IMG/VR virus record: IMGVR_UViG_3300032331_003609
Span: 1 to 64,000 of that record
Length of the DNA: 64,000 nucleotides
Reading direction: 5' to 3' (one strand)
The notes below the pieces were generated by a model. The model was not told where the DNA came from, ran no database searches, and saw only the letters and a list, made by a program, of their open reading frames with translations. Of this stretch, positions 1 through 64,000 are shown in pieces (within the stretch, counting starts at the first letter, position 1; each line of letters opens with the position of its first letter). Made by a program: the position numbers and the translations under genes.

Positions 1-149
1 ACACTATCATGTTTAGGAAGAACGAGGAGTATAAATCCTCAACTTGCTCATGTGGCAAGATCAACTCCCATCCTCGGCCTGTACCGAAGAAGAGGAAAAG
101 AATTTCTCCCGCAGTTTTATCTATAAGATAGATTGATTACATTTGCCCT

Positions 150-356
150 ATGATACAAGAACATCCAATAAAACCCGTTTACAAATCCAATCCTAGTCTA
201 GCAGACTTGGAACGTGAATTGAAGAAACAAAGAGAGAAGCTAGAGATGACTTACTTCTCCCAGGAAGATAGGCATAAGACAATCTCTCAGATCCGCATGC
301 TACGCAGCAGCATAGACATGCTCCGGAGCTATATGCAGCACTTTCAAATGAATTAA
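150..356 (+). CDS. hypothetical protein (68 aa, coiled-coil-like)
   Basis: ORF with ATG, followed by a strong terminator. Confidence 0.55.
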   Translation: MIQEHPIKPVYKSNPSLADLERELKKQREKLEMTYFSQEDRHKTISQIRMLRSSIDMLRSYMQHFQMN

Positions 357-396
357 GAATTGTGATTTAATGTGTGAATAGTTGATAATGATAAAG

Positions 397-422
397 ATCT
401 CTCCTTCGGGAGAGATTTTTTT
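397..422 (+). terminator. intrinsic terminator
   Basis: ATCTCTCC-TTCG-GGAGAGAT perfect 8-bp stem with C(UUCG)G loop, followed by a T-run. Confidence 0.85.
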
Positions 423-472
423 GTGGACCTGGTCTAAAAAGACCTTTTTTCACGTCAAACAGAGAGCAGCGG

Positions 473-758
473 TGAGGGCACCCACATCTGATGCATAAAA
501 GATGCATTATAGAGATGCTGCTGCGGGAGGAGGTGCCCTCATTCTGATAATGTCAGAATACATGTTTTTCTAAAGAAGGTGCCCTCATCTGGTTTTGGAG
601 AGAAAACTGAAAACTCTCTGGATTACAAGTTAGGGCGCCCTCATCCCGGAAAAGCCAAAAAACGGAAAACACCTTGCTTTCCTAGAGGAGGTGCCCTCAT
701 CCCGGATTTGGGGCATGAAACGGAAAACGCTTGGATTACAAGTTAGGGCGCCCTCATC
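473..758. repeat. iteron-like repeats GG(T/C)GCCCTCAT in a degenerate ~56-bp tandem unit
   Basis: Direct copies start at 532, 578, 634, 690 and 747, with one inverted copy at 473-482. TGGATTACAAGTTAGGGCGCCCTCATC occurs twice (619, 732) and C(G/T)GAAAAC recurs at 607, 663 and 721. Confidence 0.8.
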
Positions 759-789
759 AGGAAATCGGTAGGAATAGGTGCTTTCTGAA

Positions 790-910
790 CCCCCCGTGGG
801 ATCCCCCAGAAAAGGGAGGGGGAGAAGGGCTATAGGGAGCCTAGGGGGACACCGGCCCTAAAAGGCCCCTAAAATAGGGGGGTAAAAGGGGGGCTTTTAA
901 AGGGGGGCCG
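790..910 (+). other. G/C homopolymer tract, potential G-quadruplex
   Basis: GGG-A-GGGGG-AGAA-GGG-CTATA-GGG-AGCCTA-GGGGG, then three G6 runs (877-907), in an otherwise AT-rich genome. Confidence 0.55.
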
Positions 911-1039
911 TATATGCTCATATTCTTACATTTATAGAGATATGGTTCTTGAGATGATTGATTAAATATAGAGCTAGGGTTTCCCGCGGGGGTCCCTTCT
1001 TCCTTCTCGTTTTTCTTTTCCGGAGGCCTTAGCCTAACT

Positions 1040-1157
1040 ATGCGCGTACGCTCATTAGAACTAACGACATATTATAATTTTAGTACGACGCGTTATTATA
1101 ATTTAAGTACGAACCCGCGCATATAGTAAGCTTCTACCAATGCGCGTACGCGTCATT
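1040..1157. repeat. paired direct repeats with palindromic cores
   Basis: ATGCGCGTACGC at 1040 and 1140 (100 bp apart), bracketing TATTATAATTT(T/A)AGTACGA at 1070 and 1094. Confidence 0.7.
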
Positions 1158-1178
1158 GATAGCCTATCCATTCGGATA

Positions 1179-1212
1179 AAAATAAAAAGATCCAGCTTAT
1201 TAGGGCTGGATC
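1179..1212 (-). terminator. probable intrinsic terminator for the minus-strand oxygenase gene
   Basis: GATCCAGC/GCTGGATC 8-bp stem with a T-rich tail on the minus strand. Confidence 0.6.
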
Positions 1213-1245
1213 ACAGGATCACAGGATCACAGGATCACAAGATCA
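1208..1245. repeat. tandem repeat (GGATCACA)x4 plus partial copy
   Basis: Read directly; gives a GATC every 8 bp. Confidence 0.9.
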
Positions 1246-1322
1246 TTCATAAAGGAATTCATTAATGGGTGTTTATAAGACATCTAGAAAGAGATCTGAC
1301 CCGATGTTCCTAACCGCGTGCC

Positions 1323-2144
1323 CTATAAGGGCTTGATATCTGCGAAGGTCTGAATGGCTATTCTTTCAAAGCCTAGATTGACTCTCTCGATTGAGTGTCC
1401 CACATTCCACTTTGTGAAGTCCATGATAGCATAGTTGCCATAGATAGGCGGACACTGCTCATAAGGCTCTAAGAAGTACTGGATCTGATCATCACCCTTG
1501 GCTATCTCGTGTCCTACTACTAGTTCGCCACCCTTAGTCGCATCCCAGGTAGCAGGATCTGCTAGATAGATGATCATGACACAGATCCGGCCTGGATTGA
1601 TCCCATCATAGTGGACTTCTGAGAAGTCTCCTTCTGTATAGAGACTATAGGCAGGATGCATGTCAAAGGTTCCTTCTGCCTCCCCTAATTCAGGATAGAC
1701 CAGAGCTAGTTGCTTGCGGATTAGACCCTTGAAGTAAAGATCCATCTCTGAGATCTTGTTACCATCCCCTGGTAGGTTGTTCAGCATCAGTCTTCCCCAC
1801 TGCTGGGTTGTTCTGATTCCTCCTCCGCCCTCCTGGACTGCCTGGACGTATTCTTTACGATGAGCTACTCTATTGTACGGGATATCATCCAGAGCTTCTT
1901 CCTCTGTCGGGGTCGGTCCGGTGTATCCTGGCTTAGTTAAGTAAACATCAGAATCATGCTGAGCTGTGAAGTTATGGCGGTAGTTATACCTGTCCACCTT
2001 CTGCGAGACGGTGTCCCTGAACGTCTGAGCGTGAGTGTTAAATAGTTCTAGTTCATATCCAGTAGCTGGATTGAGTAGCTCGTCTAGGGTACCTATATGG
2101 TAGCCTTGATCGATTAATTGGGTGTAGATCTGGTTGTGTGTCAT
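1323..2144 (-). CDS. 2OG-Fe(II) oxygenase
   Basis: HxD (VHYD), IIYL, GGEL, distal His (GHSI) and Arg (ERIAI) motifs. Confidence 0.8.
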   Translation of the reverse strand: MTHNQIYTQLIDQGYHIGTLDELLNPATGYELELFNTHAQTFRDTVSQKVDRYNYRHNFTAQHDSDVYLTKPGYTGPTPTEEEALDDIPYNRVAHRKEYVQAVQEGGGGIRTTQQWGRLMLNNLPGDGNKISEMDLYFKGLIRKQLALVYPELGEAEGTFDMHPAYSLYTEGDFSEVHYDGINPGRICVMIIYLADPATWDATKGGELVVGHEIAKGDDQIQYFLEPYEQCPPIYGNYAIMDFTKWNVGHSIERVNLGFERIAIQTFADIKPL

Positions 2145-2303
2145 AGCTCTTATATATGATCGGATCTCTCGGGTCTTCTTTTATTCTGAATATGAGGCGG
2201 TTTCTGAGATTATCCTCGCTATTTCTATAGGCGCGCTTTCCAGTGGACTGGAGATTCGGCCCCCAGCCCCCTTTCTGAATCAGAATGAAGATAAATAAGG
2301 GAT

Positions 2304-2894
2304 ATGCGAATTCTTATTCTCACCCATCCTCGCTCAGGAGGATTTAGTCTGCTTTCTTGGATCTCTAGGGAACTCGGATATACCTCCTATCATGAACCTC
2401 TGCAGACAGGATTTAGAGAAATCTGTCAAATAGCACCTAATGCGGTGGTGAAAGAGGATGTGTCATCTGTGCTTCACTGCTTTCCTGATCTAGACACCTT
2501 TATAGCTAAGTTTGATCTGGTTATCTTTCATACAAGAGTGAATCTTAGGGATTGTGCTATTAGCAGAGTGAGACAGCTGGAAACAGGGGAGTCTCACAAG
2601 TTCTATAAGATAGATGCTCTCTGGTTAGCAGCTCATGAGGCTGAGATCTCTCACACAGAGATGGAATTCAGAGGTATTCAAGGTGCTATTCTGAGTGCTG
2701 CTGCTAGACGCAAGGGACTTCGGATTACCACCTCTTATGAAGGTGTTTATGACACAGGAGTTGACGTCCAGAGAATCTGCCAATTGATAGGAGTGAATGA
2801 TCCTCAATGGACGGACATGCTCCATCCTAAGCGACGTCTCCAAGGTGGAGATCCGGATCAATTGCCTGCTCATAAAAAGGCTAAGATTCTTTGA
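2304..2894 (+). CDS. sulfotransferase-like protein
   Basis: N-terminal ILTHPRSGG PAPS-binding loop and a later R-x-x-x-D-x-x-I-S motif; resembles the ORFs at 53-54 kb. Confidence 0.7.
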   Translation: MRILILTHPRSGGFSLLSWISRELGYTSYHEPLQTGFREICQIAPNAVVKEDVSSVLHCFPDLDTFIAKFDLVIFHTRVNLRDCAISRVRQLETGESHKFYKIDALWLAAHEAEISHTEMEFRGIQGAILSAAARRKGLRITTSYEGVYDTGVDVQRICQLIGVNDPQWTDMLHPKRRLQGGDPDQLPAHKKAKIL

Positions 2895-2921
2895 TAAATA
2901 TCCTATAATCTTTCCAGACCT

Positions 2922-3044
2922 ATGTGGCATCTAGCATGGCTTTACTTCTTATTAGGTGTGGATCTGACCCTGCTTTGGCAAATCTGGTCTAGATTCCGGC
3001 AGCATCCTGAAAATATTGGGGGTTCTTTGGAATCTCCAGATTAA
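2922..3044 (+). CDS. small membrane peptide (40 aa)
   Basis: Translated by hand: MWHLAWLYFLLGVDLTLLWQIW... Confidence 0.3.
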   Translation: MWHLAWLYFLLGVDLTLLWQIWSRFRQHPENIGGSLESPD

Positions 3045-3101
3045 TTAATTTTTTTTTGGAATATCCCTGACCATTCTAGCTATAAAAGATAAATTAGCTT
3101 T

Positions 3102-3266
3102 ATGTGGATATTATTTGGTATTTGTTCAGTCATTCTAGTGCTTGCCTTCCATGCTTTAGGAGAGGTAGCAGATCAAGAGACCCGCATCGATGAATTAGAA
3201 GAGAGATTAACCCGCTTAGAACAAGATGCAGTTAAAATCACATTCGATAGAGACAGAGTTATTTAA
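3102..3266 (+). CDS. small membrane/coiled-coil protein (54 aa)
   Basis: Translated by hand: MWILFGICSVILVLAFHALGEVADQETRIDELEERLTRLE... Confidence 0.55.
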   Translation: MWILFGICSVILVLAFHALGEVADQETRIDELEERLTRLEQDAVKITFDRDRVI

Positions 3267-3284
3267 TCTAAATAAAAAACAAAA

Positions 3285-3716
3285 ATGAGTCAAGTTAAAA
3301 TTTCAACAAGTGGCGGTGATATGATCGCAGACCTTTATGATGAGGCAACACCAGGCACGGTGGCGAATTTCTTAAAATTAGCAAATAGTGGATTCTATAA
3401 TGGACTCAACTTCCATCGGGTGATTCCTGGATTTATGGCTCAGGGTGGATGTCCTAACAAGAGAGGTGACGGCGGACCAGGTTGGACTATTCCGTGTGAG
3501 ACCGGAGGTGACAAACAATATCACGACCAAGGCGTGTTAAGTATGGCGCATGCTGGGCGTAATACAGGAGGCTCTCAATTCTTTATCTGCTTCAATCGCC
3601 AGGGAACCCAGCACCTAGATCGTAACCACACTTGCTTTGGCAAAGTGACGGAAGGATTGGACGTATTAAGCCAAATCACACAGGGTGATGACATACTTTC
3701 CATCTCGGTGATTTAG
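3285..3716 (+). CDS. ppiA: cyclophilin-type peptidyl-prolyl cis-trans isomerase
   Basis: FHRVIPGFMAQGG, GVLSMAHAG, GGSQFFIC and HTCFGKV motifs. Confidence 0.95.
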   Translation: MSQVKISTSGGDMIADLYDEATPGTVANFLKLANSGFYNGLNFHRVIPGFMAQGGCPNKRGDGGPGWTIPCETGGDKQYHDQGVLSMAHAGRNTGGSQFFICFNRQGTQHLDRNHTCFGKVTEGLDVLSQITQGDDILSISVI

Positions 3717-3725
3717 ATATATAAA
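3716..3725 (+). promoter_or_regulatory. putative late promoter GATATATAAA (one example of a recurring motif)
   Basis: The same motif precedes starts at 7422, 10093, 14879, 16992, 20609, 23483, 24150, 32265, 43420, 48911, 49835, 51183 and 63757, and on the minus strand at 21799 and 56455. Confidence 0.7.
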
Positions 3726-3741
3726 TGAAATAATAAAAAGA

Positions 3742-4425
3742 ATGAAGTATATTAAAATTTTTGAAGATTTCTCTACAGGCACATCTCTAAACGAAGAAGC
3801 TATGAAGGAAGTAACTCTTCCTGGGGGATTCATCAATCGTAATACCACTGATACGAACGCTAATGAAGGATCCCCAGATAAGCCTGGTGTGATTTATTTT
3901 GATACAAACACGACAACTCCTAGCAAAGCTACTGGATCCCCTGGTACTTTAACTGTTCATAGTGATGATGGTACCAAAGGAAGAAAGCAATTAGAATTTG
4001 CTGATAATAATTTTGTTGATAGTGATAGAATCATAAGCTATCATTATAAAGATTATGCTAAGATGCAATCCGGTGGTAATGAGCCTGATCCTACAATTTT
4101 AGCTAAGAACCCTGGTGAGGCAAAGGCTAAAGCGTACGAGATCCTAGGATGGGGTACTTTTGTTACTCCCACTTCAGGTGATCCTAAAGTTCTAGGAAAC
4201 ATGCTAAGATCCTATTTTGAAATTCGTAAGATGTATCCAGAATACGTAACCAAGAATTCCTTGTTTAAAGGATTTCTAGATGGCATCATCGAGGGGTATC
4301 CTAACGGGGATTTCGGTAGATTAAATCAGGTTGAAAGTTTTTCTGTTAATGTCAAGAATAAAAAATTCATGACAGAGGTCGGAGCAGTTCTAAGAGAAGT
4401 TGGTGTTATTAAAGACGCTAAATAA
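3742..4425 (+). CDS. hypothetical protein with N-terminal MKYIKIFEDF tag (putative virion-internal)
   Basis: Shared N-terminal motif; GATATATAAA upstream. Confidence 0.65.
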   Translation: MKYIKIFEDFSTGTSLNEEAMKEVTLPGGFINRNTTDTNANEGSPDKPGVIYFDTNTTTPSKATGSPGTLTVHSDDGTKGRKQLEFADNNFVDSDRIISYHYKDYAKMQSGGNEPDPTILAKNPGEAKAKAYEILGWGTFVTPTSGDPKVLGNMLRSYFEIRKMYPEYVTKNSLFKGFLDGIIEGYPNGDFGRLNQVESFSVNVKNKKFMTEVGAVLREVGVIKDAK

Positions 4426-4444
4426 TTATCCTTAATTATATTAC

Positions 4445-4474
4445 AAAAAAGGATCTGCTATCAGATCCTTTTTT
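4445..4474. terminator. bidirectional intrinsic terminator
   Basis: AAAAAAGGATCTG-CTAT-CAGATCCTTTTTT between convergent genes. Confidence 0.85.
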
Positions 4475-4877
4475 ATTTTAGGTCTAGCCAAACGTGGCTG
4501 ATTTCGTCGTTATGAAAAACAACGACTAAACCACATGGATAAACCTCAGTTCTTTCTTTATGATCTGCCCACTGAAAGAAATTCACCTCTGGGATTTCAT
4601 TCTTAGCTGATTCAAGTTTATTCTTAAACATCGAAATCTGATCCTTGATCTCTTCAATGGATCCTTCTTTGACCCTGGAAGTATTTTCATATGCTACAAT
4701 AACACCTTCTGGAAGAGTAGCAGAAAAACGAGCAAAAATAGGGGATTGAAAGACATCTGACATTTCTTTGTCAGAAGCAATTACCAAAAATTCAGGCACT
4801 TTACCGAATAGGCTTTTACTCTGTGCATGACAGACTGTTGCAGTCATTAGTGCTAATAGAAGAACAACTTTACTCAT
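4473..4877 (-). CDS. exported hypothetical protein
   Basis: Start moved to MSKVVLLLALMTATVCHAQ (signal peptide), which removes the overlap with the divergent gene. Confidence 0.65.
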   Translation of the reverse strand: MSKVVLLLALMTATVCHAQSKSLFGKVPEFLVIASDKEMSDVFQSPIFARFSATLPEGVIVAYENTSRVKEGSIEEIKDQISMFKNKLESAKNEIPEVNFFQWADHKERTEVYPCGLVVVFHNDEISHVWLDLK

Positions 4878-4950
4878 TTTGATTATTTTAGTGTCTAAAT
4901 GTATAGGAATTACCCGAAACAAAAAAATGCACCACAATATATAGGGCAAG

Positions 4951-5703
4951 ATGTCAAAATTATATTTAGCAATATTTGGTGATAAGGGTCCACAAAAAGA
5001 CATGACCCTTACAAAATATAGACTTGCAAAGCAAGCAGACGAGACTGGATGGTTCGATGGTATTTTCACTTATGACCGAAATGATATTCAAATAACTAAT
5101 AATGAAGCAGGGGAGACCGGATTTGGGTGGTGGAGATTCAAGCATCAAATAGTAAAATTAACATTTGATAAAATAGAATATGGTGATATTGTTTTATATC
5201 TGGATGCTGGGTGTAGTTTAAATAAGGGGGGTGAAAAAAGATTTTTAGAATATGTTGAAATTTGCAAAAGCGGTGCAGGATTTCTTGGATTCGAAATTGG
5301 GAATACATTAGAAAAAACCCACACGAAAAGGGATTTATTTTTGTTCATGAATTGTGATTCTTTGAAATACACTCATACATTTCAAATTGCTGGGGGAATA
5401 TTTTTTATCAGGAAAAATAAATTTGGAAAGGATCTAATAGAGGAATTTGGTCATTTGTGTGGTATTGATCATCTTGTCAATAATGCTCCTTCAGTTGAAA
5501 AAAATTACGGGGGATTTAAACAACATAGTAATGATCAATCCATTTTAAGTTTAGTAGTCAAAAAAAATTTACCAGCAGAAGGACATCATCTCATTAAGGG
5601 TCCAGAACTTAATAATTATTATACGAAAGAGTATATGTCACATCCAATTAAAGTTAGTAGGATAAAAGACGGGATGTTTAATAATCCGGGTGCTATTAGA
5701 TAA
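4951..5703 (+). CDS. glycosyltransferase-like (nucleotide-diphospho-sugar transferase fold) protein
   Basis: WWRFKHQIV, YLDAG (DxD-like), GGIFFIRK and HSNDQSILSL motifs. Confidence 0.6.
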   Translation: MSKLYLAIFGDKGPQKDMTLTKYRLAKQADETGWFDGIFTYDRNDIQITNNEAGETGFGWWRFKHQIVKLTFDKIEYGDIVLYLDAGCSLNKGGEKRFLEYVEICKSGAGFLGFEIGNTLEKTHTKRDLFLFMNCDSLKYTHTFQIAGGIFFIRKNKFGKDLIEEFGHLCGIDHLVNNAPSVEKNYGGFKQHSNDQSILSLVVKKNLPAEGHHLIKGPELNNYYTKEYMSHPIKVSRIKDGMFNNPGAIR

Positions 5704-5705
5704 AT

Positions 5706-5969
5706 ATGATTATGAAAAAGATAATCTTATTTTTGTTTTTGTTTGTAAGTATGCCTTCATGTATCAGATACAAGATTAGGGTGATTCAATATGATAATAC
5801 AGGATATAATCTTTATCTGCCTATGAAAAAATATAGGGTTGGAAAATGGTATGATGGAGATATTATATATTATTCAGAGGAGATGGCAAGGTTTAAAATC
5901 CAAAAATGGAAAAATGGTGAATCTTTTTTAAATCCATATAAACAACCTACATATATTAGAATAAAATAG
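5706..5969 (+). CDS. hypothetical lipoprotein
   Basis: MKKIILFLFLFVSMPSC lipobox-like signal. Confidence 0.55.
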   Translation: MIMKKIILFLFLFVSMPSCIRYKIRVIQYDNTGYNLYLPMKKYRVGKWYDGDIIYYSEEMARFKIQKWKNGESFLNPYKQPTYIRIK

Positions 5970-6038
5970 CATAAGTGGTAATTGAAACTTTCTTATGAAA
6001 CATTTTATTTTTTGAAGAAATACCTGTATATTTAGGAT

Positions 6039-7415
6039 ATGAAAAAGATCATTCCGTTTCTTCTTATTCTCCTTGTCTCTTGTACCAAAGAGGATATTCA
6101 GCCGCAGGCAAAACAAACAATAGTTTCAGATAGCGCTATCACAGGATATAAAGTTTCATCCAATGCTATATCCGATGGCCAATCTTACTGGGAAAATACA
6201 GGTGTTCCCCTAGATTTAATTGTTGACATCTTTCAAAGGGGTACACAGCCATTAAAAGACGGTGTATATGCTTATGCATCGACAACTCAAGCTCTGAGTG
6301 CTGGTGATTTCAATCTGGATGGATACATTGATGTTTTTAATGCCGGCACTCTGTGTAACGGATCGGGATCTAATCTTAGTTTTTTAATTTGGAACACTAA
6401 GACATTAACCTATGATGAGAAAAATCTTATTAATAACGGAACACGTAATATTGGAGGGCCAACAAAGACAGTTCCTGTCTATTTAAATGGCGATGCCTAC
6501 GTTGATCTAGTTATCTTTGGACATGTTGATGATTGTGCAGGATTTGGACCTAATGAGCCTACTACGATCTGTCTTAGCGATGGTAAAGGAGGCTATGATT
6601 TAACCTCATTAGTATTAGAACCTATCGCTCTCTCAAATAGATTCACCCACGAGGGCGGAGATATTGGAGATTTAAATGGAGACGGATTACCGGATCTTTT
6701 GATAGTTGCAAATTCACATTCGTATATTTTCTGGGGAATTAAAAATTATCCGTATTTTACCAATACCGGATATGCTCATTTTTCTTCGGATCAAAAGAAT
6801 TATCCTAGTAATAATGGATTTGGCGAGTCAGTGACAGAAGGGGCAGGATTTGTTTATACTGCTCATATTGCAGACGTAAACGGGGATGGTAAAAATGACC
6901 TTCTATTAGGATCTTCAGAAGGTTCTACGTCTCAAAATAGAATCATGCTTAATAAAGGAAATGGTAGATTTAACGATGCTGTTAAATTGCCTTACTATTC
7001 TAATAATTTTATTGGCATTGGTAACAAGGATTTCATAGTTGATGATATTAATAGTGATGGACTTCGTGATATTATAGTAGTTAACGACGAAGCATATAAA
7101 TCATGGAATCTAGTTCTTTACCTACAACAAAAGGATGGTTCATTTATTATAGACAAAACAGCCTTTGAATACACTATCAATAAATCATTTCCGAGAGGGG
7201 GAGATTGGAAATGCAATCTAATTTATAAAGATTTTAACGGGGACGGTAAAAAAGACATATCATATACAGATGCAGGTGTTTCTGCGTGGAATATCGCAGG
7301 AAATGGATTATCCACAAAAACCGTCTTTATCCGTTCAGGAAATGCATTTAAAGAACAATCCCTATATGATTTAGACCCGTATGCTAAATCCCTAAGCTCT
7401 AAGTTTCCAAAGTAG
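6039..7415 (+). CDS. FG-GAP/VCBS repeat lipoprotein (beta-propeller)
   Basis: LLVSC lipobox; repeated GD(F/L)NxDGxxD motifs (GDFNLDGYID, GDLNGDGLPD, ADVNGDGKND, DDINSDGLRD, KDFNGDGKKD). Confidence 0.85.
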   Translation: MKKIIPFLLILLVSCTKEDIQPQAKQTIVSDSAITGYKVSSNAISDGQSYWENTGVPLDLIVDIFQRGTQPLKDGVYAYASTTQALSAGDFNLDGYIDVFNAGTLCNGSGSNLSFLIWNTKTLTYDEKNLINNGTRNIGGPTKTVPVYLNGDAYVDLVIFGHVDDCAGFGPNEPTTICLSDGKGGYDLTSLVLEPIALSNRFTHEGGDIGDLNGDGLPDLLIVANSHSYIFWGIKNYPYFTNTGYAHFSSDQKNYPSNNGFGESVTEGAGFVYTAHIADVNGDGKNDLLLGSSEGSTSQNRIMLNKGNGRFNDAVKLPYYSNNFIGIGNKDFIVDDINSDGLRDIIVVNDEAYKSWNLVLYLQQKDGSFIIDKTAFEYTINKSFPRGGDWKCNLIYKDFNGDGKKDISYTDAGVSAWNIAGNGLSTKTVFIRSGNAFKEQSLYDLDPYAKSLSSKFPK

Positions 7416-7433
7416 CCCTAGCATATATAGAAT

Positions 7434-7646
7434 ATGCACGTCATTAAATTAAAGAACTTTTTGAATGAATGGCTTGATTACAACCAGCAAGAAATGGTGG
7501 ATGGGATTATTGATATCCTTGTTCAGGTAAACGATGAGCAAAATCGAATGGAGATTGCTCAGAAGATGCTAAAACAATTCAAGGATGAGAACATTCCCGT
7601 GGATGCTAAGTGGTTTATAAGCAAGTGTAATTTGTCAATGGAATAA
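7434..7646 (+). CDS. hypothetical protein with MHVIKLKNFLNE tag
   Basis: N-terminal tag variant; CATATATAGA upstream. Confidence 0.6.
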   Translation: MHVIKLKNFLNEWLDYNQQEMVDGIIDILVQVNDEQNRMEIAQKMLKQFKDENIPVDAKWFISKCNLSME

Positions 7647-7726
7647 TAGATAAATCCTCATTATCATTATTCAGACCTGGGAAAAGTCTCAGGCATAAAG
7701 ATCTTTTTTAAAAAATAATGAAATAA

Positions 7727-8008
7727 ATGAAAAACATGGAAGACGCTAAGAAAGGATTTACTGAGGTATTCTTAGATAAATTAAAAGAACAATCATTCAC
7801 AATTGTTCTCATGGTAGGTATACTGGTTTACCAAACCATCAATAAGAATGCGGAGATTGAAAAATTAGAAAAACAAATAGGTGTTAAACAAGAATACATC
7901 GATAAGATGGTAGAGGATCAGAGGCAAAGATGGCAGGTAAGAGAGCAATATCTTATGCAGCAGAGGGATACATATATAGAGGATCTTTTAAAACAAAATA
8001 CAAAATAG
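7727..8008 (+). CDS. single-TM coiled-coil protein
   Basis: Hydrophobic FTIVLMVGILVY followed by heptad-rich tail. Confidence 0.6.
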   Translation: MKNMEDAKKGFTEVFLDKLKEQSFTIVLMVGILVYQTINKNAEIEKLEKQIGVKQEYIDKMVEDQRQRWQVREQYLMQQRDTYIEDLLKQNTK

Positions 8009-8011
8009 AAT

Positions 8012-9085
8012 ATGACAAACGAACAAATTCCTACAGGATGGCAGGGTGGATTTCCCTCTAAAGATCAAAAGAAAATGCTATATCCTACTACAGATTTAAC
8101 TGCATTACCTATGTTGGGTAATATGGATAACATTAATTTACTACAAAGACAATGGGGTGTTAAATGGCCAATGTTTAGTTGGAATACCCTAAATGGGGAA
8201 AAGGACCCAAAACGTTGTTATGTACAATTCGCTCCTTATATTTCAAGAATAGGATATACCAATGAAGGTAGAATTTATTCCATAATCTGTCCTCAACAAG
8301 GAATGTGGATTGGAGATGAGATTTGTATCAATGTGGAAGTAACAGTTACGGGACAAAGAGGATGGGTTAACGAAGACACAAAAGAGATTGCTGCTGATAT
8401 GATGGTTGAGGGAAAAATTTGGTTAACACCAGGTGAAAATCAAGGTGGTCTATTAAGAGCAATTTGGCCATTATTAAAATATAGTTCTCGCAAATACCCT
8501 ATTGACAAAGATAATGCTATTCGTGTTTTAACACATCTACCAGGAAATCCTAAAGAACCTATATTTCAACTCGGAAAGGGTTTATCACCAAGATTTAAAA
8601 ATCCACAATTTGCTGTACAGGAAGAAGCATATACAACAGGACATATCAATGTAGAAATAGGAGGAATGGTACCAACAAATGATCACAAATTAGATAAGTT
8701 TAATCAATACTTTTTAAATCTTTTTAACTTAGGTACGGGTAATATGTTACAAAAGGGTAATGTATTATCGTGGAATTTATTTTTTGATTCGCCTGAATTG
8801 GTTTCAGTTCCTGAATGGCAAAATCACGCTGACTATTGGCGTACTTCCATAGGTGCACATCACGGTTCACCCGGTGGGGAAGGAACAAGTCCAAGATATT
8901 TTGATGGAACATACTTTGACACTAAAAATTTCGCCATTAAAGAGGTTATTAAAGATATTTTAAACCACGTTGTAAAAAACCCCACGTTGAGGAAGGGTTT
9001 AATATTACTTGTAGAATATTGTCCTAAAACAATATTTGATATATTTTTAAAGAAGGGTGATCAATCTAAAACAAAAACACAATAA
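8012..9085 (+). CDS. hypothetical protein (357 aa)
   Basis: Long ORF rich in W, P and G; no family recognised. Confidence 0.7.
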   Translation: MTNEQIPTGWQGGFPSKDQKKMLYPTTDLTALPMLGNMDNINLLQRQWGVKWPMFSWNTLNGEKDPKRCYVQFAPYISRIGYTNEGRIYSIICPQQGMWIGDEICINVEVTVTGQRGWVNEDTKEIAADMMVEGKIWLTPGENQGGLLRAIWPLLKYSSRKYPIDKDNAIRVLTHLPGNPKEPIFQLGKGLSPRFKNPQFAVQEEAYTTGHINVEIGGMVPTNDHKLDKFNQYFLNLFNLGTGNMLQKGNVLSWNLFFDSPELVSVPEWQNHADYWRTSIGAHHGSPGGEGTSPRYFDGTYFDTKNFAIKEVIKDILNHVVKNPTLRKGLILLVEYCPKTIFDIFLKKGDQSKTKTQ

Positions 9086-9088
9086 ACT

Positions 9089-9325
9089 ATGGAAGAAGAA
9101 TTAATTGGGACAATTAAATTATTTGCAGGAGACTACGTTCCTCGGGGATATGCGGAATGCAACGGACAATTATTAGACATTAGTCAAAATCAGGCGTTAT
9201 ATGTATTACTGCAAGATAGATACGGGGCAACACCAAATTTATTTGCGGTACCTAAAATGACACCACCTATGGATGGTATGAAATACATAATAGCCACTAG
9301 TGGTATATGGCCAGCAAGACAGTAA
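9089..9325 (+). CDS. phage tail collar domain protein (microcystin-dependent protein-like)
   Basis: IGTIKLFAGDYVPRGYAECNGQLLDISQNQALYVLL...YG signature. Confidence 0.85.
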   Translation: MEEELIGTIKLFAGDYVPRGYAECNGQLLDISQNQALYVLLQDRYGATPNLFAVPKMTPPMDGMKYIIATSGIWPARQ

Positions 9326-9349
9326 TAATATAACAAAAACAAATACAAA

Positions 9350-10090
9350 ATGACAAAAGACGAAATAGTTTACAATGTTTCATTATCGGATATTGTATAC
9401 AAAGAAGTGTCTGATATAAATTTTAAAGATTTAGGACTTTCTCTTATTAAATGGATAGACCACAAAAAATCCGACACACAAGGATTTGTAGCAATAAAAG
9501 ATAATATGGTCTATGTTGTATGGAGAGGAAGTTCTAGCAAGAAAGATTTCCAGAATGATGCTTCCGTTGATAAAGTTCCTTTTTTAAAAGAAGGTGAGAA
9601 AGTTCATATAGGATTTTTATCATCCTGGGATAGTGTGAAAGATATTACATTCAGTAGTTTAGATGCTGCAATTAAAAAAATTAAGTCCGACGAGATTAAT
9701 ATAACTGTATGTGGACATAGTTTAGGTGCTGCGGTTTCTACCCTATCTGCATATGCTATCAAGTACAAATATCCGGATGCTGATATTAAATGCTGCAATA
9801 TTGGATCTCCGAGGGTTGGAAATAAAAAATTCAAAGAGAATTACAATTCGTCAGGAATTAAAACTATGAGGATAGTCCATAATAATGATGTTGTAACAAG
9901 ATCCCCTAAAATTGGATATCATCACGTTGACACGGAATTAAGAATTGATAGTGACGGGAATGTTAAAAAATGGATGATTGATTGGCAAAGAGCTTGGGGT
10001 TTTATTAAAGATCTATTTAGAGGCCAAACAATTAAAGATCATATGACGGGAGGTTACATAAGTTCTGTTAATAAATGGAGCAGTAAATAA
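9350..10090 (+). CDS. class 3 lipase
   Basis: VVWRGS, VHIGF, GHSLGAA nucleophile elbow, GSPRVGN and NDVVT motifs. Confidence 0.9.
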   Translation: MTKDEIVYNVSLSDIVYKEVSDINFKDLGLSLIKWIDHKKSDTQGFVAIKDNMVYVVWRGSSSKKDFQNDASVDKVPFLKEGEKVHIGFLSSWDSVKDITFSSLDAAIKKIKSDEINITVCGHSLGAAVSTLSAYAIKYKYPDADIKCCNIGSPRVGNKKFKENYNSSGIKTMRIVHNNDVVTRSPKIGYHHVDTELRIDSDGNVKKWMIDWQRAWGFIKDLFRGQTIKDHMTGGYISSVNKWSSK

Positions 10091-10118
10091 AGAATATATA
10101 GATAAAATTATTATAAAG

Positions 10119-11339
10119 ATGAAGTATTTAGCAGAATTTGAATCTTGGAAATCTGGATTTGCCACAACTATTAATGAGCAAGAAACTGGGACAGGTAAAG
10201 GATTTATCGTGGTTTTCGGATCAACTGATAACGACAATCTTAAAGCAGGAGCAGCAGAACCATTAGGATTCAAAGAAAACGAGGTTATAACTGGATCTAT
10301 TAAAGGTATTGATAGCATGCTTAAAATTGGTTCTGCTAAATCGTTCGAAAATGCTAACCATCCCGGAAAAACTGTTAAGCCTGGGTATGATTATCTTAAT
10401 GTGAGTGCGGATGGCAAGAAATACTCAATTAAAGAAAGAGGTGCATTAAAGATTCCTTTCACTAAAGATACTGTGTTAGAAATAGAAGGAGCGGGCAATG
10501 GATTATTAGCTTTAATGAGAGCTCTTTATTATTTAAATGTTTCAGTTACTCAAAACAAATTCGATTATAATGTTCCATTCGATGGTACGCTGTTCATTAA
10601 AATAGGTGAGACTACAAGAAAAGGTTTATCATTAAGCGTCAACGGAAAATATACCGGGCCGGCTGGAATTAGAATGAGCGAGGGGTATGCTGATATTGCG
10701 AAAAAATTTATTAAAGAATCGGTGGATTTAGGCGAAGCACCCAAGCAGGATAATTCGGTAGAACAGATAATAACCGTTGCAGATACTATTGCTGATGCAA
10801 TCAAAGCATCCCATTTTTATAAAATGAAACAGCAATATAAGTCATTCTTCAGTGCTTATAATGGATTTCGCGATATGTATGATATTTCTAAAGATTATAC
10901 ATGGACAAAAGGTAACGAATTTCAAGAAAAGGGATCATTCTTTCTTGCGGTTGCTTTCCAATATTGTATAGCTACGCTTTCTTACTATTATCCAATGGAT
11001 CTTTCTAAGATCTATAAAATAGATCTTGAGCCATATGCAAAGAAAATAATGGATGGTCAGGGATCGGATCTAACTAAATTCGATGAACAATCGATCAGAA
11101 CCCAGATTGCTGCGATGTTTAAACAGTTTGAACCTAAGGAATTAAAGGATTACCCCGAATTTAAAGACCAATTACCTAAATACTGGGCAGTTGTTACTAA
11201 TGCAGTAATAGATAGAATAATCCTCACCATGCCGTCTACATATAAAGCGGCAATGAGTCCAAATAGAATCGGAACAAGAGTACCAGCTAAAGGGGGAATA
11301 CAAACAGGTAAAACTGAATTCGGATCAGGTAAGATCTAA
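10119..11339 (+). CDS. hypothetical protein with MKYLAEFESW tag
   Basis: 406-aa ORF, shared N-terminal motif, AATATATAGA upstream. Confidence 0.7.
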   Translation: MKYLAEFESWKSGFATTINEQETGTGKGFIVVFGSTDNDNLKAGAAEPLGFKENEVITGSIKGIDSMLKIGSAKSFENANHPGKTVKPGYDYLNVSADGKKYSIKERGALKIPFTKDTVLEIEGAGNGLLALMRALYYLNVSVTQNKFDYNVPFDGTLFIKIGETTRKGLSLSVNGKYTGPAGIRMSEGYADIAKKFIKESVDLGEAPKQDNSVEQIITVADTIADAIKASHFYKMKQQYKSFFSAYNGFRDMYDISKDYTWTKGNEFQEKGSFFLAVAFQYCIATLSYYYPMDLSKIYKIDLEPYAKKIMDGQGSDLTKFDEQSIRTQIAAMFKQFEPKELKDYPEFKDQLPKYWAVVTNAVIDRIILTMPSTYKAAMSPNRIGTRVPAKGGIQTGKTEFGSGKI

Positions 11340-11343
11340 TTGA

Positions 11344-11604
11344 TTAATATCTAGACCCTGTGGTTAAAACCTGTTCCAAACCATTTTCATCCTTAGATCT
11401 GTATGTCACTATTTCTTTCGGGGTTTTTCCAAAAGATTCCGCGTGAATAGCACCTGCATCTATATAGTAAGCTATCTTTCTTTTATCAAGATCCTTACGG
11501 ATTTCTCTAAATTTTTGGATAGAAACCTCAATCACCTTAGTCTCTGCAGAGAATGCAAGGGTGAAAATAAATGCAAACATTAGGGTAAGAAGATACTTTT
11601 TCAT
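11344..11604 (-). CDS. exported hypothetical protein
   Basis: Signal peptide MKKYLLTLMFAFIFTLAFSA. Confidence 0.6.
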   Translation of the reverse strand: MKKYLLTLMFAFIFTLAFSAETKVIEVSIQKFREIRKDLDKRKIAYYIDAGAIHAESFGKTPKEIVTYRSKDENGLEQVLTTGSRY

Positions 11605-11699
11605 TTATTATAATTTAGGAAGTAAATGTACGAGAAATCCTCGAAACAAAAAAATGTAACATTTAAGGAAATTAATTTTCTATTCCCTCTATAATATAC

Positions 11700-12671
11700 A
11701 TGAAAATTCTAATCACAGGGGGAGCTGGTTATTTAGGCTCTGTTATCACTGGAAAAATGCTAAACGCGGGGCACGAAGTTGTCGTTTTAGATAAATTGAT
11801 ATTCAATCAAACATCTCTGCTGGTTTACACCTCAAACCCTAATTTTAGATTCATTCACGGAGATGTTAGGAATGAGTCATTATTTGAAAGACTTTGCAAC
11901 GAGGCTGATGCAATTATTCCATTAGCTGCAATTGTAGGATTTCCTGCTTGCGATGCTGAACCTGAATTAGCCGAGGAAATTAACTTTAACCAAATATCCA
12001 ATATTGTTAGATTTACCAAGGATAAAGGTAAAAAAATATTATACCCTAATACTAATAGCGGATACGGCATCGGTGTGGGACAAACAGAATGTACAGAGGA
12101 ATCCCCATTAAACCCTATATCGATTTACGGTAAAACAAAATGCCATGCTGAAGATTTATTAAAATCAAGTACCGATGCTATCATTTTTAGATTAGCAACG
12201 GTATTTGGAGTTTCTCCAAGAATGAGAACTGATTTATTAGTTAACGATTTCACGTACAAGGCTATTACTGACAAATACATTGTGGTTTTTGAGAAGAACT
12301 TTAAAAGAAATTTTATTCATATCCAAGACGTTGCAAACGTGTTCTTGTTTATGTTAGAAAATTATGAGAAATATAAAGGCGAGATTTATAATGTTGGATT
12401 GACTACTGCAAATCTAAGCAAACAAGAATTGCTTGAAAAAATACAAAATCACGTTAAGAACTTTGCTGTTTCGTATAATGACTATTATGAGGATCCAGAT
12501 AAAAGAGATTATATAGTATCAAATGCAAAAATTGAATCAACTGGCTGGTCTCCCGAGTGGGATATAGATAGAGGAATAAAAGAATTGATAATGGGTTACC
12601 AGATGATTGTACCAAAAATGGGCGCAGAATTCCGAAATGGCTTTCCATTGGGATACGCAAATAATATGTAG
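11700..12671 (+). CDS. NAD-dependent NDP-sugar epimerase/dehydratase (extended SDR)
   Basis: TGGAGYLGS Rossmann motif, YGKTK catalytic YxxxK, RLATVFG, RNFIHIQD. Confidence 0.9.
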   Translation: MKILITGGAGYLGSVITGKMLNAGHEVVVLDKLIFNQTSLLVYTSNPNFRFIHGDVRNESLFERLCNEADAIIPLAAIVGFPACDAEPELAEEINFNQISNIVRFTKDKGKKILYPNTNSGYGIGVGQTECTEESPLNPISIYGKTKCHAEDLLKSSTDAIIFRLATVFGVSPRMRTDLLVNDFTYKAITDKYIVVFEKNFKRNFIHIQDVANVFLFMLENYEKYKGEIYNVGLTTANLSKQELLEKIQNHVKNFAVSYNDYYEDPDKRDYIVSNAKIESTGWSPEWDIDRGIKELIMGYQMIVPKMGAEFRNGFPLGYANNM

Positions 12672-12672
12672 T

Positions 12673-13218
12673 ATGAGCAACAAGTGGGACGAGTTTATAG
12701 AAACTCCATCAAAAAAATTCGGATATGAAGTTCCGATCTTTACACCTTCAATCTATAGAGAATATAGGGGAGAAATCTTTACTACGTTTCATAGTGAAGA
12801 ACATCCAGTAATGAGCCACATTCATTATGAGAAAAACGAAATTAGCATTCATGGAAGATTCTCGAAATCTTATAAGGGTGTATTAAGGGGATTGCACTAC
12901 GATAATAAAACTTGGAAATTAGTTCAAGCTGCAGTTGGAGACATTTATTTAATCGTGTTGGATATGAGAAAGCAATCCTCAACATTTGGAGATTGGGAAT
13001 CATTTATGATCACGGAGAAAGATCGTAATCAAGTTCTAGTTCCTCCAGGATTTGCTAATGGACATTATGCTTTAACTGATTGTATGTTCCATTATAATCT
13101 ATTTTATAAAGATGGATACGTTGATGCTGACGAACAAGGAGTGATTAAATGGAATGATCCCGAATACCAAATGGAATGGCCAACAGATAAACCAATATTA
13201 CAAAAAAGAGATCGATGA
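12673..13218 (+). CDS. rmlC: dTDP-4-dehydrorhamnose 3,5-epimerase-like cupin
   Basis: EYRGEIF, GVLRGLHY, VLDMRKQSSTFG, VPPGFANGH, IKWNDP; start moved to MSNKW. Confidence 0.85.
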   Translation: MSNKWDEFIETPSKKFGYEVPIFTPSIYREYRGEIFTTFHSEEHPVMSHIHYEKNEISIHGRFSKSYKGVLRGLHYDNKTWKLVQAAVGDIYLIVLDMRKQSSTFGDWESFMITEKDRNQVLVPPGFANGHYALTDCMFHYNLFYKDGYVDADEQGVIKWNDPEYQMEWPTDKPILQKRDR

Positions 13219-13847
13219 TAAAAAATTTAGACAAATACCCAATAGTCAACGATGGGATTTACACCAAAGAAGAATTATCAAAATTTGAAAGATTAATTGC
13301 TGATCATTGGGAAGCAGGGAGAATTAAAGGACCCGTACATCTTAGCGGTGGAAACGAAGATCAACTAATAGAGATAGGTAAAAGAATTAAACCTACTGAT
13401 TGGGTTTTTTCCACATGGAGATCTCACTATCATGCTTTGATTAAAGGTGTATGTCCAGTTTGGTTGGAGGAAGAAATTATTGCTGGAAGATCTATCACAA
13501 TAGTAAGTCAGGAAGAAAGATTTTATGCATCCGCTATAGTTGGTGCAATAATTCCTATAGCAACCGGTGTTGCTCTTTCTAATAAAAGAGAAAAAAGAAA
13601 CAATAAGGTTTGGTGCTTCGTTGGTGATATGGCTTTTGAGACTGGAGGATTTTACGAGATGCATAAGTATGCTAAAAACCTAAATCTCCCAATCGTATTT
13701 GTTATAGAAGATAATCACGTTTCAACTAATACACCAACAATAGAAACCTGGGGAGGAATCAAAAGAGAAATTCCAGATAATGTTATCTGGTATGAATATG
13801 AAAAAGAATGGCCACATTACGGAACAGGAAAATGGGTAGTTTTTTAA
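13215..13847 (+). CDS. ThDP-dependent enzyme, E1-alpha-like subunit
   Basis: GPVHLSGGNE, WRSHYHAL and the GDMAFETG...VIEDN ThDP-binding motif. Confidence 0.85.
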   Translation: MIKNLDKYPIVNDGIYTKEELSKFERLIADHWEAGRIKGPVHLSGGNEDQLIEIGKRIKPTDWVFSTWRSHYHALIKGVCPVWLEEEIIAGRSITIVSQEERFYASAIVGAIIPIATGVALSNKREKRNNKVWCFVGDMAFETGGFYEMHKYAKNLNLPIVFVIEDNHVSTNTPTIETWGGIKREIPDNVIWYEYEKEWPHYGTGKWVVF

Positions 13848-13865
13848 ATTTAATAAAATAAGAAT

Positions 13866-14414
13866 ATGAGTCAACCAGAATATACACCTTACAAAGATGC
13901 CCTAACCAATTCAATGACATTTCTTGGGGAACAACCAGATACTGTTTTTATCGGACAACAGCTTCTCTGGCACGGAAATCCGATGAGTACTACAATCGGT
14001 AATGTCTCAAAGGACAAGATGATTGAAGTTCCTGTAATGGAAGAATCACAAATGGGAATGTCATTAGGAATGGCAATGGCAGGGGATTTTGTTATCACAT
14101 TTTATCCTAGATGGGATTTTTTAATCTGTGCAACAAATCAATTGGTAAACCATGTTGATAAGATAAATTTAATGAGCCAGGGAAAATGGGATGCTAATAT
14201 GATTATTAGGTTAGGAAAAGGATCAGATAAGCCTTTAGATCCTGGGCATCAGCATAGAGGTAATTATTTGACAGAATTTAAATCGATGTGTCCGAATATT
14301 AATTTCCACAATCTTAATAAATGGAATGATATTGAAGAGATCTACAAGAATGCATACGAAAATGGGGGTATCCACGTTATAGTAGAATACCCCGAGCTAT
14401 ATTACATTCAATAA
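13866..14414 (+). CDS. ThDP-dependent enzyme, E1-beta/transketolase pyrimidine-binding subunit (short)
   Basis: IEVPVMEESQMGMSLGMAMAG, DFLICATNQLVNHVDK and GHQH motifs; lacks the C-terminal E1-beta domain. Confidence 0.8.
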   Translation: MSQPEYTPYKDALTNSMTFLGEQPDTVFIGQQLLWHGNPMSTTIGNVSKDKMIEVPVMEESQMGMSLGMAMAGDFVITFYPRWDFLICATNQLVNHVDKINLMSQGKWDANMIIRLGKGSDKPLDPGHQHRGNYLTEFKSMCPNINFHNLNKWNDIEEIYKNAYENGGIHVIVEYPELYYIQ

Positions 14415-14816
14415 TTACCAGCTAATTTCCCAATCACTGAAGTCTGCGGCTAAGCAATCGATTTTATAATCTTTTCTTCCTCCGACTATTTCTTGGATCT
14501 TGTTCTTTGCAGTATTTCTTATCCCGTTTAATCCGTGTGTAAGTTCTAGATTATTTCCGTCCTTTATCCCCTTTCGGTAATTTGATTCATTGTGCCAGAT
14601 GTGAAGATTCATTTGTGAAAGAACCACTATAGCTCTGATTGTATCTGCATTTACCTTTTCGCTGGAATCTAGCAAAACCTGAATATCATGGACAATGTCC
14701 TTAATCTCCTCTGAATATTCATCCTTATGTTGCGGTATAAAGACCTCTTTTAATTGTGAAATGCTTAACCTGTCGACCAATTCTGCCAATGTGGGTAGAT
14801 ATTTTCTTTCTGCCAT
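14415..14816 (-). CDS. hypothetical helical protein
   Basis: 133-aa ORF convergent with the sugar operon. Confidence 0.65.
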   Translation of the reverse strand: MAERKYLPTLAELVDRLSISQLKEVFIPQHKDEYSEEIKDIVHDIQVLLDSSEKVNADTIRAIVVLSQMNLHIWHNESNYRKGIKDGNNLELTHGLNGIRNTAKNKIQEIVGGRKDYKIDCLAADFSDWEISW

Positions 14817-14894
14817 GTTTTTTTATTATTTTAGTTTATTTGAGATCCTTTGTTTCTAAAAGATTAATTTATGTATCTGATATATAGAATCACT

Positions 14895-15209
14895 ATGAAA
14901 CATCTAAAAGTGTACGAATCATATTCAGACGGAGAGAATATAACATTAACTTCCAGACAGAACAGAGAAATAACTTTCTCTGTTAAAGGGGGAAGAATAG
15001 AATCCATAGAAAATAACTCAGGAATTAGATTCCCTTATTCTGTTGGTCAATCTTATAATATGGGAATGAAAACCTGGGCATGCAATAATGGATTTAAATG
15101 GAACGGCAAAGATCCTTGCCCAGAAGAGAAAATATTTGGAATTAAAAAAGAAGATATACCACAGGGACACGAACTAAGAATGATGTTCCCACACAAATTT
15201 AGAAATTAA
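14895..15209 (+). CDS. hypothetical protein with MKHLKVYESY tag
   Basis: Shared motif; GATATATAGA at 14879. Confidence 0.65.
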   Translation: MKHLKVYESYSDGENITLTSRQNREITFSVKGGRIESIENNSGIRFPYSVGQSYNMGMKTWACNNGFKWNGKDPCPEEKIFGIKKEDIPQGHELRMMFPHKFRN

Positions 15210-15210
15210 T

Positions 15211-16164
15211 ATGAAACACCTTAAATTATTTACCCCGTTCATTAACGAGCAAGAGTCCAATAAAAAGATTGTTGCAGGACAAGATACTACGGGAACAACT
15301 AAGGATGTTGCTGCATCGCTGGCTGGTGTTGGTGATCTATTTAAAAAGTATGGGTTCGAGGATTGGATCGGTGGAGGCGGAGCTACTGGAGCTGGGAGTG
15401 TATCGGGAACTGGAGCAGCAGCTTCTAATAGAAAAGTACCAACAGAAGCGGAAAAGCAAGAAAACATTAAAATCCTAAATGATACACTTCAAAAGAATGG
15501 ATTTACTGATCAAAATATAAGAGCAGCGATAATTGGAATAATAGGGAACGAAACTGGCTGGGCACCTTCAATGGAAGAATCATACTACAGAACGGGATTC
15601 CCTAGAATGAGAGAAATGTTTACATCCAGAGTTGATGGACATGAGGCAGAAATAGAATCATGGAAAAAATTAAATCAAGTTGAATTTGATAAAAATTTCT
15701 GGGAATTAGTGTATGGATATCAAACTAAAGTTGGACAATCATTAGGAAACACATCTCCTGGTGATGCTTCGAAATATCGAGGAGGAGGATTTAATGGAAT
15801 AACAGGGAAGGGAGGATATCAAAGAATGCAGGATCTTTACAATGGATACAAATCAACGAATCCTGATGCAGTAAAAGATCTGCCTAATATAGACATCCTT
15901 TCTAATCCTGAACAAATAAACGATCCTAAAATTGCTGCGCAAATCGCTGCTATGTATTTCCTGTCAGGTGTGCAATCTAATCTTTTCAAACAAAAATATC
16001 CAGACGTAACCCCACAAGGACCTAACGATAGGGATAAAGCAGTTATGGCAGTTGCCAACGTTAATGCGGGTTTAGGAAATAATATGAACTCTGGTCCTTT
16101 TGTTGCTTATGTTTCTAACGGTAAAGGTTATGCTAACGATTTAGTATCTAAAAATATGGTCTAA
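15211..16164 (+). CDS. GH19-like lysozyme/chitinase with MKHLKLFTPFINE tag
   Basis: GNETG...MEE acidic pair, GNTSPGDASKYRGGGFNGITGK (compare GDGxxYRGRGxIQLTG), then NPEQINDPKIAAQIAAMYF. Confidence 0.7.
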   Translation: MKHLKLFTPFINEQESNKKIVAGQDTTGTTKDVAASLAGVGDLFKKYGFEDWIGGGGATGAGSVSGTGAAASNRKVPTEAEKQENIKILNDTLQKNGFTDQNIRAAIIGIIGNETGWAPSMEESYYRTGFPRMREMFTSRVDGHEAEIESWKKLNQVEFDKNFWELVYGYQTKVGQSLGNTSPGDASKYRGGGFNGITGKGGYQRMQDLYNGYKSTNPDAVKDLPNIDILSNPEQINDPKIAAQIAAMYFLSGVQSNLFKQKYPDVTPQGPNDRDKAVMAVANVNAGLGNNMNSGPFVAYVSNGKGYANDLVSKNMV

Positions 16165-16165
16165 T

Positions 16166-16714
16166 ATGAATCATTCTTTAAATAGACAAAATATATCAGA
16201 GCATTTACAATTTCATGTTGATAACAGAATTTGTATTGCCGAATCAATATTCAGACCTGGTAGCGATTCTCATATTGGCTTATTAAAAGAAGCCAGAGAA
16301 TTATACCTTTCAGGGGATCTTTATGTCGACAAATCAACATCACTTCTTTTTGAGGCAACTGACCTTGGTTTAATTGGCGTATACGAAGGCCAAACAGTTC
16401 CTCTTGATATGCCATTAGAAATTCTATATGAAGCAGAATACCATGGAAAGAATGTCAAATTGGGATATCCAATGAGGGGAGGTACTAAAAAATTCTACGT
16501 TTATGTTAAAAACCCGAATGGCAGGGTAATTAAGGTTCAATTTGGAATACATGGTATGTCATCTAAGGTTAGCGACCCTGATCGTAGAAGAAGCTTTGCA
16601 GCAAGACATAAATGCAAGGAGAAGAAGGATAAAACTAAAGCAGGTTATTGGGCTTGCAGAATTAATAGGTATGCCCATATATGGGGAGGTAAAACATATC
16701 CAGGATTTTGGTAG
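16166..16714 (+). CDS. hypothetical phage protein with basic C-terminal domain
   Basis: EAEYHG...KKFYVYV...SFAARHKC...AGYWAC, a pattern recalled from freshwater phage hypotheticals. Confidence 0.65.
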   Translation: MNHSLNRQNISEHLQFHVDNRICIAESIFRPGSDSHIGLLKEARELYLSGDLYVDKSTSLLFEATDLGLIGVYEGQTVPLDMPLEILYEAEYHGKNVKLGYPMRGGTKKFYVYVKNPNGRVIKVQFGIHGMSSKVSDPDRRRSFAARHKCKEKKDKTKAGYWACRINRYAHIWGGKTYPGFW

Positions 16715-16974
16715 AAGAAAAACCATACACAGAAACATTTACGATCGATTCTACGATTCGTTCATTCTCTCAGGAAATAGATCCAATAGAACTTATGTGG
16801 CATAGAGATCTAAAAAATAGATCTGTAAAATTATTAGAAGGATCCGGGTGGAGGATTCAATTAGAAAATACATTACCCTCTGATTTTAACGAAATCATAA
16901 TTCCAAAATTAACATGGCATCGTGTTATTAAAGGATTTGGAGATCTTACTGTGGAGATTAAAGAGTGGGATTAG
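16708..16974 (+). CDS. small cupin-like protein
   Basis: WHRD...IPKLTWHRVIKG two-His pattern. Confidence 0.55.
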   Translation: MVEEKPYTETFTIDSTIRSFSQEIDPIELMWHRDLKNRSVKLLEGSGWRIQLENTLPSDFNEIIIPKLTWHRVIKGFGDLTVEIKEWD

Positions 16975-17004
16975 CGCGTATTCGCATTGTTGATATATAG
17001 GGAT

Positions 17005-17211
17005 ATGAAAGAAGAAAAATCTATCAATCCCTTTTTAAGTGGTGAAAAAAATCCGAACTCTAAATTAACAGAATCACAGGTTCAAGAAATCAGAGCTCTC
17101 TATAAAAGTGGATCATTCACTATGGTCCAGCTTGGAGAAAAATTTAGTATGTCCAGAAGGAGTATTTCCGCTATTATTAATAAGGATAGATGGAAACATA
17201 TAGAATCTTAA
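17005..17211 (+). CDS. stand-alone HTH of the type found C-terminal to HNH homing endonucleases
   Basis: GEKNPNSKLTESQVQEIR...LGEKFSMSRRSISAII...WKHI. Confidence 0.75.
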   Translation: MKEEKSINPFLSGEKNPNSKLTESQVQEIRALYKSGSFTMVQLGEKFSMSRRSISAIINKDRWKHIES

Positions 17212-17227
17212 CGGATAGAACTTTAAT

Positions 17228-18907
17228 ATGTACATACTAGGTATATCAGCTTATTACCATGACTCTGCTGCGTGTCTATTCAGAAACGGAACTCTGATCG
17301 GTGCAGCTGAGGAAGAAAGATTTACTGGAATAAAGGGAGACAAAGCATTTCCAAATAAAACAATAGATTGGCTTTTGAGCTCCAATGGAATTAACATCTC
17401 TGACGTATCAACAGTTTGCTGGTATGAAAATCCGGATCTAAAGAGGGATAGGGTATTAAAAACATTTAAAAGAAACCCGATTAAAAATTGGAAAAGAATA
17501 ATCAAGCATTTTACGTGGGGTAATTTTCCAAAGCTTTGGAAGATACTCAACGAGGAAATAGGATTTTTTGGAAAAATTCACGTTGTCGATCATCATCTAT
17601 CTCATGCATCCCTTGCATATTTCACATCATATTTTGAAGAATGTAATATAGTAACCGTAGACGGCGTAGGAGAACATGAGACAATTACAATATCTAAGGC
17701 TTCCCAAAATAAAATAACCAAATTAGCATCAATAAATTATCCACATTCATTGGGTCTATTCTACTCTGCATTCACAGCATACCTTGGATTTAAACCCAAT
17801 GAGGGGGAATACAAGCTTATGGGCCTAGCAGCATACGGGGACCCTGACATATACAGAGAAAGAATTAAAAAAACAATAGCATTTAAAGAAGGCGAATTAT
17901 ATGTTGATATGAAATATTTTTCATGGGATTATTCTGATGAGATAATGTTCAATGAAAATCTTTGCGAGCTTTTAGAAATCCCGCCAAGAATTAGTACAGA
18001 CCCTTTAGATGATCAATATAAGCACATAGCGGCTGCCGTTCAGAAGATCTATGAAGAAATATTGTTTGATGTATTAAACCACAGCTACGAGCTTAATAGG
18101 AGCAGTAATCTTTGTTTAGGTGGGGGATGTGCTTATAACGGAGTAGCTAATGCTGGTATTCAAAAAAATACACCTTACAAAAAGATTTGGATACCGCTTT
18201 CCCCCTCTGATAGCGGATCAGCTATAGGTGCCTGCCTCCATTACATTAATATCAAAAAAGGGCAAAAAAGAAAAGGTGCATTCGAAGCATATCAGGGTCC
18301 ATCTTTTGGAATTAATGAAATAAGATCTGCTCTTTTGAAATATGGTAACAAAGTAGATTGGGAACACATGGAAACCTCAGCTCTTATAAAAAAATCTGCC
18401 AATCTTCTGAACAATGGAAATGTCTTTGGTTGGTTCCAGGGAAAAATGGAATTTGGTGCTAGAGCATTGGGAAACAGATCTATATTGGCTTCTCCTATAT
18501 TTCCAGGTATGCAAGATAGAATAAATTCTGTTATTAAGAAGAGAGAACTTTTTAGACCATTTGCACCATCCGTTTCTTTTGACAAAGCAAATCTTTATTT
18601 CGATATAGATTCGCCCGTCCCGTATATGAATATGGTGGTTAAAGTTAAACCCGGGTGGAATCTGCCTGCTATAACACACGTAGATGGTACTGCAAGGGTA
18701 CAGACTGTTACATCATTCGAAAATCCAAGATATCACAGATTACTAAAAGAAATGGAAGAATTATCAGGGTATCCAATATTATTAAATACCTCTTTTAATT
18801 TTAAGGATCAGACCATTACCCTTTATCCCGAGGATGCAATTATAAGATTTTTAGATTCAGAAATGGACTACTTAGTCTTGGGTAATTTCTTCGTTTCCAA
18901 AAAATAG
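17228..18907 (+). CDS. carbamoyltransferase, NodU/CmcH/TobZ family
   Basis: HDSAA, EEERF, HHLSHA, DGVGE, GEYKLMGLAAYG, GGCAYNG, EFGARALGNRSIL, RPFAPS, HVDGTARVQTV and LNTSFN motifs. Confidence 0.95.
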   Translation: MYILGISAYYHDSAACLFRNGTLIGAAEEERFTGIKGDKAFPNKTIDWLLSSNGINISDVSTVCWYENPDLKRDRVLKTFKRNPIKNWKRIIKHFTWGNFPKLWKILNEEIGFFGKIHVVDHHLSHASLAYFTSYFEECNIVTVDGVGEHETITISKASQNKITKLASINYPHSLGLFYSAFTAYLGFKPNEGEYKLMGLAAYGDPDIYRERIKKTIAFKEGELYVDMKYFSWDYSDEIMFNENLCELLEIPPRISTDPLDDQYKHIAAAVQKIYEEILFDVLNHSYELNRSSNLCLGGGCAYNGVANAGIQKNTPYKKIWIPLSPSDSGSAIGACLHYINIKKGQKRKGAFEAYQGPSFGINEIRSALLKYGNKVDWEHMETSALIKKSANLLNNGNVFGWFQGKMEFGARALGNRSILASPIFPGMQDRINSVIKKRELFRPFAPSVSFDKANLYFDIDSPVPYMNMVVKVKPGWNLPAITHVDGTARVQTVTSFENPRYHRLLKEMEELSGYPILLNTSFNFKDQTITLYPEDAIIRFLDSEMDYLVLGNFFVSKK

Positions 18908-18946
18908 ACCGAAACTTTCGATAGAAATTAAAATAATATATACATC

Positions 18947-19141
18947 ATGATAATTATAGACGTAACTAAATATGGGTCAATTGACCAGGCCTTGAAGGTG
19001 TATAAGAATAAGGTTAATAAGACCAAAATGATTAACAATCTAAGAGAAAGACAGGCTTACACGAAGCCTTCGGTTGTAAGAAGAAAGGAAGTACTTGGTG
19101 CAATTTACAAGCAGCAGGTTATTGATTCCGCAGGTGAATAG
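18947..19141 (+). CDS. rpsU: ribosomal protein bS21 (phage-encoded)
   Basis: IDQALKVYKNKV...LRERQAYTKPSVVRRKE matches the bS21 ALKxFKxK...YxKPS.RR consensus; 64 aa. Confidence 0.85.
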   Translation: MIIIDVTKYGSIDQALKVYKNKVNKTKMINNLRERQAYTKPSVVRRKEVLGAIYKQQVIDSAGE

Positions 19142-19166
19142 CAATTGAAACCAACATTCAAAATAT

Positions 19167-19445
19167 ATGACCAAAACCGCTAAGGAAAAATGTGTTATGT
19201 GCGGGGGAGAAACTCCATATAACATATACGATCATATCGATTTAAGATATGGATACGTTGAAGGAATGGGCCAATTGTGTTCTCCCTGCTATCAAGGATC
19301 TTCAAGATCCTCATTACTTGTGGATCATAGAACTATAATGGACACCCCAAATGATATGGAACTTGGGATGAAGGTAAGACAAGCTTATCATGAGTCTCTT
19401 AACATTAAGCCTCCAATAAAATGGGAATCAATAGGTAGGGGATAA
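19167..19445 (+). CDS. hypothetical Zn-binding protein
   Basis: CVMC...YVEGMGQLCSPC; TPNDMELG tail. Confidence 0.6.
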   Translation: MTKTAKEKCVMCGGETPYNIYDHIDLRYGYVEGMGQLCSPCYQGSSRSSLLVDHRTIMDTPNDMELGMKVRQAYHESLNIKPPIKWESIGRG

Positions 19446-19453
19446 ATAAAAAA

Positions 19454-20617
19454 ATGCCTAGAAAATTATCAGCGGAGTCGCTTAGATTTTTAAAAAAGTT
19501 TGTTTCGGGATCCTGGGATATAGATGGAAATAATTCTGTCGTTATAGAAGGAGATCTGGATTGTGCAAGAGGACTTTGGCCAGACCAAAAAGAACTTCCG
19601 CGACTAAATATTGAAAGGATCTCTGGAAATTTTGATTGTTCGAATAATGGATTAGAGTCTCTTGTAAACTCACCGAAGCACGTAGGAGGATCATTTAGAT
19701 GTTCAGGAAATAAGCTGACTTCACTAATAGGCTCTCCACTCACTGTAGGTTCAAACTTTGATTGCATGTATAATCGAATCAAAACTTTAGAAGGATGCAC
19801 AAATGAAATACCAGGGAGCTTTATTGCAGACTTTAATGAATTAGAATCACTTGAGTATGGGCCAGAAATAGTTCTTGGAGATTATAGAATTTCTACAAAT
19901 AAGATAGTATCTTTAGAAGGATGCCCAAAGATTATTGGTGGTTCTTTTCAATGCGAGAATAATATGTTACCCTCACTTATAGGAGGACCTTCTGAAGTTG
20001 GAGGATTTTATAATTGTTCAGAAAATAGTTTAACATCATTAGAAGGATCTCCTGATCACATAAAAGGAAGGTTTATATGCTCCAATAATTCTTTGAAAAC
20101 CCTGGAATTTGGACCTAAGCTAGTAGATGGGGATTATCTTTGCCATTCCAATCTTTTAACAAATTTATTAGGTTCCCCAGCATATTTAATAAACTCTGCT
20201 TTAAACTGCTCTTCTAATTTAATAATTTCTCTTGAGGGATTACCCATAATGTATGCAGAAAACCTAGTCATATCCTCTAATAAAATATCCGAAAAAACAT
20301 CAGCAATGCTAGCTAAAGATGTTTGTACTGGAATACCTTTTAGTGTATCCCTTGCTCTTTCGTGGGATCTAATAGATTATAGGGATCAAGAAAATTTAAG
20401 TTGTTTTTTAGATTTTTTAAAAGTATCAGATTACATATTTAAGACCTTTAAAAACGACCCGGTCGAAACAACAAAAATATATGATAGACTACCGGTACAC
20501 ATAAAAAATAAGGTAATAAAAGAAATATCCAAAAGATCAAAGGATTCTGGAGCATTTGAACGATCGATAGAGAATATCTCGGATCTGATGCAAGCTGGCA
20601 TCTTTGATGATATATAA
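19454..20617 (+). CDS. leucine-rich repeat protein (22-aa SLxGxPxx(V/I)xGxFxCxxN repeats)
   Basis: About ten consecutive 22-residue repeats visible. Confidence 0.8.
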   Translation: MPRKLSAESLRFLKKFVSGSWDIDGNNSVVIEGDLDCARGLWPDQKELPRLNIERISGNFDCSNNGLESLVNSPKHVGGSFRCSGNKLTSLIGSPLTVGSNFDCMYNRIKTLEGCTNEIPGSFIADFNELESLEYGPEIVLGDYRISTNKIVSLEGCPKIIGGSFQCENNMLPSLIGGPSEVGGFYNCSENSLTSLEGSPDHIKGRFICSNNSLKTLEFGPKLVDGDYLCHSNLLTNLLGSPAYLINSALNCSSNLIISLEGLPIMYAENLVISSNKISEKTSAMLAKDVCTGIPFSVSLALSWDLIDYRDQENLSCFLDFLKVSDYIFKTFKNDPVETTKIYDRLPVHIKNKVIKEISKRSKDSGAFERSIENISDLMQAGIFDDI

Positions 20618-20621
20618 TTCA

Positions 20622-21233
20622 ATGAAATATCTTAAGAACTTTAAATCTTTATTTGAATTTGATAGTACGGCGGAAACTACCAATGACATTTTTGATCTTT
20701 GGAAAAGATATAGAATGGTAGGTCCTTCTTATGTCAGTGGAATCAAAGATGATGAATGGGAGCTACAAGATATTATAGACACCCATGAATATAGTAGGGA
20801 ATGGTCAGGTATTTATATTGACGAGAATGATTTAGAATGGGAAGCTAATGTATCTGTTTCGAAGGGAAATGATGAAATAGAACAGGTTGACTATGTAGAA
20901 ATGCCGATAGAGGTTTTCGAAAAAATTCAGAAAGTTTTTTTAGAATCACTAAAATCGTTCGGATGTGAGTTTAAAACAGAAGTAATCCCGGATCAACACA
21001 AGAGAAAGAATCGATTCATTTTAACAGAAGATGAATTTGAAGATTTTACAAATAAAATACCAACTGTTCCTGCACCTAAGGATTTTCATATTAAATTTGA
21101 AGTTGGATTATTTAAATCAACCGATCTTTCCTTTAGCAGAAGAACAAACGAAGGAGAATCAATATTGGTTTATCAGTTGAGAGAGGGATCAAATTCAGAA
21201 GATAATTACTTAGTTACCAAAAAATCCAAATAG
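20622..21233 (+). CDS. hypothetical acidic protein with MKYLKNFKSLFE tag
   Basis: Shared motif; GATATATAAT at 20609. Confidence 0.65.
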   Translation: MKYLKNFKSLFEFDSTAETTNDIFDLWKRYRMVGPSYVSGIKDDEWELQDIIDTHEYSREWSGIYIDENDLEWEANVSVSKGNDEIEQVDYVEMPIEVFEKIQKVFLESLKSFGCEFKTEVIPDQHKRKNRFILTEDEFEDFTNKIPTVPAPKDFHIKFEVGLFKSTDLSFSRRTNEGESILVYQLREGSNSEDNYLVTKKSK

Positions 21234-21236
21234 TCT

Positions 21237-21437
21237 CTACAGTCTTTGGTTTTCTATGAGGCTGCTTATTTCTAATATTTTAGCTTCGTCCTCAACAATA
21301 TCTTCATCATCACCAAACGCATCTATAGAGAAGTGCCCGGAATAAAAATCCTCGGTTATCATAACAGTATAGGAATTTCCATCGTCAGTAGTGACATTAT
21401 ACGTAAGGTCGGTTTGCATTAATAATACTGATGCCAT
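21237..21437 (-). CDS. small acidic hypothetical protein
   Basis: ORF co-oriented with the upstream PAAKK gene. Confidence 0.55.
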   Translation of the reverse strand: MASVLLMQTDLTYNVTTDDGNSYTVMITEDFYSGHFSIDAFGDDEDIVEDEAKILEISSLIENQRL

Positions 21438-21497
21438 AATGAATAAAAAAAGCGATAGGAATATCCCATCGCTTTATTTGATTTTAGTAGATTCCTA

Positions 21498-21782
21498 CTA
21501 CTTTTTAGCTTTTTTAGCTTTAGATGTTTCAGCCTTAGCCGGTGCTTTTTTAGCAGCTGGTTTAGCAGCTGGCTTTTTAGCAGCTGGCTTTTTAGCAGCT
21601 GGTTTAGAAGCTTTAACAACAACTGGTGCTGCTTCAACCTGTGCAACTGGCTCTTCCACTTTTACCTCAATAATAGGCTCAGATTTAACTGGTTCAGCCT
21701 CTTGATTTTTTGGTTTTTTGCTAATCTTTGTGTAAGCAAAATAAGCTCCTAAAACTAAAATCGCTAGAAATAATACTTGCAT
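21498..21782 (-). CDS. membrane-anchored histone H1/AlgP-like protein (PAAKK repeats)
   Basis: N-terminal TM, then KPAAKKPAAKKPAAKPAAKK; GATATATAAA upstream on the minus strand. Confidence 0.75.
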   Translation of the reverse strand: MQVLFLAILVLGAYFAYTKISKKPKNQEAEPVKSEPIIEVKVEEPVAQVEAAPVVVKASKPAAKKPAAKKPAAKPAAKKAPAKAETSKAKKAKK

Positions 21783-21859
21783 ATTTTTGGTTATTTGATT
21801 TATATATCACTTGATTCTTTCGTTTTTGCATTTTTTAGGGGGATCCCGAATCTTTTCGA

Positions 21860-21867
21860 TACATTTG
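21860..21867 (+). promoter_or_regulatory. Bacteroidota-type sigma-A -7 element TAnnTTTG (one example)
   Basis: TACATTTG here and at 36551 and 50276, TATATTTG at 44355 and 46767, TATATTTA variant at 6027; each lies shortly before a start. Confidence 0.6.
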
Positions 21868-21890
21868 AGATAGAATAAAAAAACATTTCT

Positions 21891-22571
21891 ATGAAGATAA
21901 AACACCCGCTCGTTAAGGGAAAAGTTGAAATGATAAAACCTTTCATTTATTGCGTGGAAGTAAAGGATGACTATGATAGAGCAATGCTTTTTTGTAGATA
22001 CCAAGAATTTTATGAATCCCCTTATAAAAACATCAGGGGTAAGTATTTTAGCTGGGAAACCTTCATGAGAACCTATACAAAAGAAAGGGTATCCGATTTC
22101 TTTACGTACCCTTTTGATTGGTCTGGTTATAACATACCATCCAATGTTTTAGAAAGTGGTATAGATACTTTTAATAAACAAAGCGAGTATGATAAGATAA
22201 TGAGTGACATTTACTTCTATTGCGCAATAGATTCACAAAACAAAAACAAAGGGACAAGAACAAAGTGGTATTTAATAGGAGCTGATTCTAAAAAATCACA
22301 AACTATGCATCACGAAATAGCACATGGTCTTTATTACACCAATAAGAAATATAAAAAAAGAATGGACCTGATCATATCTCATATGAAGAAGCCACATTTT
22401 AAATTTATGAAAAAAGCATTGGTTAAAATGGGATATGCAGATGATGATAAAATTATATTTGATGAGATACAGGCATTTATGTCAACAGGTTTATATAAAA
22501 CATTTGATGATGAAAATACGAGATCATATCAGGACAGCTTCAAGAAGGTTTATAACGAGTTTAATATATAA
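21891..22571 (+). CDS. hypothetical protein with HExxH (zincin-like)
   Basis: HEIAHGLYY...DEIQAFM. Confidence 0.6.
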   Translation: MKIKHPLVKGKVEMIKPFIYCVEVKDDYDRAMLFCRYQEFYESPYKNIRGKYFSWETFMRTYTKERVSDFFTYPFDWSGYNIPSNVLESGIDTFNKQSEYDKIMSDIYFYCAIDSQNKNKGTRTKWYLIGADSKKSQTMHHEIAHGLYYTNKKYKKRMDLIISHMKKPHFKFMKKALVKMGYADDDKIIFDEIQAFMSTGLYKTFDDENTRSYQDSFKKVYNEFNI

Positions 22572-22574
22572 AGG

Positions 22575-22793
22575 ATGACACCGAGCAAAGAATATTTAGA
22601 TCAGATAGCAAACAAACTAGATTCTTTAAATAAGATGAATGGGGTAGATCCTGCGATGAGAAGCCAATTATTTAATGACAGCTTTGATCTTATGGATTAT
22701 ACGGGTAAGGCTGCTTTAGAATATATGAAAAATAAAAATCAGGAGGAGCCACAACCAATAGATCCTTTATTTACGGATCATAATAAATATTAA
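22575..22793 (+). CDS. hypothetical protein
   Basis: Tightly packed ORF. Confidence 0.6.
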   Translation: MTPSKEYLDQIANKLDSLNKMNGVDPAMRSQLFNDSFDLMDYTGKAALEYMKNKNQEEPQPIDPLFTDHNKY

Positions 22794-22795
22794 TT

Positions 22796-23002
22796 ATGGA
22801 TTTAAAAAAATTAGAACAAAAAACTGTAAAGAAAGGAATAGCAGATAAAGGATGGAATTTGCACCTCCCTAATCCGTTAAAAAATCAGGAGACAATTTGG
22901 GTACATTCAGACCAAGGCGGGATAGACAGCAAGCAATATTTAAGGGTTATACATTCTGATCCCCAGGTAATCTCAGTTTTTAGTAAAAGATATTTTGAAT
23001 AA
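22796..23002 (+). CDS. hypothetical protein
   Basis: Tightly packed ORF. Confidence 0.55.
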   Translation: MDLKKLEQKTVKKGIADKGWNLHLPNPLKNQETIWVHSDQGGIDSKQYLRVIHSDPQVISVFSKRYFE

Positions 23003-23015
23003 AAATATATACACT

Positions 23016-23465
23016 ATGGGATATGAAATAAATCTTATAATGGGAGAAATTGGAGGAACTGATACCTTCATAGAAATTGCTAGGGTTGATTTAGCTAAGA
23101 TAGGCAATGGTCCTTTACATAATCTTATTTCGTATGCAAAAGGGAAAGAAACACCAAATTTCATCGATTGGAAATTTTTAAAGGATGTAAAGGGAGATCA
23201 CCTAGGAGTTGATTCAGCCTCCAGTGAGATATTCGGGCTTGGGATGGACTATAAGAATGTTGATATCTGGGAAGGTGACGTTAAAACTACAGAGGATCCA
23301 TACGGAGATCCATTGCCAGCAGTTCCACTATTACATATATTATCCGCAATAAATCAGGAACTAAAGCTCGGAAATTATAGAAGATTTAGTCTAGCAAAAT
23401 CAATACTTGAAGAATTTGCAACGGACAAATGGGATAACATATTCGTAGTTCCGTACGGTCATTAG
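23016..23465 (+). CDS. hypothetical protein
   Basis: ORF; ATG start MGYEINL chosen. Confidence 0.6.
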   Translation: MGYEINLIMGEIGGTDTFIEIARVDLAKIGNGPLHNLISYAKGKETPNFIDWKFLKDVKGDHLGVDSASSEIFGLGMDYKNVDIWEGDVKTTEDPYGDPLPAVPLLHILSAINQELKLGNYRRFSLAKSILEEFATDKWDNIFVVPYGH

Positions 23466-23505
23466 AAATCTTAACGCCGGGGAATATATAGAAAAAACCC
23501 CAATT

Positions 23506-23634
23506 ATGGCAAAGGCAAAAGGATCATCAGGCAGTCAAAAGATCACCTTCGGTAAAAGAAGGAACGGTAAAGCTAAAAAGAACCACAACAAGCACGACCG
23601 CAAGGAGAGAAACTACAGAGGTCAAGGTAGATAA
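23506..23634 (+). CDS. small very basic protein (42 aa) ending YRGQGR
   Basis: Translated by hand: MAKAKGSSGSQKITFGKRRNGKAKKNHNKHDRKERNYRGQGR; AATATATAGA upstream. Confidence 0.75.
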   Translation: MAKAKGSSGSQKITFGKRRNGKAKKNHNKHDRKERNYRGQGR

Positions 23635-23687
23635 ATCATTTTTATTTTACGGCAAATGTGTTTACCTTTATATTTAAAATATAAGGG

Positions 23688-24101
23688 ATGAATAAAGTTT
23701 TGGTTTTAGTTAGGGGCCTACCTGGATCAGGTAAGTCTACGTTTGCAAATCTTGTATGGAACAATTATGCAATCTGCGAGGCAGACAAATTCTTTTATGA
23801 CAAAGAGGGTAATTATAATTTTGATGCATCTAAGTTAAAACAAGCACATGAATGGTGCCAAAATCAGGTTGAGACTAAGATGCAGGACAATCAAAACAAT
23901 CCACAATTTTACCCAGAAATTGTTGTTTCTAATACATTCACTCAAGAATGGGAGATGCAAGCATATTTTAATTTGGCTAAAAAATATGATTATAAAATTT
24001 TTTCAGTTATAGTTGAAAATAGACACGGCAGTACAAACGTGCATGGTGTTCCTGATGATACGCTTAAAAAAATGATGGATCGTTTTCAAATATCATTATA
24101 A
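23688..24101 (+). CDS. P-loop kinase (AAA_33 / N4BP2- or PNK-like)
   Basis: VRGLPGSGKST, EADKFF, AHEWCQ, IVVSNTF and HGVP motifs. Confidence 0.85.
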   Translation: MNKVLVLVRGLPGSGKSTFANLVWNNYAICEADKFFYDKEGNYNFDASKLKQAHEWCQNQVETKMQDNQNNPQFYPEIVVSNTFTQEWEMQAYFNLAKKYDYKIFSVIVENRHGSTNVHGVPDDTLKKMMDRFQISL

Positions 24102-24162
24102 ATTTACATTTATTTTTTTTATAAGGAGGTAATTTTTCGGTATCGGTTAGATATATAAACTG

Positions 24163-24294
24163 AAAAAATCCTCATTCCGTGAAAAAGATACGACCTTTTA
24201 CGCGAAATAATTACAGTCTTTCAGGTACGGGACCACGACCCCCGATCAGAAAGACTTTATATTTGTCCCAATACAGGGAAAGTGTGGATTTTTT
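24163..24294 (+). ncRNA. structured RNA leader / sRNA, copy 1
   Basis: AAAAAATCC (24163) pairs with GGATTTTTT (24286); inner hairpins CGT..AAAAG/CTTTTACG, AGTCTTTC/GAAAGACT and TCCC/GGGA; late-type promoter directly upstream. Confidence 0.55.
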
Positions 24295-24311
24295 CCAATC
24301 TAATTGGAAAA

Positions 24312-24818
24312 ATGTTAAAACCACTTAAATTCTTATCTATAGCAATTATAGCTATTCTGTTCTCTTTCCAATCGTTTGGACAAGGAAAATCTATCCTAAT
24401 AGGAGACATCACAAATAAAATTCAGATCGGTAATTTAGCTGGGTCTAGACCTCTAACATTTGGATTCAAAAATATGTTAGAAGAATATCTCCAAGAAAAC
24501 AATTTTGACATCATAGAAGATGAGACCAAATTTGATTATAAAATCAATATAGATCTTCTATTCTTTGATGTAGAAACAACAAAGTCAAGCGTTGCAATAT
24601 TTCATAAAAACAATGCAGAGACAGTATTAAAAATAAAAGCATATCTTTTAGATAATAAAGGGAAGAAAATAAAAGAATGTTTAATAACGGAAAAAGCTTC
24701 CGAAATTTCCACGTCAACGTTGATAGTCGATGAAGGCGGGAAGATGAATCAGCAATCGGTGTCTACTGTTATTAAAAAGGTGTGCGGAACAGCAATAAAA
24801 CAATTACTAACACCATGA
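24312..24818 (+). CDS. exported CsgG/TolB-N-like alpha/beta protein
   Basis: Signal peptide; same layout as the clearer CsgG-like ORF at 34219 (ends STVIKKVC vs STSTKKAL). Confidence 0.5.
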   Translation: MLKPLKFLSIAIIAILFSFQSFGQGKSILIGDITNKIQIGNLAGSRPLTFGFKNMLEEYLQENNFDIIEDETKFDYKINIDLLFFDVETTKSSVAIFHKNNAETVLKIKAYLLDNKGKKIKECLITEKASEISTSTLIVDEGGKMNQQSVSTVIKKVCGTAIKQLLTP

Positions 24819-26488
24819 AAAAACTAATTCTACTCACCACACTCTTATTCTTTGTGGGAGTCTCGTGCTTTGCACAATTAACTGTAAATCAATCAGTATC
24901 ACCAACGACCGGATTGAAGGTCGGAGATACAATCTCGGTAAAGTATACGGTTGCTAAGGGAACTACAACACCTCGTTATTTTTGGTTAAGATACCAATAC
25001 AATAATAAAGCATTGGCTTATGTTTCAACCACATGGTCGCAAGGAACCTCTGTTCAAACTTACTATACGGGTTGGACTGGATATAAATTCACTGCAAGTA
25101 CAGCTAATAGTATTACCGCTACAAGTTTGTATGCACAATATCTAGCATCTCCTTGGGGATATGCAGCTAATGCTGATTGGAACGCAGGCCAACTTACTGT
25201 TCAAAGAACAGATGCATCGGTCGATGGCGACATTGCGACACAAAAATATGTTATTAAGGATCTCGGAGCTTATAACGATATTCATAAATTAGATCTATCA
25301 TATGCTATTGATGCTACTGGTGCCAATATTTCTCCGATTACAACAACAACAGGCTTAGCTTCATTATCTAACGTTATTGGAAATACGTCACAATTTAAAG
25401 TAAGAGTTCTATTTCCAACCGGATATGATATAGCTTCACATAGTGTCTCTTTAATACCGCTAACAACCAACGGAGATGTTAATTGGACAGCTCAAGCAAT
25501 TGCAACAAAATCACTAGATGCATCAGGGGAAGCTATATTTACGACAGAGACAAAGGTCGGTGATTCATTTGCAGTTTTTGTAAACGCAGCAATGCAAAAA
25601 ACTTTCATGAATAATATAGTAACAGTTTCAGATGCTTATAAAGCTTTCCTTGGAGTATCCCAAACAGATATTGCAGGAGCATCTACTTATTTCACATATC
25701 CTGTATTAGAGAAAAAAGTTGGTCTAGTAACTAAAAATAAAACAGCATTCAGCGAGAGCGATTCGTATCACTTATTTGCTAGTGTTATGGGTACGGACGT
25801 TTCTAGTAGTGCAATGATTCCTTCTAATGCTGCTCCTGTTAATGGGGTAGTTAATTTCAAATGGTATAATGGTCTATTAAATCAAAGTTGGCTGGATGGA
25901 ACACCAACATATAAAACCAAAGTAACAGCTTCTAATCAAGCAGTGGATATGGTATTTGCCTGGGGTGGTGATTTAGATTGGTCACACTCTTCTTTACCAA
26001 CAGAAATTTCATCAAGAATAGCCACAGGAAATTATGCAAATTCAATCAATCCTGGTTCTTCAACTGCAACTGCATATAGAACAATGTCAAACACATCAAT
26101 GGCATATACTGCAGCTCCTTTGGAGAATGCAACTCTGAGTGTATCCTCTAAATTAGAAAACGGTAAAGTTATATTAACAACAAATTTAACTAGAGCGGAT
26201 CTAGCAGGTTTACAGGTTATTATGAATTATGACGAATCTAAATTAACACTAGATAACGTGATATTTGATGCGGGAAGTACAATAACAAACTTCTCAACAC
26301 ATAACAATGGCAGATTAACATTTGGTTCTATAGATCAATTAAAAACAGCAAGAATTAAACCAGGTACACCATACACATTGGTGTTTACCCCTAAATCAGC
26401 TTTAACAAACACTGCTGGCTTATTCTATTTTGTTCTATCCGATGCAGTTGATGCAAAAGGTAACAAGATAAATTTAGTTGTAGAATAA
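24815..26488 (+). CDS. exported cohesin/dockerin-like scaffold protein
   Basis: Signal peptide; IVTVSDAYKAF dockerin-like helix; GGDLDWSHS; C-terminal cohesin LQVIMNYDESKL; C-terminal half parallels the next ORF. Confidence 0.65.
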   Translation: MKKLILLTTLLFFVGVSCFAQLTVNQSVSPTTGLKVGDTISVKYTVAKGTTTPRYFWLRYQYNNKALAYVSTTWSQGTSVQTYYTGWTGYKFTASTANSITATSLYAQYLASPWGYAANADWNAGQLTVQRTDASVDGDIATQKYVIKDLGAYNDIHKLDLSYAIDATGANISPITTTTGLASLSNVIGNTSQFKVRVLFPTGYDIASHSVSLIPLTTNGDVNWTAQAIATKSLDASGEAIFTTETKVGDSFAVFVNAAMQKTFMNNIVTVSDAYKAFLGVSQTDIAGASTYFTYPVLEKKVGLVTKNKTAFSESDSYHLFASVMGTDVSSSAMIPSNAAPVNGVVNFKWYNGLLNQSWLDGTPTYKTKVTASNQAVDMVFAWGGDLDWSHSSLPTEISSRIATGNYANSINPGSSTATAYRTMSNTSMAYTAAPLENATLSVSSKLENGKVILTTNLTRADLAGLQVIMNYDESKLTLDNVIFDAGSTITNFSTHNNGRLTFGSIDQLKTARIKPGTPYTLVFTPKSALTNTAGLFYFVLSDAVDAKGNKINLVVE

Positions 26489-26489
26489 T

Positions 26490-29069
26490 ATGAAGAAATT
26501 ACTAACAGTTTTATTATTATTGGTATCTTTTTTGGGGTTTGGACAGGGCGTATCTGCACCAGACCCTAAATCATTTACTGCTAGTACTAGCGGTCAAGAT
26601 GCTAGCGGATTTGAATTAACAGGATTTAGTGCAACATCAACTTTACTTACATCAATCAGTTTAGTTAATCCACCTTCCGGTACAACATTCTCTTTAGGAA
26701 CAATAACAGGTTTAACTGCTGCAAGTGGATTTACTTTAACGGGTAATAAAACTCGTTTAGTAGTAACTGGAACAATGGCTAGTATCAATACGGCATTAGC
26801 ATCATTAAAGATAAACACAGGAACAATAACGGGAGATATTAATATTTCAGTAGCAGCAACTGTAAACCCAACGGGATATTATTTTAATGGTGTAAACGGA
26901 CACTTTTATAAACCCGTATCAACCGGAGCATATTACACAGTAGCTAGAGATGCAGCATTAGCAACAACATTCAAAGGACAGAAGGGATATTTGGTAACAA
27001 TTACTTCTGCAGATGAAGATGCATTTATTTATAATAATGTACCTCAATCAAATATTTGGTTTGCATTAACCGATGAAGTAAGTGAAGCTAGATGGATAAT
27101 AGATGCTGGACCTGAAAAAGGAACTCTGATTAAAATAAATAACGGACAAACAAACGGAAACATTCCTGGTCAATATAACAACTGGGCAGGTGGTGAACCA
27201 AACAATAGTGGTAACGAAGATTATGCAGTAACTAAATGGGGTGGTGGTACTCAATGGAATGATTTACCAAATAACTTTAGTTGTGCTTATGTGATTGAAT
27301 ATGGAACTTGGAGTAATCCTGATGATGCAACATTTACTGAATTTTACACCAATTCAGTTGCACATTCAAACGGGGAAACTATTAAGGCACTATTTGGATT
27401 TAAGTTTAATAGTTCAATTGATAAAACAAAATTTTTAGCACAAATATTCAAAAGAAATGATTCATATTCAAGCTGGACAGCAGCTGATGGTTATAAATCA
27501 TTAAGCGGATTAGGTAAGGTGTATCTTTCAAATCAAATAGACACCTCAAAAGTTTTCTCGTCGGGTATTCCGTTATCAGGAGTAAGCGATATGACACAAT
27601 TTACTACTGCCGATATTGGTAAGATTTATAGAATAACTATAACCGGTGCAAATGGCGGCGGGTGGGGAACTGACATTTATACAAATGACTCGAATATTCC
27701 AGGTATGGCGGTTCATGCAGGTATTGTGGCAATCGGACAAACAAAAGAAGTTTATATTAAAGTAGTTGAGGGCCAAACAAATTATCCGGGCACAACTCGG
27801 AATGGTATATCAACATCTGATTGGGGAGGCTGGGATTTGAGTTATCAATTTGTATCTGCCCCAACATCATACAAAGCAACGGCATCACCCGGACAAGTTG
27901 AATGGTGTGCAATTAGTAAAAATTTAAACAACGGTAAAACTAGAATTCTAATTGACATGAGACAGATAGGAACTCTGGATCCTACTAAAATATCTAATTT
28001 AAAATTATTAGATGTTTATGACGGAGTGATATCTTATGTTTCCAATGACGCAACATGGGGACAATATGATATACCTTATGATATTAGTACTAAAATATTA
28101 ACATCAGCATATCCTAATAATTTTAGAGGATATAGCGGATACTACGGGGTTAGTATTGATTTTGCATTCACACAACAAGGTGCATTCAAACAGCACAAAA
28201 TGGAATTACAAGAGTATGATGCAACCCAATTAAAAGCTTTATATAATAGTATCGTAACTGTGTCCGATGTTTATTTAGCATTTAAGGAGTTAGCAAACGG
28301 TGGAATATTTGGAAATCAAACAGGTAATGAATTCACATACGGTATTCAATATAAAAACTCGGATGTTAACGAAGATGGTGTATTCAACGAGGCGGATTGT
28401 TTTGCACTATTACAAAACTTAACAGGAGCAAAAGATCTAGTAACATCATACACGTTAGATAATACTGTTAGATTGATTCCTGATTCAATTTATAATTTGA
28501 TTGGTAAATCTACTTGGAGTTCATTTCAAGATTTTAGAGGAAAGACATATAATTTTAGCTTAATGGATAACGTGTTAAGCTATAACTATGATCTGGCGGT
28601 TAGTTGGAAAGGCGATGTTAACCTGTCACATTCTGCAACACCTCCATCGAATAACGTAACAACAATGTCAATCAGAACAGCAAGTGCTGCGATACTAAAT
28701 GAAATGAGCGCTGCTATTATGACTGAAGTAATTGGAGATAGCGTTTATGCTTATATTACTATCGATCCTTTACAGCAAAATGTAGTTGGAACACAATTTC
28801 AACTAAATTATGATAATTCAATGTTAAAATTCAATAATGTAACATTTAAAACTAAAGGTTCACCTATGAACTATGGCAATGATAAAGGTTCATATATTAA
28901 TTTAGGATCTTTAATTAGTGATGGAACAACATCTTTAGATAACACAACAGAGTATAAAATATCATTTACAGCAAAAAGTAAATTGGATAACGTATTTGGT
29001 TTAATCTCTATCGGAACAACCGATGCAGTAAATAAATCTGGGATACAATTAAAAGTTAAATTAAACTAA
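26490..29069 (+). CDS. exported multidomain adhesin: C-type lectin + LCCL + dockerin + cohesin
   Basis: WAGGEPNNSGNEDY...WNDLP (C-type lectin); WGTDIYTNDSNIPGMAVHAG...RNGISTSDWG (LCCL); DVNEDGVFNEAD (dockerin); VVGTQFQLNYDNSML (cohesin). Confidence 0.8.
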   Translation: MKKLLTVLLLLVSFLGFGQGVSAPDPKSFTASTSGQDASGFELTGFSATSTLLTSISLVNPPSGTTFSLGTITGLTAASGFTLTGNKTRLVVTGTMASINTALASLKINTGTITGDINISVAATVNPTGYYFNGVNGHFYKPVSTGAYYTVARDAALATTFKGQKGYLVTITSADEDAFIYNNVPQSNIWFALTDEVSEARWIIDAGPEKGTLIKINNGQTNGNIPGQYNNWAGGEPNNSGNEDYAVTKWGGGTQWNDLPNNFSCAYVIEYGTWSNPDDATFTEFYTNSVAHSNGETIKALFGFKFNSSIDKTKFLAQIFKRNDSYSSWTAADGYKSLSGLGKVYLSNQIDTSKVFSSGIPLSGVSDMTQFTTADIGKIYRITITGANGGGWGTDIYTNDSNIPGMAVHAGIVAIGQTKEVYIKVVEGQTNYPGTTRNGISTSDWGGWDLSYQFVSAPTSYKATASPGQVEWCAISKNLNNGKTRILIDMRQIGTLDPTKISNLKLLDVYDGVISYVSNDATWGQYDIPYDISTKILTSAYPNNFRGYSGYYGVSIDFAFTQQGAFKQHKMELQEYDATQLKALYNSIVTVSDVYLAFKELANGGIFGNQTGNEFTYGIQYKNSDVNEDGVFNEADCFALLQNLTGAKDLVTSYTLDNTVRLIPDSIYNLIGKSTWSSFQDFRGKTYNFSLMDNVLSYNYDLAVSWKGDVNLSHSATPPSNNVTTMSIRTASAAILNEMSAAIMTEVIGDSVYAYITIDPLQQNVVGTQFQLNYDNSMLKFNNVTFKTKGSPMNYGNDKGSYINLGSLISDGTTSLDNTTEYKISFTAKSKLDNVFGLISIGTTDAVNKSGIQLKVKLN

Positions 29070-29962
29070 TGAAAAAACTATTATTAATTCTGTCACTAAT
29101 TTTGACAACATTTATGGCAAATGCACAGATACAAAAACCTGATACTTTACAATTATCACCAAAAGAATTATTTGGAGCAAGTAGTGATTGGAACAATTTG
29201 GGTATTTTACAATCATATGTTGATTTTTCAAAAGATGTTTTATCATCTTCAAACTTATCTGTTGGTATAATTGGAAAACAGGTATCTACCACTTTAAATT
29301 TAGGATATAGTAAGTCATCAGCGAATGGAAGGTGGAGTCATTCATTTGCGTCATCAATAAATCCAGTATGGAAGTATTATGGTGTTGGTTATGGTTTCAG
29401 TAGAAATACGGATAGGAGGACTACTACAATACAATCATTTTATTCAACGGATTTTGATTTTCAAAAAGATATAACATTATCATTTATAGATGTATTCAGA
29501 ACTAAAAAGTTTGGAACATTTGGATATAGTTTAATTGCGTCAAAATCGTTTTGGGGACCATATGAAGGTGAGTGGGGAGGAAAATACACGGTAGATGCTA
29601 ATGGTAACTTTTTGGATTTAATATACCCGATGAATCCACCATCGTCTCAAATAACTTACAAAGGTATGGCAATGTACACATATACATTGAAAACAAAGAG
29701 GGTTAATATATCACCACAAGTATTTGTTATGAGTGACATCTACAAGGTATTTAAAGATGGTACTACATCGGATTTAGCATATGTAGATGATTTCAATTTA
29801 GACTTATATTATGGTACATCATTGGATTGGAAAATAACTAAAAGATTTATTTTGAATACTAATATTAGATTTAATAAAACCTGGGATAAACTAAGTGAGT
29901 CGGTTGGTTATAAAAAAAGTAATCCAATAATGTTTATGATAGGAACAAACTTTCAATTTTAA
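29069..29962 (+). CDS. putative outer-membrane beta-barrel protein
   Basis: Signal peptide, alternating amphipathic strands, terminal GTNFQF. Confidence 0.65.
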   Translation: MKKLLLILSLILTTFMANAQIQKPDTLQLSPKELFGASSDWNNLGILQSYVDFSKDVLSSSNLSVGIIGKQVSTTLNLGYSKSSANGRWSHSFASSINPVWKYYGVGYGFSRNTDRRTTTIQSFYSTDFDFQKDITLSFIDVFRTKKFGTFGYSLIASKSFWGPYEGEWGGKYTVDANGNFLDLIYPMNPPSSQITYKGMAMYTYTLKTKRVNISPQVFVMSDIYKVFKDGTTSDLAYVDDFNLDLYYGTSLDWKITKRFILNTNIRFNKTWDKLSESVGYKKSNPIMFMIGTNFQF

Positions 29963-29965
29963 AAT

Positions 29966-30310
29966 ATGAAACGTATTAAAATTATATTATTGTGTTTCGT
30001 GGTGTCGTGTACAAAACCCGATTTACAGGTTCCTGCTATTGCAACCGACAAAGAATTTTTTACTGTGCCCGAAAATACGGTAAAAAATGGGGACGTTATT
30101 AAATTTAATTTAACATCTGCTGGAATGTATACCTTGACAATGACGGACGCAGTCCAAAATCAAGTGGTTTCTAGAGAAAGATTTACCGGTAAGATTGGTT
30201 TAAATTCGCTTAAAATATACACAAACTCTCTTTCAACAAAATACCTAAATGTTGAACTAAAGGATCAAAATAACAACCAAATAGGTAAAACAAAAATAAT
30301 AATAAATTAA
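29966..30310 (+). CDS. lipoprotein, Ig-like (T9SS CTD-like fold)
   Basis: VVSC lipobox; GMYTLT...LKIYTNSL...KTKIII. Confidence 0.6.
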   Translation: MKRIKIILLCFVVSCTKPDLQVPAIATDKEFFTVPENTVKNGDVIKFNLTSAGMYTLTMTDAVQNQVVSRERFTGKIGLNSLKIYTNSLSTKYLNVELKDQNNNQIGKTKIIIN

Positions 30311-30311
30311 A

Positions 30312-30686
30312 ATGAAAAAATTATCTTTCCTAATTCTAAGCTTAATAGTACTTAATAGTTGTACTAAGCATGATCTTCCTGAGCCAATTTCTCAGCAAAT
30401 GGATCCAAATCTTAAAATGTCTTCTTCTTTCGGAATTAAATTACAAAATTCTTTTGTTACGAGCGAGGTGTCTATGAATGTCAAAACCGAATCAGCACAG
30501 ACCGTAACTATTAAAATATATGATATTTCTAATAGAGTTGTTTCTAAGTCAACAAGTGAAGTTAAGTCTGGCGATAATCTTTTAAACGTATACACATCAG
30601 CTCTTCCATCTTCAGCATACAGAATCGCTCTTTATGATAGTAATAATAATCTATTAGGAATAACTGATTTTAATAAAATAAACTAG
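30312..30686 (+). CDS. lipoprotein, T9SS C-terminal sorting domain-like
   Basis: LNSC lipobox; VTIKIYDISNRVVS...LPSSAYRIALYD...F.K. Confidence 0.6.
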   Translation: MKKLSFLILSLIVLNSCTKHDLPEPISQQMDPNLKMSSSFGIKLQNSFVTSEVSMNVKTESAQTVTIKIYDISNRVVSKSTSEVKSGDNLLNVYTSALPSSAYRIALYDSNNNLLGITDFNKIN

Positions 30687-30731
30687 GAGTAGTATAATCT
30701 TTAAAAAATATTTGGTGAGGAAAAAAATCAG

Positions 30732-32258
30732 ATGAAGAAATTGTTGGTGTTATTTTTATTGGTGATAGCTTCAAAAGTAAATGGTCAGGTATTTACTCAA
30801 ACGTATGTTGATAAATGTACAGGAGAAATTAAACTGGTTGTATCTACTCCATTGCCAAATGGGGGTGTAATGATTGCTTTTTACAATCAGATAAAGACAT
30901 TTGATGTATCTCAGGTAAATAACGGAACTGTTCAAAAATGGTTAAACGATGTTTATCAAGACTATAGTACAAGACCATGCCCAGTAAGTACCGTTGTTAC
31001 ACAAACTGTTCAACAAACAGTTTCTCAAGCTGCAGCTGCGGCAGCAGCTTCAGCAGCAGCTTCAGCAGCTTCAGCAGCAGCTTCTTCTGCAGCAAGTGGT
31101 GCAGCATCATCTGCAGCAAGCTCAGCAGCTAGCGGAGCAGCTAGCGGAGCAGCATCATCTGCAGCATCGGGAGCAGCAAGTGGTGCGGCAAGCGGAGCAG
31201 CATCGGGAGCAGCAAGTGGTGCAGCAACAGGGGGTGCTAGTTCTCCGCCTCCTGCATCAAGTGGCGGATCATCTGGGGGTGGTTCTTCGTCAGGTGGTAG
31301 TTCTTCAGGGGGTAGTTCTTCATCTTCAGAAAGTAAAAGTAGTGGTGGATCTACGGAACAAAAATCCGAATCTAAGGCAGAAACTAAATCAGAATCAAAA
31401 TCGGAAAGTAAATCCGAAAGCAAAACCGAAGAAAAGAAAGAGGAAAGTAAATCTGAAACAAAAAAAGAAGAAAAAAAGGAGGAAAGCAAATCAGAAGAAA
31501 AAAAGAAAGAGGAAAGTAAGAAAGAAGAAGAGAAAAAGAAAGAAGAGGATAAGAAAAAAGAGGAAGAGAAAAAGAAAGAAGAAGAGAAAAAGAAAAAGCA
31601 ATCTATCAGTAATCCTACTTTAGTTGCTTCTGATGTTGCAATAACAGAAGCTAAAGATGGAAAATATGCCGCAATGATTTCTACTGGTATAAGCAAATCT
31701 TCTATGACAGGAACAGAAAGTTGGGGATTAACATCTATGATATGGACAACCTTCGATCAATTTGCTTTAAATGGTGGATATACTAAAATGAATTTTAAGC
31801 AGGGTAAATTAAAAGATATTGACTCATATTCAATTACTGCAGCATATTTGCAAGGAAATCTAATGATTATGCAGGGTTACACGTTTATTAAGCCTGATCC
31901 AAAAATAGGAACATATGGATATAATATAGGTGTCGTAAGTTTATTATTAAAAAATGGTAATAGTTATGATTATTCAGCATCTGTGTCTGCTATTGGATTC
32001 TGGACAAAGATTTATCCATTAAATAAGAAATCATCTTTGGCCCCTCAGGTTTTTATAACAAGTTCCCCAATTTCTTGGAATCCTTCAACCAATCAAACTC
32101 TTGTTAATAGACAGTATGGATTTATGACTGGATTCTCTTACGATTTTAAATTGACTGGAAGATTCGGTCTTAACTTCAATTATAAGTTTTCTGGATCTAC
32201 TCAACCAGAAACCCCAATATTGCACAATTTTATGATAGGATCGAGAATTATGCTATAA
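30732..32258 (+). CDS. exported protein with Ala/Ser/Gly and Glu/Lys low-complexity linker and C-terminal beta-barrel
   Basis: Signal peptide; AASSAASGA and KKEEEK repeats; amphipathic strands in the last ~210 aa. Confidence 0.7.
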   Translation: MKKLLVLFLLVIASKVNGQVFTQTYVDKCTGEIKLVVSTPLPNGGVMIAFYNQIKTFDVSQVNNGTVQKWLNDVYQDYSTRPCPVSTVVTQTVQQTVSQAAAAAAASAAASAASAAASSAASGAASSAASSAASGAASGAASSAASGAASGAASGAASGAASGAATGGASSPPPASSGGSSGGGSSSGGSSSGGSSSSSESKSSGGSTEQKSESKAETKSESKSESKSESKTEEKKEESKSETKKEEKKEESKSEEKKKEESKKEEEKKKEEDKKKEEEKKKEEEKKKKQSISNPTLVASDVAITEAKDGKYAAMISTGISKSSMTGTESWGLTSMIWTTFDQFALNGGYTKMNFKQGKLKDIDSYSITAAYLQGNLMIMQGYTFIKPDPKIGTYGYNIGVVSLLLKNGNSYDYSASVSAIGFWTKIYPLNKKSSLAPQVFITSSPISWNPSTNQTLVNRQYGFMTGFSYDFKLTGRFGLNFNYKFSGSTQPETPILHNFMIGSRIML

Positions 32259-32278
32259 AAAAAAGATATATAAAGTTG

Positions 32279-32396
32279 AAAAAAATCCTCATTCCGTTCG
32301 AAAGAAATTTACGTTTCTTCGTTCACTTTTTCAAATTTGATGGCTTAATGCCTGAAACTTACATGAAAAGTGAATTTCAAGTTTGAGTATTTTTTT
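32279..32396 (+). ncRNA. structured RNA leader / sRNA, copy 2
   Basis: Same 5-prime AAAAAATCCTCATTCCGT as copy 1; pairs with GAGTATTTTTTT; inner hairpins CGAAAGAAA/TTTCTTCG and TTCACTTTT/AAAAGTGAA. Confidence 0.55.
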
Positions 32397-32432
32397 CTAG
32401 TAGCTAAAACTAGAATATAAAAATAAAACAAA

Positions 32433-32744
32433 ATGAGCGAAGAAACACAAAACGACGGATCCTGGTCAGGTTTAAAAAAGACAATCGTAGGAGTATTAGG
32501 AACTGTAGTAACAGCAGGAGGAGTATTTTTAACTACTCTATTAGGCGGGGGAGATAAAGAAGCAGCACAGCCTGCTGCAGCACCCGTAATCAACATTACA
32601 AATTCAAATCAACAACAATCTGCAGGTAAAACCGTGATTATTCAAGGCGGAGGTAATGCAGGAGCAGCTAAACCCGCTGCACCAGCACCAAAGCCAAAGA
32701 AGAAAGAAGGTGACGAATTTAAAGAGGAAGCACCAAAATGGTAA
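32433..32744 (+). CDS. single-TM protein with Pro/Ala-rich tail
   Basis: IVGVLGTVVTAGGVFLTTLL. Confidence 0.7.
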   Translation: MSEETQNDGSWSGLKKTIVGVLGTVVTAGGVFLTTLLGGGDKEAAQPAAAPVINITNSNQQQSAGKTVIIQGGGNAGAAKPAAPAPKPKKKEGDEFKEEAPKW

Positions 32745-32842
32745 TAACCGGATATCAAATAGGTACCGTATTATTTTTTATGGTACTGATTGGATGGGTG
32801 ATTAATTGGAGTACAAAAATAAAGAACAAGAAAGATGAGTAA
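32738..32842 (+). CDS. small TM peptide (34 aa)
   Basis: Translated by hand: MVITGYQIGTVLFFMVLIGWVINWSTKIKNKKDE; overlaps both neighbours. Confidence 0.45.
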   Translation: MVITGYQIGTVLFFMVLIGWVINWSTKIKNKKDE

Positions 32843-33401
32843 ACAAGAAACACCAAGCGGATTTAAAGACCTATTAAATGCAATGATGACACGTAGATGG
32901 TACATCACTGCATTAGTATTGGGAGGATTCATGTTAATAATAGCAGGAATGTTTGCAGCTATAGGGGTAGGTACAAAAATGGCAGGAGAATGGAAAGAAC
33001 TTCTTCTATTATTACTAGGAGCTTTCATCGGCTCTTATGGTAAAATTATTGACTACTGGTTTTCTGATACTGATAAAGATAAAATGCTAGTTCAGAAAAT
33101 GGACGAGGAGGATGGTACTACTTTATCTCACACTAATGATATGAAGGAAACAAATAAGCCATATGCCCCAACCATTCCTGATGCATTTATTGTGGGAGCA
33201 CAAGCTGCTAGAGAATTAGCTGTAGTAGAAAATAATCAAAATTTTGAACTAGTTAAAGATCAACAAGAGCATGAGCAAGAAATGGAAAAGCTTGAATATG
33301 AATCACACAGACAATGCGAGCATGAGTGGGGTGATTCAGATCATGACGGACACGAAGAATGTCAAAAATGCGGATTATTAAGAGAAAATTTCGAGGGATA
33401 A
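32835..33401 (+). CDS. two-TM membrane protein with coiled coil and C-terminal Cys/His cluster
   Basis: Two hydrophobic helices; CEHEW..SDHDGHEECQKCG. Confidence 0.7.
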   Translation: MSKQETPSGFKDLLNAMMTRRWYITALVLGGFMLIIAGMFAAIGVGTKMAGEWKELLLLLLGAFIGSYGKIIDYWFSDTDKDKMLVQKMDEEDGTTLSHTNDMKETNKPYAPTIPDAFIVGAQAARELAVVENNQNFELVKDQQEHEQEMEKLEYESHRQCEHEWGDSDHDGHEECQKCGLLRENFEG

Positions 33402-33427
33402 TCCCAACAATAATATAAAAAAACAAC

Positions 33428-33688
33428 ATGACTTTTAAAGAATGGATTATTGATTTATTCAAAGACGAAAGAGGTGCAATATCAGTTAAACCTGTAATTG
33501 CATTCATCGGAGCATTATTCCTTTGCGGAACTATGCTAGCAAATTCCTTTACAGAAGAGCATTTTAAACCAGCTAATGAATTGGTAAATGCTGTAATGGT
33601 TATAACAGCAATTGGCATGGGTGCTGATACCTTAGATAAATTTACTAAGAAAGCACCTGCTGATAAAAAAGAAGAAGAAGAAGCTTAA
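33428..33688 (+). CDS. small two-TM protein (holin-like)
   Basis: Two hydrophobic segments and a charged C-terminus. Confidence 0.6.
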   Translation: MTFKEWIIDLFKDERGAISVKPVIAFIGALFLCGTMLANSFTEEHFKPANELVNAVMVITAIGMGADTLDKFTKKAPADKKEEEEA

Positions 33689-33694
33689 AGTCGA

Positions 33695-33717
33695 GGAACG
33701 GGTTAATCTCCCGTTCC
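33695..33717 (+). terminator. hairpin, possible terminator or processing site
   Basis: GGAACGGG/CCCGTTCC 8-bp stem; weak U-tail. Confidence 0.4.
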
Positions 33718-33748
33718 CTTCAAATATAAATAAAACACGACAACCCCC

Positions 33749-33982
33749 ATGAAAAAAAGATTAACACAAGCAAGCGAATTTCTGTTTCACGTCTATCTAA
33801 GACTTTGTATATGCTGGATAGTTCTAGCATTAGGAACTCAACTATTTTTTGTTTATTTAATGGTCTCTAATCAAGAAGAAAGAGCTGCAGGATACGCAAA
33901 CGAATTTGAATGGAAATTTGACGGAACATTCAAAGACTATCCTGGTAACATTATGTATGAAGAGCCAGTAGCTAAAAAGTAA
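33749..33982 (+). CDS. membrane hypothetical protein
   Basis: Hydrophobic N-terminal half. Confidence 0.6.
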   Translation: MKKRLTQASEFLFHVYLRLCICWIVLALGTQLFFVYLMVSNQEERAAGYANEFEWKFDGTFKDYPGNIMYEEPVAKK

Positions 33983-33985
33983 ATC

Positions 33986-34222
33986 ATGAAAATATTTGAC
34001 GTCATTGATGTTCCGCAACCAGAAGACTGTAAGAAATGCACACCGTGCCTACGTTTAAGAATGATGGAAATGGGATTTATATCAGGGCAAAGAATAGAAA
34101 TAAGTGATAAAAAATTAGGTCTATGGTTGGTTAACATTTTATCCGATAATGATAGTGTTGATTCAACCATAGCTTTAAGACAAGAAGAATTAGATAGAAT
34201 ATGTTTAAAAGAAATAGAATGA
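33986..34222 (+). CDS. feoA: FeoA-domain (SH3-like) protein
   Basis: LRLRMMEMGFISGQRIEI...IALRQEE matches the FeoA LxxMGxxxG...ALRxxE pattern. Confidence 0.7.
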   Translation: MKIFDVIDVPQPEDCKKCTPCLRLRMMEMGFISGQRIEISDKKLGLWLVNILSDNDSVDSTIALRQEELDRICLKEIE

Positions 34223-34956
34223 AAAAGCAGATATACAACATCACAATATTGACAATCATTTTTATGATTGGATTTGTTTTGACCACAGAGGCTCAAACGA
34301 TAGGCAGAACAAAAACCGAAGACTTCAAGGCAGATTTTGAAAAGAAGAAAGACATATCTGCTTATCTTGATTATGATGGTCCAAAGAAAAATATCCAATT
34401 ACTTAAATGTGGTATTAATGACGAAACCTATGAGGCATATCCTGAATTAAAAGAAAAGAGAGTAGGTCTCGGTGTTACTAATATAGTATTGGAATATCTT
34501 GATAATCTTAATCGATTTGAATTCACTGAGGATAAAACTGAGATTAAGAATAGAATGGTTAAGCAATTCCAAGCTTCTCAGTCAGGAATTTCGGAAAACA
34601 AATTAGACGGAAGAGGAAAGATAAAATTAGCTCACTATTTTGTTGAGATTGAGGTTTATGATTACTCTGTGTCTGAAGACGAGTCTATAAGCTTAAAAGA
34701 TGGTATTAAAGACAATTTAGTAACTAGACTAGGACTTCAAGTTAGATTTACTAATGCTGAGACTGGAGCGATCATAGCAGCATCAGGTTTGGGAGAAGCT
34801 AAGACAACAAGGGAATTAAGTTTAGTTGCAGATGCTTCGCTTGATCCTATTAAATTTAATCAATCAACTATAAGTACATCAACAAAAAAAGCATTAGATA
34901 TAGCATGTGCAAATATTCTTGACAAAATGATTAAAAAGGGAGTATTCCCAAAATAA
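34219..34956 (+). CDS. CsgG/HfaB family curli-secretion-channel-like protein
   Basis: Signal peptide; GLGVTNIVLEYL...RFEFTE, GLQVRFTNAETGAIIAA, STSTKKAL. Confidence 0.75.
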   Translation: MKKQIYNITILTIIFMIGFVLTTEAQTIGRTKTEDFKADFEKKKDISAYLDYDGPKKNIQLLKCGINDETYEAYPELKEKRVGLGVTNIVLEYLDNLNRFEFTEDKTEIKNRMVKQFQASQSGISENKLDGRGKIKLAHYFVEIEVYDYSVSEDESISLKDGIKDNLVTRLGLQVRFTNAETGAIIAASGLGEAKTTRELSLVADASLDPIKFNQSTISTSTKKALDIACANILDKMIKKGVFPK

Positions 34957-35003
34957 GTATAGACTTAAAACCTATACTTTAGTTACACGACCTAAAGTAT
35001 AAA

Positions 35004-35651
35004 ATGAATTTAAAACACGACAATTCCACATCAAGCATCATAGTAGTGGTGCTATTCTTAGTAATTTCCCAGTTCTTGTATAGCTGTAAGAATAATAGCT
35101 CACCAAGAAAAATATCAGGCAAAGAAAGGGATTCGATTGGAAAAATATCTTCGGATACAGCATTTATACACGACACCCTATATGTCGATGTTCCATTTCC
35201 ATTCCAAGTTTTAAAAGACACTATAATTTACAGAGATATTCCTGCTGTTGTTGATACGATGGCAATATTAAGCATTTATAATGCAAAAAAAGTTAAGATC
35301 GATACTCTTAAAATTGATTACGGGTATATTACAGTCACTGATACTATATCAGGAGGTGATATTATTTCTAGAAAATACCTTTCTAAGATTAAAGTACCGG
35401 TTAAAGAGAAAATTCAAAAGATAAAAGAAGAACCTAGGGGTAATCTATATTTGGGTCTGAATGGGGGTTTAGATAAACCTAATTATGTTTATTCCCTGGG
35501 AACTTCTTTTCTATATAAAACACCGCAAGATAAGATTTTTGAGCTTGGGTTTGGTGTTTGGAATAAGACAGCAAATGGAATAGATGGTGAATTTGTTCCG
35601 TATATAAAAGGTGGTGTTTATTGGAAGATCAACCTTAAAGGTAAGAAATAA
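35004..35651 (+). CDS. lipoprotein with DTxx beta-rich stalk and C-terminal beta-strands (spanin-like or OMP)
   Basis: LYSC lipobox; DTLYV, DTIIY, DTLKI repeats; YLGLNGG...GGVYWKI. Confidence 0.6.
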   Translation: MNLKHDNSTSSIIVVVLFLVISQFLYSCKNNSSPRKISGKERDSIGKISSDTAFIHDTLYVDVPFPFQVLKDTIIYRDIPAVVDTMAILSIYNAKKVKIDTLKIDYGYITVTDTISGGDIISRKYLSKIKVPVKEKIQKIKEEPRGNLYLGLNGGLDKPNYVYSLGTSFLYKTPQDKIFELGFGVWNKTANGIDGEFVPYIKGGVYWKINLKGKK

Positions 35652-35695
35652 CTTAGCCTACTTATGTCGAATTATTTCCATGATATTGATCTATA

Positions 35696-35959
35696 ATGAT
35701 TAAAAAATGTATGGAAATTAAATCAAGTCCTCAGCATTGCACAATAGTTTTTGATTTTAAAATTGGTGATAATGATTTTATTGTTTCCCTTTATCAAGAC
35801 TTAACCACGAACGATAAGGTCGTGAACGTGCTAAATACCGACGGAAGTAGCGTCGATGATGCAAATCTCTGCGATCTTATTGTTAAATATGCTATAGATA
35901 AATATAGTATTACGTACGATCCTGGAACCGATGATAATTCCTTAGATCCTGTAATTTAA
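35696..35959 (+). CDS. hypothetical protein
   Basis: ORF. Confidence 0.55.
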   Translation: MIKKCMEIKSSPQHCTIVFDFKIGDNDFIVSLYQDLTTNDKVVNVLNTDGSSVDDANLCDLIVKYAIDKYSITYDPGTDDNSLDPVI

Positions 35960-35968
35960 TGTTAATCT

Positions 35969-36523
35969 ATGATTTTAGAGAAAGAAGATTTTTTATCAGA
36001 ACAAGACTGTAAAGACCTGATAGAATTAGCGCAACCCCAGCTTTTTAAAACGACAACACTAGGTAAACCTGTAGACGGATACAGAACAGCAGAAGGTGCT
36101 TGGCTTACTCCAACCCATGATGTTGTTTGTAAATTTAGATGTGCAGTTTCTGAGCTAATTGGAATACCAGAAGAAAACATGGAAGGAACCCACGTTGTTA
36201 AGTATGAAATAGGAGGAGAGTATAAGGTTCATCATGATTTTTTCCATCCTAATGAGGGTTATTACGACAACGAGGTAACTAAAAGGGGAGGTCAAAGAGT
36301 TAAGACTGCTTTGGTGTATCTTAATGAAGGGTACAAAGGTGGATCCACGGATTTCCCACAAATGGAAAGAACGATAACACCCAAAATGGGAAAATTGGTA
36401 GTGTGGGATAATACAAATCAAGACGGAACATTAGATTTCACAAGCATGCATGCAGGACTTCCTGTCGAGGAAGGAATCAAATATATTGCAGTTATCTGGG
36501 TCAGGGAAAATAAATTCAGATAA
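35969..36523 (+). CDS. prolyl 4-hydroxylase-like 2OG-Fe(II) oxygenase
   Basis: YRTAEGAWL, YKVHHDFF, GGQRVKTALVYLN, GGSTDFP, HAGLPVEEGIKY. Confidence 0.9.
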   Translation: MILEKEDFLSEQDCKDLIELAQPQLFKTTTLGKPVDGYRTAEGAWLTPTHDVVCKFRCAVSELIGIPEENMEGTHVVKYEIGGEYKVHHDFFHPNEGYYDNEVTKRGGQRVKTALVYLNEGYKGGSTDFPQMERTITPKMGKLVVWDNTNQDGTLDFTSMHAGLPVEEGIKYIAVIWVRENKFR

Positions 36524-36575
36524 ACATTTTTTTACTGCACATACTATTTTTACATTTGTAAAAAATTACCATCTT

Positions 36576-36998
36576 TTGGGTCACGACATAACAGCAACAG
36601 CAAAAAAATCAGGCGAGAGATTATCCTATATTAGTATAGGGGCGTTCAATCAGTGCAAATCATGGATCCTATATGAATCCTTAAACTGCAACGAATTCAA
36701 TGCTGGTGTTTCCGGAAACGGAGGATCTAAAGTAATTTCAGAGACCGATATAAAAACGTCTCTTTCCAAATTTAGGTATCTTGCTGGAGAGCCATCCCAC
36801 GAGATGGAATCTGCAGTATCATCATATAAACCCTGCAATTCAGCATCTGGTGTATTAAAAAAGGTATTAACCTCCTTAGGGTATAAACCTAGCAGGGAAG
36901 ATATAAGGGTTACCCCCGATCCAGAGTCACTTGCTGACGTTGAAAGATTCTTAAAAGATATACAGGAATATGGGGAAATAGTAATAGATTTCCTCTAA
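36576..36998 (+). CDS. hypothetical protein
   Basis: TTG start (MGHDITA) chosen downstream of TACATTTG. Confidence 0.6.
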   Translation: MGHDITATAKKSGERLSYISIGAFNQCKSWILYESLNCNEFNAGVSGNGGSKVISETDIKTSLSKFRYLAGEPSHEMESAVSSYKPCNSASGVLKKVLTSLGYKPSREDIRVTPDPESLADVERFLKDIQEYGEIVIDFL

Positions 36999-37083
36999 AC
37001 CTCCGTTTTTACCCCATTTTTGAAACCTTTTTGTTTAATTGTACTATAATATGTATATTTTAAACAAACTAAATTTAACAAAA

Positions 37084-37275
37084 ATGGCAAAAGCTACAAA
37101 AAACAAAAACATGGTACCTGTTGTACAAATGACACCAGGGGGAAGAAAACTTAAGAAGTATTCTTCAATTCGCGAAGCAGCAGCATCAACTGGTGCAGAT
37201 CCAAGTAACATTTCAAAAGTTACTAGAGGAGTTTATAAAACTGCAGGTGGATTCCGCTGGCAAACTTCAAAGTAG
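37084..37275 (+). CDS. stand-alone NUMOD1 DNA-binding domain protein
   Basis: VVQM...KKYSSIREAAASTG...SNISKV...KTAGGFRW. Confidence 0.8.
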   Translation: MAKATKNKNMVPVVQMTPGGRKLKKYSSIREAAASTGADPSNISKVTRGVYKTAGGFRWQTSK

Positions 37276-37285
37276 TTTAAACTTA

Positions 37286-37321
37286 AATACAGGACTTCAT
37301 TATTTTTTGGAGTCCTGTATT
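37286..37321 (+). terminator. stem-loop terminator
   Basis: AATACAGGACT/AGTCCTGTATT 11-bp stem. Confidence 0.7.
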
Positions 37322-37338
37322 GTTTACATCAGAATCAA

Positions 37339-38037
37339 ATGATATACGATTTTCACGGTAATTTTTCAGAGATCTATCCTATACCTAAGGATTCATTAAA
37401 ATCCCCGGATAGAGACAAATGGGGATATTACTGGGATTTTGAAGATTATTTAATAGAGAATGAGTCAGGGAGAGGGCTATCTCTACAAGGAATTCTTTTA
37501 TCGAACCCTAATGATTTTGAATTATTTTCAGGTTTATTTCAGAGAGCATTTAGAATGTCAACTATAAATGCAAAGCTGAAAAATTTCCATGTTGTAAATT
37601 TTAAAGATTTTATAGATTCATCAGAATTTGAATCCTCATACGTGAAGGAATCTGTTGAAGTTTTAAGCTCTGAGGTGGATCAAAAAATAGAAAGAATGAA
37701 TAATCTATTTAGTGAAATTAAGAACTTAATCAAAAGAAGAAACGGGGTATGGATATCGCTTTGCCCATATTCGACGGATCTAATTCACGAGGAGATCCAA
37801 AAATTCTGGGGTGAAGATATATTTGTTTTAAGACTTCCTGTTGAATATTCCCCGATGAACTACAAAGGGCTCTGGGAAGAGCTTGACACCTTAGGAGGTA
37901 TGAAATTTGACAAGGATATGATGTGGGAGGACTTTTCCTACATGTATCCAGAATATGTCAAATATATGGATCAAGGGATAAGCAAAAGAATAGACACAGG
38001 ATTTCTTGGAACAAGTTCAGAATACGGACTGTTGTAA
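37339..38037 (+). CDS. hypothetical protein
   Basis: 232-aa ORF. Confidence 0.7.
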   Translation: MIYDFHGNFSEIYPIPKDSLKSPDRDKWGYYWDFEDYLIENESGRGLSLQGILLSNPNDFELFSGLFQRAFRMSTINAKLKNFHVVNFKDFIDSSEFESSYVKESVEVLSSEVDQKIERMNNLFSEIKNLIKRRNGVWISLCPYSTDLIHEEIQKFWGEDIFVLRLPVEYSPMNYKGLWEELDTLGGMKFDKDMMWEDFSYMYPEYVKYMDQGISKRIDTGFLGTSSEYGLL

Positions 38038-38242
38038 AAGAAAGGATAGATACAGTAAGATGGGAGGGATATAGCATTGGTTGGACTGCTATTTAACAAT
38101 CAGTTAGGTGATTTTTAATGAATGTTTTATCCTAAAAATTTCCATCTACCTCAAATTTATTGACTGTCATAATAGTATTTGAACCAAAAATACGGGGATT
38201 GCTATAAATAATGGCCTTTAAGAGGTTTATATAAAATAATAA

Positions 38243-38680
38243 ATGGAAGAGAAAGAATTAGGAGGGGCTGGAATAGCTACCACAGAAAGGGATGAAAGTG
38301 CAGAACTGTCACAAGAAAATGGATCAAGCAGAGGAAAATTAACAGATTTAGACGTTGCTAAGAAAATGATCAATTTAAAACAGAGTGCAGATGCTAGAAA
38401 CATTAAATTTGATTTATCATTTACTACATTAAAGAAATTAATGGAGCAAAAGAAATGTTTTTACACAGGAAGAACATTGGATCCTAGAGGAGATTATGCC
38501 TTAAGCATAGATAGGATCGATAATAAATTGGGATATCTTGAGGGCAATGTTGTTTCATGTACAGTGGAAATAAACAGAAAAAAAACTGACATTACCCTGG
38601 ATGAAATAGAAATGATCTATAAAGCTATAAAGAAAGCTAAGAAAGGAATTTTCGAGTCAGAAGATAATGGAGATAACTAG
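38243..38680 (+). CDS. HNH/His-Me finger nuclease-like protein
   Basis: CFYTG...SIDRIDNKLGYLEGNVVSC...NRKK. Confidence 0.7.
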   Translation: MEEKELGGAGIATTERDESAELSQENGSSRGKLTDLDVAKKMINLKQSADARNIKFDLSFTTLKKLMEQKKCFYTGRTLDPRGDYALSIDRIDNKLGYLEGNVVSCTVEINRKKTDITLDEIEMIYKAIKKAKKGIFESEDNGDN

Positions 38681-39089
38681 AGAAAATATTGAAAAATCAT
38701 TTTTGGATATGCTAGGATTAATTCCTGGTGAAATGTTATTTGAATCCCTCTGGAATCATTTTGTTGATCGGGGGGATTTTAATAATGTTATCCTGCTTGA
38801 TGGAAAGCCTCTCTATAATAACGACGGATATCACATAAAGCCTATTTACTTAGACCCAGATGCTAGCGATAGTGTATATGACATATTTTATACTCCCAAC
38901 GAGATTCCTGATAATTTCAGAAAGAAAATAGGGAATTATTATCTCATTACTGGTAAAATAAGATTTATGGACGATTTAGCTTCCGATCTCATAGTGTATG
39001 CAAGAAGAAAGAATAAGAATGGGGAATGGAAGAAATCCCACAATCAATTATTAGTTTATAAGATAAGACCTAAAGAAGAAGAAGAATAG
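38667..39089 (+). CDS. hypothetical protein
   Basis: ORF overlapping the upstream stop. Confidence 0.65.
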   Translation: MEITRENIEKSFLDMLGLIPGEMLFESLWNHFVDRGDFNNVILLDGKPLYNNDGYHIKPIYLDPDASDSVYDIFYTPNEIPDNFRKKIGNYYLITGKIRFMDDLASDLIVYARRKNKNGEWKKSHNQLLVYKIRPKEEEE

Positions 39090-39093
39090 TAAT

Positions 39094-39465
39094 ATGAATA
39101 CTTCAGACATTAATTTAAAAAATGCGAGGATTATTCTAGATTGGTGCTACCAAAATCTGGGTGGTTCAAAGTACAGGCCATATTCTAAACTTAAAGTCTC
39201 AATATCAAGAAGTATCAATTGCAGAGGTCTATACGAAGAAGATAGTGACTCTAGCATAATATACGTCAACCCAAAAAGACATAGAAGTTTTAACGAGTTT
39301 ATAGATACAATGATACATGAGTATATTCATTTTTTACAAAGTCTAAGATATTATGACCAGATCATGGAAATAACAGGGTATGACAAACATCCGATGGAGC
39401 ATACATCAAATCTTGTTGCGTACATACTTAAGTACAAATGCAGAAAAGAGCTTTTTCCCAACTAA
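39094..39465 (+). CDS. SprT-like HExxH metalloprotein
   Basis: TMIHEYIHFLQ...HPME. Confidence 0.65.
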   Translation: MNTSDINLKNARIILDWCYQNLGGSKYRPYSKLKVSISRSINCRGLYEEDSDSSIIYVNPKRHRSFNEFIDTMIHEYIHFLQSLRYYDQIMEITGYDKHPMEHTSNLVAYILKYKCRKELFPN

Positions 39466-39517
39466 TTTTTTTATACCGCTAAATTCCCTTATATTTACTT
39501 TCTAAAAGTAATAATTT

Positions 39518-39934
39518 ATGGAAATAAAGGGGAAGCAATGGTCATCCGAGGAGATAAAGTTCCTTAGAGATAATTACGAGCAAATGGGGTTTAAAGATCT
39601 GTCAGGAAGCTTAGAAAGAAGTATAGAAAGTATTAGATCTAAATTGAAAAGAATGGGACTTTCTAAAGAGTCAAAAATCCCTGCCAGCCCAAAAAATTCT
39701 ATCATAGTAAAAAGTCCTATAGGAAAAGCTGCTAAACCTGCACATAAGGGTGGAAGGCCTCCAAAGGTTAGAAAGCAATTCGAGACCCTGAATCATGACA
39801 CCAAAAAGATGATACGGGTAATTATTGATTCAAAAACGACTATTTATATTAAGGAAGGTGAAGATCCTGAATTAGCTAGAGAAAAATATTTCACTAGAAT
39901 GGCAGAGAGAACCCAGCCTATTGTTCATTTTTAA
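39518..39934 (+). CDS. Myb/SANT-like HTH protein with AT-hook-like motif
   Basis: WSSEEIKFLRDNY...RSIESIRSKLKRMGL; KGGRPPK. Confidence 0.65.
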   Translation: MEIKGKQWSSEEIKFLRDNYEQMGFKDLSGSLERSIESIRSKLKRMGLSKESKIPASPKNSIIVKSPIGKAAKPAHKGGRPPKVRKQFETLNHDTKKMIRVIIDSKTTIYIKEGEDPELAREKYFTRMAERTQPIVHF

Positions 39935-39965
39935 TTTACGAGATATTTCTGTATTCTTACATTAT

Positions 39966-40307
39966 ATGAAGGTCTATCACATTTCGCCTAAGAGTTTAAG
40001 AAAATACATTTTAAAAGAAGGATTAAAACCCAGCTTAGGTCCTAGATCTAAGAGATTCGGGGAAAATGAAGAAAAGCTTTTTTTCACAAAAGAATTAAAA
40101 CATTCTATTGATCTTTCAAAAAATAAAAGATTTAATAGACACCCGGATTTTTCTAAAGGACTAGACATATGGGAAATAAAATTATCAGATAAAACTAAAA
40201 TAGAAAATGATATGAAATTTAACGATGGATTTTATACCAAAGAAATTATAGGAGCTCTTGATATAGAGCTAGTTAAATCGTTTGAATGGATGGATCACCA
40301 AAATTAA
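39966..40307 (+). CDS. ADP-ribosyltransferase / Tpt1-fold-like protein
   Basis: VYHIS...ILKEGLKP...LFFT, typical of the ART/KptA NAD-binding fold. Confidence 0.55.
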   Translation: MKVYHISPKSLRKYILKEGLKPSLGPRSKRFGENEEKLFFTKELKHSIDLSKNKRFNRHPDFSKGLDIWEIKLSDKTKIENDMKFNDGFYTKEIIGALDIELVKSFEWMDHQN

Positions 40308-40311
40308 TATT

Positions 40312-40545
40312 ATGGCTAGCTGGATAAAACATAATGATATTATTATTAATCTTAGTAATGTTTTCTTTTATGAAAAAAAGACTTTCGAAAGAAGACTAGA
40401 TGGCGGAAAGGCCAAAACAGTATATTCGATACAATTCGATTCTACGGGTAATAATTACACCTCTTTAGAATTTGATTCGGAGGAGGAAAGAGAAAAATGC
40501 ATGTCTAGATTAGGGGATAAGACCGGACCCGAAACTTTGGTATGA
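40312..40545 (+). CDS. hypothetical protein
   Basis: ORF. Confidence 0.55.
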   Translation: MASWIKHNDIIINLSNVFFYEKKTFERRLDGGKAKTVYSIQFDSTGNNYTSLEFDSEEEREKCMSRLGDKTGPETLV

Positions 40546-40579
40546 TCTTTTAATATAATAAAGCATATAACATGCTGAA

Positions 40580-40945
40580 TTGAAAAGATCAGAACACTAC
40601 AGGGATTACCCCCAACCAGTATCGGAATTAACAGAAAAATTATTGGACGGATTAGAGGAAGAAAAATTCTTCGAGACAGAGCATGCTGATTATAATATCA
40701 CTTTCCGAAGATTTGCTGATGCTTCTTTGAAAAAATGGATCAAAGGAGATAATATGGATGATTTTTCGGAAGACGAATTCTCTCAAATACTTAGATTCTC
40801 TATGGTTGAAACTGATCTTGATAGAATGAGCAAAAAGGGGCTATTAGATTCTATAGAGGATGCCAACGGAGAATCGGTCTATTTCTTAACAGACAAAGGC
40901 AAAAAAGAAGTAGGAAACTTCGTAGGAAAAAAAGAACTACAATAA
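40580..40945 (+). CDS. hypothetical protein (winged-helix-like C-terminus)
   Basis: KKGLLD...VYFLTDKGK. Confidence 0.55.
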   Translation: MKRSEHYRDYPQPVSELTEKLLDGLEEEKFFETEHADYNITFRRFADASLKKWIKGDNMDDFSEDEFSQILRFSMVETDLDRMSKKGLLDSIEDANGESVYFLTDKGKKEVGNFVGKKELQ

Positions 40946-41009
40946 ATTAATTCCCCAGGTTTACTGAAATAAAACTCACTCTTTGTACTAATATAAGGAA
41001 AAGTAAAGA

Positions 41010-41231
41010 ATGAATAATTTATCATGGTCTGGCGAAAGTTCCGAAAAGAAGACCTCAGTTAAAAAAGAAGATCCCAAGAAGAAAAAGATAGATTATAAGA
41101 AAGAGATAGAAGACTTAGAAAAAATCTATCAAAGGATATCAGTGAAGTATGAATTGCATGCACACAGTAAGGTATCTAATGCAATGATTGATATCATGGG
41201 TTCATTGGAGAATTTAAAGAAGTTCGAATAA
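41010..41231 (+). CDS. hypothetical protein
   Basis: ORF. Confidence 0.55.
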   Translation: MNNLSWSGESSEKKTSVKKEDPKKKKIDYKKEIEDLEKIYQRISVKYELHAHSKVSNAMIDIMGSLENLKKFE

Positions 41232-41235
41232 AAAG

Positions 41236-41466
41236 ATGAAGATACCCCATAAAATATCACAAAGCGATATTAAGGCTGCATCTTTGAAGTTTGTTAAAGA
41301 AAGATTTGGATTTACTAACCTGAAATCTGCTGAGAAATATGACTTGGATCTTAGATCACATAGAATATCATACGAAGTAGGTATGATACAAACTATAGAA
41401 AAAATTGGATATAGGAAAGAGGGGAACTCTTACATATATGATACGGAATATAATACATCTAAATGA
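41236..41466 (+). CDS. hypothetical protein
   Basis: ORF, ATGA-coupled to the next gene. Confidence 0.55.
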   Translation: MKIPHKISQSDIKAASLKFVKERFGFTNLKSAEKYDLDLRSHRISYEVGMIQTIEKIGYRKEGNSYIYDTEYNTSK

Positions 41467-41870
41467 GCGAATCAAAGTTCAAAGTTCTTTCAAAAGAAAA
41501 ATTACTTTCATATAGGGAAAGCCACTATCTAACCGTCGGAAGACTTTTAGAATTCATCAAAGAAAATAACATTCCGGAAGATGCTATCGTTGTAGCTCAA
41601 AGAGTGGAAGATATCTATTATGAAACACACAGCTGGGGTGTTTACCAGAAAGAAGGAGAGCATACACATTGGATGAGAAACATGAACGAGAAGATAGATT
41701 CTGGTGTTTTTGATGATAAAGAAAAATTTCCCATGATTACTGAGGAGATGAAAAAGAAATTCACAGAGGATGATATAAATGAAGCAATGGATCAATATCA
41801 TCCAGTTTGGAGTCCGGTTTTGCACAGGGACGATAAAGATGATATACTTTTTTTGGATTTACATTATTAA
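41463..41870 (+). CDS. hypothetical protein
   Basis: ORF. Confidence 0.6.
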   Translation: MSESKFKVLSKEKLLSYRESHYLTVGRLLEFIKENNIPEDAIVVAQRVEDIYYETHSWGVYQKEGEHTHWMRNMNEKIDSGVFDDKEKFPMITEEMKKKFTEDDINEAMDQYHPVWSPVLHRDDKDDILFLDLHY

Positions 41871-41873
41871 TTT

Positions 41874-42602
41874 ATGTCCAAGAAAAAAGTCTGCATAATC
41901 ATACCTGCTAGATTGGGTAGTTCTAGATTTCCTAATAAACCTTTGGTTGATATAGGAGGTAGGAGCATGATACAAAGGGTATATGAAAGATGTAAGGAAT
42001 CATATGCTAACGAAGTAATAGTATCAACGGAAGATCAATTAATATACGATCATGTAAAGAAATTTGGTAAATGCGATTTGACCCCAAAATTTGAAAACGG
42101 AACACTAAGAGTTTGCCACACAGCTTCTTCTTTAATTAACGAATTCAGCCACATCATAAACGTACAAGGCGATGAGCCATTCATAGATCTTGCATTTCTC
42201 AATAGATTTATTAGGGATCTTTCCGACATAACACCAGGAAACGTATTGACAGGTGCTGAGGATAATTCTATATTATCTGAGGCTCAAAGAAAAAATCCAA
42301 ATGCCGTTAAATTTATTTCTGCAAAAGATAAATTTATTTCAGGATTTACCCGAAGTCCATTCTTTGTACATGTAAGCGGAATCTATAAGCACATCGGGGT
42401 ATATGGATTTTGCTCTGAGGATATAGAATCTATATCATTAATGGAGACAACAGAATTATCAAAAAGAGATTCTTTAGAGCAGATAACATGGATGGAAAGA
42501 GGCTTTAATATTAAGTATACTGTCTCTTATAATAAATCCATATCTATAGATACACCAGAGGATTTAAGCTTAGCTACGAGCATCTTTTTATCCAATAAGT
42601 AA
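41874..42602 (+). CDS. kdsB: 3-deoxy-manno-octulosonate cytidylyltransferase (CMP-Kdo synthetase)
   Basis: IPARLGSSRFPNKPL, NVQGDEPFI, YKHIGVYGF, SLEQITW, SIDTPEDL. Confidence 0.9.
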   Translation: MSKKKVCIIIPARLGSSRFPNKPLVDIGGRSMIQRVYERCKESYANEVIVSTEDQLIYDHVKKFGKCDLTPKFENGTLRVCHTASSLINEFSHIINVQGDEPFIDLAFLNRFIRDLSDITPGNVLTGAEDNSILSEAQRKNPNAVKFISAKDKFISGFTRSPFFVHVSGIYKHIGVYGFCSEDIESISLMETTELSKRDSLEQITWMERGFNIKYTVSYNKSISIDTPEDLSLATSIFLSNK

Positions 42603-42630
42603 AGAATTTTTCTTTATATTTAGGATAAAT

Positions 42631-43113
42631 ATGGGAGTGAGAATTTACATAGATCTTGATGGAACTGTATGCGACCTTAAAGGTGCAGTTATTAAATACA
42701 GGGAAAGAAATTCAGATGCTATTGAAAATATCAATTATAAATACCCCTGGTCCATTTCTGGATTTTTTTTAGATCTAGATCCGTTACCATTAGCAATAGA
42801 ATCCGTTAATTTTTTAAATGAGAATCATGACGTCTGGTTCTTGAGCAGACCTTCGTTTAAGAATACAAATTCCTACACAGAAAAAGCAGAATGGGTTAAA
42901 AAACATTTCGGTTATGAAATGCAAAAAAAATTAATACTCTGCGGGGATAAATCATTACTAAAAGGAAAGATACTAATAGACGATGCACAAAATGCTAATC
43001 AAGATAAGTTCGAAGGTATTTGGCTAAAGATAGGATCTGAGCAATATCCAGGATGGGAAAGTATCATAAAAAGGGTTCAAGAAATATCAGAATTAGGGAT
43101 AAATAGCTTATAG
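42631..43113 (+). CDS. 5'(3')-deoxyribonucleotidase (NT5C, HAD)
   Basis: YIDLDGTV, EKAEWVKKHFG, DKSLLKGKILIDD. Confidence 0.85.
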   Translation: MGVRIYIDLDGTVCDLKGAVIKYRERNSDAIENINYKYPWSISGFFLDLDPLPLAIESVNFLNENHDVWFLSRPSFKNTNSYTEKAEWVKKHFGYEMQKKLILCGDKSLLKGKILIDDAQNANQDKFEGIWLKIGSEQYPGWESIIKRVQEISELGINSL

Positions 43114-43122
43114 GATTTACTT

Positions 43123-43428
43123 ATGGCTAGAATGATAAGAAGATTTGATTTTAATTCAGAAGACATCACAGTTGATGCCCTAGTCAGTGTGAAAGATCCA
43201 GAAATAATCTATGAAATTTTAAGAGGTATATTTTACGGTATAGCATCAGGACACGATTCTGTAGATTTATTTGAAATTAGAACAGCTTGCGGTGATCAAA
43301 CCTTCTCTATAGGTAGAAAACAATGGAAAAAAGCTCTAGATAAATGTATGATATCTCTAATAGAAGAGGAAGATTATGAAACATGTTCTGAGATTCAGAA
43401 AGCTTTAGATATAGTTAAGAATATATAA
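43123..43428 (+). CDS. hypothetical protein with UVR-like C-terminal motif
   Basis: LIEEEDYETCSEIQK. Confidence 0.6.
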   Translation: MARMIRRFDFNSEDITVDALVSVKDPEIIYEILRGIFYGIASGHDSVDLFEIRTACGDQTFSIGRKQWKKALDKCMISLIEEEDYETCSEIQKALDIVKNI

Positions 43429-43432
43429 ATCT

Positions 43433-43675
43433 ATGAACCATATTAAAATCTTTGAAGAATACGACCCAAATTATAATCCATATCCTTATAAGGTACTTAA
43501 CCCTGGGCAAATTCAGCACTATCGTCAGGTTTTTAGGCTTAGACAGGCTAAAGACGTTGATTATGCCTGGAAAATATTGGATACAGTAGAGAAGAACGAG
43601 GGTAAGATATCTCTTAAACAATGGAATGTTATCCAAAAGACCTATCATGGTGGAAATTATCCAGTTAATTATTAA
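43433..43675 (+). CDS. hypothetical protein with MNHIKIFEEY tag
   Basis: Shared motif; AATATATAAA upstream. Confidence 0.65.
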   Translation: MNHIKIFEEYDPNYNPYPYKVLNPGQIQHYRQVFRLRQAKDVDYAWKILDTVEKNEGKISLKQWNVIQKTYHGGNYPVNY

Positions 43676-44328
43676 TGAGACATCTATTAGAATATCTTGA
43701 CTTTAGTGATCTTTCAGGCGAAGCTGCAGAAAGGGCAATTCAAAAAATCAGGGAGAAAAAATACGAAGGATCTTATGGAGGTTATGATACTGCGGAAGAT
43801 GCAATAGATGATGATGCATTGTTCGAACCCGATCATCAGGAGATGTCACAAATGTTCGGCGACGACTATTACGAGGATAATGGCAATAATTTTATGATAG
43901 CTAATGATAGAACCGATATAGGTTTTGTTGGGATGCAGGATCAGAACTATTACCTTCACTGTGCAAAGGCTTTAAATGTTACTAATGATAATCTTTTCTT
44001 TAGATGGTTAGGAATACCTACTAGATTTTGGCCATATATTTCTTACACATTTAAAGATAGCAGGGGATCATCTTCTAATACATCTATAGAATTTGCTGCT
44101 GACGAAACATGGGTAATAGATTACCTTGGGGAGGAATCGTTAAAACAATTGGACGACAGTTATTTACCAAAAGCAGAGGAAAAATTCAATAAACACATCA
44201 GGAATATTCTTTTTAAGATATCTGATAGAATAGACGATGCATACGAAGATGATGGTATAATTGATACTATAGAAAGATTCGACCTCAAATTCACCGAAGA
44301 TGGTGAAATAGACACATCCAAAGAATAG
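43675..44328 (+). CDS. acidic hypothetical protein with MRHLLEYLDF tag
   Basis: Tag variant; TAATG-coupled. Confidence 0.65.
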   Translation: MRHLLEYLDFSDLSGEAAERAIQKIREKKYEGSYGGYDTAEDAIDDDALFEPDHQEMSQMFGDDYYEDNGNNFMIANDRTDIGFVGMQDQNYYLHCAKALNVTNDNLFFRWLGIPTRFWPYISYTFKDSRGSSSNTSIEFAADETWVIDYLGEESLKQLDDSYLPKAEEKFNKHIRNILFKISDRIDDAYEDDGIIDTIERFDLKFTEDGEIDTSKE

Positions 44329-44372
44329 CATTTAATAATCTCGGGAAATTATTTTATATTTGTAAGTATAAA

Positions 44373-45128
44373 ATGTTAAACTTAGACCCATTGAGCCAAA
44401 AAGAGATAAATTTTGATAGATTAAAATTGGATCCCAGCGATGGGATTTTAAAAATAACAAAATCCAAAAAATTTAAAGAACTTTCCTATATTGATGTTAA
44501 TCAACACATCGAAGAATCCGTTATTTGGGCAATTAAGAACGAATTTCAGAGTAACGGAAGGACGATTGATAAAGTAATAAGAAATTCAATTATCGGAAAA
44601 CTTGGCGAATTTGTGATCTATCATTTTTTAGATCGTATGGGGTATCTTCCAGCATATCCAGATCTTAGGGTAATAGAAAAAGGAGAGAAGAAGAATGATG
44701 GAGGATACGATCTAAAAATTCTTGATAAGTATTGGATAAATGTAAAAACATCAACCGGTGCATCTAATACGTTGTTATTGAAAAAAGATCATTTCGATTC
44801 TCTAGGAAATTGTGTATATCGAAGGGATCCAAAAGATCCGCCATGTCAATATTTTTTTCTGTGCAGATTAAACCAAGATATCAATAAAATTAAGCTCGAG
44901 AATTGGACCGATGTTGATTACGTTGTTAGTGAATTATCCCAATTGAGATTCGGATGCGACATCCCTGGATTTTTGACGATATCAGATTTCAGAAAAATTA
45001 TCTCAGAGAATATTACAATAGAGTCCGGACAAATGCTAGCAGTCAAAGATTTTAAATTTGATGTTGATACGTATTACTGCCAAGCAGGAAATCTTAGAGA
45101 CATAGAAGAAATTAAAAAACATGATTGA
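44373..45128 (+). CDS. PD-(D/E)xK restriction-endonuclease-like protein
   Basis: GKLGEFVIY, DGGYDL, INVKT. Confidence 0.55.
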   Translation: MLNLDPLSQKEINFDRLKLDPSDGILKITKSKKFKELSYIDVNQHIEESVIWAIKNEFQSNGRTIDKVIRNSIIGKLGEFVIYHFLDRMGYLPAYPDLRVIEKGEKKNDGGYDLKILDKYWINVKTSTGASNTLLLKKDHFDSLGNCVYRRDPKDPPCQYFFLCRLNQDINKIKLENWTDVDYVVSELSQLRFGCDIPGFLTISDFRKIISENITIESGQMLAVKDFKFDVDTYYCQAGNLRDIEEIKKHD

Positions 45129-45825
45129 TATAGTAATACTTAGTTGTTCTGCAAATGATGAATTAAAAAAGCAAACCACCGATTGTCTCGATTCATTATT
45201 CTCCTCAGAAGAGAACTCTGAAGATTTATTTAATGTTATAATACTAGAATCTGATGATTTTGTTAATTGGGATTCATACCCAAATACAAAAACATATAAA
45301 TCTCCTGAACCTTATGGATACCATAAATACATGAACTATGGCAGAAAACTTGGCAACAACGAATACGTCTGCTTATGTAATAACGATCTGATATTTTATA
45401 AAGGATGGGCTTCACACATTCTAGAATTATCCAAAGAGCATTCAGAAATACTTTCATTTTCCCCAATTTGTCCAAGAACACAACCGATGTATGGGATTGG
45501 TTTAAATACTCAGAACTATATTGGATATGAGGTAAGGAAACATATTTCGGGATGGTGCATTTTTCAGAAGAGAAAAATATATGATATTATTGGGGATCTT
45601 GACGAGAGATTTACTCATTGGTTTTCTGATAATGATTATGCTTTAACGCTATACACAAAAAATATATTACACTGTTTAGTTACTCATTCTATAGTAGAGC
45701 ATCATGACAAGAATGTAGGAAAAACCGGACCGGCAGTTTTGAATGAAGATGAGATGTACAGCATGACCAACGGAAGCCAAGATATTTTCACCCAAAAATG
45801 GGATTCATACTTTCCCAATAAATAA
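45121..45825 (+). CDS. glycosyltransferase family 2
   Basis: IDIVILS, CLCNNDLIF (DxD-like), ISGWCIF, DERFTHWFSDND. Confidence 0.8.
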   Translation: MIDIVILSCSANDELKKQTTDCLDSLFSSEENSEDLFNVIILESDDFVNWDSYPNTKTYKSPEPYGYHKYMNYGRKLGNNEYVCLCNNDLIFYKGWASHILELSKEHSEILSFSPICPRTQPMYGIGLNTQNYIGYEVRKHISGWCIFQKRKIYDIIGDLDERFTHWFSDNDYALTLYTKNILHCLVTHSIVEHHDKNVGKTGPAVLNEDEMYSMTNGSQDIFTQKWDSYFPNK

Positions 45826-45893
45826 TTCAATTTTTCCCCCATTTATTGAAAATCTAAAGGGATTTTGATCTATAGTATTTAATATAGATTTTG

Positions 45894-46382
45894 ATGTTTA
45901 AGATATCCTTTAGAATCTCCCCGTTCCAAGAATTTAATATTGGATCCCTGGTTACGTATCGGGACGAAAATCTAGTGGACTATATAAAGGATACACTTTA
46001 TTCCCGATCAAATTTCTTCTATATAGAGTCAGTTAATTGGGATAAGTATGAATGTAAGATTTCAAACGGCATAGATTCTGTATTATCCACACCTGATCAA
46101 TTAATAGAGGTAGTTTCTTATATTGAAAAAATCGATGACTCTGGAATAAAATCTATGCATTTTTCAGGGAATACCGTGGAAAATGTTGCTAAGTGGCAAA
46201 ATGATTTTGATAATAGAGAATCATATATTTTAGAGAACCAAAGAATTGCAATTTTTTTAGAAAATGTATCAATTCCCAGGAATTATTTCTCATTAGAAAG
46301 CAGGATAATTAATATCAATTCTGCGATTAAAAATTATACAGTAGCAAGATTTGACGATGAAGCGATTCAGGATCTTCTCTGA
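45894..46382 (+). CDS. hypothetical protein
   Basis: ORF. Confidence 0.55.
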   Translation: MFKISFRISPFQEFNIGSLVTYRDENLVDYIKDTLYSRSNFFYIESVNWDKYECKISNGIDSVLSTPDQLIEVVSYIEKIDDSGIKSMHFSGNTVENVAKWQNDFDNRESYILENQRIAIFLENVSIPRNYFSLESRIININSAIKNYTVARFDDEAIQDLL

Positions 46383-46410
46383 GATAGATACTGATATAAA
46401 ATTTAGAAAA

Positions 46411-46710
46411 ATGACAGAATTAAAAAGCGAGAATTTTGAGAGTGCTGTTTCTTCAGCAAAGAAATGTTTGATTGATTTCTATGCAACATGGTGCGGTCCA
46501 TGTAAAGCAATGAATCCGGTTTTAGAAAGTGTAGAAAATGAATTGGGTATTGAGGTTATTTACAAAATTGATGTTGATAAAAATAGAGATCTAGTTGAAA
46601 AATACGGAATTAGATCTGTTCCGACTTTTCTATTCTTTGAAGATGGGATTGAAAAAGAAAGAAAGAGTGGGGTAATTCCTAAAAACTATTTAATAGAATC
46701 ATTATCATAA
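46411..46710 (+). CDS. trxA: thioredoxin
   Basis: DFYATWCGPCK, YGIRSVPTFLFF. Confidence 0.95.
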   Translation: MTELKSENFESAVSSAKKCLIDFYATWCGPCKAMNPVLESVENELGIEVIYKIDVDKNRDLVEKYGIRSVPTFLFFEDGIEKERKSGVIPKNYLIESLS

Positions 46711-46784
46711 TACAGAAGATCCGGAATAATTTTTATAAAACATTTTTATTTTCGGGGAAACTATTCTATATTTGCATATATAAA

Positions 46785-47238
46785 CATCTAAACAAAAAAG
46801 TTCTTTAAAATATTGGTTGTTAAAGTTGAAGCGGCAGAATTTGGTACATCAAAAATCAATTATGCAAGGAAACAGTTTGGTCTCGTATCAAATTTATCCA
46901 AACACTATCTTACCCGTTCTAATAGGGTAGATGCATCGGACGCCAAGCGACTGGTGAAAAATTTAGATATTCTGAAAAGAAATTCAGGGCGGCTGACCGG
47001 CCTTAAGGGTTAGAGAATCGTTCACTTAATGGACAACCCCAAATCTGGGGATTCTCAGCGAACAACAACTAATTAATAAAATACTATCCGATGCGGGATA
47101 GGGAGTTACATCAAGGCAAACGAAAAAAAAACTCCCTTTCAATATTCTCGGTAAGTTATTTCTAAAATGCAATTCACAAATTTGTGTTTGTTTATAATAT
47201 AGGAAGAAGCTTATCGTCAATCGGTAGGCTTTTTTTTT
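46785..47238 (+). ncRNA. structured Y-RNA-like locus upstream of Ro60
   Basis: Own promoter elements (TATATTTG 46767, CATATATAAA 46775) and terminator. Two units GA(A/T)GCGG-N10-TACATC at 46828 and 47090, whose N10 pairs downstream, flank a multi-stem central domain closed by GCATCGGA/TCCGATGC. Confidence 0.6.
47207..47238 (+). terminator. intrinsic terminator between the RNA locus and the TROVE gene
   Basis: AAGCTTATCG/CGGTAGGCTT 10-bp stem (GU pairs) plus T-run. Confidence 0.7.
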
Positions 47239-47260
47239 GTCAAAAATTAAAAACAAACAT

Positions 47261-48898
47261 ATGAGCAAGTTATCAGAATACGCAGTTAAATCCAAATCAG
47301 AAACTAGAAAATACGAGGACCTAGTGGTAGAGAATTTTATGGGGGGTAATTCCTATAAACTTTCTCCCTTGCAAACTCTTAAAATAGTGGCTGCTAGTTC
47401 TATCTTCGGTGAGCCTCAGTATTATAAGAATGGCATAAAATCTGAGGCATCTATCAAGAATCATGATACACTATTGGAATATTCTATATTTTCAGATCTT
47501 ATTAAGGATTCTACCTCTGCTGCAGATGTTTTTACGAACGCTATTGACTCATCCTTAGATTATGACTTCAAGGGAACTTTAGACTTAGCTACGGAGCTAA
47601 GAATGCTGTTTTTGATGAGGTTAAACCCTGCTGTCATTTTCATACGAGCTTCAATTCATTCAAAAAGAGCTGAATTCAATGAATCTAATCCAGGTTACAT
47701 GAAAACTGTCGGTAAATCGATAGCTCTTAGACCAGATGATCTGACAAATCAATTTGAGTATTTCATGTATGTGAATAAGACTAAAAACAAATTGAGCTCA
47801 ATCGTTAAAAGAACATGGGCAGAAAGACTTGGAGAATATTCAAAATATCAACTGAACAAATATAAAGGAAAGAGTCTAATTGATCTTGTTAGGATTTCAC
47901 ACGCTTGGAATAATAACATAGATGAGTTAATGAAGACCGGATCTATTAAGGTTGAGGAATCGGAAAGAACCTGGGAGAATTTAAAATCCAGCGGAAAGAA
48001 CTGGAAAGAAATCCTAGAGACTATCGAAATTCCGCACATGGCACTTTTAAGAAATCTAAGAGGTATTTTTAAAGAGATCGAAGATTTAGAAATTGCTAAA
48101 TCAGTCATGGAAAAATTATCTGCTGGTGTTTCTAAAGGAAATCAATTCCCTTTTAGATATTGGTCAGCATACAAAGCGGTAGAGAAAGAAGATGAGATCA
48201 ATCATAAAGGAATTATCTTAGATGGACTAGAATCTTGTATGGACATCTCAGTTTTAAATATGCCAAAGCTTGTTGGGAAAACCATATGCCTTTCTGATAA
48301 TTCAGGATCTTCTTGGGGACAATTGGCTTCCGAATACGGAAGTGTTCACGCAGCAGAGATAGCAAACCTTTCTTCCCTAATTACAGGTAAGCAGTCAGAC
48401 GAAGGTGAAATAGGATTATTCGGAGACAAACTTATCGTTGAATCAGTTTCTAAAAGAAACGGTTTACTTTCCCAATTAAAGGCAGTTAATGCGGTAGAAA
48501 GAGATGATAGTAGATTAGGTGGAAGTACAGAAAATGGTATTTGGATTTTCTTTGATCAAGCAATTAAAGAGAAAAAGCATTACGATAACATTTTCATATA
48601 TTCAGACATGCAAGCTGGGCATGGAGGTTTATATGGTAGCGACCCTAGCGAATATGAGGATTTCGTGCACAGCAAAGGAGGATGGAGATACATTGACGTT
48701 CTAGCTCTTGTTTCTAAATATAGAAAAGAGGTGAATCCGAAAGTTAATATTTTTTCAGTTCAGGTTGCAGGGTATGATAATACAGTATTACCAGAAAATA
48801 TTTATAGAGGAGCGATTTTAGCTGGATGGACAGGAAAAGAACCAGTTTTTGCTAAGGCATTAATCGATACCTGGAATGAAATAGAATCTACCAAATAG
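47261..48898 (+). CDS. rsr: Ro60 / TROVE-vWA RNA-binding protein
   Basis: NFMGGNSY, SIFGEPQYY, KYQLNKY, LIDLVRISHA, PHMALLRNLR, PFRYWSAY, and vWA SDNSGSS and IYSDMQ. Confidence 0.9.
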   Translation: MSKLSEYAVKSKSETRKYEDLVVENFMGGNSYKLSPLQTLKIVAASSIFGEPQYYKNGIKSEASIKNHDTLLEYSIFSDLIKDSTSAADVFTNAIDSSLDYDFKGTLDLATELRMLFLMRLNPAVIFIRASIHSKRAEFNESNPGYMKTVGKSIALRPDDLTNQFEYFMYVNKTKNKLSSIVKRTWAERLGEYSKYQLNKYKGKSLIDLVRISHAWNNNIDELMKTGSIKVEESERTWENLKSSGKNWKEILETIEIPHMALLRNLRGIFKEIEDLEIAKSVMEKLSAGVSKGNQFPFRYWSAYKAVEKEDEINHKGIILDGLESCMDISVLNMPKLVGKTICLSDNSGSSWGQLASEYGSVHAAEIANLSSLITGKQSDEGEIGLFGDKLIVESVSKRNGLLSQLKAVNAVERDDSRLGGSTENGIWIFFDQAIKEKKHYDNIFIYSDMQAGHGGLYGSDPSEYEDFVHSKGGWRYIDVLALVSKYRKEVNPKVNIFSVQVAGYDNTVLPENIYRGAILAGWTGKEPVFAKALIDTWNEIESTK

Positions 48899-48922
48899 AG
48901 CTTATTTCCTGATATATAAAAC

Positions 48923-49585
48923 ATGAAACACCTGAATCCGTTTGAATCTTTACTTACAGGATCGCCAGCAAAACAATCGAAATTTACAGATCCAAGGGAC
49001 GGTAAAGTATATCGGACTGTTACCATAGAGGATACTGAATGGTTTTTAGATAACCTAGATTATGATGACACTGATGATTTTGGAGGTAATTCTGCTTTGG
49101 AGATTTTTTTCACGAAGGAAGAATTACCATCGATCAAAGAAGATACTAATAGGAACACCTGCGGTAGATACTATAGATTCAATTCATTAGATAATGCATG
49201 TCCAGACGGATGGGAGATTCCAAAAAGAGAAGATTTTATAAATCTTTTTAAAAAGATCACAGGGAAAAATCCACACGAGTGGAGAGATTCCGAAAGGGGA
49301 GAGATATTCAGATCACTCTGTGGATTTAGATCTATCCTAGAATTGGAAATGTGTGGAAGCTATGAAAAACCACGTTTCGTGGGGACCTCATCACTTGCTG
49401 GCGACAGATTTAATTCTAATGGATTTAATTTTACTAGCAACAAAGATGGATATTATTGGTCAAGTACCCCAGGTTCTCTAAATAACGGAGGTGCAGTTTT
49501 TATATTCGGAGGGGAAGAAAAAAAGTATTTAGAGGATGTTGGCTATGGATATTATCAGGTTAGACCAATAAGAAAAAATATATAG
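48923..49585 (+). CDS. FISUMP (Fib_succ_major) domain protein with MKHLNPFES tag
   Basis: FTDPRDGKVYRTVTI...WFLDNL...GRYY...ACPDGWEIP...GYYWSST...VRPI; no signal peptide. Confidence 0.8.
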   Translation: MKHLNPFESLLTGSPAKQSKFTDPRDGKVYRTVTIEDTEWFLDNLDYDDTDDFGGNSALEIFFTKEELPSIKEDTNRNTCGRYYRFNSLDNACPDGWEIPKREDFINLFKKITGKNPHEWRDSERGEIFRSLCGFRSILELEMCGSYEKPRFVGTSSLAGDRFNSNGFNFTSNKDGYYWSSTPGSLNNGGAVFIFGGEEKKYLEDVGYGYYQVRPIRKNI

Positions 49586-49588
49586 GGT

Positions 49589-49831
49589 ATGGAAATTAAA
49601 AGATTTGGAGCATTTCTAAATGAAATGAAAAAAGCATACGGAGAAGATTTCTCCCTTAGAGATATCAAGGCTGGTGATAAAGTGACCTATATGGGGACTA
49701 AATACCACGTAATAGATTCTAACGAAGTGGTTTTAGAGCTTTCTAAGAACGATAAATCAAAAGTCGGGGAGAAAGGAAACTTCTTTGTGAATAGAAATAT
49801 GTTCAAACAAAACGGTGCTATTCCTGAATAA
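49589..49831 (+). CDS. small SH3-like protein with MEIKRFGAFLNE tag
   Basis: Tag variant; IKAGDKVTYMG. Confidence 0.6.
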   Translation: MEIKRFGAFLNEMKKAYGEDFSLRDIKAGDKVTYMGTKYHVIDSNEVVLELSKNDKSKVGEKGNFFVNRNMFKQNGAIPE

Positions 49832-49856
49832 ACCGATATATAAATAAACTAAAAAT

Positions 49857-50243
49857 ATGAAGTACTTAAAAGATTTTGATTCTATAGTAGAAAATTTAGA
49901 GGAGTCCGACGTTATGGATCCTACAGGGGAAATGCCTGTTATGCAGCCAGTTAAAGATGAAAGCCTTATAAACGCAGATTCTTGGGTAGCTTCTGCTAAT
50001 GAAGAAGGTGATTACGATGTTACATGGAAGAACGAGAATGGAGAAGATATAACAGCTTCGTTTAAAGATATCGGGGGTCCAATACAAAATGGGGGTGACG
50101 GCGTAGGATTCTCTGATTTTGAGACTATTCCAGGTACATCTACAGATGGAAAGGAGTATGTAGCAGAGGTTAGATATAAAGAGGGACACGGAAATTCAGA
50201 CAACGTGTTTTTAATAACCAATATAGCAATTAGTTCTAAGTAA
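49857..50243 (+). CDS. acidic hypothetical protein with MKYLKDFDS tag
   Basis: Shared motif; GATATATAAA at 49835. Confidence 0.65.
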   Translation: MKYLKDFDSIVENLEESDVMDPTGEMPVMQPVKDESLINADSWVASANEEGDYDVTWKNENGEDITASFKDIGGPIQNGGDGVGFSDFETIPGTSTDGKEYVAEVRYKEGHGNSDNVFLITNIAISSK

Positions 50244-50287
50244 TCGAAACATTTTTTTAAACCGACTGTTTTTAATACATTTGAAGG

Positions 50288-50797
50288 ATGAAACACATCC
50301 TTCTTTTTTTGCTCCTAATATTTAGTATATCTTTATACTCGCAAAGGTCAATTCCTTATGGATATGATGGGGATCGGGTTAGAGAAGCATGCTCGCTATT
50401 GAAAATGTATGCACCCGAAACATATTCATCTATAACATCGGAATCAAATATACAATCATTTCTAGACAGAGACGGGGAGAGATTCTCCAGCACTAATAGA
50501 ATAGAGGGGGGATACGAAAAGACCTACTGGATATTAACCGGATTTGGATCTATTAGAGAAAGAAGTAAATACCATCTTGCCGGAGTAATTTTTCATGAAT
50601 CAATGCACCTGTTAATGGCGGAGAAAAGAATATCAGAAGGAAGATCCGGGTATTTTTCAGATCTATCTCAAAAAGAACAGAAACAAGAAGAATTTTTTAT
50701 CTATAAAAGGGAGATAGATCTCCTTGTCAGAATGAATACTCCGATTAAGGAAATTCAAGAAATAGGAGAATGGATGGAACCCTATAAACCTCGCTAA
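50288..50797 (+). CDS. exported HExxH metalloprotein
   Basis: Signal peptide; IFHESMHL...QEE. Confidence 0.6.
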   Translation: MKHILLFLLLIFSISLYSQRSIPYGYDGDRVREACSLLKMYAPETYSSITSESNIQSFLDRDGERFSSTNRIEGGYEKTYWILTGFGSIRERSKYHLAGVIFHESMHLLMAEKRISEGRSGYFSDLSQKEQKQEEFFIYKREIDLLVRMNTPIKEIQEIGEWMEPYKPR

Positions 50798-50836
50798 AAT
50801 AAACGAGATACATAGCGGCAATATAAGTAATCAGAA

Positions 50837-51163
50837 ATGGCCCTTGTTGTCTACAGTAAATTAAAGGAATTACAAATCCAAGAAAAAGAAATTTATGAAT
50901 TTGGAAATTGGCTAAGAAGCTTTGCCAATGAATCTGCGTGGGAAGGAGACGACGAATACGAAAATTCATACGAGGAAGAAACAGAAACACCAACAAACCA
51001 CGATGGAGACGTTATGGAATATCCATGGGACGATTTTAGCTACATAGTTGTTCCTGATTCTACAGACGAAATTAATGAGGCATTGGATGTTTCTAGAATG
51101 CTGGGTGTATCGTCCAGATTTGACGTTTATGACATGGGCAGGGTATTTTTTGTTGTTAAGTAA
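50837..51163 (+). CDS. acidic hypothetical protein
   Basis: ORF. Confidence 0.6.
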   Translation: MALVVYSKLKELQIQEKEIYEFGNWLRSFANESAWEGDDEYENSYEEETETPTNHDGDVMEYPWDDFSYIVVPDSTDEINEALDVSRMLGVSSRFDVYDMGRVFFVVK

Positions 51164-51206
51164 AGGACTCGGTGTTCTTTTAGATATATAAAAAAAAGAG
51201 ATTAAA

Positions 51207-51758
51207 ATGGCTATACAAATTAATCAAGAAATTGAGACAATTAATAAGGGAATAGTAACAAATCCCTATTTAAGGATTGAAGCATATAGAATAGATAAAA
51301 TTTTAGGCTATTTTCTAGTTACCACTGCGATGTTTAGGGATAAAGCAGATGCTGATACCAATAAATTTGTTTATCACGAGGATTATGCACAGCCTATTGA
51401 CAGAGCACCTCAAACCGGTCCAATAGCAACCCTTATCACATATAATGATAACTCTTTTGAATATCCGGTAGTTATAGAATTTCCTTTAGTTGTACCAGAG
51501 GTTGTAACCGAGGATATTTACGAAGATCAGGAGATAACAAAAACTATCACATATAATGATTTTGATGAAAATGGTGACATTGTAGAAAAAACAAGAGTAG
51601 AAACCACCATCGAAAAAGTTAAAACAGGTACACACGAAGTAACAAAATCCAAGATAGATATTACCTTAATAGGAGCAGATCCTTATGGATGGGCTTACTC
51701 AAAATTAAAAACGCACTACGAAGGAATCTTCGGGGCCGGAAATGTAATTGATTGTTAA
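51207..51758 (+). CDS. hypothetical protein (possible fibre-associated/chaperone)
   Basis: Late-type promoter; YGWAYSKLK tail; family call is inference. Confidence 0.55.
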   Translation: MAIQINQEIETINKGIVTNPYLRIEAYRIDKILGYFLVTTAMFRDKADADTNKFVYHEDYAQPIDRAPQTGPIATLITYNDNSFEYPVVIEFPLVVPEVVTEDIYEDQEITKTITYNDFDENGDIVEKTRVETTIEKVKTGTHEVTKSKIDITLIGADPYGWAYSKLKTHYEGIFGAGNVIDC

Positions 51759-51761
51759 GAT

Positions 51762-52241
51762 ATGAGTGTAGTTGCTTTCGTTTCTAGTAATATTACATTT
51801 GGTAATCAGGGTACCTTCGGTGGAACTGGCCAATTGTCCAATCTATGGATGGGAACAACTAACGTTTCCTTACAGACAATATACACCGCAAGAATATATC
51901 CAAGGGGTCCTGCTTTAGGAGCTAACCTTTCAACCTTCAGATCCTCAAAATGGCGTGTTATAAGATTAAACAGTAATGATTATGCAAAGGGAAATGTTTC
52001 TTTTACGTATCCTATCACTATTTCATCAGCAGGAAATCCAGTAGGGGATAACTATACATTTAGTAATCTGGACTATTCTTTTGTTACTATAACAGCAACT
52101 CCGACTTATCCATACACGTTTCAAAGATGGGAAACATTAACTCCCCTGCCAGCCGGAACTAATATTAGCAGTACTGCATCAACGAATCTTTATTTCACAG
52201 ACTGGACAGGATATTACACAGTTAAAGCGATATTCGCATAA
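51762..52241 (+). CDS. Thr/Ser-rich beta protein with InlB B-repeat-like C-terminal domain
   Basis: VTITATPTYPYTFQRW...YTVKAIF. Confidence 0.55.
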   Translation: MSVVAFVSSNITFGNQGTFGGTGQLSNLWMGTTNVSLQTIYTARIYPRGPALGANLSTFRSSKWRVIRLNSNDYAKGNVSFTYPITISSAGNPVGDNYTFSNLDYSFVTITATPTYPYTFQRWETLTPLPAGTNISSTASTNLYFTDWTGYYTVKAIFA

Positions 52242-52244
52242 TTT

Positions 52245-53141
52245 ATGAAAGTAATTTGGGTCCTAGAAAATATTAAAAAGGGACATAAATTTTTTTTACC
52301 AGAAATAGAGCTTCTTGGATTAATTGCTTCTGTATCTAACTGGAAGATCCTGTATCCAAAAACATCCACCCATCTTTATTGCGATTCATCAGTTTTAGAA
52401 TATCTAGATAAAATAGAGATATCAGATCTTTGGGAAACAATACACACGAATGAATTAGATTCCCCGGATCTAATAGACAGAAACCCATTCTGGGCAGCTT
52501 CAAAAATTAAAGTCATAAAGGAAATAGAAGCTCCATTTATAATAATGGATTGCGATCTTTATTTCAAAGATCAATGTTTAGATCTTGATTCATTTTCAGA
52601 ATTTGATATAATTACAAACCAAATAGAGGATGGGATAGGATACTATCCTACAAAAAGGGATTCAGTTATAAAAGACATGATAGATCCATTCGGATACAAA
52701 TCAAGCCATGCATTCAATGTTGCATTTCTTTATATAGGAGATGAAAGGATCAGAAAAGAATATACAGATCTGGCATATTCCTGGATGGAGGATCTTTCTA
52801 TGAAGAACGAAGAATCTTTAAGTGGAAAGTATATGATTTTTTGTGAGCAAAAAATGCTAAAGGAATTTGCTGATCTTTATGATGCTAAAATAATATGTCT
52901 AGCAGATCATTCGATAAAAGGAGCTGAGGAAAAGATCCCTATAATAAATGGGTATAAAACATTGAATCTTAATGATTCTAATTATGTTCATTTGCATAGA
53001 CTAAAATCAAGGGTTAAATCAAATACAGGTTTGTTCCTTGATACCAGAAGTGATGTTATTAAATCAATTTATAATTTAGATAAACTGATGGCTAAGCGAT
53101 CTTTTTCTGCTCTTAAGCTTTCTAATGAGGATCTATTCTAA
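52245..53141 (+). CDS. glycosyltransferase-like protein (DUF6734-like)
   Basis: FWAASKIKVI...PFIIMDCDLY (DxD), FNVAFLYI, IFCEQKML, YVHL. Confidence 0.6.
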   Translation: MKVIWVLENIKKGHKFFLPEIELLGLIASVSNWKILYPKTSTHLYCDSSVLEYLDKIEISDLWETIHTNELDSPDLIDRNPFWAASKIKVIKEIEAPFIIMDCDLYFKDQCLDLDSFSEFDIITNQIEDGIGYYPTKRDSVIKDMIDPFGYKSSHAFNVAFLYIGDERIRKEYTDLAYSWMEDLSMKNEESLSGKYMIFCEQKMLKEFADLYDAKIICLADHSIKGAEEKIPIINGYKTLNLNDSNYVHLHRLKSRVKSNTGLFLDTRSDVIKSIYNLDKLMAKRSFSALKLSNEDLF

Positions 53142-53760
53142 CCTTTCTTTTGTCTGATATGATAAAATCATAAACTTTTTTATCATCCATTTCTACCCCA
53201 ATATAATCAAGCATTCTTTTTATCTCTTCTATATTATGATCTACATATAGATCTTCATAATAAAAAATTGGCCATGATTTTTCTTCGGCTATTAACTTCA
53301 TTCTTTCCGAGAAGTGTAAAAACGAATTTGTTTCCTTCTCTATTCTTACTTTATCTATTTTATCTATTTCGTATATCTTAGGGATATCCCATCCCATTTT
53401 AGAATCTGCATTTACTAAAAGACTTTCAGCCTGTAGTCTTTTGTCTCTCCTATCCAGAACTATAACTCTTTCAAAAAATCCATCCATCCAATTTATGAAT
53501 TCTATTTCTTCTAGCCCTAAAGATTTTACCGGATGTTGACTACATCCAAAAAGTGTTTTTATTAAGATCTTATCGAATTTTAAAAGAGGATTTATGTGAT
53601 CAAAATCAAATCCTTTTCTATAATAGTCCACATAATTTCTTGGGTTAAATGGCTCATAGAAGCATTCAAAGCCTTCTGAATAGAGTTGTGATTCTAGCAT
53701 CCTATATAAAGAAGTTGAGCCAGTTCTGGGTCTAGCCAGTATTGCTATTTTATTAAACAT
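53122..53760 (-). CDS. sulfotransferase-like protein
   Basis: ILARPRTGSTSL, YEPFN, LDRRD...AES, YYEDLY. Confidence 0.75.
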   Translation of the reverse strand: MFNKIAILARPRTGSTSLYRMLESQLYSEGFECFYEPFNPRNYVDYYRKGFDFDHINPLLKFDKILIKTLFGCSQHPVKSLGLEEIEFINWMDGFFERVIVLDRRDKRLQAESLLVNADSKMGWDIPKIYEIDKIDKVRIEKETNSFLHFSERMKLIAEEKSWPIFYYEDLYVDHNIEEIKRMLDYIGVEMDDKKVYDFIISDKRKVRIDPH

Positions 53761-54318
53761 TTATAATAATTTATTGACATCTTTATTTTTTCTAAGCCTT
53801 TGACCATACGGAAATTGTTTGTTTTCTAATTCTGGTATATTTAAATAATCCAGTATTCTTTCAAATCCGTTGTTATAATATAATTCTTCGTATGATATAT
53901 TAAAATAACCTTTATCTAAATAATTATCTTTTATTCCTAGTTTTATCTCGTTAAAATATGATGTATCAGCATCTTTGATCAGTTCTTCTTTAAATACCCA
54001 ATTTCTATCCCAATTATTTGTTTTATTAGCATTTAACCATGATTCGATTTGTTCTGTTGCATTCTCTCTATATAGTATAATCGTTTTATCACACACTGAT
54101 AATAATTCAGAAAAGTCTACTTCTGGGTAATATGTTTCTTTAATTAAAAGATGTTGTGTACTATATTCCCAAGATTTAGGGGATGTTCCGTTCTTAAACC
54201 ATTCTTTATCGGAACTAGTTATTGGTTCGAATAGTGTTGTAAATTTTTTATTAAAATAAAACCAATTTGCTAAATTTGTTGAACCACTTCTTGGCTCTGC
54301 TAAGATTGTGATTATCAT
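53761..54318 (-). CDS. sulfotransferase-like protein
   Basis: ILAEPRSGSTNL, FEP, LYREN..EQIES, SYEELY. Confidence 0.75.
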   Translation of the reverse strand: MIITILAEPRSGSTNLANWFYFNKKFTTLFEPITSSDKEWFKNGTSPKSWEYSTQHLLIKETYYPEVDFSELLSVCDKTIILYRENATEQIESWLNANKTNNWDRNWVFKEELIKDADTSYFNEIKLGIKDNYLDKGYFNISYEELYYNNGFERILDYLNIPELENKQFPYGQRLRKNKDVNKLL

Positions 54319-54320
54319 GT

Positions 54321-54762
54321 TTAAATTATTTTATTTATAATTTTAGATTTAATTAACGTATATCTTTCAATATCAAACATCTCAGGTTTAAAATCTAAAT
54401 ATTCCTTCCATTGCCATTGGTGACCTGTTATGTTATAAGAGCTATTCATATAAAAATTATAAAGCTCGTCACAATAGACTGGTTCGGGTAATTTTCCGCC
54501 TACCCTTTTATTTGTTTAATTAATCCGGTAGAGTTGTTATAGACAATAACAATGTGAGATTTATTTAAATCCGGTGTTGCTTCTCTTAGTTCTATTAATG
54601 TGTCTTCATAATTACATCGGCCACAATTACCCATTCTTGCAATCATTTCGATAGAATAATGCTTTTCTAAATCAACCCAATAATATCCAATAAGATAGAG
54701 CCTATTTTATTTCCAACGATACTATCAATTATTTTTAATTGATGTGATCGAGATGATGCCAT
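54321..54762 (-). pseudogene. frameshifted gene (or homopolymer assembly error)
   Basis: Three consecutive reading segments join by -1 shifts in A4 runs (54705-54708, 54506-54509) into a 147-aa ORF that begins TAATG-coupled and ends ...KIINKII like its neighbours. Confidence 0.5.
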
Positions 54763-54902
54763 TAATTCAAGTGTTTATCTTTTATAGCATTCACAAAAGC
54801 TTGAAATGCAGTAGCAACCTTTGCTTTTAAATCTGCAGATACCGGTGTTACCGTTGTCTTAATTATTTGTAAGGGTCTTTCTATTCTTTCTTTCTTTGCC
54901 AT
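54762..54902 (-). CDS. small hypothetical protein (46 aa)
   Basis: Translated by hand: MAKKERIERPLQIIKTTVTPVSADLKAKVATAFQAFVNAIKDKHLN. Confidence 0.65.
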   Translation of the reverse strand: MAKKERIERPLQIIKTTVTPVSADLKAKVATAFQAFVNAIKDKHLN

Positions 54903-54932
54903 ATTTTTTATTTTATATTTTTATTAAAACTA

Positions 54933-56435
54933 TTAAGGCTCAAATTTTTGGTTACCACCCCATCTACATGTTGGACACCATGTTTCATAACACCAGTTTC
55001 CGCAATACGTAGAACTACACCAGCATGTTGGATTGTGCATTATACTGTATAGTCCTTCTCCGATATCAACTAAGAATAAATCGGAAGGTTCAAAATCTAA
55101 ACCATAGATTGTTTTGATTGCATATTCCATTTCTAATCCGGTAATTGCTACTGTTGTCAATTCGTTTGTCTCGGAATCTGTTATTACTAATTTATCCCCG
55201 ATGTAAAAATTGTTTACATTTTCAAATCTTGTTTCGGTTGATCCTAATTCTTCAATAAAATATTTACAGCTTGGTGTATCTACCCAAGAAAGTCCATTTT
55301 CTAACGTGATTCTAATATGTATGGTGTCAACTTGTGCTGAAACAATTTCTTGTAAAGATGTGCTTAATTTTGTTAAAGTAGCATTTGCTTGGGCTAAATC
55401 GCAATCCCATCCATAGGTTTGCAAATTCTCTAGATTTGGGGTACCCCCAAGATTCCCATTTAAATCCGTGAATTGTATGGATCTCATATAATCACCTATT
55501 TGAATCGTACTTAAATCCGCTAAAGTTCCGTCATATTTTAAAATTTTGCTATCTTCTTCTAAGTGATAATTCACAAGACCAAATTTTCCTAAGGCCTTTG
55601 TAATGTATTTATATCTGCTCTTCTGCTTAAATTCTCTAGATCCATCTTTAAATTCATTCTGTGAAAATGAAACAGGAAGAACAGCAGATTGCTTATAGCA
55701 GCCCATGTTGATAATATCAATTTCTGAACCATATAGAATATCTATACTCCTGATAACACTATATTTTCCTTCTTCCAGATTCTGAACATCATATACAAAT
55801 TCTTGTAGCATGTTATTTTCCGGAAGATTAAGATTTGATTTCATTGCTCCAAATTCGGTTTCATTCTGGATAGAATAAATCGCGGGAAGTTGCATTGGAT
55901 CATATTGAGGATATCTGTGTTTTTTAATGAGATTTGGTTCATCCACGTTTGAATAGTCAAGAACATCTAATGTATCCAAAGATAATTCTCCTCCAAAGTA
56001 TGTTTTAGGTATAAATTCAGACCCTTCCATTAACTTAAAAAACTCAAATTTGTCTGCACAGTATGTTTCGTCTATTAGTGCTGTTGTATCAAAAGATTGT
56101 CTAAGAATGAATTTATGGTCAGCATCTTCTATATAAGGAACAGTAACGGAATTAGCGCTAACAATATGCGGAATATATGTTATTTCATTCTCCTCACATT
56201 TTTCCTTCAATATTTCCTCAAATCTGTGGGGGAAATTGAGAGGTAGAAATGCTTCGGTATCTGTGTATATGTAATGAAATTCTGTGATGTTATTCAGAAC
56301 CAGCATAGAGAATAAGGGCGCATAATCTAATAAATCTGCACCATTATTATAAATAGTTGTGTTTGTGTTAATCTCTAGAATTTTTACATCTTCCCCTGTT
56401 TGTAATAAATCGCTACCAATTATAGTTGCTTTCAT
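54933..56435 (-). CDS. circularly permuted ATP-grasp-like domain + Hint domain + Cys/Trp-rich C-terminal peptide
   Basis: N-terminal GSDLL...ILEINTN (ATP-grasp D..E.N), then LIKK and MLQEF; Hint-like LEEDSKILKYDG..IQIGDYMRS ... IYGLDFEPSDLFLV...IMHN; then PTCWCSSTYCGNWCYETWCPTCRWGGNQKFEP. Confidence 0.7.
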   Translation of the reverse strand: MKATIIGSDLLQTGEDVKILEINTNTTIYNNGADLLDYAPLFSMLVLNNITEFHYIYTDTEAFLPLNFPHRFEEILKEKCEENEITYIPHIVSANSVTVPYIEDADHKFILRQSFDTTALIDETYCADKFEFFKLMEGSEFIPKTYFGGELSLDTLDVLDYSNVDEPNLIKKHRYPQYDPMQLPAIYSIQNETEFGAMKSNLNLPENNMLQEFVYDVQNLEEGKYSVIRSIDILYGSEIDIINMGCYKQSAVLPVSFSQNEFKDGSREFKQKSRYKYITKALGKFGLVNYHLEEDSKILKYDGTLADLSTIQIGDYMRSIQFTDLNGNLGGTPNLENLQTYGWDCDLAQANATLTKLSTSLQEIVSAQVDTIHIRITLENGLSWVDTPSCKYFIEELGSTETRFENVNNFYIGDKLVITDSETNELTTVAITGLEMEYAIKTIYGLDFEPSDLFLVDIGEGLYSIMHNPTCWCSSTYCGNWCYETWCPTCRWGGNQKFEP

Positions 56436-56467
56436 ATTTTTTTATCTATTTATATTATATATCTGTC

Positions 56468-56773
56468 TTATAAAATCGTCCTAAAATCCTTTATTTTTAT
56501 AATTTTACCATATTTAGCATCGACTTCTTTCCATTTGCCCTTTGGACATGGTTCAGATTCCATACTAAATATCTTCCTATTTATGGGACATCCACAGCTT
56601 CCACAAATTGCTGACCATGATTTTTTTTTAAGTATTTCAGTGTAATGTTCACACCCCGAATTATCTGCATCTCCCTGACATATTAGCAACCTTTCCTGTG
56701 AGTTTGCCCTTTCGATCTCTGTTGGGTTTTTAGACCTTTTCCAAGCATTGAATATCTCTATAAAATTTATCAT
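56468..56773 (-). CDS. small Cys-rich (Zn/Fe-S) protein
   Basis: RLLIC...GCEH...ICGSCGC...K...CPKGKW. Confidence 0.7.
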   Translation of the reverse strand: MINFIEIFNAWKRSKNPTEIERANSQERLLICQGDADNSGCEHYTEILKKKSWSAICGSCGCPINRKIFSMESEPCPKGKWKEVDAKYGKIIKIKDFRTIL

Positions 56774-57498
56774 ATTAATGTTCTATTAGATTTGACGATG
56801 TCATACCTATCATAGATAGAATTATAGCGCGTGATGAATTCGTCATCTAGTTTTAGATTACATTCGAAATGTTGGCTTCCGTTTGATTTTTCCATTTTAA
56901 AAGGCTTACCAATTTTATTAGATACCCATTTTTCTAATTCGTCAAATTTTCCAAATTCGAACCAAGTTATATTAGGGTCGTTGTTGTGCCAATATGAAGT
57001 TGGTCTAAATATAATTTCGAACATATTTCCTAAATATGTATCATATTTTTCATCCATCCCAATTTTTTTTATGAATTCACTGACTGTATTACGTAATGCT
57101 TCTGTAGTAAAAATATCGGTATCTTTATAAAATAGAATATCATTTACGTTTAATTTTTGTAATATAGTACTATATTTTTCCCCATGCTCAAAGTGTATCA
57201 TGTCAATTAAATGCTTCCAGACTGAAATGAATCGTTCATGTCTATTTCTCCTTATTGCAATTATTTCATATTGATCTCCAAAGTGTCTTTTTAGATTTAA
57301 TATACCCTCATGCAGATGAAGCATGATGTCTGCAAGATATTCATTATCCAATTTTAAATCGATGTTAGCATTGTGCTTATCTATGATCTTTTGTTCGCCA
57401 TGCTTTACGTCCAATTCACTACGCAAACAAGATATGTAAAAAGAAGTAGATGCACATCTAGGTAAACTAATAAATAAAAAATTGTTTTCTATTAACAT
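56770..57498 (-). CDS. sulfotransferase-like protein (Sulfotransfer_2 type)
   Basis: FISLPRCASTSF, HLH, IRRNRHERFISVW. Confidence 0.7.
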   Translation of the reverse strand: MLIENNFLFISLPRCASTSFYISCLRSELDVKHGEQKIIDKHNANIDLKLDNEYLADIMLHLHEGILNLKRHFGDQYEIIAIRRNRHERFISVWKHLIDMIHFEHGEKYSTILQKLNVNDILFYKDTDIFTTEALRNTVSEFIKKIGMDEKYDTYLGNMFEIIFRPTSYWHNNDPNITWFEFGKFDELEKWVSNKIGKPFKMEKSNGSQHFECNLKLDDEFITRYNSIYDRYDIVKSNRTLI

Positions 57499-58722
57499 CT
57501 ATATTAAAGATTTTTGTTTTTGTTTGATTCCTTTATTTATTATGTCGTAGGAGAATTTACCAAATGTAATACTAGCTTCATCTGCAAATATATCGGCTAG
57601 ATCTTTTTTTGGTTTAAAATTATACGAAGAATCTATTATTAAATCTAAAGGATGTGGCAAATCCCCTGCTAAATCATTCACTTTTTTCCAAAAATTGGTA
57701 TCTGTTCTATTTGTCAAATAATGATAATAAATAAAAATCATATTTTGTGTATTGATAGAATTAACAAATTTATTATATTTTTCTAAAGTAATTTTTTTGG
57801 AAATAACCTCATTGAATACTTCTAGTTGTAAAATTACAGTCATTATTGAAGTGGCCTCTAATGGCTCTAAAAATCCGGTGCTTAATCCTATTGCCAAGCA
57901 ATTTTCAATCCATACATTTTCGTATGATCCTGGTTTAAATTTAATTTGTCTATTAAATTCAACAGAATGTCCTACCCATTCTATTATTTCTTTTTTGGCA
58001 TCATCTTCAGTAATTTCAGTTGAGTCAAATATGTAGCCACACCCCATTCTTGTCTGGAGTGGTATCTGCCACATCCATCCATGTTTCATAGCGATAGATT
58101 TGGTTGTTGTTTTTATGTCAGTAATCTTGTTTGGTAAAAAAAACGGAATTGCGGTATTTACTTTTAAATGAGATTCGTACGAAATCCAATTTGATTTATA
58201 ATGATTACCGATTAATAATCTTTTAAAACCGGAGCAATCAATAACAAATGATGCATCAATCGTTGAATCTGTTGTCTTAAGCCCAATAATTCTGTTTTCG
58301 TCACTTGCTACTGTTTCGGTTACAATACCTTCGATCCAATTAACCCCCCGTTCGATCGATAAGGATTTAAGGTATTTTGCTAATAATCTAGCATTAAAAT
58401 GGTACGCATATCCTTGGCCTTTTACTTTATAATCAATCGGATGATGATACGCAAGATTAGGCTCTGTCCAATTTTCAAAATCAATACCTGTTTTAAATGT
58501 TGCCTCGCAATTTTTGATCATATCATCAGATGTGATCCCTAGCTCATTTAAAAATTTTACAATATTACCAGTAGTTCCTTCACCCGCACCCAATATTCCG
58601 ATCTCATCACTTTCGATTAATGTTATTTTTGAATTTTTAAATTTACTATTTAAATACAACGCTGACAACCATCCTGCTGTACCCCCGCCAACTATAACAA
58701 TATTATCTAAATTATATTTCAT
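57499..58722 (-). CDS. tryptophan halogenase-like flavin-dependent enzyme (PrnA family)
   Basis: GGGTAGW, GAGEGT, ATFKTGIDF, YHFNA, IDCSGF, GWMWQIPL, GLSTGFLEPLEATSI. Confidence 0.9.
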   Translation of the reverse strand: MKYNLDNIVIVGGGTAGWLSALYLNSKFKNSKITLIESDEIGILGAGEGTTGNIVKFLNELGITSDDMIKNCEATFKTGIDFENWTEPNLAYHHPIDYKVKGQGYAYHFNARLLAKYLKSLSIERGVNWIEGIVTETVASDENRIIGLKTTDSTIDASFVIDCSGFKRLLIGNHYKSNWISYESHLKVNTAIPFFLPNKITDIKTTTKSIAMKHGWMWQIPLQTRMGCGYIFDSTEITEDDAKKEIIEWVGHSVEFNRQIKFKPGSYENVWIENCLAIGLSTGFLEPLEATSIMTVILQLEVFNEVISKKITLEKYNKFVNSINTQNMIFIYYHYLTNRTDTNFWKKVNDLAGDLPHPLDLIIDSSYNFKPKKDLADIFADEASITFGKFSYDIINKGIKQKQKSLI

Positions 58723-58723
58723 A

Positions 58724-59368
58724 CTATATTAACGATTTTTGTTTTTTGATAAATTCAAATCCAACATTTCCAGCTAAAACCATCCTATCCTTTGTTGAAT
58801 CCAGCGCGTGCTGTGGAGAGTGAGGTAGATCTGATTTCATTATTATAAAATCCCCTTCTTTTGGTAATATAAAATATTCGCAATCATCTTCACCTTTAAT
58901 ATACAAAGTGCCATCATCATCTTTTAAATTGTCAGGCATTTGAATATAATATATCCACGTAAAATGAGGTATAAATGTATTTCTTTTTTGATTTATTTCT
59001 GTATGTATGTGGTATTGGCGTAATTCGCTTTCGATATTATAGAATTGTACAGGATTTTTAGCTCTAACTACGTTTACCCAGCAATCTGTACTTATTTTAT
59101 TAAATGGTAAATTATACTCCATTTCGAAGATCTTAATGCATGATTGGATTCCAAAAATTAAAATTTCGTCTAATTTATTTTCAATCTTAATTTCTCCAAC
59201 AAAATTTAAATCATTACTTTCCTCGAAATAACCATAGCCATCTTGTGTGACATTAGGTAAGCCTTCAATAATTTCGTTGCACTTTTTTAAAATGTCATTT
59301 TTAAAATCCAGGAGATTTAATACATCTTTATATAAATACGTGATCCTATCATAGATTATCTTTTCCAT
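58724..59368 (-). CDS. putative 2OG-Fe(II) oxygenase
   Basis: YHIH, WIYYIQMP, GTLYI, PKEGDFIIMKSDLPHSP, RMVLAGN. Confidence 0.7.
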   Translation of the reverse strand: MEKIIYDRITYLYKDVLNLLDFKNDILKKCNEIIEGLPNVTQDGYGYFEESNDLNFVGEIKIENKLDEILIFGIQSCIKIFEMEYNLPFNKISTDCWVNVVRAKNPVQFYNIESELRQYHIHTEINQKRNTFIPHFTWIYYIQMPDNLKDDDGTLYIKGEDDCEYFILPKEGDFIIMKSDLPHSPQHALDSTKDRMVLAGNVGFEFIKKQKSLI

Positions 59369-59373
59369 AAAAA

Positions 59374-59838
59374 TTAAATAATAGATTTGGTTGTATGTGG
59401 TTCTAAAACATTATTTACATTAATTTTTAAATAATATTTTGTACCACTGAGAATTTTATTATTTCCGCATTTAATGTTAGGAAAAAAAGTTATCATATCT
59501 CCTGGTAGATTATTCATATGTAAATTTTTATTAGTTTCCTCATTTAGAAATATAAAATTCCCTCCCTTAAAATCTGAATTTAATACTAGCAATAATGTAA
59601 GATCATACCCGGGTTGGCTTAAAAAAACAGGTTCAGTATTTTCTGTAGATATGCTGTAAAATTTTATATCATTTATAGACATACCGCTCCCGTTGTATTT
59701 CATCTTATTCAAATGCTCTTTTAATTTTTGAGCCAAGAAATCATTGCTGGTGGATAATTCATTTTTAAAATCATACAAAAGACTATTACATTCCTCAGAT
59801 GATATAAAATTTTTTAAACATGTAACTCGTTTTTCCAT
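59374..59838 (-). CDS. degenerate 2OG-Fe(II) oxygenase-fold protein
   Basis: LTLLLVLNSDFKGGNFIF...PGDMITF...GTKY; the metal-ligand His residues appear absent. Confidence 0.65.
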   Translation of the reverse strand: MEKRVTCLKNFISSEECNSLLYDFKNELSTSNDFLAQKLKEHLNKMKYNGSGMSINDIKFYSISTENTEPVFLSQPGYDLTLLLVLNSDFKGGNFIFLNEETNKNLHMNNLPGDMITFFPNIKCGNNKILSGTKYYLKINVNNVLEPHTTKSII

Positions 59839-60401
59839 TATATTAAGTTCTGTTTACCTAATTTTGTTTTAACTAACCCGATCCAATTTACCAAAGAATA
59901 TCGCACACCTTTTTGAATAGGGGTTACTCTATGTACCAATCTTGAATTAAACACATATAATGTTCCAATTTTGTTTTCTATTGTTACATGTTCTCCTTTA
60001 ATATTTTTAATCTCTAATATACCCCCCGTATACATTTCGTTTAGTTGAATTACTATTGACATAAACCTGTCTTTATATACTAAATCCGTGCTATCTGTGT
60101 GCCAATCAAAGTATTCCCCCTCTTTATATTCGGTAAATTGATATTGCCCCAATTTGGTAGCTTCCATACCGTTTATATCGAGAGAGTTCCTTAATTTGCT
60201 TGTTAATCTTTTATTTAAAAATCCCAAATCAGATATCCAACCAACCGACGATTTTCTGTTTATTTTATTAAGGGGTTTTTTAGCTGTCTCACCATATACA
60301 GTGGCAGGTGATAAAATTAATTCTTCCTTGCATTTATTTAAAATGAAATCACATTCTTCTTTAGAAAGAAAATTTTTGAAAATACCGATATAATCGTTCA
60401 T
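59838..60401 (-). CDS. 2OG-Fe(II) oxygenase (PKHD type)
   Basis: QFTEY..GEYFDWHTD, SIVIQLN..YTGG, HRVTPIQKGVRYSLVNW. Confidence 0.9.
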   Translation of the reverse strand: MNDYIGIFKNFLSKEECDFILNKCKEELILSPATVYGETAKKPLNKINRKSSVGWISDLGFLNKRLTSKLRNSLDINGMEATKLGQYQFTEYKEGEYFDWHTDSTDLVYKDRFMSIVIQLNEMYTGGILEIKNIKGEHVTIENKIGTLYVFNSRLVHRVTPIQKGVRYSLVNWIGLVKTKLGKQNLI

Positions 60402-60415
60402 TATTGAATGTAATT

Positions 60416-60748
60416 TTATGTGATATTTCTAATTATTATTGTTAGAGATATGCAAATCCATATGGTATTAAAAGCAACTAATGTTGGCAGATTTTTTTTC
60501 ATAGAAGCCCATATCAAAAGAGAAGAAGTGAGAAGTGTTAAAAAGTGCATATACCAAAGTTCTATTCCAAAAACTAATCCGGGTATAATGATCATGGCCT
60601 TTGTAAGCCACGCTGCAAACTCTATTGTATTATAATCCGTCCAGTAATTCTTATCAAGAAACATTTTATACCTATCAAGTATCTTCCCCCACCCTATTAT
60701 GTAATAGAGTAATATATTAAAAGCAGCAAAGACCAGCACGTATTTCAT
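60416..60748 (-). CDS. multi-TM membrane protein
   Basis: About four hydrophobic segments. Confidence 0.7.
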   Translation of the reverse strand: MKYVLVFAAFNILLYYIIGWGKILDRYKMFLDKNYWTDYNTIEFAAWLTKAMIIIPGLVFGIELWYMHFLTLLTSSLLIWASMKKNLPTLVAFNTIWICISLTIIIRNIT

Positions 60749-60772
60749 TTTTAAACGATATTTAATTATATC

Positions 60773-61252
60773 CTATATTAGGGTTTTTTCTTTCTTTTCT
60801 ATTCCTATATAGAATGAAATTAAACTAAATCTACTTCCCCTGATAACATTTAAAACCCGATGCTTTATTTTTTTATGCAGCATTATGCTATAATTCATTT
60901 GAGGCGTTATTTTTATTTTTTGATTCTTAAAAATATACTCAAATTCACCGCCATCAAAATCTTCATTAATATATGTAACAATGGTTAAATCTGCTTTATC
61001 GTTATGAAAATCGTCATTAATATTTGTTTTATCGGTTACCTTGTTAATCCATAAGCCGCTTAACTCGTAGCCGTTTGGTAAATATTTTGAGCATTTTTCC
61101 TGATATTCTAGCAGATCTTTTTCCGCGTTTAATATTTTTCTAACGTAGTAATTATTTCCATCAGGTACCTGGGTTTCTACAAAATCCGAGCATATCAAAC
61201 CTAAAAAAAGCAGATCCTTCTCTGACAACAGATTTTGGTGTGTGTTAATCAT
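60773..61252 (-). CDS. 2OG-Fe(II) oxygenase
   Basis: FHND, IVTYINEDFDGGEF, HRVLNVIRGSRFSLISF. Confidence 0.85.
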   Translation of the reverse strand: MINTHQNLLSEKDLLFLGLICSDFVETQVPDGNNYYVRKILNAEKDLLEYQEKCSKYLPNGYELSGLWINKVTDKTNINDDFHNDKADLTIVTYINEDFDGGEFEYIFKNQKIKITPQMNYSIMLHKKIKHRVLNVIRGSRFSLISFYIGIEKKEKTLI

Positions 61253-61264
61253 AACAGCTTTTTA

Positions 61265-61474
61265 CTATTTCTTAAGTCCGTACTTAATCCATCTATACCA
61301 AATTCTCTCATGTAAGTAATATTGAATTGGTTTATAGATTAATTCTGCTACCCCAAATGCTGCTCCTACTTTAATGGAACCGCTTATTAACCACATTAAT
61401 AAGAATCCAATCACCGTACTTACTATGCGATATGAGATTGTTTTTGCTATATGTCTTTTTCTTTCTACTATCAT
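61265..61474 (-). CDS. DUF2061-like small membrane protein
   Basis: RHIAKTISYRIVST...YYLHERIW. Confidence 0.75.
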   Translation of the reverse strand: MIVERKRHIAKTISYRIVSTVIGFLLMWLISGSIKVGAAFGVAELIYKPIQYYLHERIWYRWIKYGLKK

Positions 61475-61851
61475 TATCCTTTTGTTTCGTCATAGGTAAT
61501 AGATCCGTCTGGTGTCATATGTCCGGTTCTGATTGCAGTTCCGCTTATCGCCGCAACATCTACTGGTGGTTCATGGTAGATCACGTCATATCCAACCCCA
61601 CGTCCGTAGTTTACACTCTCAATGTCAGGAATTACCGAAATTAGAAGTCTCCCTGTTTGTATGTAATCATTTAAAGCAACCTTTAGTTCGTCAAAAACTT
61701 GTTGGGAAGATTTAGGATTGTTCTCATCCTGCGGGACATCCCTGATTGCAACCCAAACGTTTTTTCCCTGGCTGAATTGTTGGTCTATTAACCACTGATG
61801 GCCTTTATGCCAGTTCTGCCATCTCCCGATATAAAGTGAGTATTTTTTCAT
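61474..61851 (-). CDS. HIGH-superfamily nucleotidyltransferase (NadM/cytidylyltransferase-like)
   Basis: YIGRWQNWHKGH and ISGTAIR motifs. Confidence 0.8.
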   Translation of the reverse strand: MKKYSLYIGRWQNWHKGHQWLIDQQFSQGKNVWVAIRDVPQDENNPKSSQQVFDELKVALNDYIQTGRLLISVIPDIESVNYGRGVGYDVIYHEPPVDVAAISGTAIRTGHMTPDGSITYDETKG

Positions 61852-62285
61852 ATAGATTCTAGATTTAGAAGTGAGATAAGTTCCTCGAGGGATTCTTCAG
61901 GATTATCCCCATTTGTGAAAGTTTTATGATTGCTTACAGGGAATTCAAATGTTCCTACGTGGAATTTTTCTTTCCCCGAGAAATGTGGCCGATTGAAAAG
62001 AACTTCTATCACCTCATTATTCGCTTTTAGATCCTCCCTAATTGCACGATAAGGACAAACCATACTTATCACTACATCATGTCCCTTTTGGCTCATAAAG
62101 CGAGCTATAGTGAACGATTTTTCGATGTTTCTGATCCTTCCAGAGTATGAATAATCGGTATTTGGGAAGATCTCTCTTAGATCATCTCCATCTATCCAAA
62201 TAGTGCTATTCCCAAGTTTTTTTACCAGCCTGCTAGCCATCTCGGTCTTTCCCGTTCCTGGCTGTCCGATGAATAAATAAATCAT
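61848..62285 (-). CDS. cysC: adenylyl-sulfate (APS) kinase
   Basis: GQPGTGKT, IDGDDLRE, DYSYSGRIRNI, VISMVCPY. Confidence 0.8.
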   Translation of the reverse strand: MIYLFIGQPGTGKTEMASRLVKKLGNSTIWIDGDDLREIFPNTDYSYSGRIRNIEKSFTIARFMSQKGHDVVISMVCPYRAIREDLKANNEVIEVLFNRPHFSGKEKFHVGTFEFPVSNHKTFTNGDNPEESLEELISLLNLESI

Positions 62286-62296
62286 ATGCTTAAAAT

Positions 62297-62413
62297 TTAA
62301 TGGTTATATGTAAATGGATCTCTTTTTCTAATTTCTTCTATTTTTTTTAGAAATTCTTTCTTTTTTTTCCTTTTTTGGAAGTAATTTTTAATCCAGTTGA
62401 TTAGTTTTCTCAT
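62297..62413 (-). CDS. small basic peptide (38 aa)
   Basis: MRKLINWIKNYFQKRKKKKEFLKKIEEIRKRDPFTYNH; first gene of the minus-strand operon. Confidence 0.55.
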   Translation of the reverse strand: MRKLINWIKNYFQKRKKKKEFLKKIEEIRKRDPFTYNH

Positions 62414-62514
62414 TGCATTTATTATATTAATTATATATTTTAAGTTTCCCACCCTATATGGCATATTATTTCGGAATTTTATTGCATTTTGCTCTAAAAT
62501 ATTAAAATATAAAT

Positions 62515-63741
62515 ATGGTCTGGAATTACAAAGACACATTGCTAGTTCACGTTGAGCTTTCTAATATGTGTAATGCTGCTTGTCCGCTTTGTCCAAGATA
62601 CGTGAATAACTCATTAAGAGTCAATCCCGAGCTTGATTTGGGTAGTGTTTCATTAGAAGATTTTAAAAAATGGTTCCCCTTAGATTTTGTTCAGAAAAGT
62701 AAAAGCTGGATATTTTGCGGAACCAATGGTGATCCTATAATGGCAAGGGATGTTTACGAAATACTGGAATATGTACTTCGCAATTCGGAAGCGAAGGTTC
62801 AGGTAAACACTAACGGATCCATCAGAGATGGGGAATTTTGGGAAAAAATGGGAGCATTATTTGCAGAACCCTGTGTCAATAGTAGATACGTTGTTTTTTC
62901 AGTCGATGGATTGGAAGACACAAATCACATCTATAGAAGAAACGTCAAATGGGATAGGGTGATGGAAAATATGGGAGCATATTCCAAATCGGGTTCTACC
63001 GGAATTTGGGATTTTTTAATATTTAAACACAACGAACATCAGTTAGATGAGGCAGAGGCACTTTGTAAAAAAATAGGATTAGCGTTTTCTCCAAAAAGAC
63101 CTTTCGGGTTTGAGACAGGAAACCCAGATGAATATCAGGATCTAATGGTTTATGATTTAGATGGCAATTTTTTATACAGGATAGAACCTGCTAGCGAAGA
63201 GTGGAGATTAAACAGATCCCTCAATAAATTTCAAAAAGGGGAAGAAAAAATATGGGTTCCCGGGAAGGAGAAAAAAAGTAAGGATCAGACAGAAGAAAAA
63301 TGGAACGGATTAATAGAAAGAGATCTTCCTAAATATCAATTTCCAGAAAGATTCAAGGGAAAATCTGTTAGCTGTAAATCATGCCATCCTATAGGAAAGG
63401 AAATATACGTTGACTGTAAGGGTAATGTTATGCCTTGCTGTTTTGTAGGAACAATGTACAATAGTGATTTTCAACACCACGAAGCATTGCAGATCAAAAA
63501 GCACTTACAAGATTGGGGGTTAGATAAAATAAATTTAAACAACCATTCTCTTGAAGAAATATTAGACAGCAAGTATTTAGACGATGTATTTGCAAATAGA
63601 TGGGATGGTGCTAAAAAGGATGAGGATAAAATGGGATATTGTTTCAATACATGTTCGGTTGATCATATGAAAGACCTTTTCGTTAGAAAGGAGGAATTAC
63701 CTATATCCCCGGAAAAACACGAGATAAAAAGTCTTATATAG
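62515..63741 (+). CDS. radical SAM protein with SPASM/twitch domain
   Basis: CNAACPLC (CxxxCxxC), GTNGDP, SVDGL; C-terminal C...IYVDCKGNVMPCC...CFNTC. Confidence 0.9.
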   Translation: MVWNYKDTLLVHVELSNMCNAACPLCPRYVNNSLRVNPELDLGSVSLEDFKKWFPLDFVQKSKSWIFCGTNGDPIMARDVYEILEYVLRNSEAKVQVNTNGSIRDGEFWEKMGALFAEPCVNSRYVVFSVDGLEDTNHIYRRNVKWDRVMENMGAYSKSGSTGIWDFLIFKHNEHQLDEAEALCKKIGLAFSPKRPFGFETGNPDEYQDLMVYDLDGNFLYRIEPASEEWRLNRSLNKFQKGEEKIWVPGKEKKSKDQTEEKWNGLIERDLPKYQFPERFKGKSVSCKSCHPIGKEIYVDCKGNVMPCCFVGTMYNSDFQHHEALQIKKHLQDWGLDKINLNNHSLEEILDSKYLDDVFANRWDGAKKDEDKMGYCFNTCSVDHMKDLFVRKEELPISPEKHEIKSLI

Positions 63742-63769
63742 AGGTATTTTTTAGTCGATATATAAAAAT

Positions 63770-64000
63770 ATGAACAATACTATAAATTTAGTTTATGATG
63801 ATTGGCCATTAGATCAGGATCATCCCAATCCTAATGGTGATAAATATTTTCCCGAACCTAATGCGTGGATGACAGGAGATGGTCCGATGGAAACCCTTAG
63901 ATATGATAATTATGTTCACAGAAGAATGGAGGACGTTGATAAGTATCAAGAGGAAAATTTCTTCTATGTTGTTTGGCATAGGCATTCTCTATACAATAGA
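63770..64000 (+). CDS. hypothetical protein, truncated by window edge
   Basis: ATG after GATATATAAA; open to the end of the window. Confidence 0.6.
   Translation, partial: MNNTINLVYDDWPLDQDHPNPNGDKYFPEPNAWMTGDGPMETLRYDNYVHRRMEDVDKYQEENFFYVVWHRHSLYNR

Follow-up and report, generated by a model that had tools for sequence, protein, structure and literature searches.

Downstream of a short APS kinase, a large T4-like phage carries three candidate sulfotransferase genes, and the question that this locus raises is where the APS for that kinase comes from. The window, that is the whole stretch of DNA that we analysed, comprises positions 1 to 64,000 (64,000 nucleotides) of the IMG/VR virus record IMGVR_UViG_3300032331_003609. 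A profile search of the 245-kb phage record identified neither Sat (PF01747) nor a PAPS_reduct-type gene. The kinase gene is followed by genes for a 125-residue nucleotidyltransferase (hereafter the transferase) and a small DUF2061 membrane protein, and a preliminary description of the DNA had proposed that this transferase is a minimal, non-canonical ATP sulfurylase. Our analyses indicated that this is likely, in that the transferase would represent a third type of ATP sulfurylase that resembles PPAT/NMNAT and feeds PAPS synthesis. The support is from comparative genomics only and there is no biochemistry; to our knowledge, no enzymology exists for the transferase family.

The genes of this triad overlap, and their order is established (Table 1). 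On the minus strand the stop codon of the kinase gene and the start codon of the transferase gene share an ATGA, as the plus strand reads tcat at 61848-61851, and the transferase stop and the DUF2061 start share TAATG at 61472-61476. All of the sequence statements in the preliminary description were confirmed (an ATGA overlap of cysC with a 125-aa HIGH-type nucleotidyltransferase gene, WHKGH and ISGTAIR motifs, and a DUF2061-like next gene). Its placing of these genes at the head of an operon held only in part, because a conserved 80-aa ORF precedes the kinase on the same strand, such that the triad is near, not strictly at, the head of the gene string. Of 82 related phage loci, 14 have a homologue of this ORF ahead of the kinase, and a family search with it returned nothing above cut-off. 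The sulfotransferase genes are located 3.8-8 kb downstream of the triad, and the intervening DNA encodes three to four 2OG-Fe(II) oxygenase-like proteins, a tryptophan halogenase and a 500-aa protein.

Table 1. Coordinates in the window of the triad, the preceding ORF and the sulfotransferase genes.
Feature	Position	Strand	Proposed role or basis
Short APS-kinase-family P-loop kinase, 145 aa	61848-62285	-	proposed APS -> PAPS step
HIGH-motif nucleotidyltransferase, unnamed family, 125 aa	61474-61851	-	proposed ATP + sulfate -> APS + PPi step
DUF2061 small membrane protein, 69 aa	61265-61474	-	Pfam; constant partner of the transferase in phages
ORF of 80 aa, no assigned function	62297-62539	-	ORF list; 5' of the kinase
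Sulfotransferase, carbohydrate-type (Sulfotransfer_2-like), 242 aa	56770-57498	-	proposed PAPS consumer
Sulfotransferase candidate, Stf0/Sulfotransfer_3-like, 185 aa	53761-54318	-	PRSGST loop, Atlas neighbours
Sulfotransferase candidate, Sulfotransfer_3-like, 212 aa	53122-53760	-	PRTGST loop, sub-cut-off Pfam match

A promoter and terminator scan of 52.8-63 kb, which is AT-rich, returned no more sites than expected by chance. At gene junctions, YTAATATAR had 16 matches versus 10.8 expected, an excess that does not clearly stand out from chance (11 of 100 shuffles attained this count); a longer pattern, TTAATATRRNATG, had one match. A DNA search of deposited phages with 61265-62285 returned zero matches, and an exact look-up of the L147 protein gave no record. 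The sequencing runs that contained the DNA were DNA runs only, with freshwater and lake labels at small shares.

The identification of the first gene as cysC held with a qualification, as its product is a short and divergent APS kinase that passes the Pfam threshold but falls below NCBIfam equivalog cut-offs. It scored 40.8 bits against APS_kinase (PF01583; cut-off 21.1, E 3e-10) and 42.2 bits against the TIGR00455 equivalog, whose cut-off of 138.7 was not reached. In a search of solved structures, each of its nine best matches (2e-8 to 6e-4) was an APS kinase or an APS-kinase domain. Alignment showed a lid segment ~25 residues shorter than in canonical APS kinases, with which the P-loop, DGDxxR, GRxxN and PYxxxR motifs align and G7, G12, K13, D32, G33, D34, R37, R50, P78 and R83 are invariant, and N53 nearly so. 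Conversion of APS to PAPS by this protein is inferred from sequence alone.

The preliminary description had also named three sulfotransferases; they are divergent, and the naming held on other evidence though none of the three genes scored above Pfam cut-offs. The Atlas neighbours of the 242-aa product were viral Sulfotransfer_2 clusters (score 0.96), and its family profile matched heparan sulfate 2-O-sulfotransferase (E 0.003). A fold search with its AF2 model (pLDDT 90.6) returned sulfotransferases as 48 of the 50 top entries (Z 8.5 to 5.9; Foldseek gave weak E-values only, and the Z values are those of a second structural comparison). Residues P13, R14, S17 and T18 are conserved in 27 homologues. 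This protein met the test of a sulfotransferase fold with an N-terminal PAPS-binding loop, and its use of PAPS is inferred; its gene was found in 45 of the 82 related phage loci. The loop of the 185-aa candidate is also N-terminal, and its Atlas neighbours were Sulfotransfer_3, Stf0 and Sulfotransfer_1 viral clusters (score 0.97). For the 212-aa candidate the match to Pfam Sulfotransfer_3 (E 1.8e-4; 22.2 bits with a cut-off of 27) was sub-threshold and confined to the N-terminal loop.

The transferase has the motifs GRWQNWHKGH (residues 9-18) and ISGTAIR (residues 102-108), as well as IRD, NNP and IPDIESVNYGRGVGY. In the family alignment G9, R10, Q12, H15, G17 and H18, and I102, S103, T105 and R108, were invariant or nearly so, and invariant residues specific to the family were R37, N45-P46, D76, G83-R84 and V86-G87-Y88. 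Against PPAT and NMNAT, its AF2 model (pLDDT 92) had Z scores of 9.3-10.1 across 105-112 residues, again in the second structural comparison, Foldseek having yielded weak E-values only. A profile search matched archaeal NMNAT (E 1e-12) over the N-terminal 80 residues only. The transferase itself was below the cut-offs of PF01467 (14.6 versus 21) and TIGR00125 (23.7 versus 27.7), and 39 of 48 long relatives matched PF01467 at E <= 0.001. Based on HxGH, ISxTxxR and a Rossmann-like fold, it met the definition of the HIGH-motif nucleotidyltransferase superfamily. No curated model claims the family, whose members bear public names such as "cytidyltransferase-like", "phosphopantetheine adenylyltransferase" and "kinase", and in the literature searched there was no paper describing it as an ATP sulfurylase. 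One cellular orthologue is the transferase domain of the Halocatena pleomorpha protein with the NCBI accession WP_185715462.1.

The kinship to Sat that the preliminary description had drawn through the HIGH superfamily extended to superfamily motifs only, and the nearest relatives are archaeal NMNAT/NadM and PPAT. No match of PF01747 to the transferase was obtained at E <= 0.1, only 2 of the 48 long relatives gave a weak one (1.6e-4), and there was no Sat among the top sequence or Z-ranked matches. A Sat-like ancestry was rejected; hhalign with a canonical Sat aligned the ISGT segment only, at a probability of 49.5%.

These relationships raise the possibility that the transferase is an ordinary NMN or phosphopantetheine adenylyltransferase with which the phage boosts NAD or CoA, its proximity to cysC being incidental. 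The best sequence and fold matches (NMNAT, NadM and PPAT) favor this reading, as does the JGI naming of many members as phosphopantetheine adenylyltransferase. Against it, the transferase scored 16.6 and 20.7 bits with the NMNAT models TIGR01527 and NF002243 (cut-offs 181.2 and 127), and its relatives at most 53 bits, over profile positions ~1-80 only. With the PPAT model NF001985 it reached 17.7 bits versus 104, and relatives reached 24-28 bits versus 103 with the PPAT models (TIGR01510, NF001985). In addition, a family-specific loop takes the place of the substrate-binding half, the fusion or adjacency partner is APS kinase and not NAD or CoA genes, and Halocatena has a separate, weaker match (E 1.2e-10) that is probably its true NMNAT. 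We consider this reading very unlikely, and return to the transferase as a putative ATP sulfurylase.

Across the 82 related phage loci, the DUF2061 partner followed the transferase in 81 (identity 52-96%, mostly 77-96%) and a kinase homologue in 59, nearly always directly upstream of the transferase (mostly 35-53% identity, up to 82%), and the arrangement of the triad is therefore not a matter of chance. The two-gene module of the preliminary description required correction, as the conserved unit is three genes including DUF2061. The assignment of the phage protein to DUF2061 (PF09834) was supported by 62 bits versus a cut-off of 23.1 (E 7e-17, 51 of 52 profile positions). In P0144 DUF2061 is fused to the transferase, and in Bacteroidota it is found in the gene strings Rrf2-DUF2061-cysH-cysD and cysQ-DUF2061x2-cysC-cysD. 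DUF2061 is thus the most constant partner of the transferase in phages and is also tied to bacterial cys operons. In the literature searched it was mentioned only within lists of iron-regulated genes. A role in sulfate entry or membrane anchoring is possible and no more than a guess.

In the remaining 23 phage loci the search detected no kinase close to the pair of transferase and DUF2061. Some of these loci adjoin the end of a contig, but in several the sequence extends 10 kb upstream, and the pair is therefore not strictly dependent on a phage kinase. Searching for a kinase elsewhere in these records was uninformative, as they are 8-18% complete.

Fusions provided further evidence of linkage. 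APS_kinase was carried by 36 of the 48 long transferase relatives (best E 9.5e-69), many of the partners being full-length APS kinases (170-230 bits), and fusion arose more than once since both domain orders exist. In the best 80 cellular loci, the transferase was fused to a full APS kinase in 35, adjacent to one on the same strand in 19, within about 400 bp of one in 3, and unlinked in 23. One locus has a transferase-kinase fusion beside Sulfotransfer_1 and a polysaccharide flippase, and a Marinimicrobia capsule locus has the transferase with Sulfotransfer_5. Unrelated phages have consecutive genes for Sulfotransfer_1, APS kinase, transferase and DUF2061, and one phage an APS kinase-transferase fusion followed by DUF2061. 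A Nitrospiraceae string consists of Rrf2, sulfite reductase, PAPS reductase and the transferase. At an Acidobacteriota locus CysD and CysN directly adjoin a transferase-kinase fusion, which would be redundant if both make APS. The fusions in phages of Xylella, Xanthomonas and Stenotrophomonas had no nearby sulfotransferase.

By analogy with PPAT and dephospho-CoA kinase, the pair might make a different 3'-phosphorylated adenylyl compound, the short phage kinase not acting on APS. In favor of this are the truncation of the phage kinase, its scores below equivalog cut-offs, and the lack of sulfotransferase neighbors for the Xylella-type fusions. However, many transferases are fused to full-length APS kinases, and the short kinase type adjoins sulfotransferases in phage and Marinimicrobia loci, retains the APS-binding motifs, and is the sole APS kinase in several genomes (G018, G020-22, G025, G032 and G035). 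We regard this alternative, too, as very unlikely, and the reading of the pair as an APS- and PAPS-forming unit is retained below.

If the transferase makes APS, genomes that have it should manage without Sat and CysD, and the preliminary description had indeed placed it "instead of" CysDN/Sat. This held in most cases, not universally. Co-occurrence with cysC, which had been suggested as a check, was complete, as all 47 transferase-bearing genomes had an APS kinase. Sat was found in 4 of them and CysD in 5, with either in 8, compared to Sat or CysD in 37 of 37 control Bacteroidota genomes that have an APS kinase and no transferase (Fisher p = 3e-16). The search for the transferase in genomes recovered 5 of 5 positive controls. 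In the phylum of genome G029 (81 genomes), 68 had an APS kinase; 58 of these had the transferase without Sat/CysD, 10 had Sat without the transferase, and none had both or neither (p = 3e-12). The genomes in these counts are not independent of one another phylogenetically, and many are MAGs. On genome evidence only, the transferase stands in for Sat/CysDN in many bacteria, archaea and phages.

The exceptions bear on another explanation, in which the transferase has a different job in PAPS metabolism, with the host or an unrecognised enzyme as the source of APS. Such jobs could be adenylylating another oxyanion or a small phosphate or sulfate compound, acting as a kinase accessory that binds APS/PAPS, or handling by-products. 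Consistent with this are the CysD-CysN genes at one transferase locus, the 8 of 47 genomes with Sat or CysD, the kinase-less transferase-DUF2061 pairs in some phages, and the absence of Sat-like sulfate motifs. Against it, an APS kinase without any source of APS would remain in 39 of 47 genomes and, in one phylum, in 58 of 58. The invariance of HxGH and ISxTxxR favors catalysis over a mere binding role. We judge this explanation unlikely, although less so than the two above.

The inference that the transferase is an ATP sulfurylase is supported because of the fusions and adjacency, the sulfur neighborhoods, the complementarity with Sat/CysD and the absence of Sat from the phage record. We propose that the three overlapping genes would form a self-contained sulfate-activation module. 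The transferase, a minimal ATP sulfurylase of PPAT/NMNAT ancestry, would make APS and pyrophosphate, with the HxGH and ISxTxxR motifs binding ATP and stabilising sulfate attack on the alpha-phosphate. The family-specific invariant residues, which replace the NMN- or pantetheine-binding half of the relatives, would be candidates for holding sulfate. The equilibrium of ATP sulfurylase is very unfavourable, and a 125-residue enzyme without a GTPase must overcome it; the short APS kinase, which we infer to be translationally coupled, may pull it by phosphorylating the APS 3'-OH to give PAPS. A complex prediction for kinase and transferase scored 0.00, which is evidence neither way. The three downstream sulfotransferases would then consume the PAPS, and DUF2061, a predicted two-helix membrane protein, would partner the transferase.

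A bolder reading, towards which we lean only slightly, is that the transferase is an independently recruited third class of ATP sulfurylase. Its signature would be GRWQPxHxGH ... RD ... NP ... PDIESVNYGRxVGY ... ISxTxIR in about 110-150 residues. In this reading it would be the sole sulfate activator in whole lineages (the phylum of G029, titled Thermodesulfobacteriota/Dadabacteria, Marinimicrobia, Omnitrophota, many Patescibacteria and some archaea), and phages would spread it along with DUF2061, which would be a membrane component of sulfate activation that has gone unrecognised. If true, a third enzyme type would stand beside the two textbook types and an annotation gap would close, as, in the samples searched, a recognisable ATP sulfurylase is missing from 39 of the 47 genomes with the transferase and from 58 of the 68 APS-kinase genomes of one phylum, and pathway reconstructions would now score these genomes as incapable of APS/PAPS synthesis. 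It would also reveal the minimum size of an ATP sulfurylase, show the HIGH-motif scaffold to have been recruited to sulfate a second time, give the family a function, and join DUF2061 to sulfur metabolism. Large aquatic phages would then carry all that is needed to provide their own sulfotransferases with PAPS.

Among known systems, Sat and the Sat-CysC or PAPS synthase fusions (PF01747; 2gks, 1v47) share with the transferase the proposed reaction, the pairing or fusing with APS kinase, the HIGH superfamily, HxxH and an ISGTxxR-like motif. Sat, however, has about 390 residues, a PUA-like N-domain, and QxRNxxHxxH and GRDHAG motifs (SRNVVHRAH and GRDHAG in the canonical Sat of genome G005), whereas the transferase has 125 residues, GRWQNWHKGH and YGRGVGY. 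CysD-CysN has the same proposed reaction, and its distribution and that of the transferase are mutually exclusive in most APS-kinase genomes, but it has an unrelated PAPS-reductase-like ATP pyrophosphatase fold and is GTP-driven, and the phage module has no GTPase. Archaeal NMNAT/NadM (1f9a, 1ej2, 2qjt; TIGR01527) is the nearest relative in both sequence (E 1e-12) and fold (Z 9.7-9.9) and shares GRFQPxHxGH-type and SGTxIR motifs. It has ~170 residues, the transferase match ends at about residue 80, and in the transferase an invariant RD stands in place of its GS and the PDIESVNYGRxVGY loop in place of its nucleotide-binding half. PPAT (CoaD) is the best structural match (Z 10.1), at 13-18% identity. 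With CoaD followed by CoaE, fused in eukaryotic CoA synthase, adenylyl transfer comes first, after which a P-loop kinase phosphorylates the adenosine 3'-OH. The phage pair would carry out the same two-step chemistry, but with a partner of the APS-kinase family in place of CoaE and, unlike CoaD-CoaE, in a genomic context of sulfur metabolism.

The window covers the initial 64 kb of a phage record that is 244,850 bp long, with a completeness estimate of 86% (IMG/VR), and carries a T4-type Gp23 capsid gene at 164–166 kb. The kinase, transferase and DUF2061 genes are among the first in a string of minus-strand genes that extends from ~62.5 kb to 53.1 kb, the kinase stop overlapping the transferase start in ATGA and the transferase stop overlapping the DUF2061 start in TAATG. 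Downstream of this triad, three or four genes resemble those of 2OG-Fe(II) oxygenases; further genes encode a tryptophan halogenase and 242-aa, 101-aa Cys-rich, 500-aa, 185-aa and 212-aa proteins. Neither Sat nor PAPS_reduct-type genes were found in the phage record by profile search.

Features of the phage record discussed in the text
Feature	Position	Strand	Description
Carbamoyltransferase	17228-18907	+	Nol-type; PHROG 1601, E 5e-110
212-aa protein	53122-53760	-	sulfotransferase candidate
185-aa protein	53761-54318	-	sulfotransferase candidate
500-aa protein	54933-56435	-	no family match
242-aa protein	56770-57498	-	sulfotransferase candidate
Tryptophan halogenase	57499-58722	-	flavin-dependent; Pfam E 7e-97
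DUF2061 gene	61265-61474	-	69 aa; Pfam E 7e-17
Transferase	61474-61851	-	125 aa; GRWQNWHKGH and ISGTAIR
Kinase	61848-62285	-	145-aa P-loop kinase; Pfam APS_kinase
rSAM-SPASM gene	62515-63741

None of the three sulfotransferase candidates met a Pfam cut-off; the 212-aa protein had an N-terminal match to Sulfotransfer_3 that was below it (E 1.8e-4). Atlas neighbours (scores 0.96–0.97) were viral Sulfotransfer_2 clusters for the 242-aa protein and Sulfotransfer_3/Stf0 for the 185-aa protein. A profile built on 27 homologues of the 242-aa protein matched heparan sulfate 2-O-sulfotransferase at E 0.003, and sulfotransferases made up 48 of the 50 top structural entries (Z 8.5 to 5.9) for its AF2 model (pLDDT 90.6). 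The preliminary description had reported a cysC gene overlapping a 125-aa HIGH-type nucleotidyltransferase gene in ATGA, then a DUF2061-like gene, and this held in the ORFs, motifs and Pfam matches. Its placing of these genes at the head of an operon with three sulfotransferases held with qualifications, as the triad is near the start of the string and the sulfotransferases have Atlas, profile and fold support only.

The set of tailoring enzymes in this phage, including the carbamoyltransferase and tryptophan halogenase, is unusually rich for a phage. The 245-kb genome has 260 ORFs that encode at least 100 aa, and ten of these end in [KRQN][STN][LI][IL], typically K-S/T-L-I, eight of the ten clustered at window positions 56468–63741 and two at 68923–69834 and 92860–93591 of the phage record. 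The clustered bearers are the 101-aa protein, the 242-aa sulfotransferase, the halogenase, 2OG-oxygenase-like proteins of 159, 187 and 214 aa, an unassigned 154-aa ORF and the rSAM-SPASM gene; the tail is absent from the kinase, transferase and DUF2061, and is present on 245 of 1,305 ORFs of related phage loci. It may be a docking tail shared by tailoring enzymes, or a junction motif. The 500-aa protein, for which Pfam and PHROG searches gave no match, ends in a conserved MHN and a Cys/Trp/Tyr-rich tail of ~30 residues, with the pattern CWCxWxYCGxWCxSxYCPxC in ~20 related loci. Judging by sequence alone, the MHN resembles an HN cleavage site of Hint/intein type that would release a peptide behind it. 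This end, together with the halogenase, oxygenases, sulfotransferases and rSAM-SPASM gene nearby, suggests that the phage encodes a heavily modified peptide or protein tip, which may be the sulfation target.

The kinase scored 40.8 bits against Pfam APS_kinase (cut-off 21.1), missed the NCBIfam equivalog cut-offs, and had as its nine top solved-structure relatives only APS kinases or APS-kinase domains. When aligned with canonical members, it retains the positions of the P-loop, DGDxxR, RxxN and PxxxxR motifs, but ~25 residues of the lid are missing. It is a short, divergent member of the APS kinase family. That the kinase–transferase pair makes another 3′-phospho-adenylyl product would require a different substrate for this kinase, and we consider it very unlikely.

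The transferase matched Pfam CTP_transf_like only weakly (E 0.039) and fell short of the generic TIGR00125 domain (23.7 bits, against 27.7); no curated NCBIfam model claims its family. By word search it has 3,176 relatives, almost all of them 125–128 aa long, which JGI names 'phosphopantetheine adenylyltransferase' or 'hypothetical protein'. A diverse 54-member profile matched archaeal NMNAT (1f9a, E 1e-12) and NadM, essentially within the first 80 residues only, and ATP sulfurylase was absent from the 60 listed rows of that search (67 sequences at E ≤ 10). For the AF2 model (pLDDT 92), PPAT and archaeal NMNAT gave Z ~10 over ~110 residues, while Thermus ATP sulfurylase did not appear before Foldseek rank 41. 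The signature G9 R10 Q12 H15 G17 H18, R37, N45 P46, D76 I77, G83 R84 V86 G87 Y88, I102 S103 T105 R108 is invariant from phages to archaea. These profile, fold and motif results indicate a compact HIGH-motif nucleotidyltransferase with NMNAT/PPAT as nearest kin, and to that extent the earlier label of NadM-like held. That it is an ordinary NMNAT or PPAT is the reading we rate lowest: despite the kinship it scored 17–21 bits against NCBIfam NMNAT and PPAT models with cut-offs above 100.

Linkage to APS kinase is recurrent. The first half of PHROG 10255 ('kinase') corresponds to the kinase and the second half to the transferase, and the two are a single protein in phages of Xylella, Xanthomonas and Stenotrophomonas. 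In cultured phages of these hosts and of Clavibacter this form is ~245 aa, with 'kinase', 'adenylylsulfate kinase' or 'hypothetical' as its annotation; in Xylella phage Sano (gp35, L001) and Stenotrophomonas phage DLP_6 (L002) it lies among early genes, and a Sano 'cysteine dioxygenase' is 3.5 kb upstream. An exhaustive representative search gave 785 transferase clusters; among the 48 members at least 185 aa long, 36 carried APS_kinase, with full-length scores of 139–231 bits in seven of ten long members scanned individually. Fusions occur in both domain orders, and one long member is fused to DUF2061. Species-representative genomes held >553 transferase loci, in Planctomycetota, Omnitrophota, Patescibacteria, Marinimicrobia, Bacteroidota, Acidobacteriota, Nitrospiraceae, Thermodesulfobacteriota/Dadabacteria-titled MAGs and several archaea. 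Among the best 80, the fusion was transferase–kinase in 26 and kinase–transferase in nine; an unfused kinase was adjacent on the same strand in 19, ~400 bp off in three and absent from the locus in 23.

Among the neighbourhoods, one fusion has Sulfotransfer_1 and polysaccharide flippase genes beside it, and in a Marinimicrobia capsule locus Sulfotransfer_5, Wzi and Poly_export surround the pair. Unrelated phage contigs of 31–59 kb have a row of Sulfotransfer_1, 142-aa kinase, 132-aa transferase and DUF2061, and another phage has a kinase–transferase fusion, then DUF2061. A Nitrospiraceae string runs Rrf2, sulfite reductase (NIR_SIR plus TusA), PAPS reductase, transferase.

DUF2061 follows the transferase in 81 of 82 related phage loci and is better conserved there (mostly 77–96% identity) than the transferase (69–88%) or the kinase (mostly 35–53%). 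A kinase homologue is in only 59 of the 82, several of the others having 10 kb of upstream DNA. DUF2061 was also in 5 of 101 Bacteroidota genomes, in two of them (L179/L180, in G044 and G137) inside sulfate-assimilation strings: Rrf2–DUF2061–PAPS reductase (cysH)–CysD, and CysQ-like–tandem DUF2061–CysC–CysD. These strings link DUF2061 with sulfate activation even apart from the transferase, and the gene context points to a role in activation or uptake. The literature searched mentions DUF2061 only as an iron-regulated membrane protein.

All 47 transferase-bearing genomes had an APS kinase, and only eight had Sat (4) or CysD (5); ten of those without either are chromosome-level records. From a control sample of 100 Bacteroidota genomes, the 37 with APS kinase all had Sat or CysD (Sat 10, CysD 28) and none had the transferase (positive control of the search 5/5; Fisher p = 3e-16). 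In 81 genomes of the Thermodesulfobacteriota/Dadabacteria-titled phylum (transferase 59, APS kinase 68, Sat 11, CysD 7), the transferase was absent from every genome with Sat or CysD; the 68 with APS kinase had the transferase only (58) or Sat only (10), never both or neither (p = 3e-12). This is the pattern of non-orthologous displacement of ATP sulfurylase, with the caveat that genome counts are not phylogenetically independent. Within that phylum, a set of genomes of ~1.0 Mb had CysD without APS kinase or transferase (G179–G181, G184, G187, G195, G218) and four more of similar length had none of the four genes; therefore sulfur-activation gene content switches by clade. Two control genomes, Methanocaldococcus jannaschii and Methanosarcina acetivorans, matched the APS_kinase profile without Sat or CysD; here too an APS-kinase-like gene occurs where no ATP sulfurylase is recognised.

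The preliminary description had inferred a non-canonical, minimal ATP sulfurylase and proposed co-occurrence with cysC as a check. Fusions, neighbourhoods and genome complementarity favour that inference; there is no biochemistry, and we hold it with moderate confidence. The transferase would adenylylate sulfate (ATP + sulfate -> APS + PPi). The roles of HxGH and ISxTxxR are established for the HIGH-motif superfamily, and the transferase motifs are proposed to act likewise, with R37, R84 and the GRxVGY loop as candidate sulfate holders. From the fusions and overlap, the coupled short APS kinase would draw the reaction toward PAPS, which the three sulfotransferases may consume, judging by context; more speculatively, DUF2061 may assist at the membrane. 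In kinase-less phages, host CysC or APS reductase could receive APS. Several points count against this reading. The transferase lacks a sulfate motif like that of Sat; both systems are present in 8 of the 47 genomes, one example being an Acidobacteriota locus with CysD–CysN next to a transferase–kinase fusion; and no sulfotransferase was found near the Xylella-type phage fusions (L001, L002). Another role within PAPS metabolism seems unlikely.

The literature searched describes no such ATP sulfurylase, and public sources name the family generically. If the ATP sulfurylase reading is confirmed, the transferase would be a third kind, beside Sat and CysD(-CysN). Only the ISGT motif of a canonical 388-aa Sat, from one of the genomes, aligned with the transferase profile (probability 49.5%), and the substrate half of NMNAT and PPAT gives way to a family-specific loop. 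The reaction and the pathway are known already; what is new is the enzyme family.
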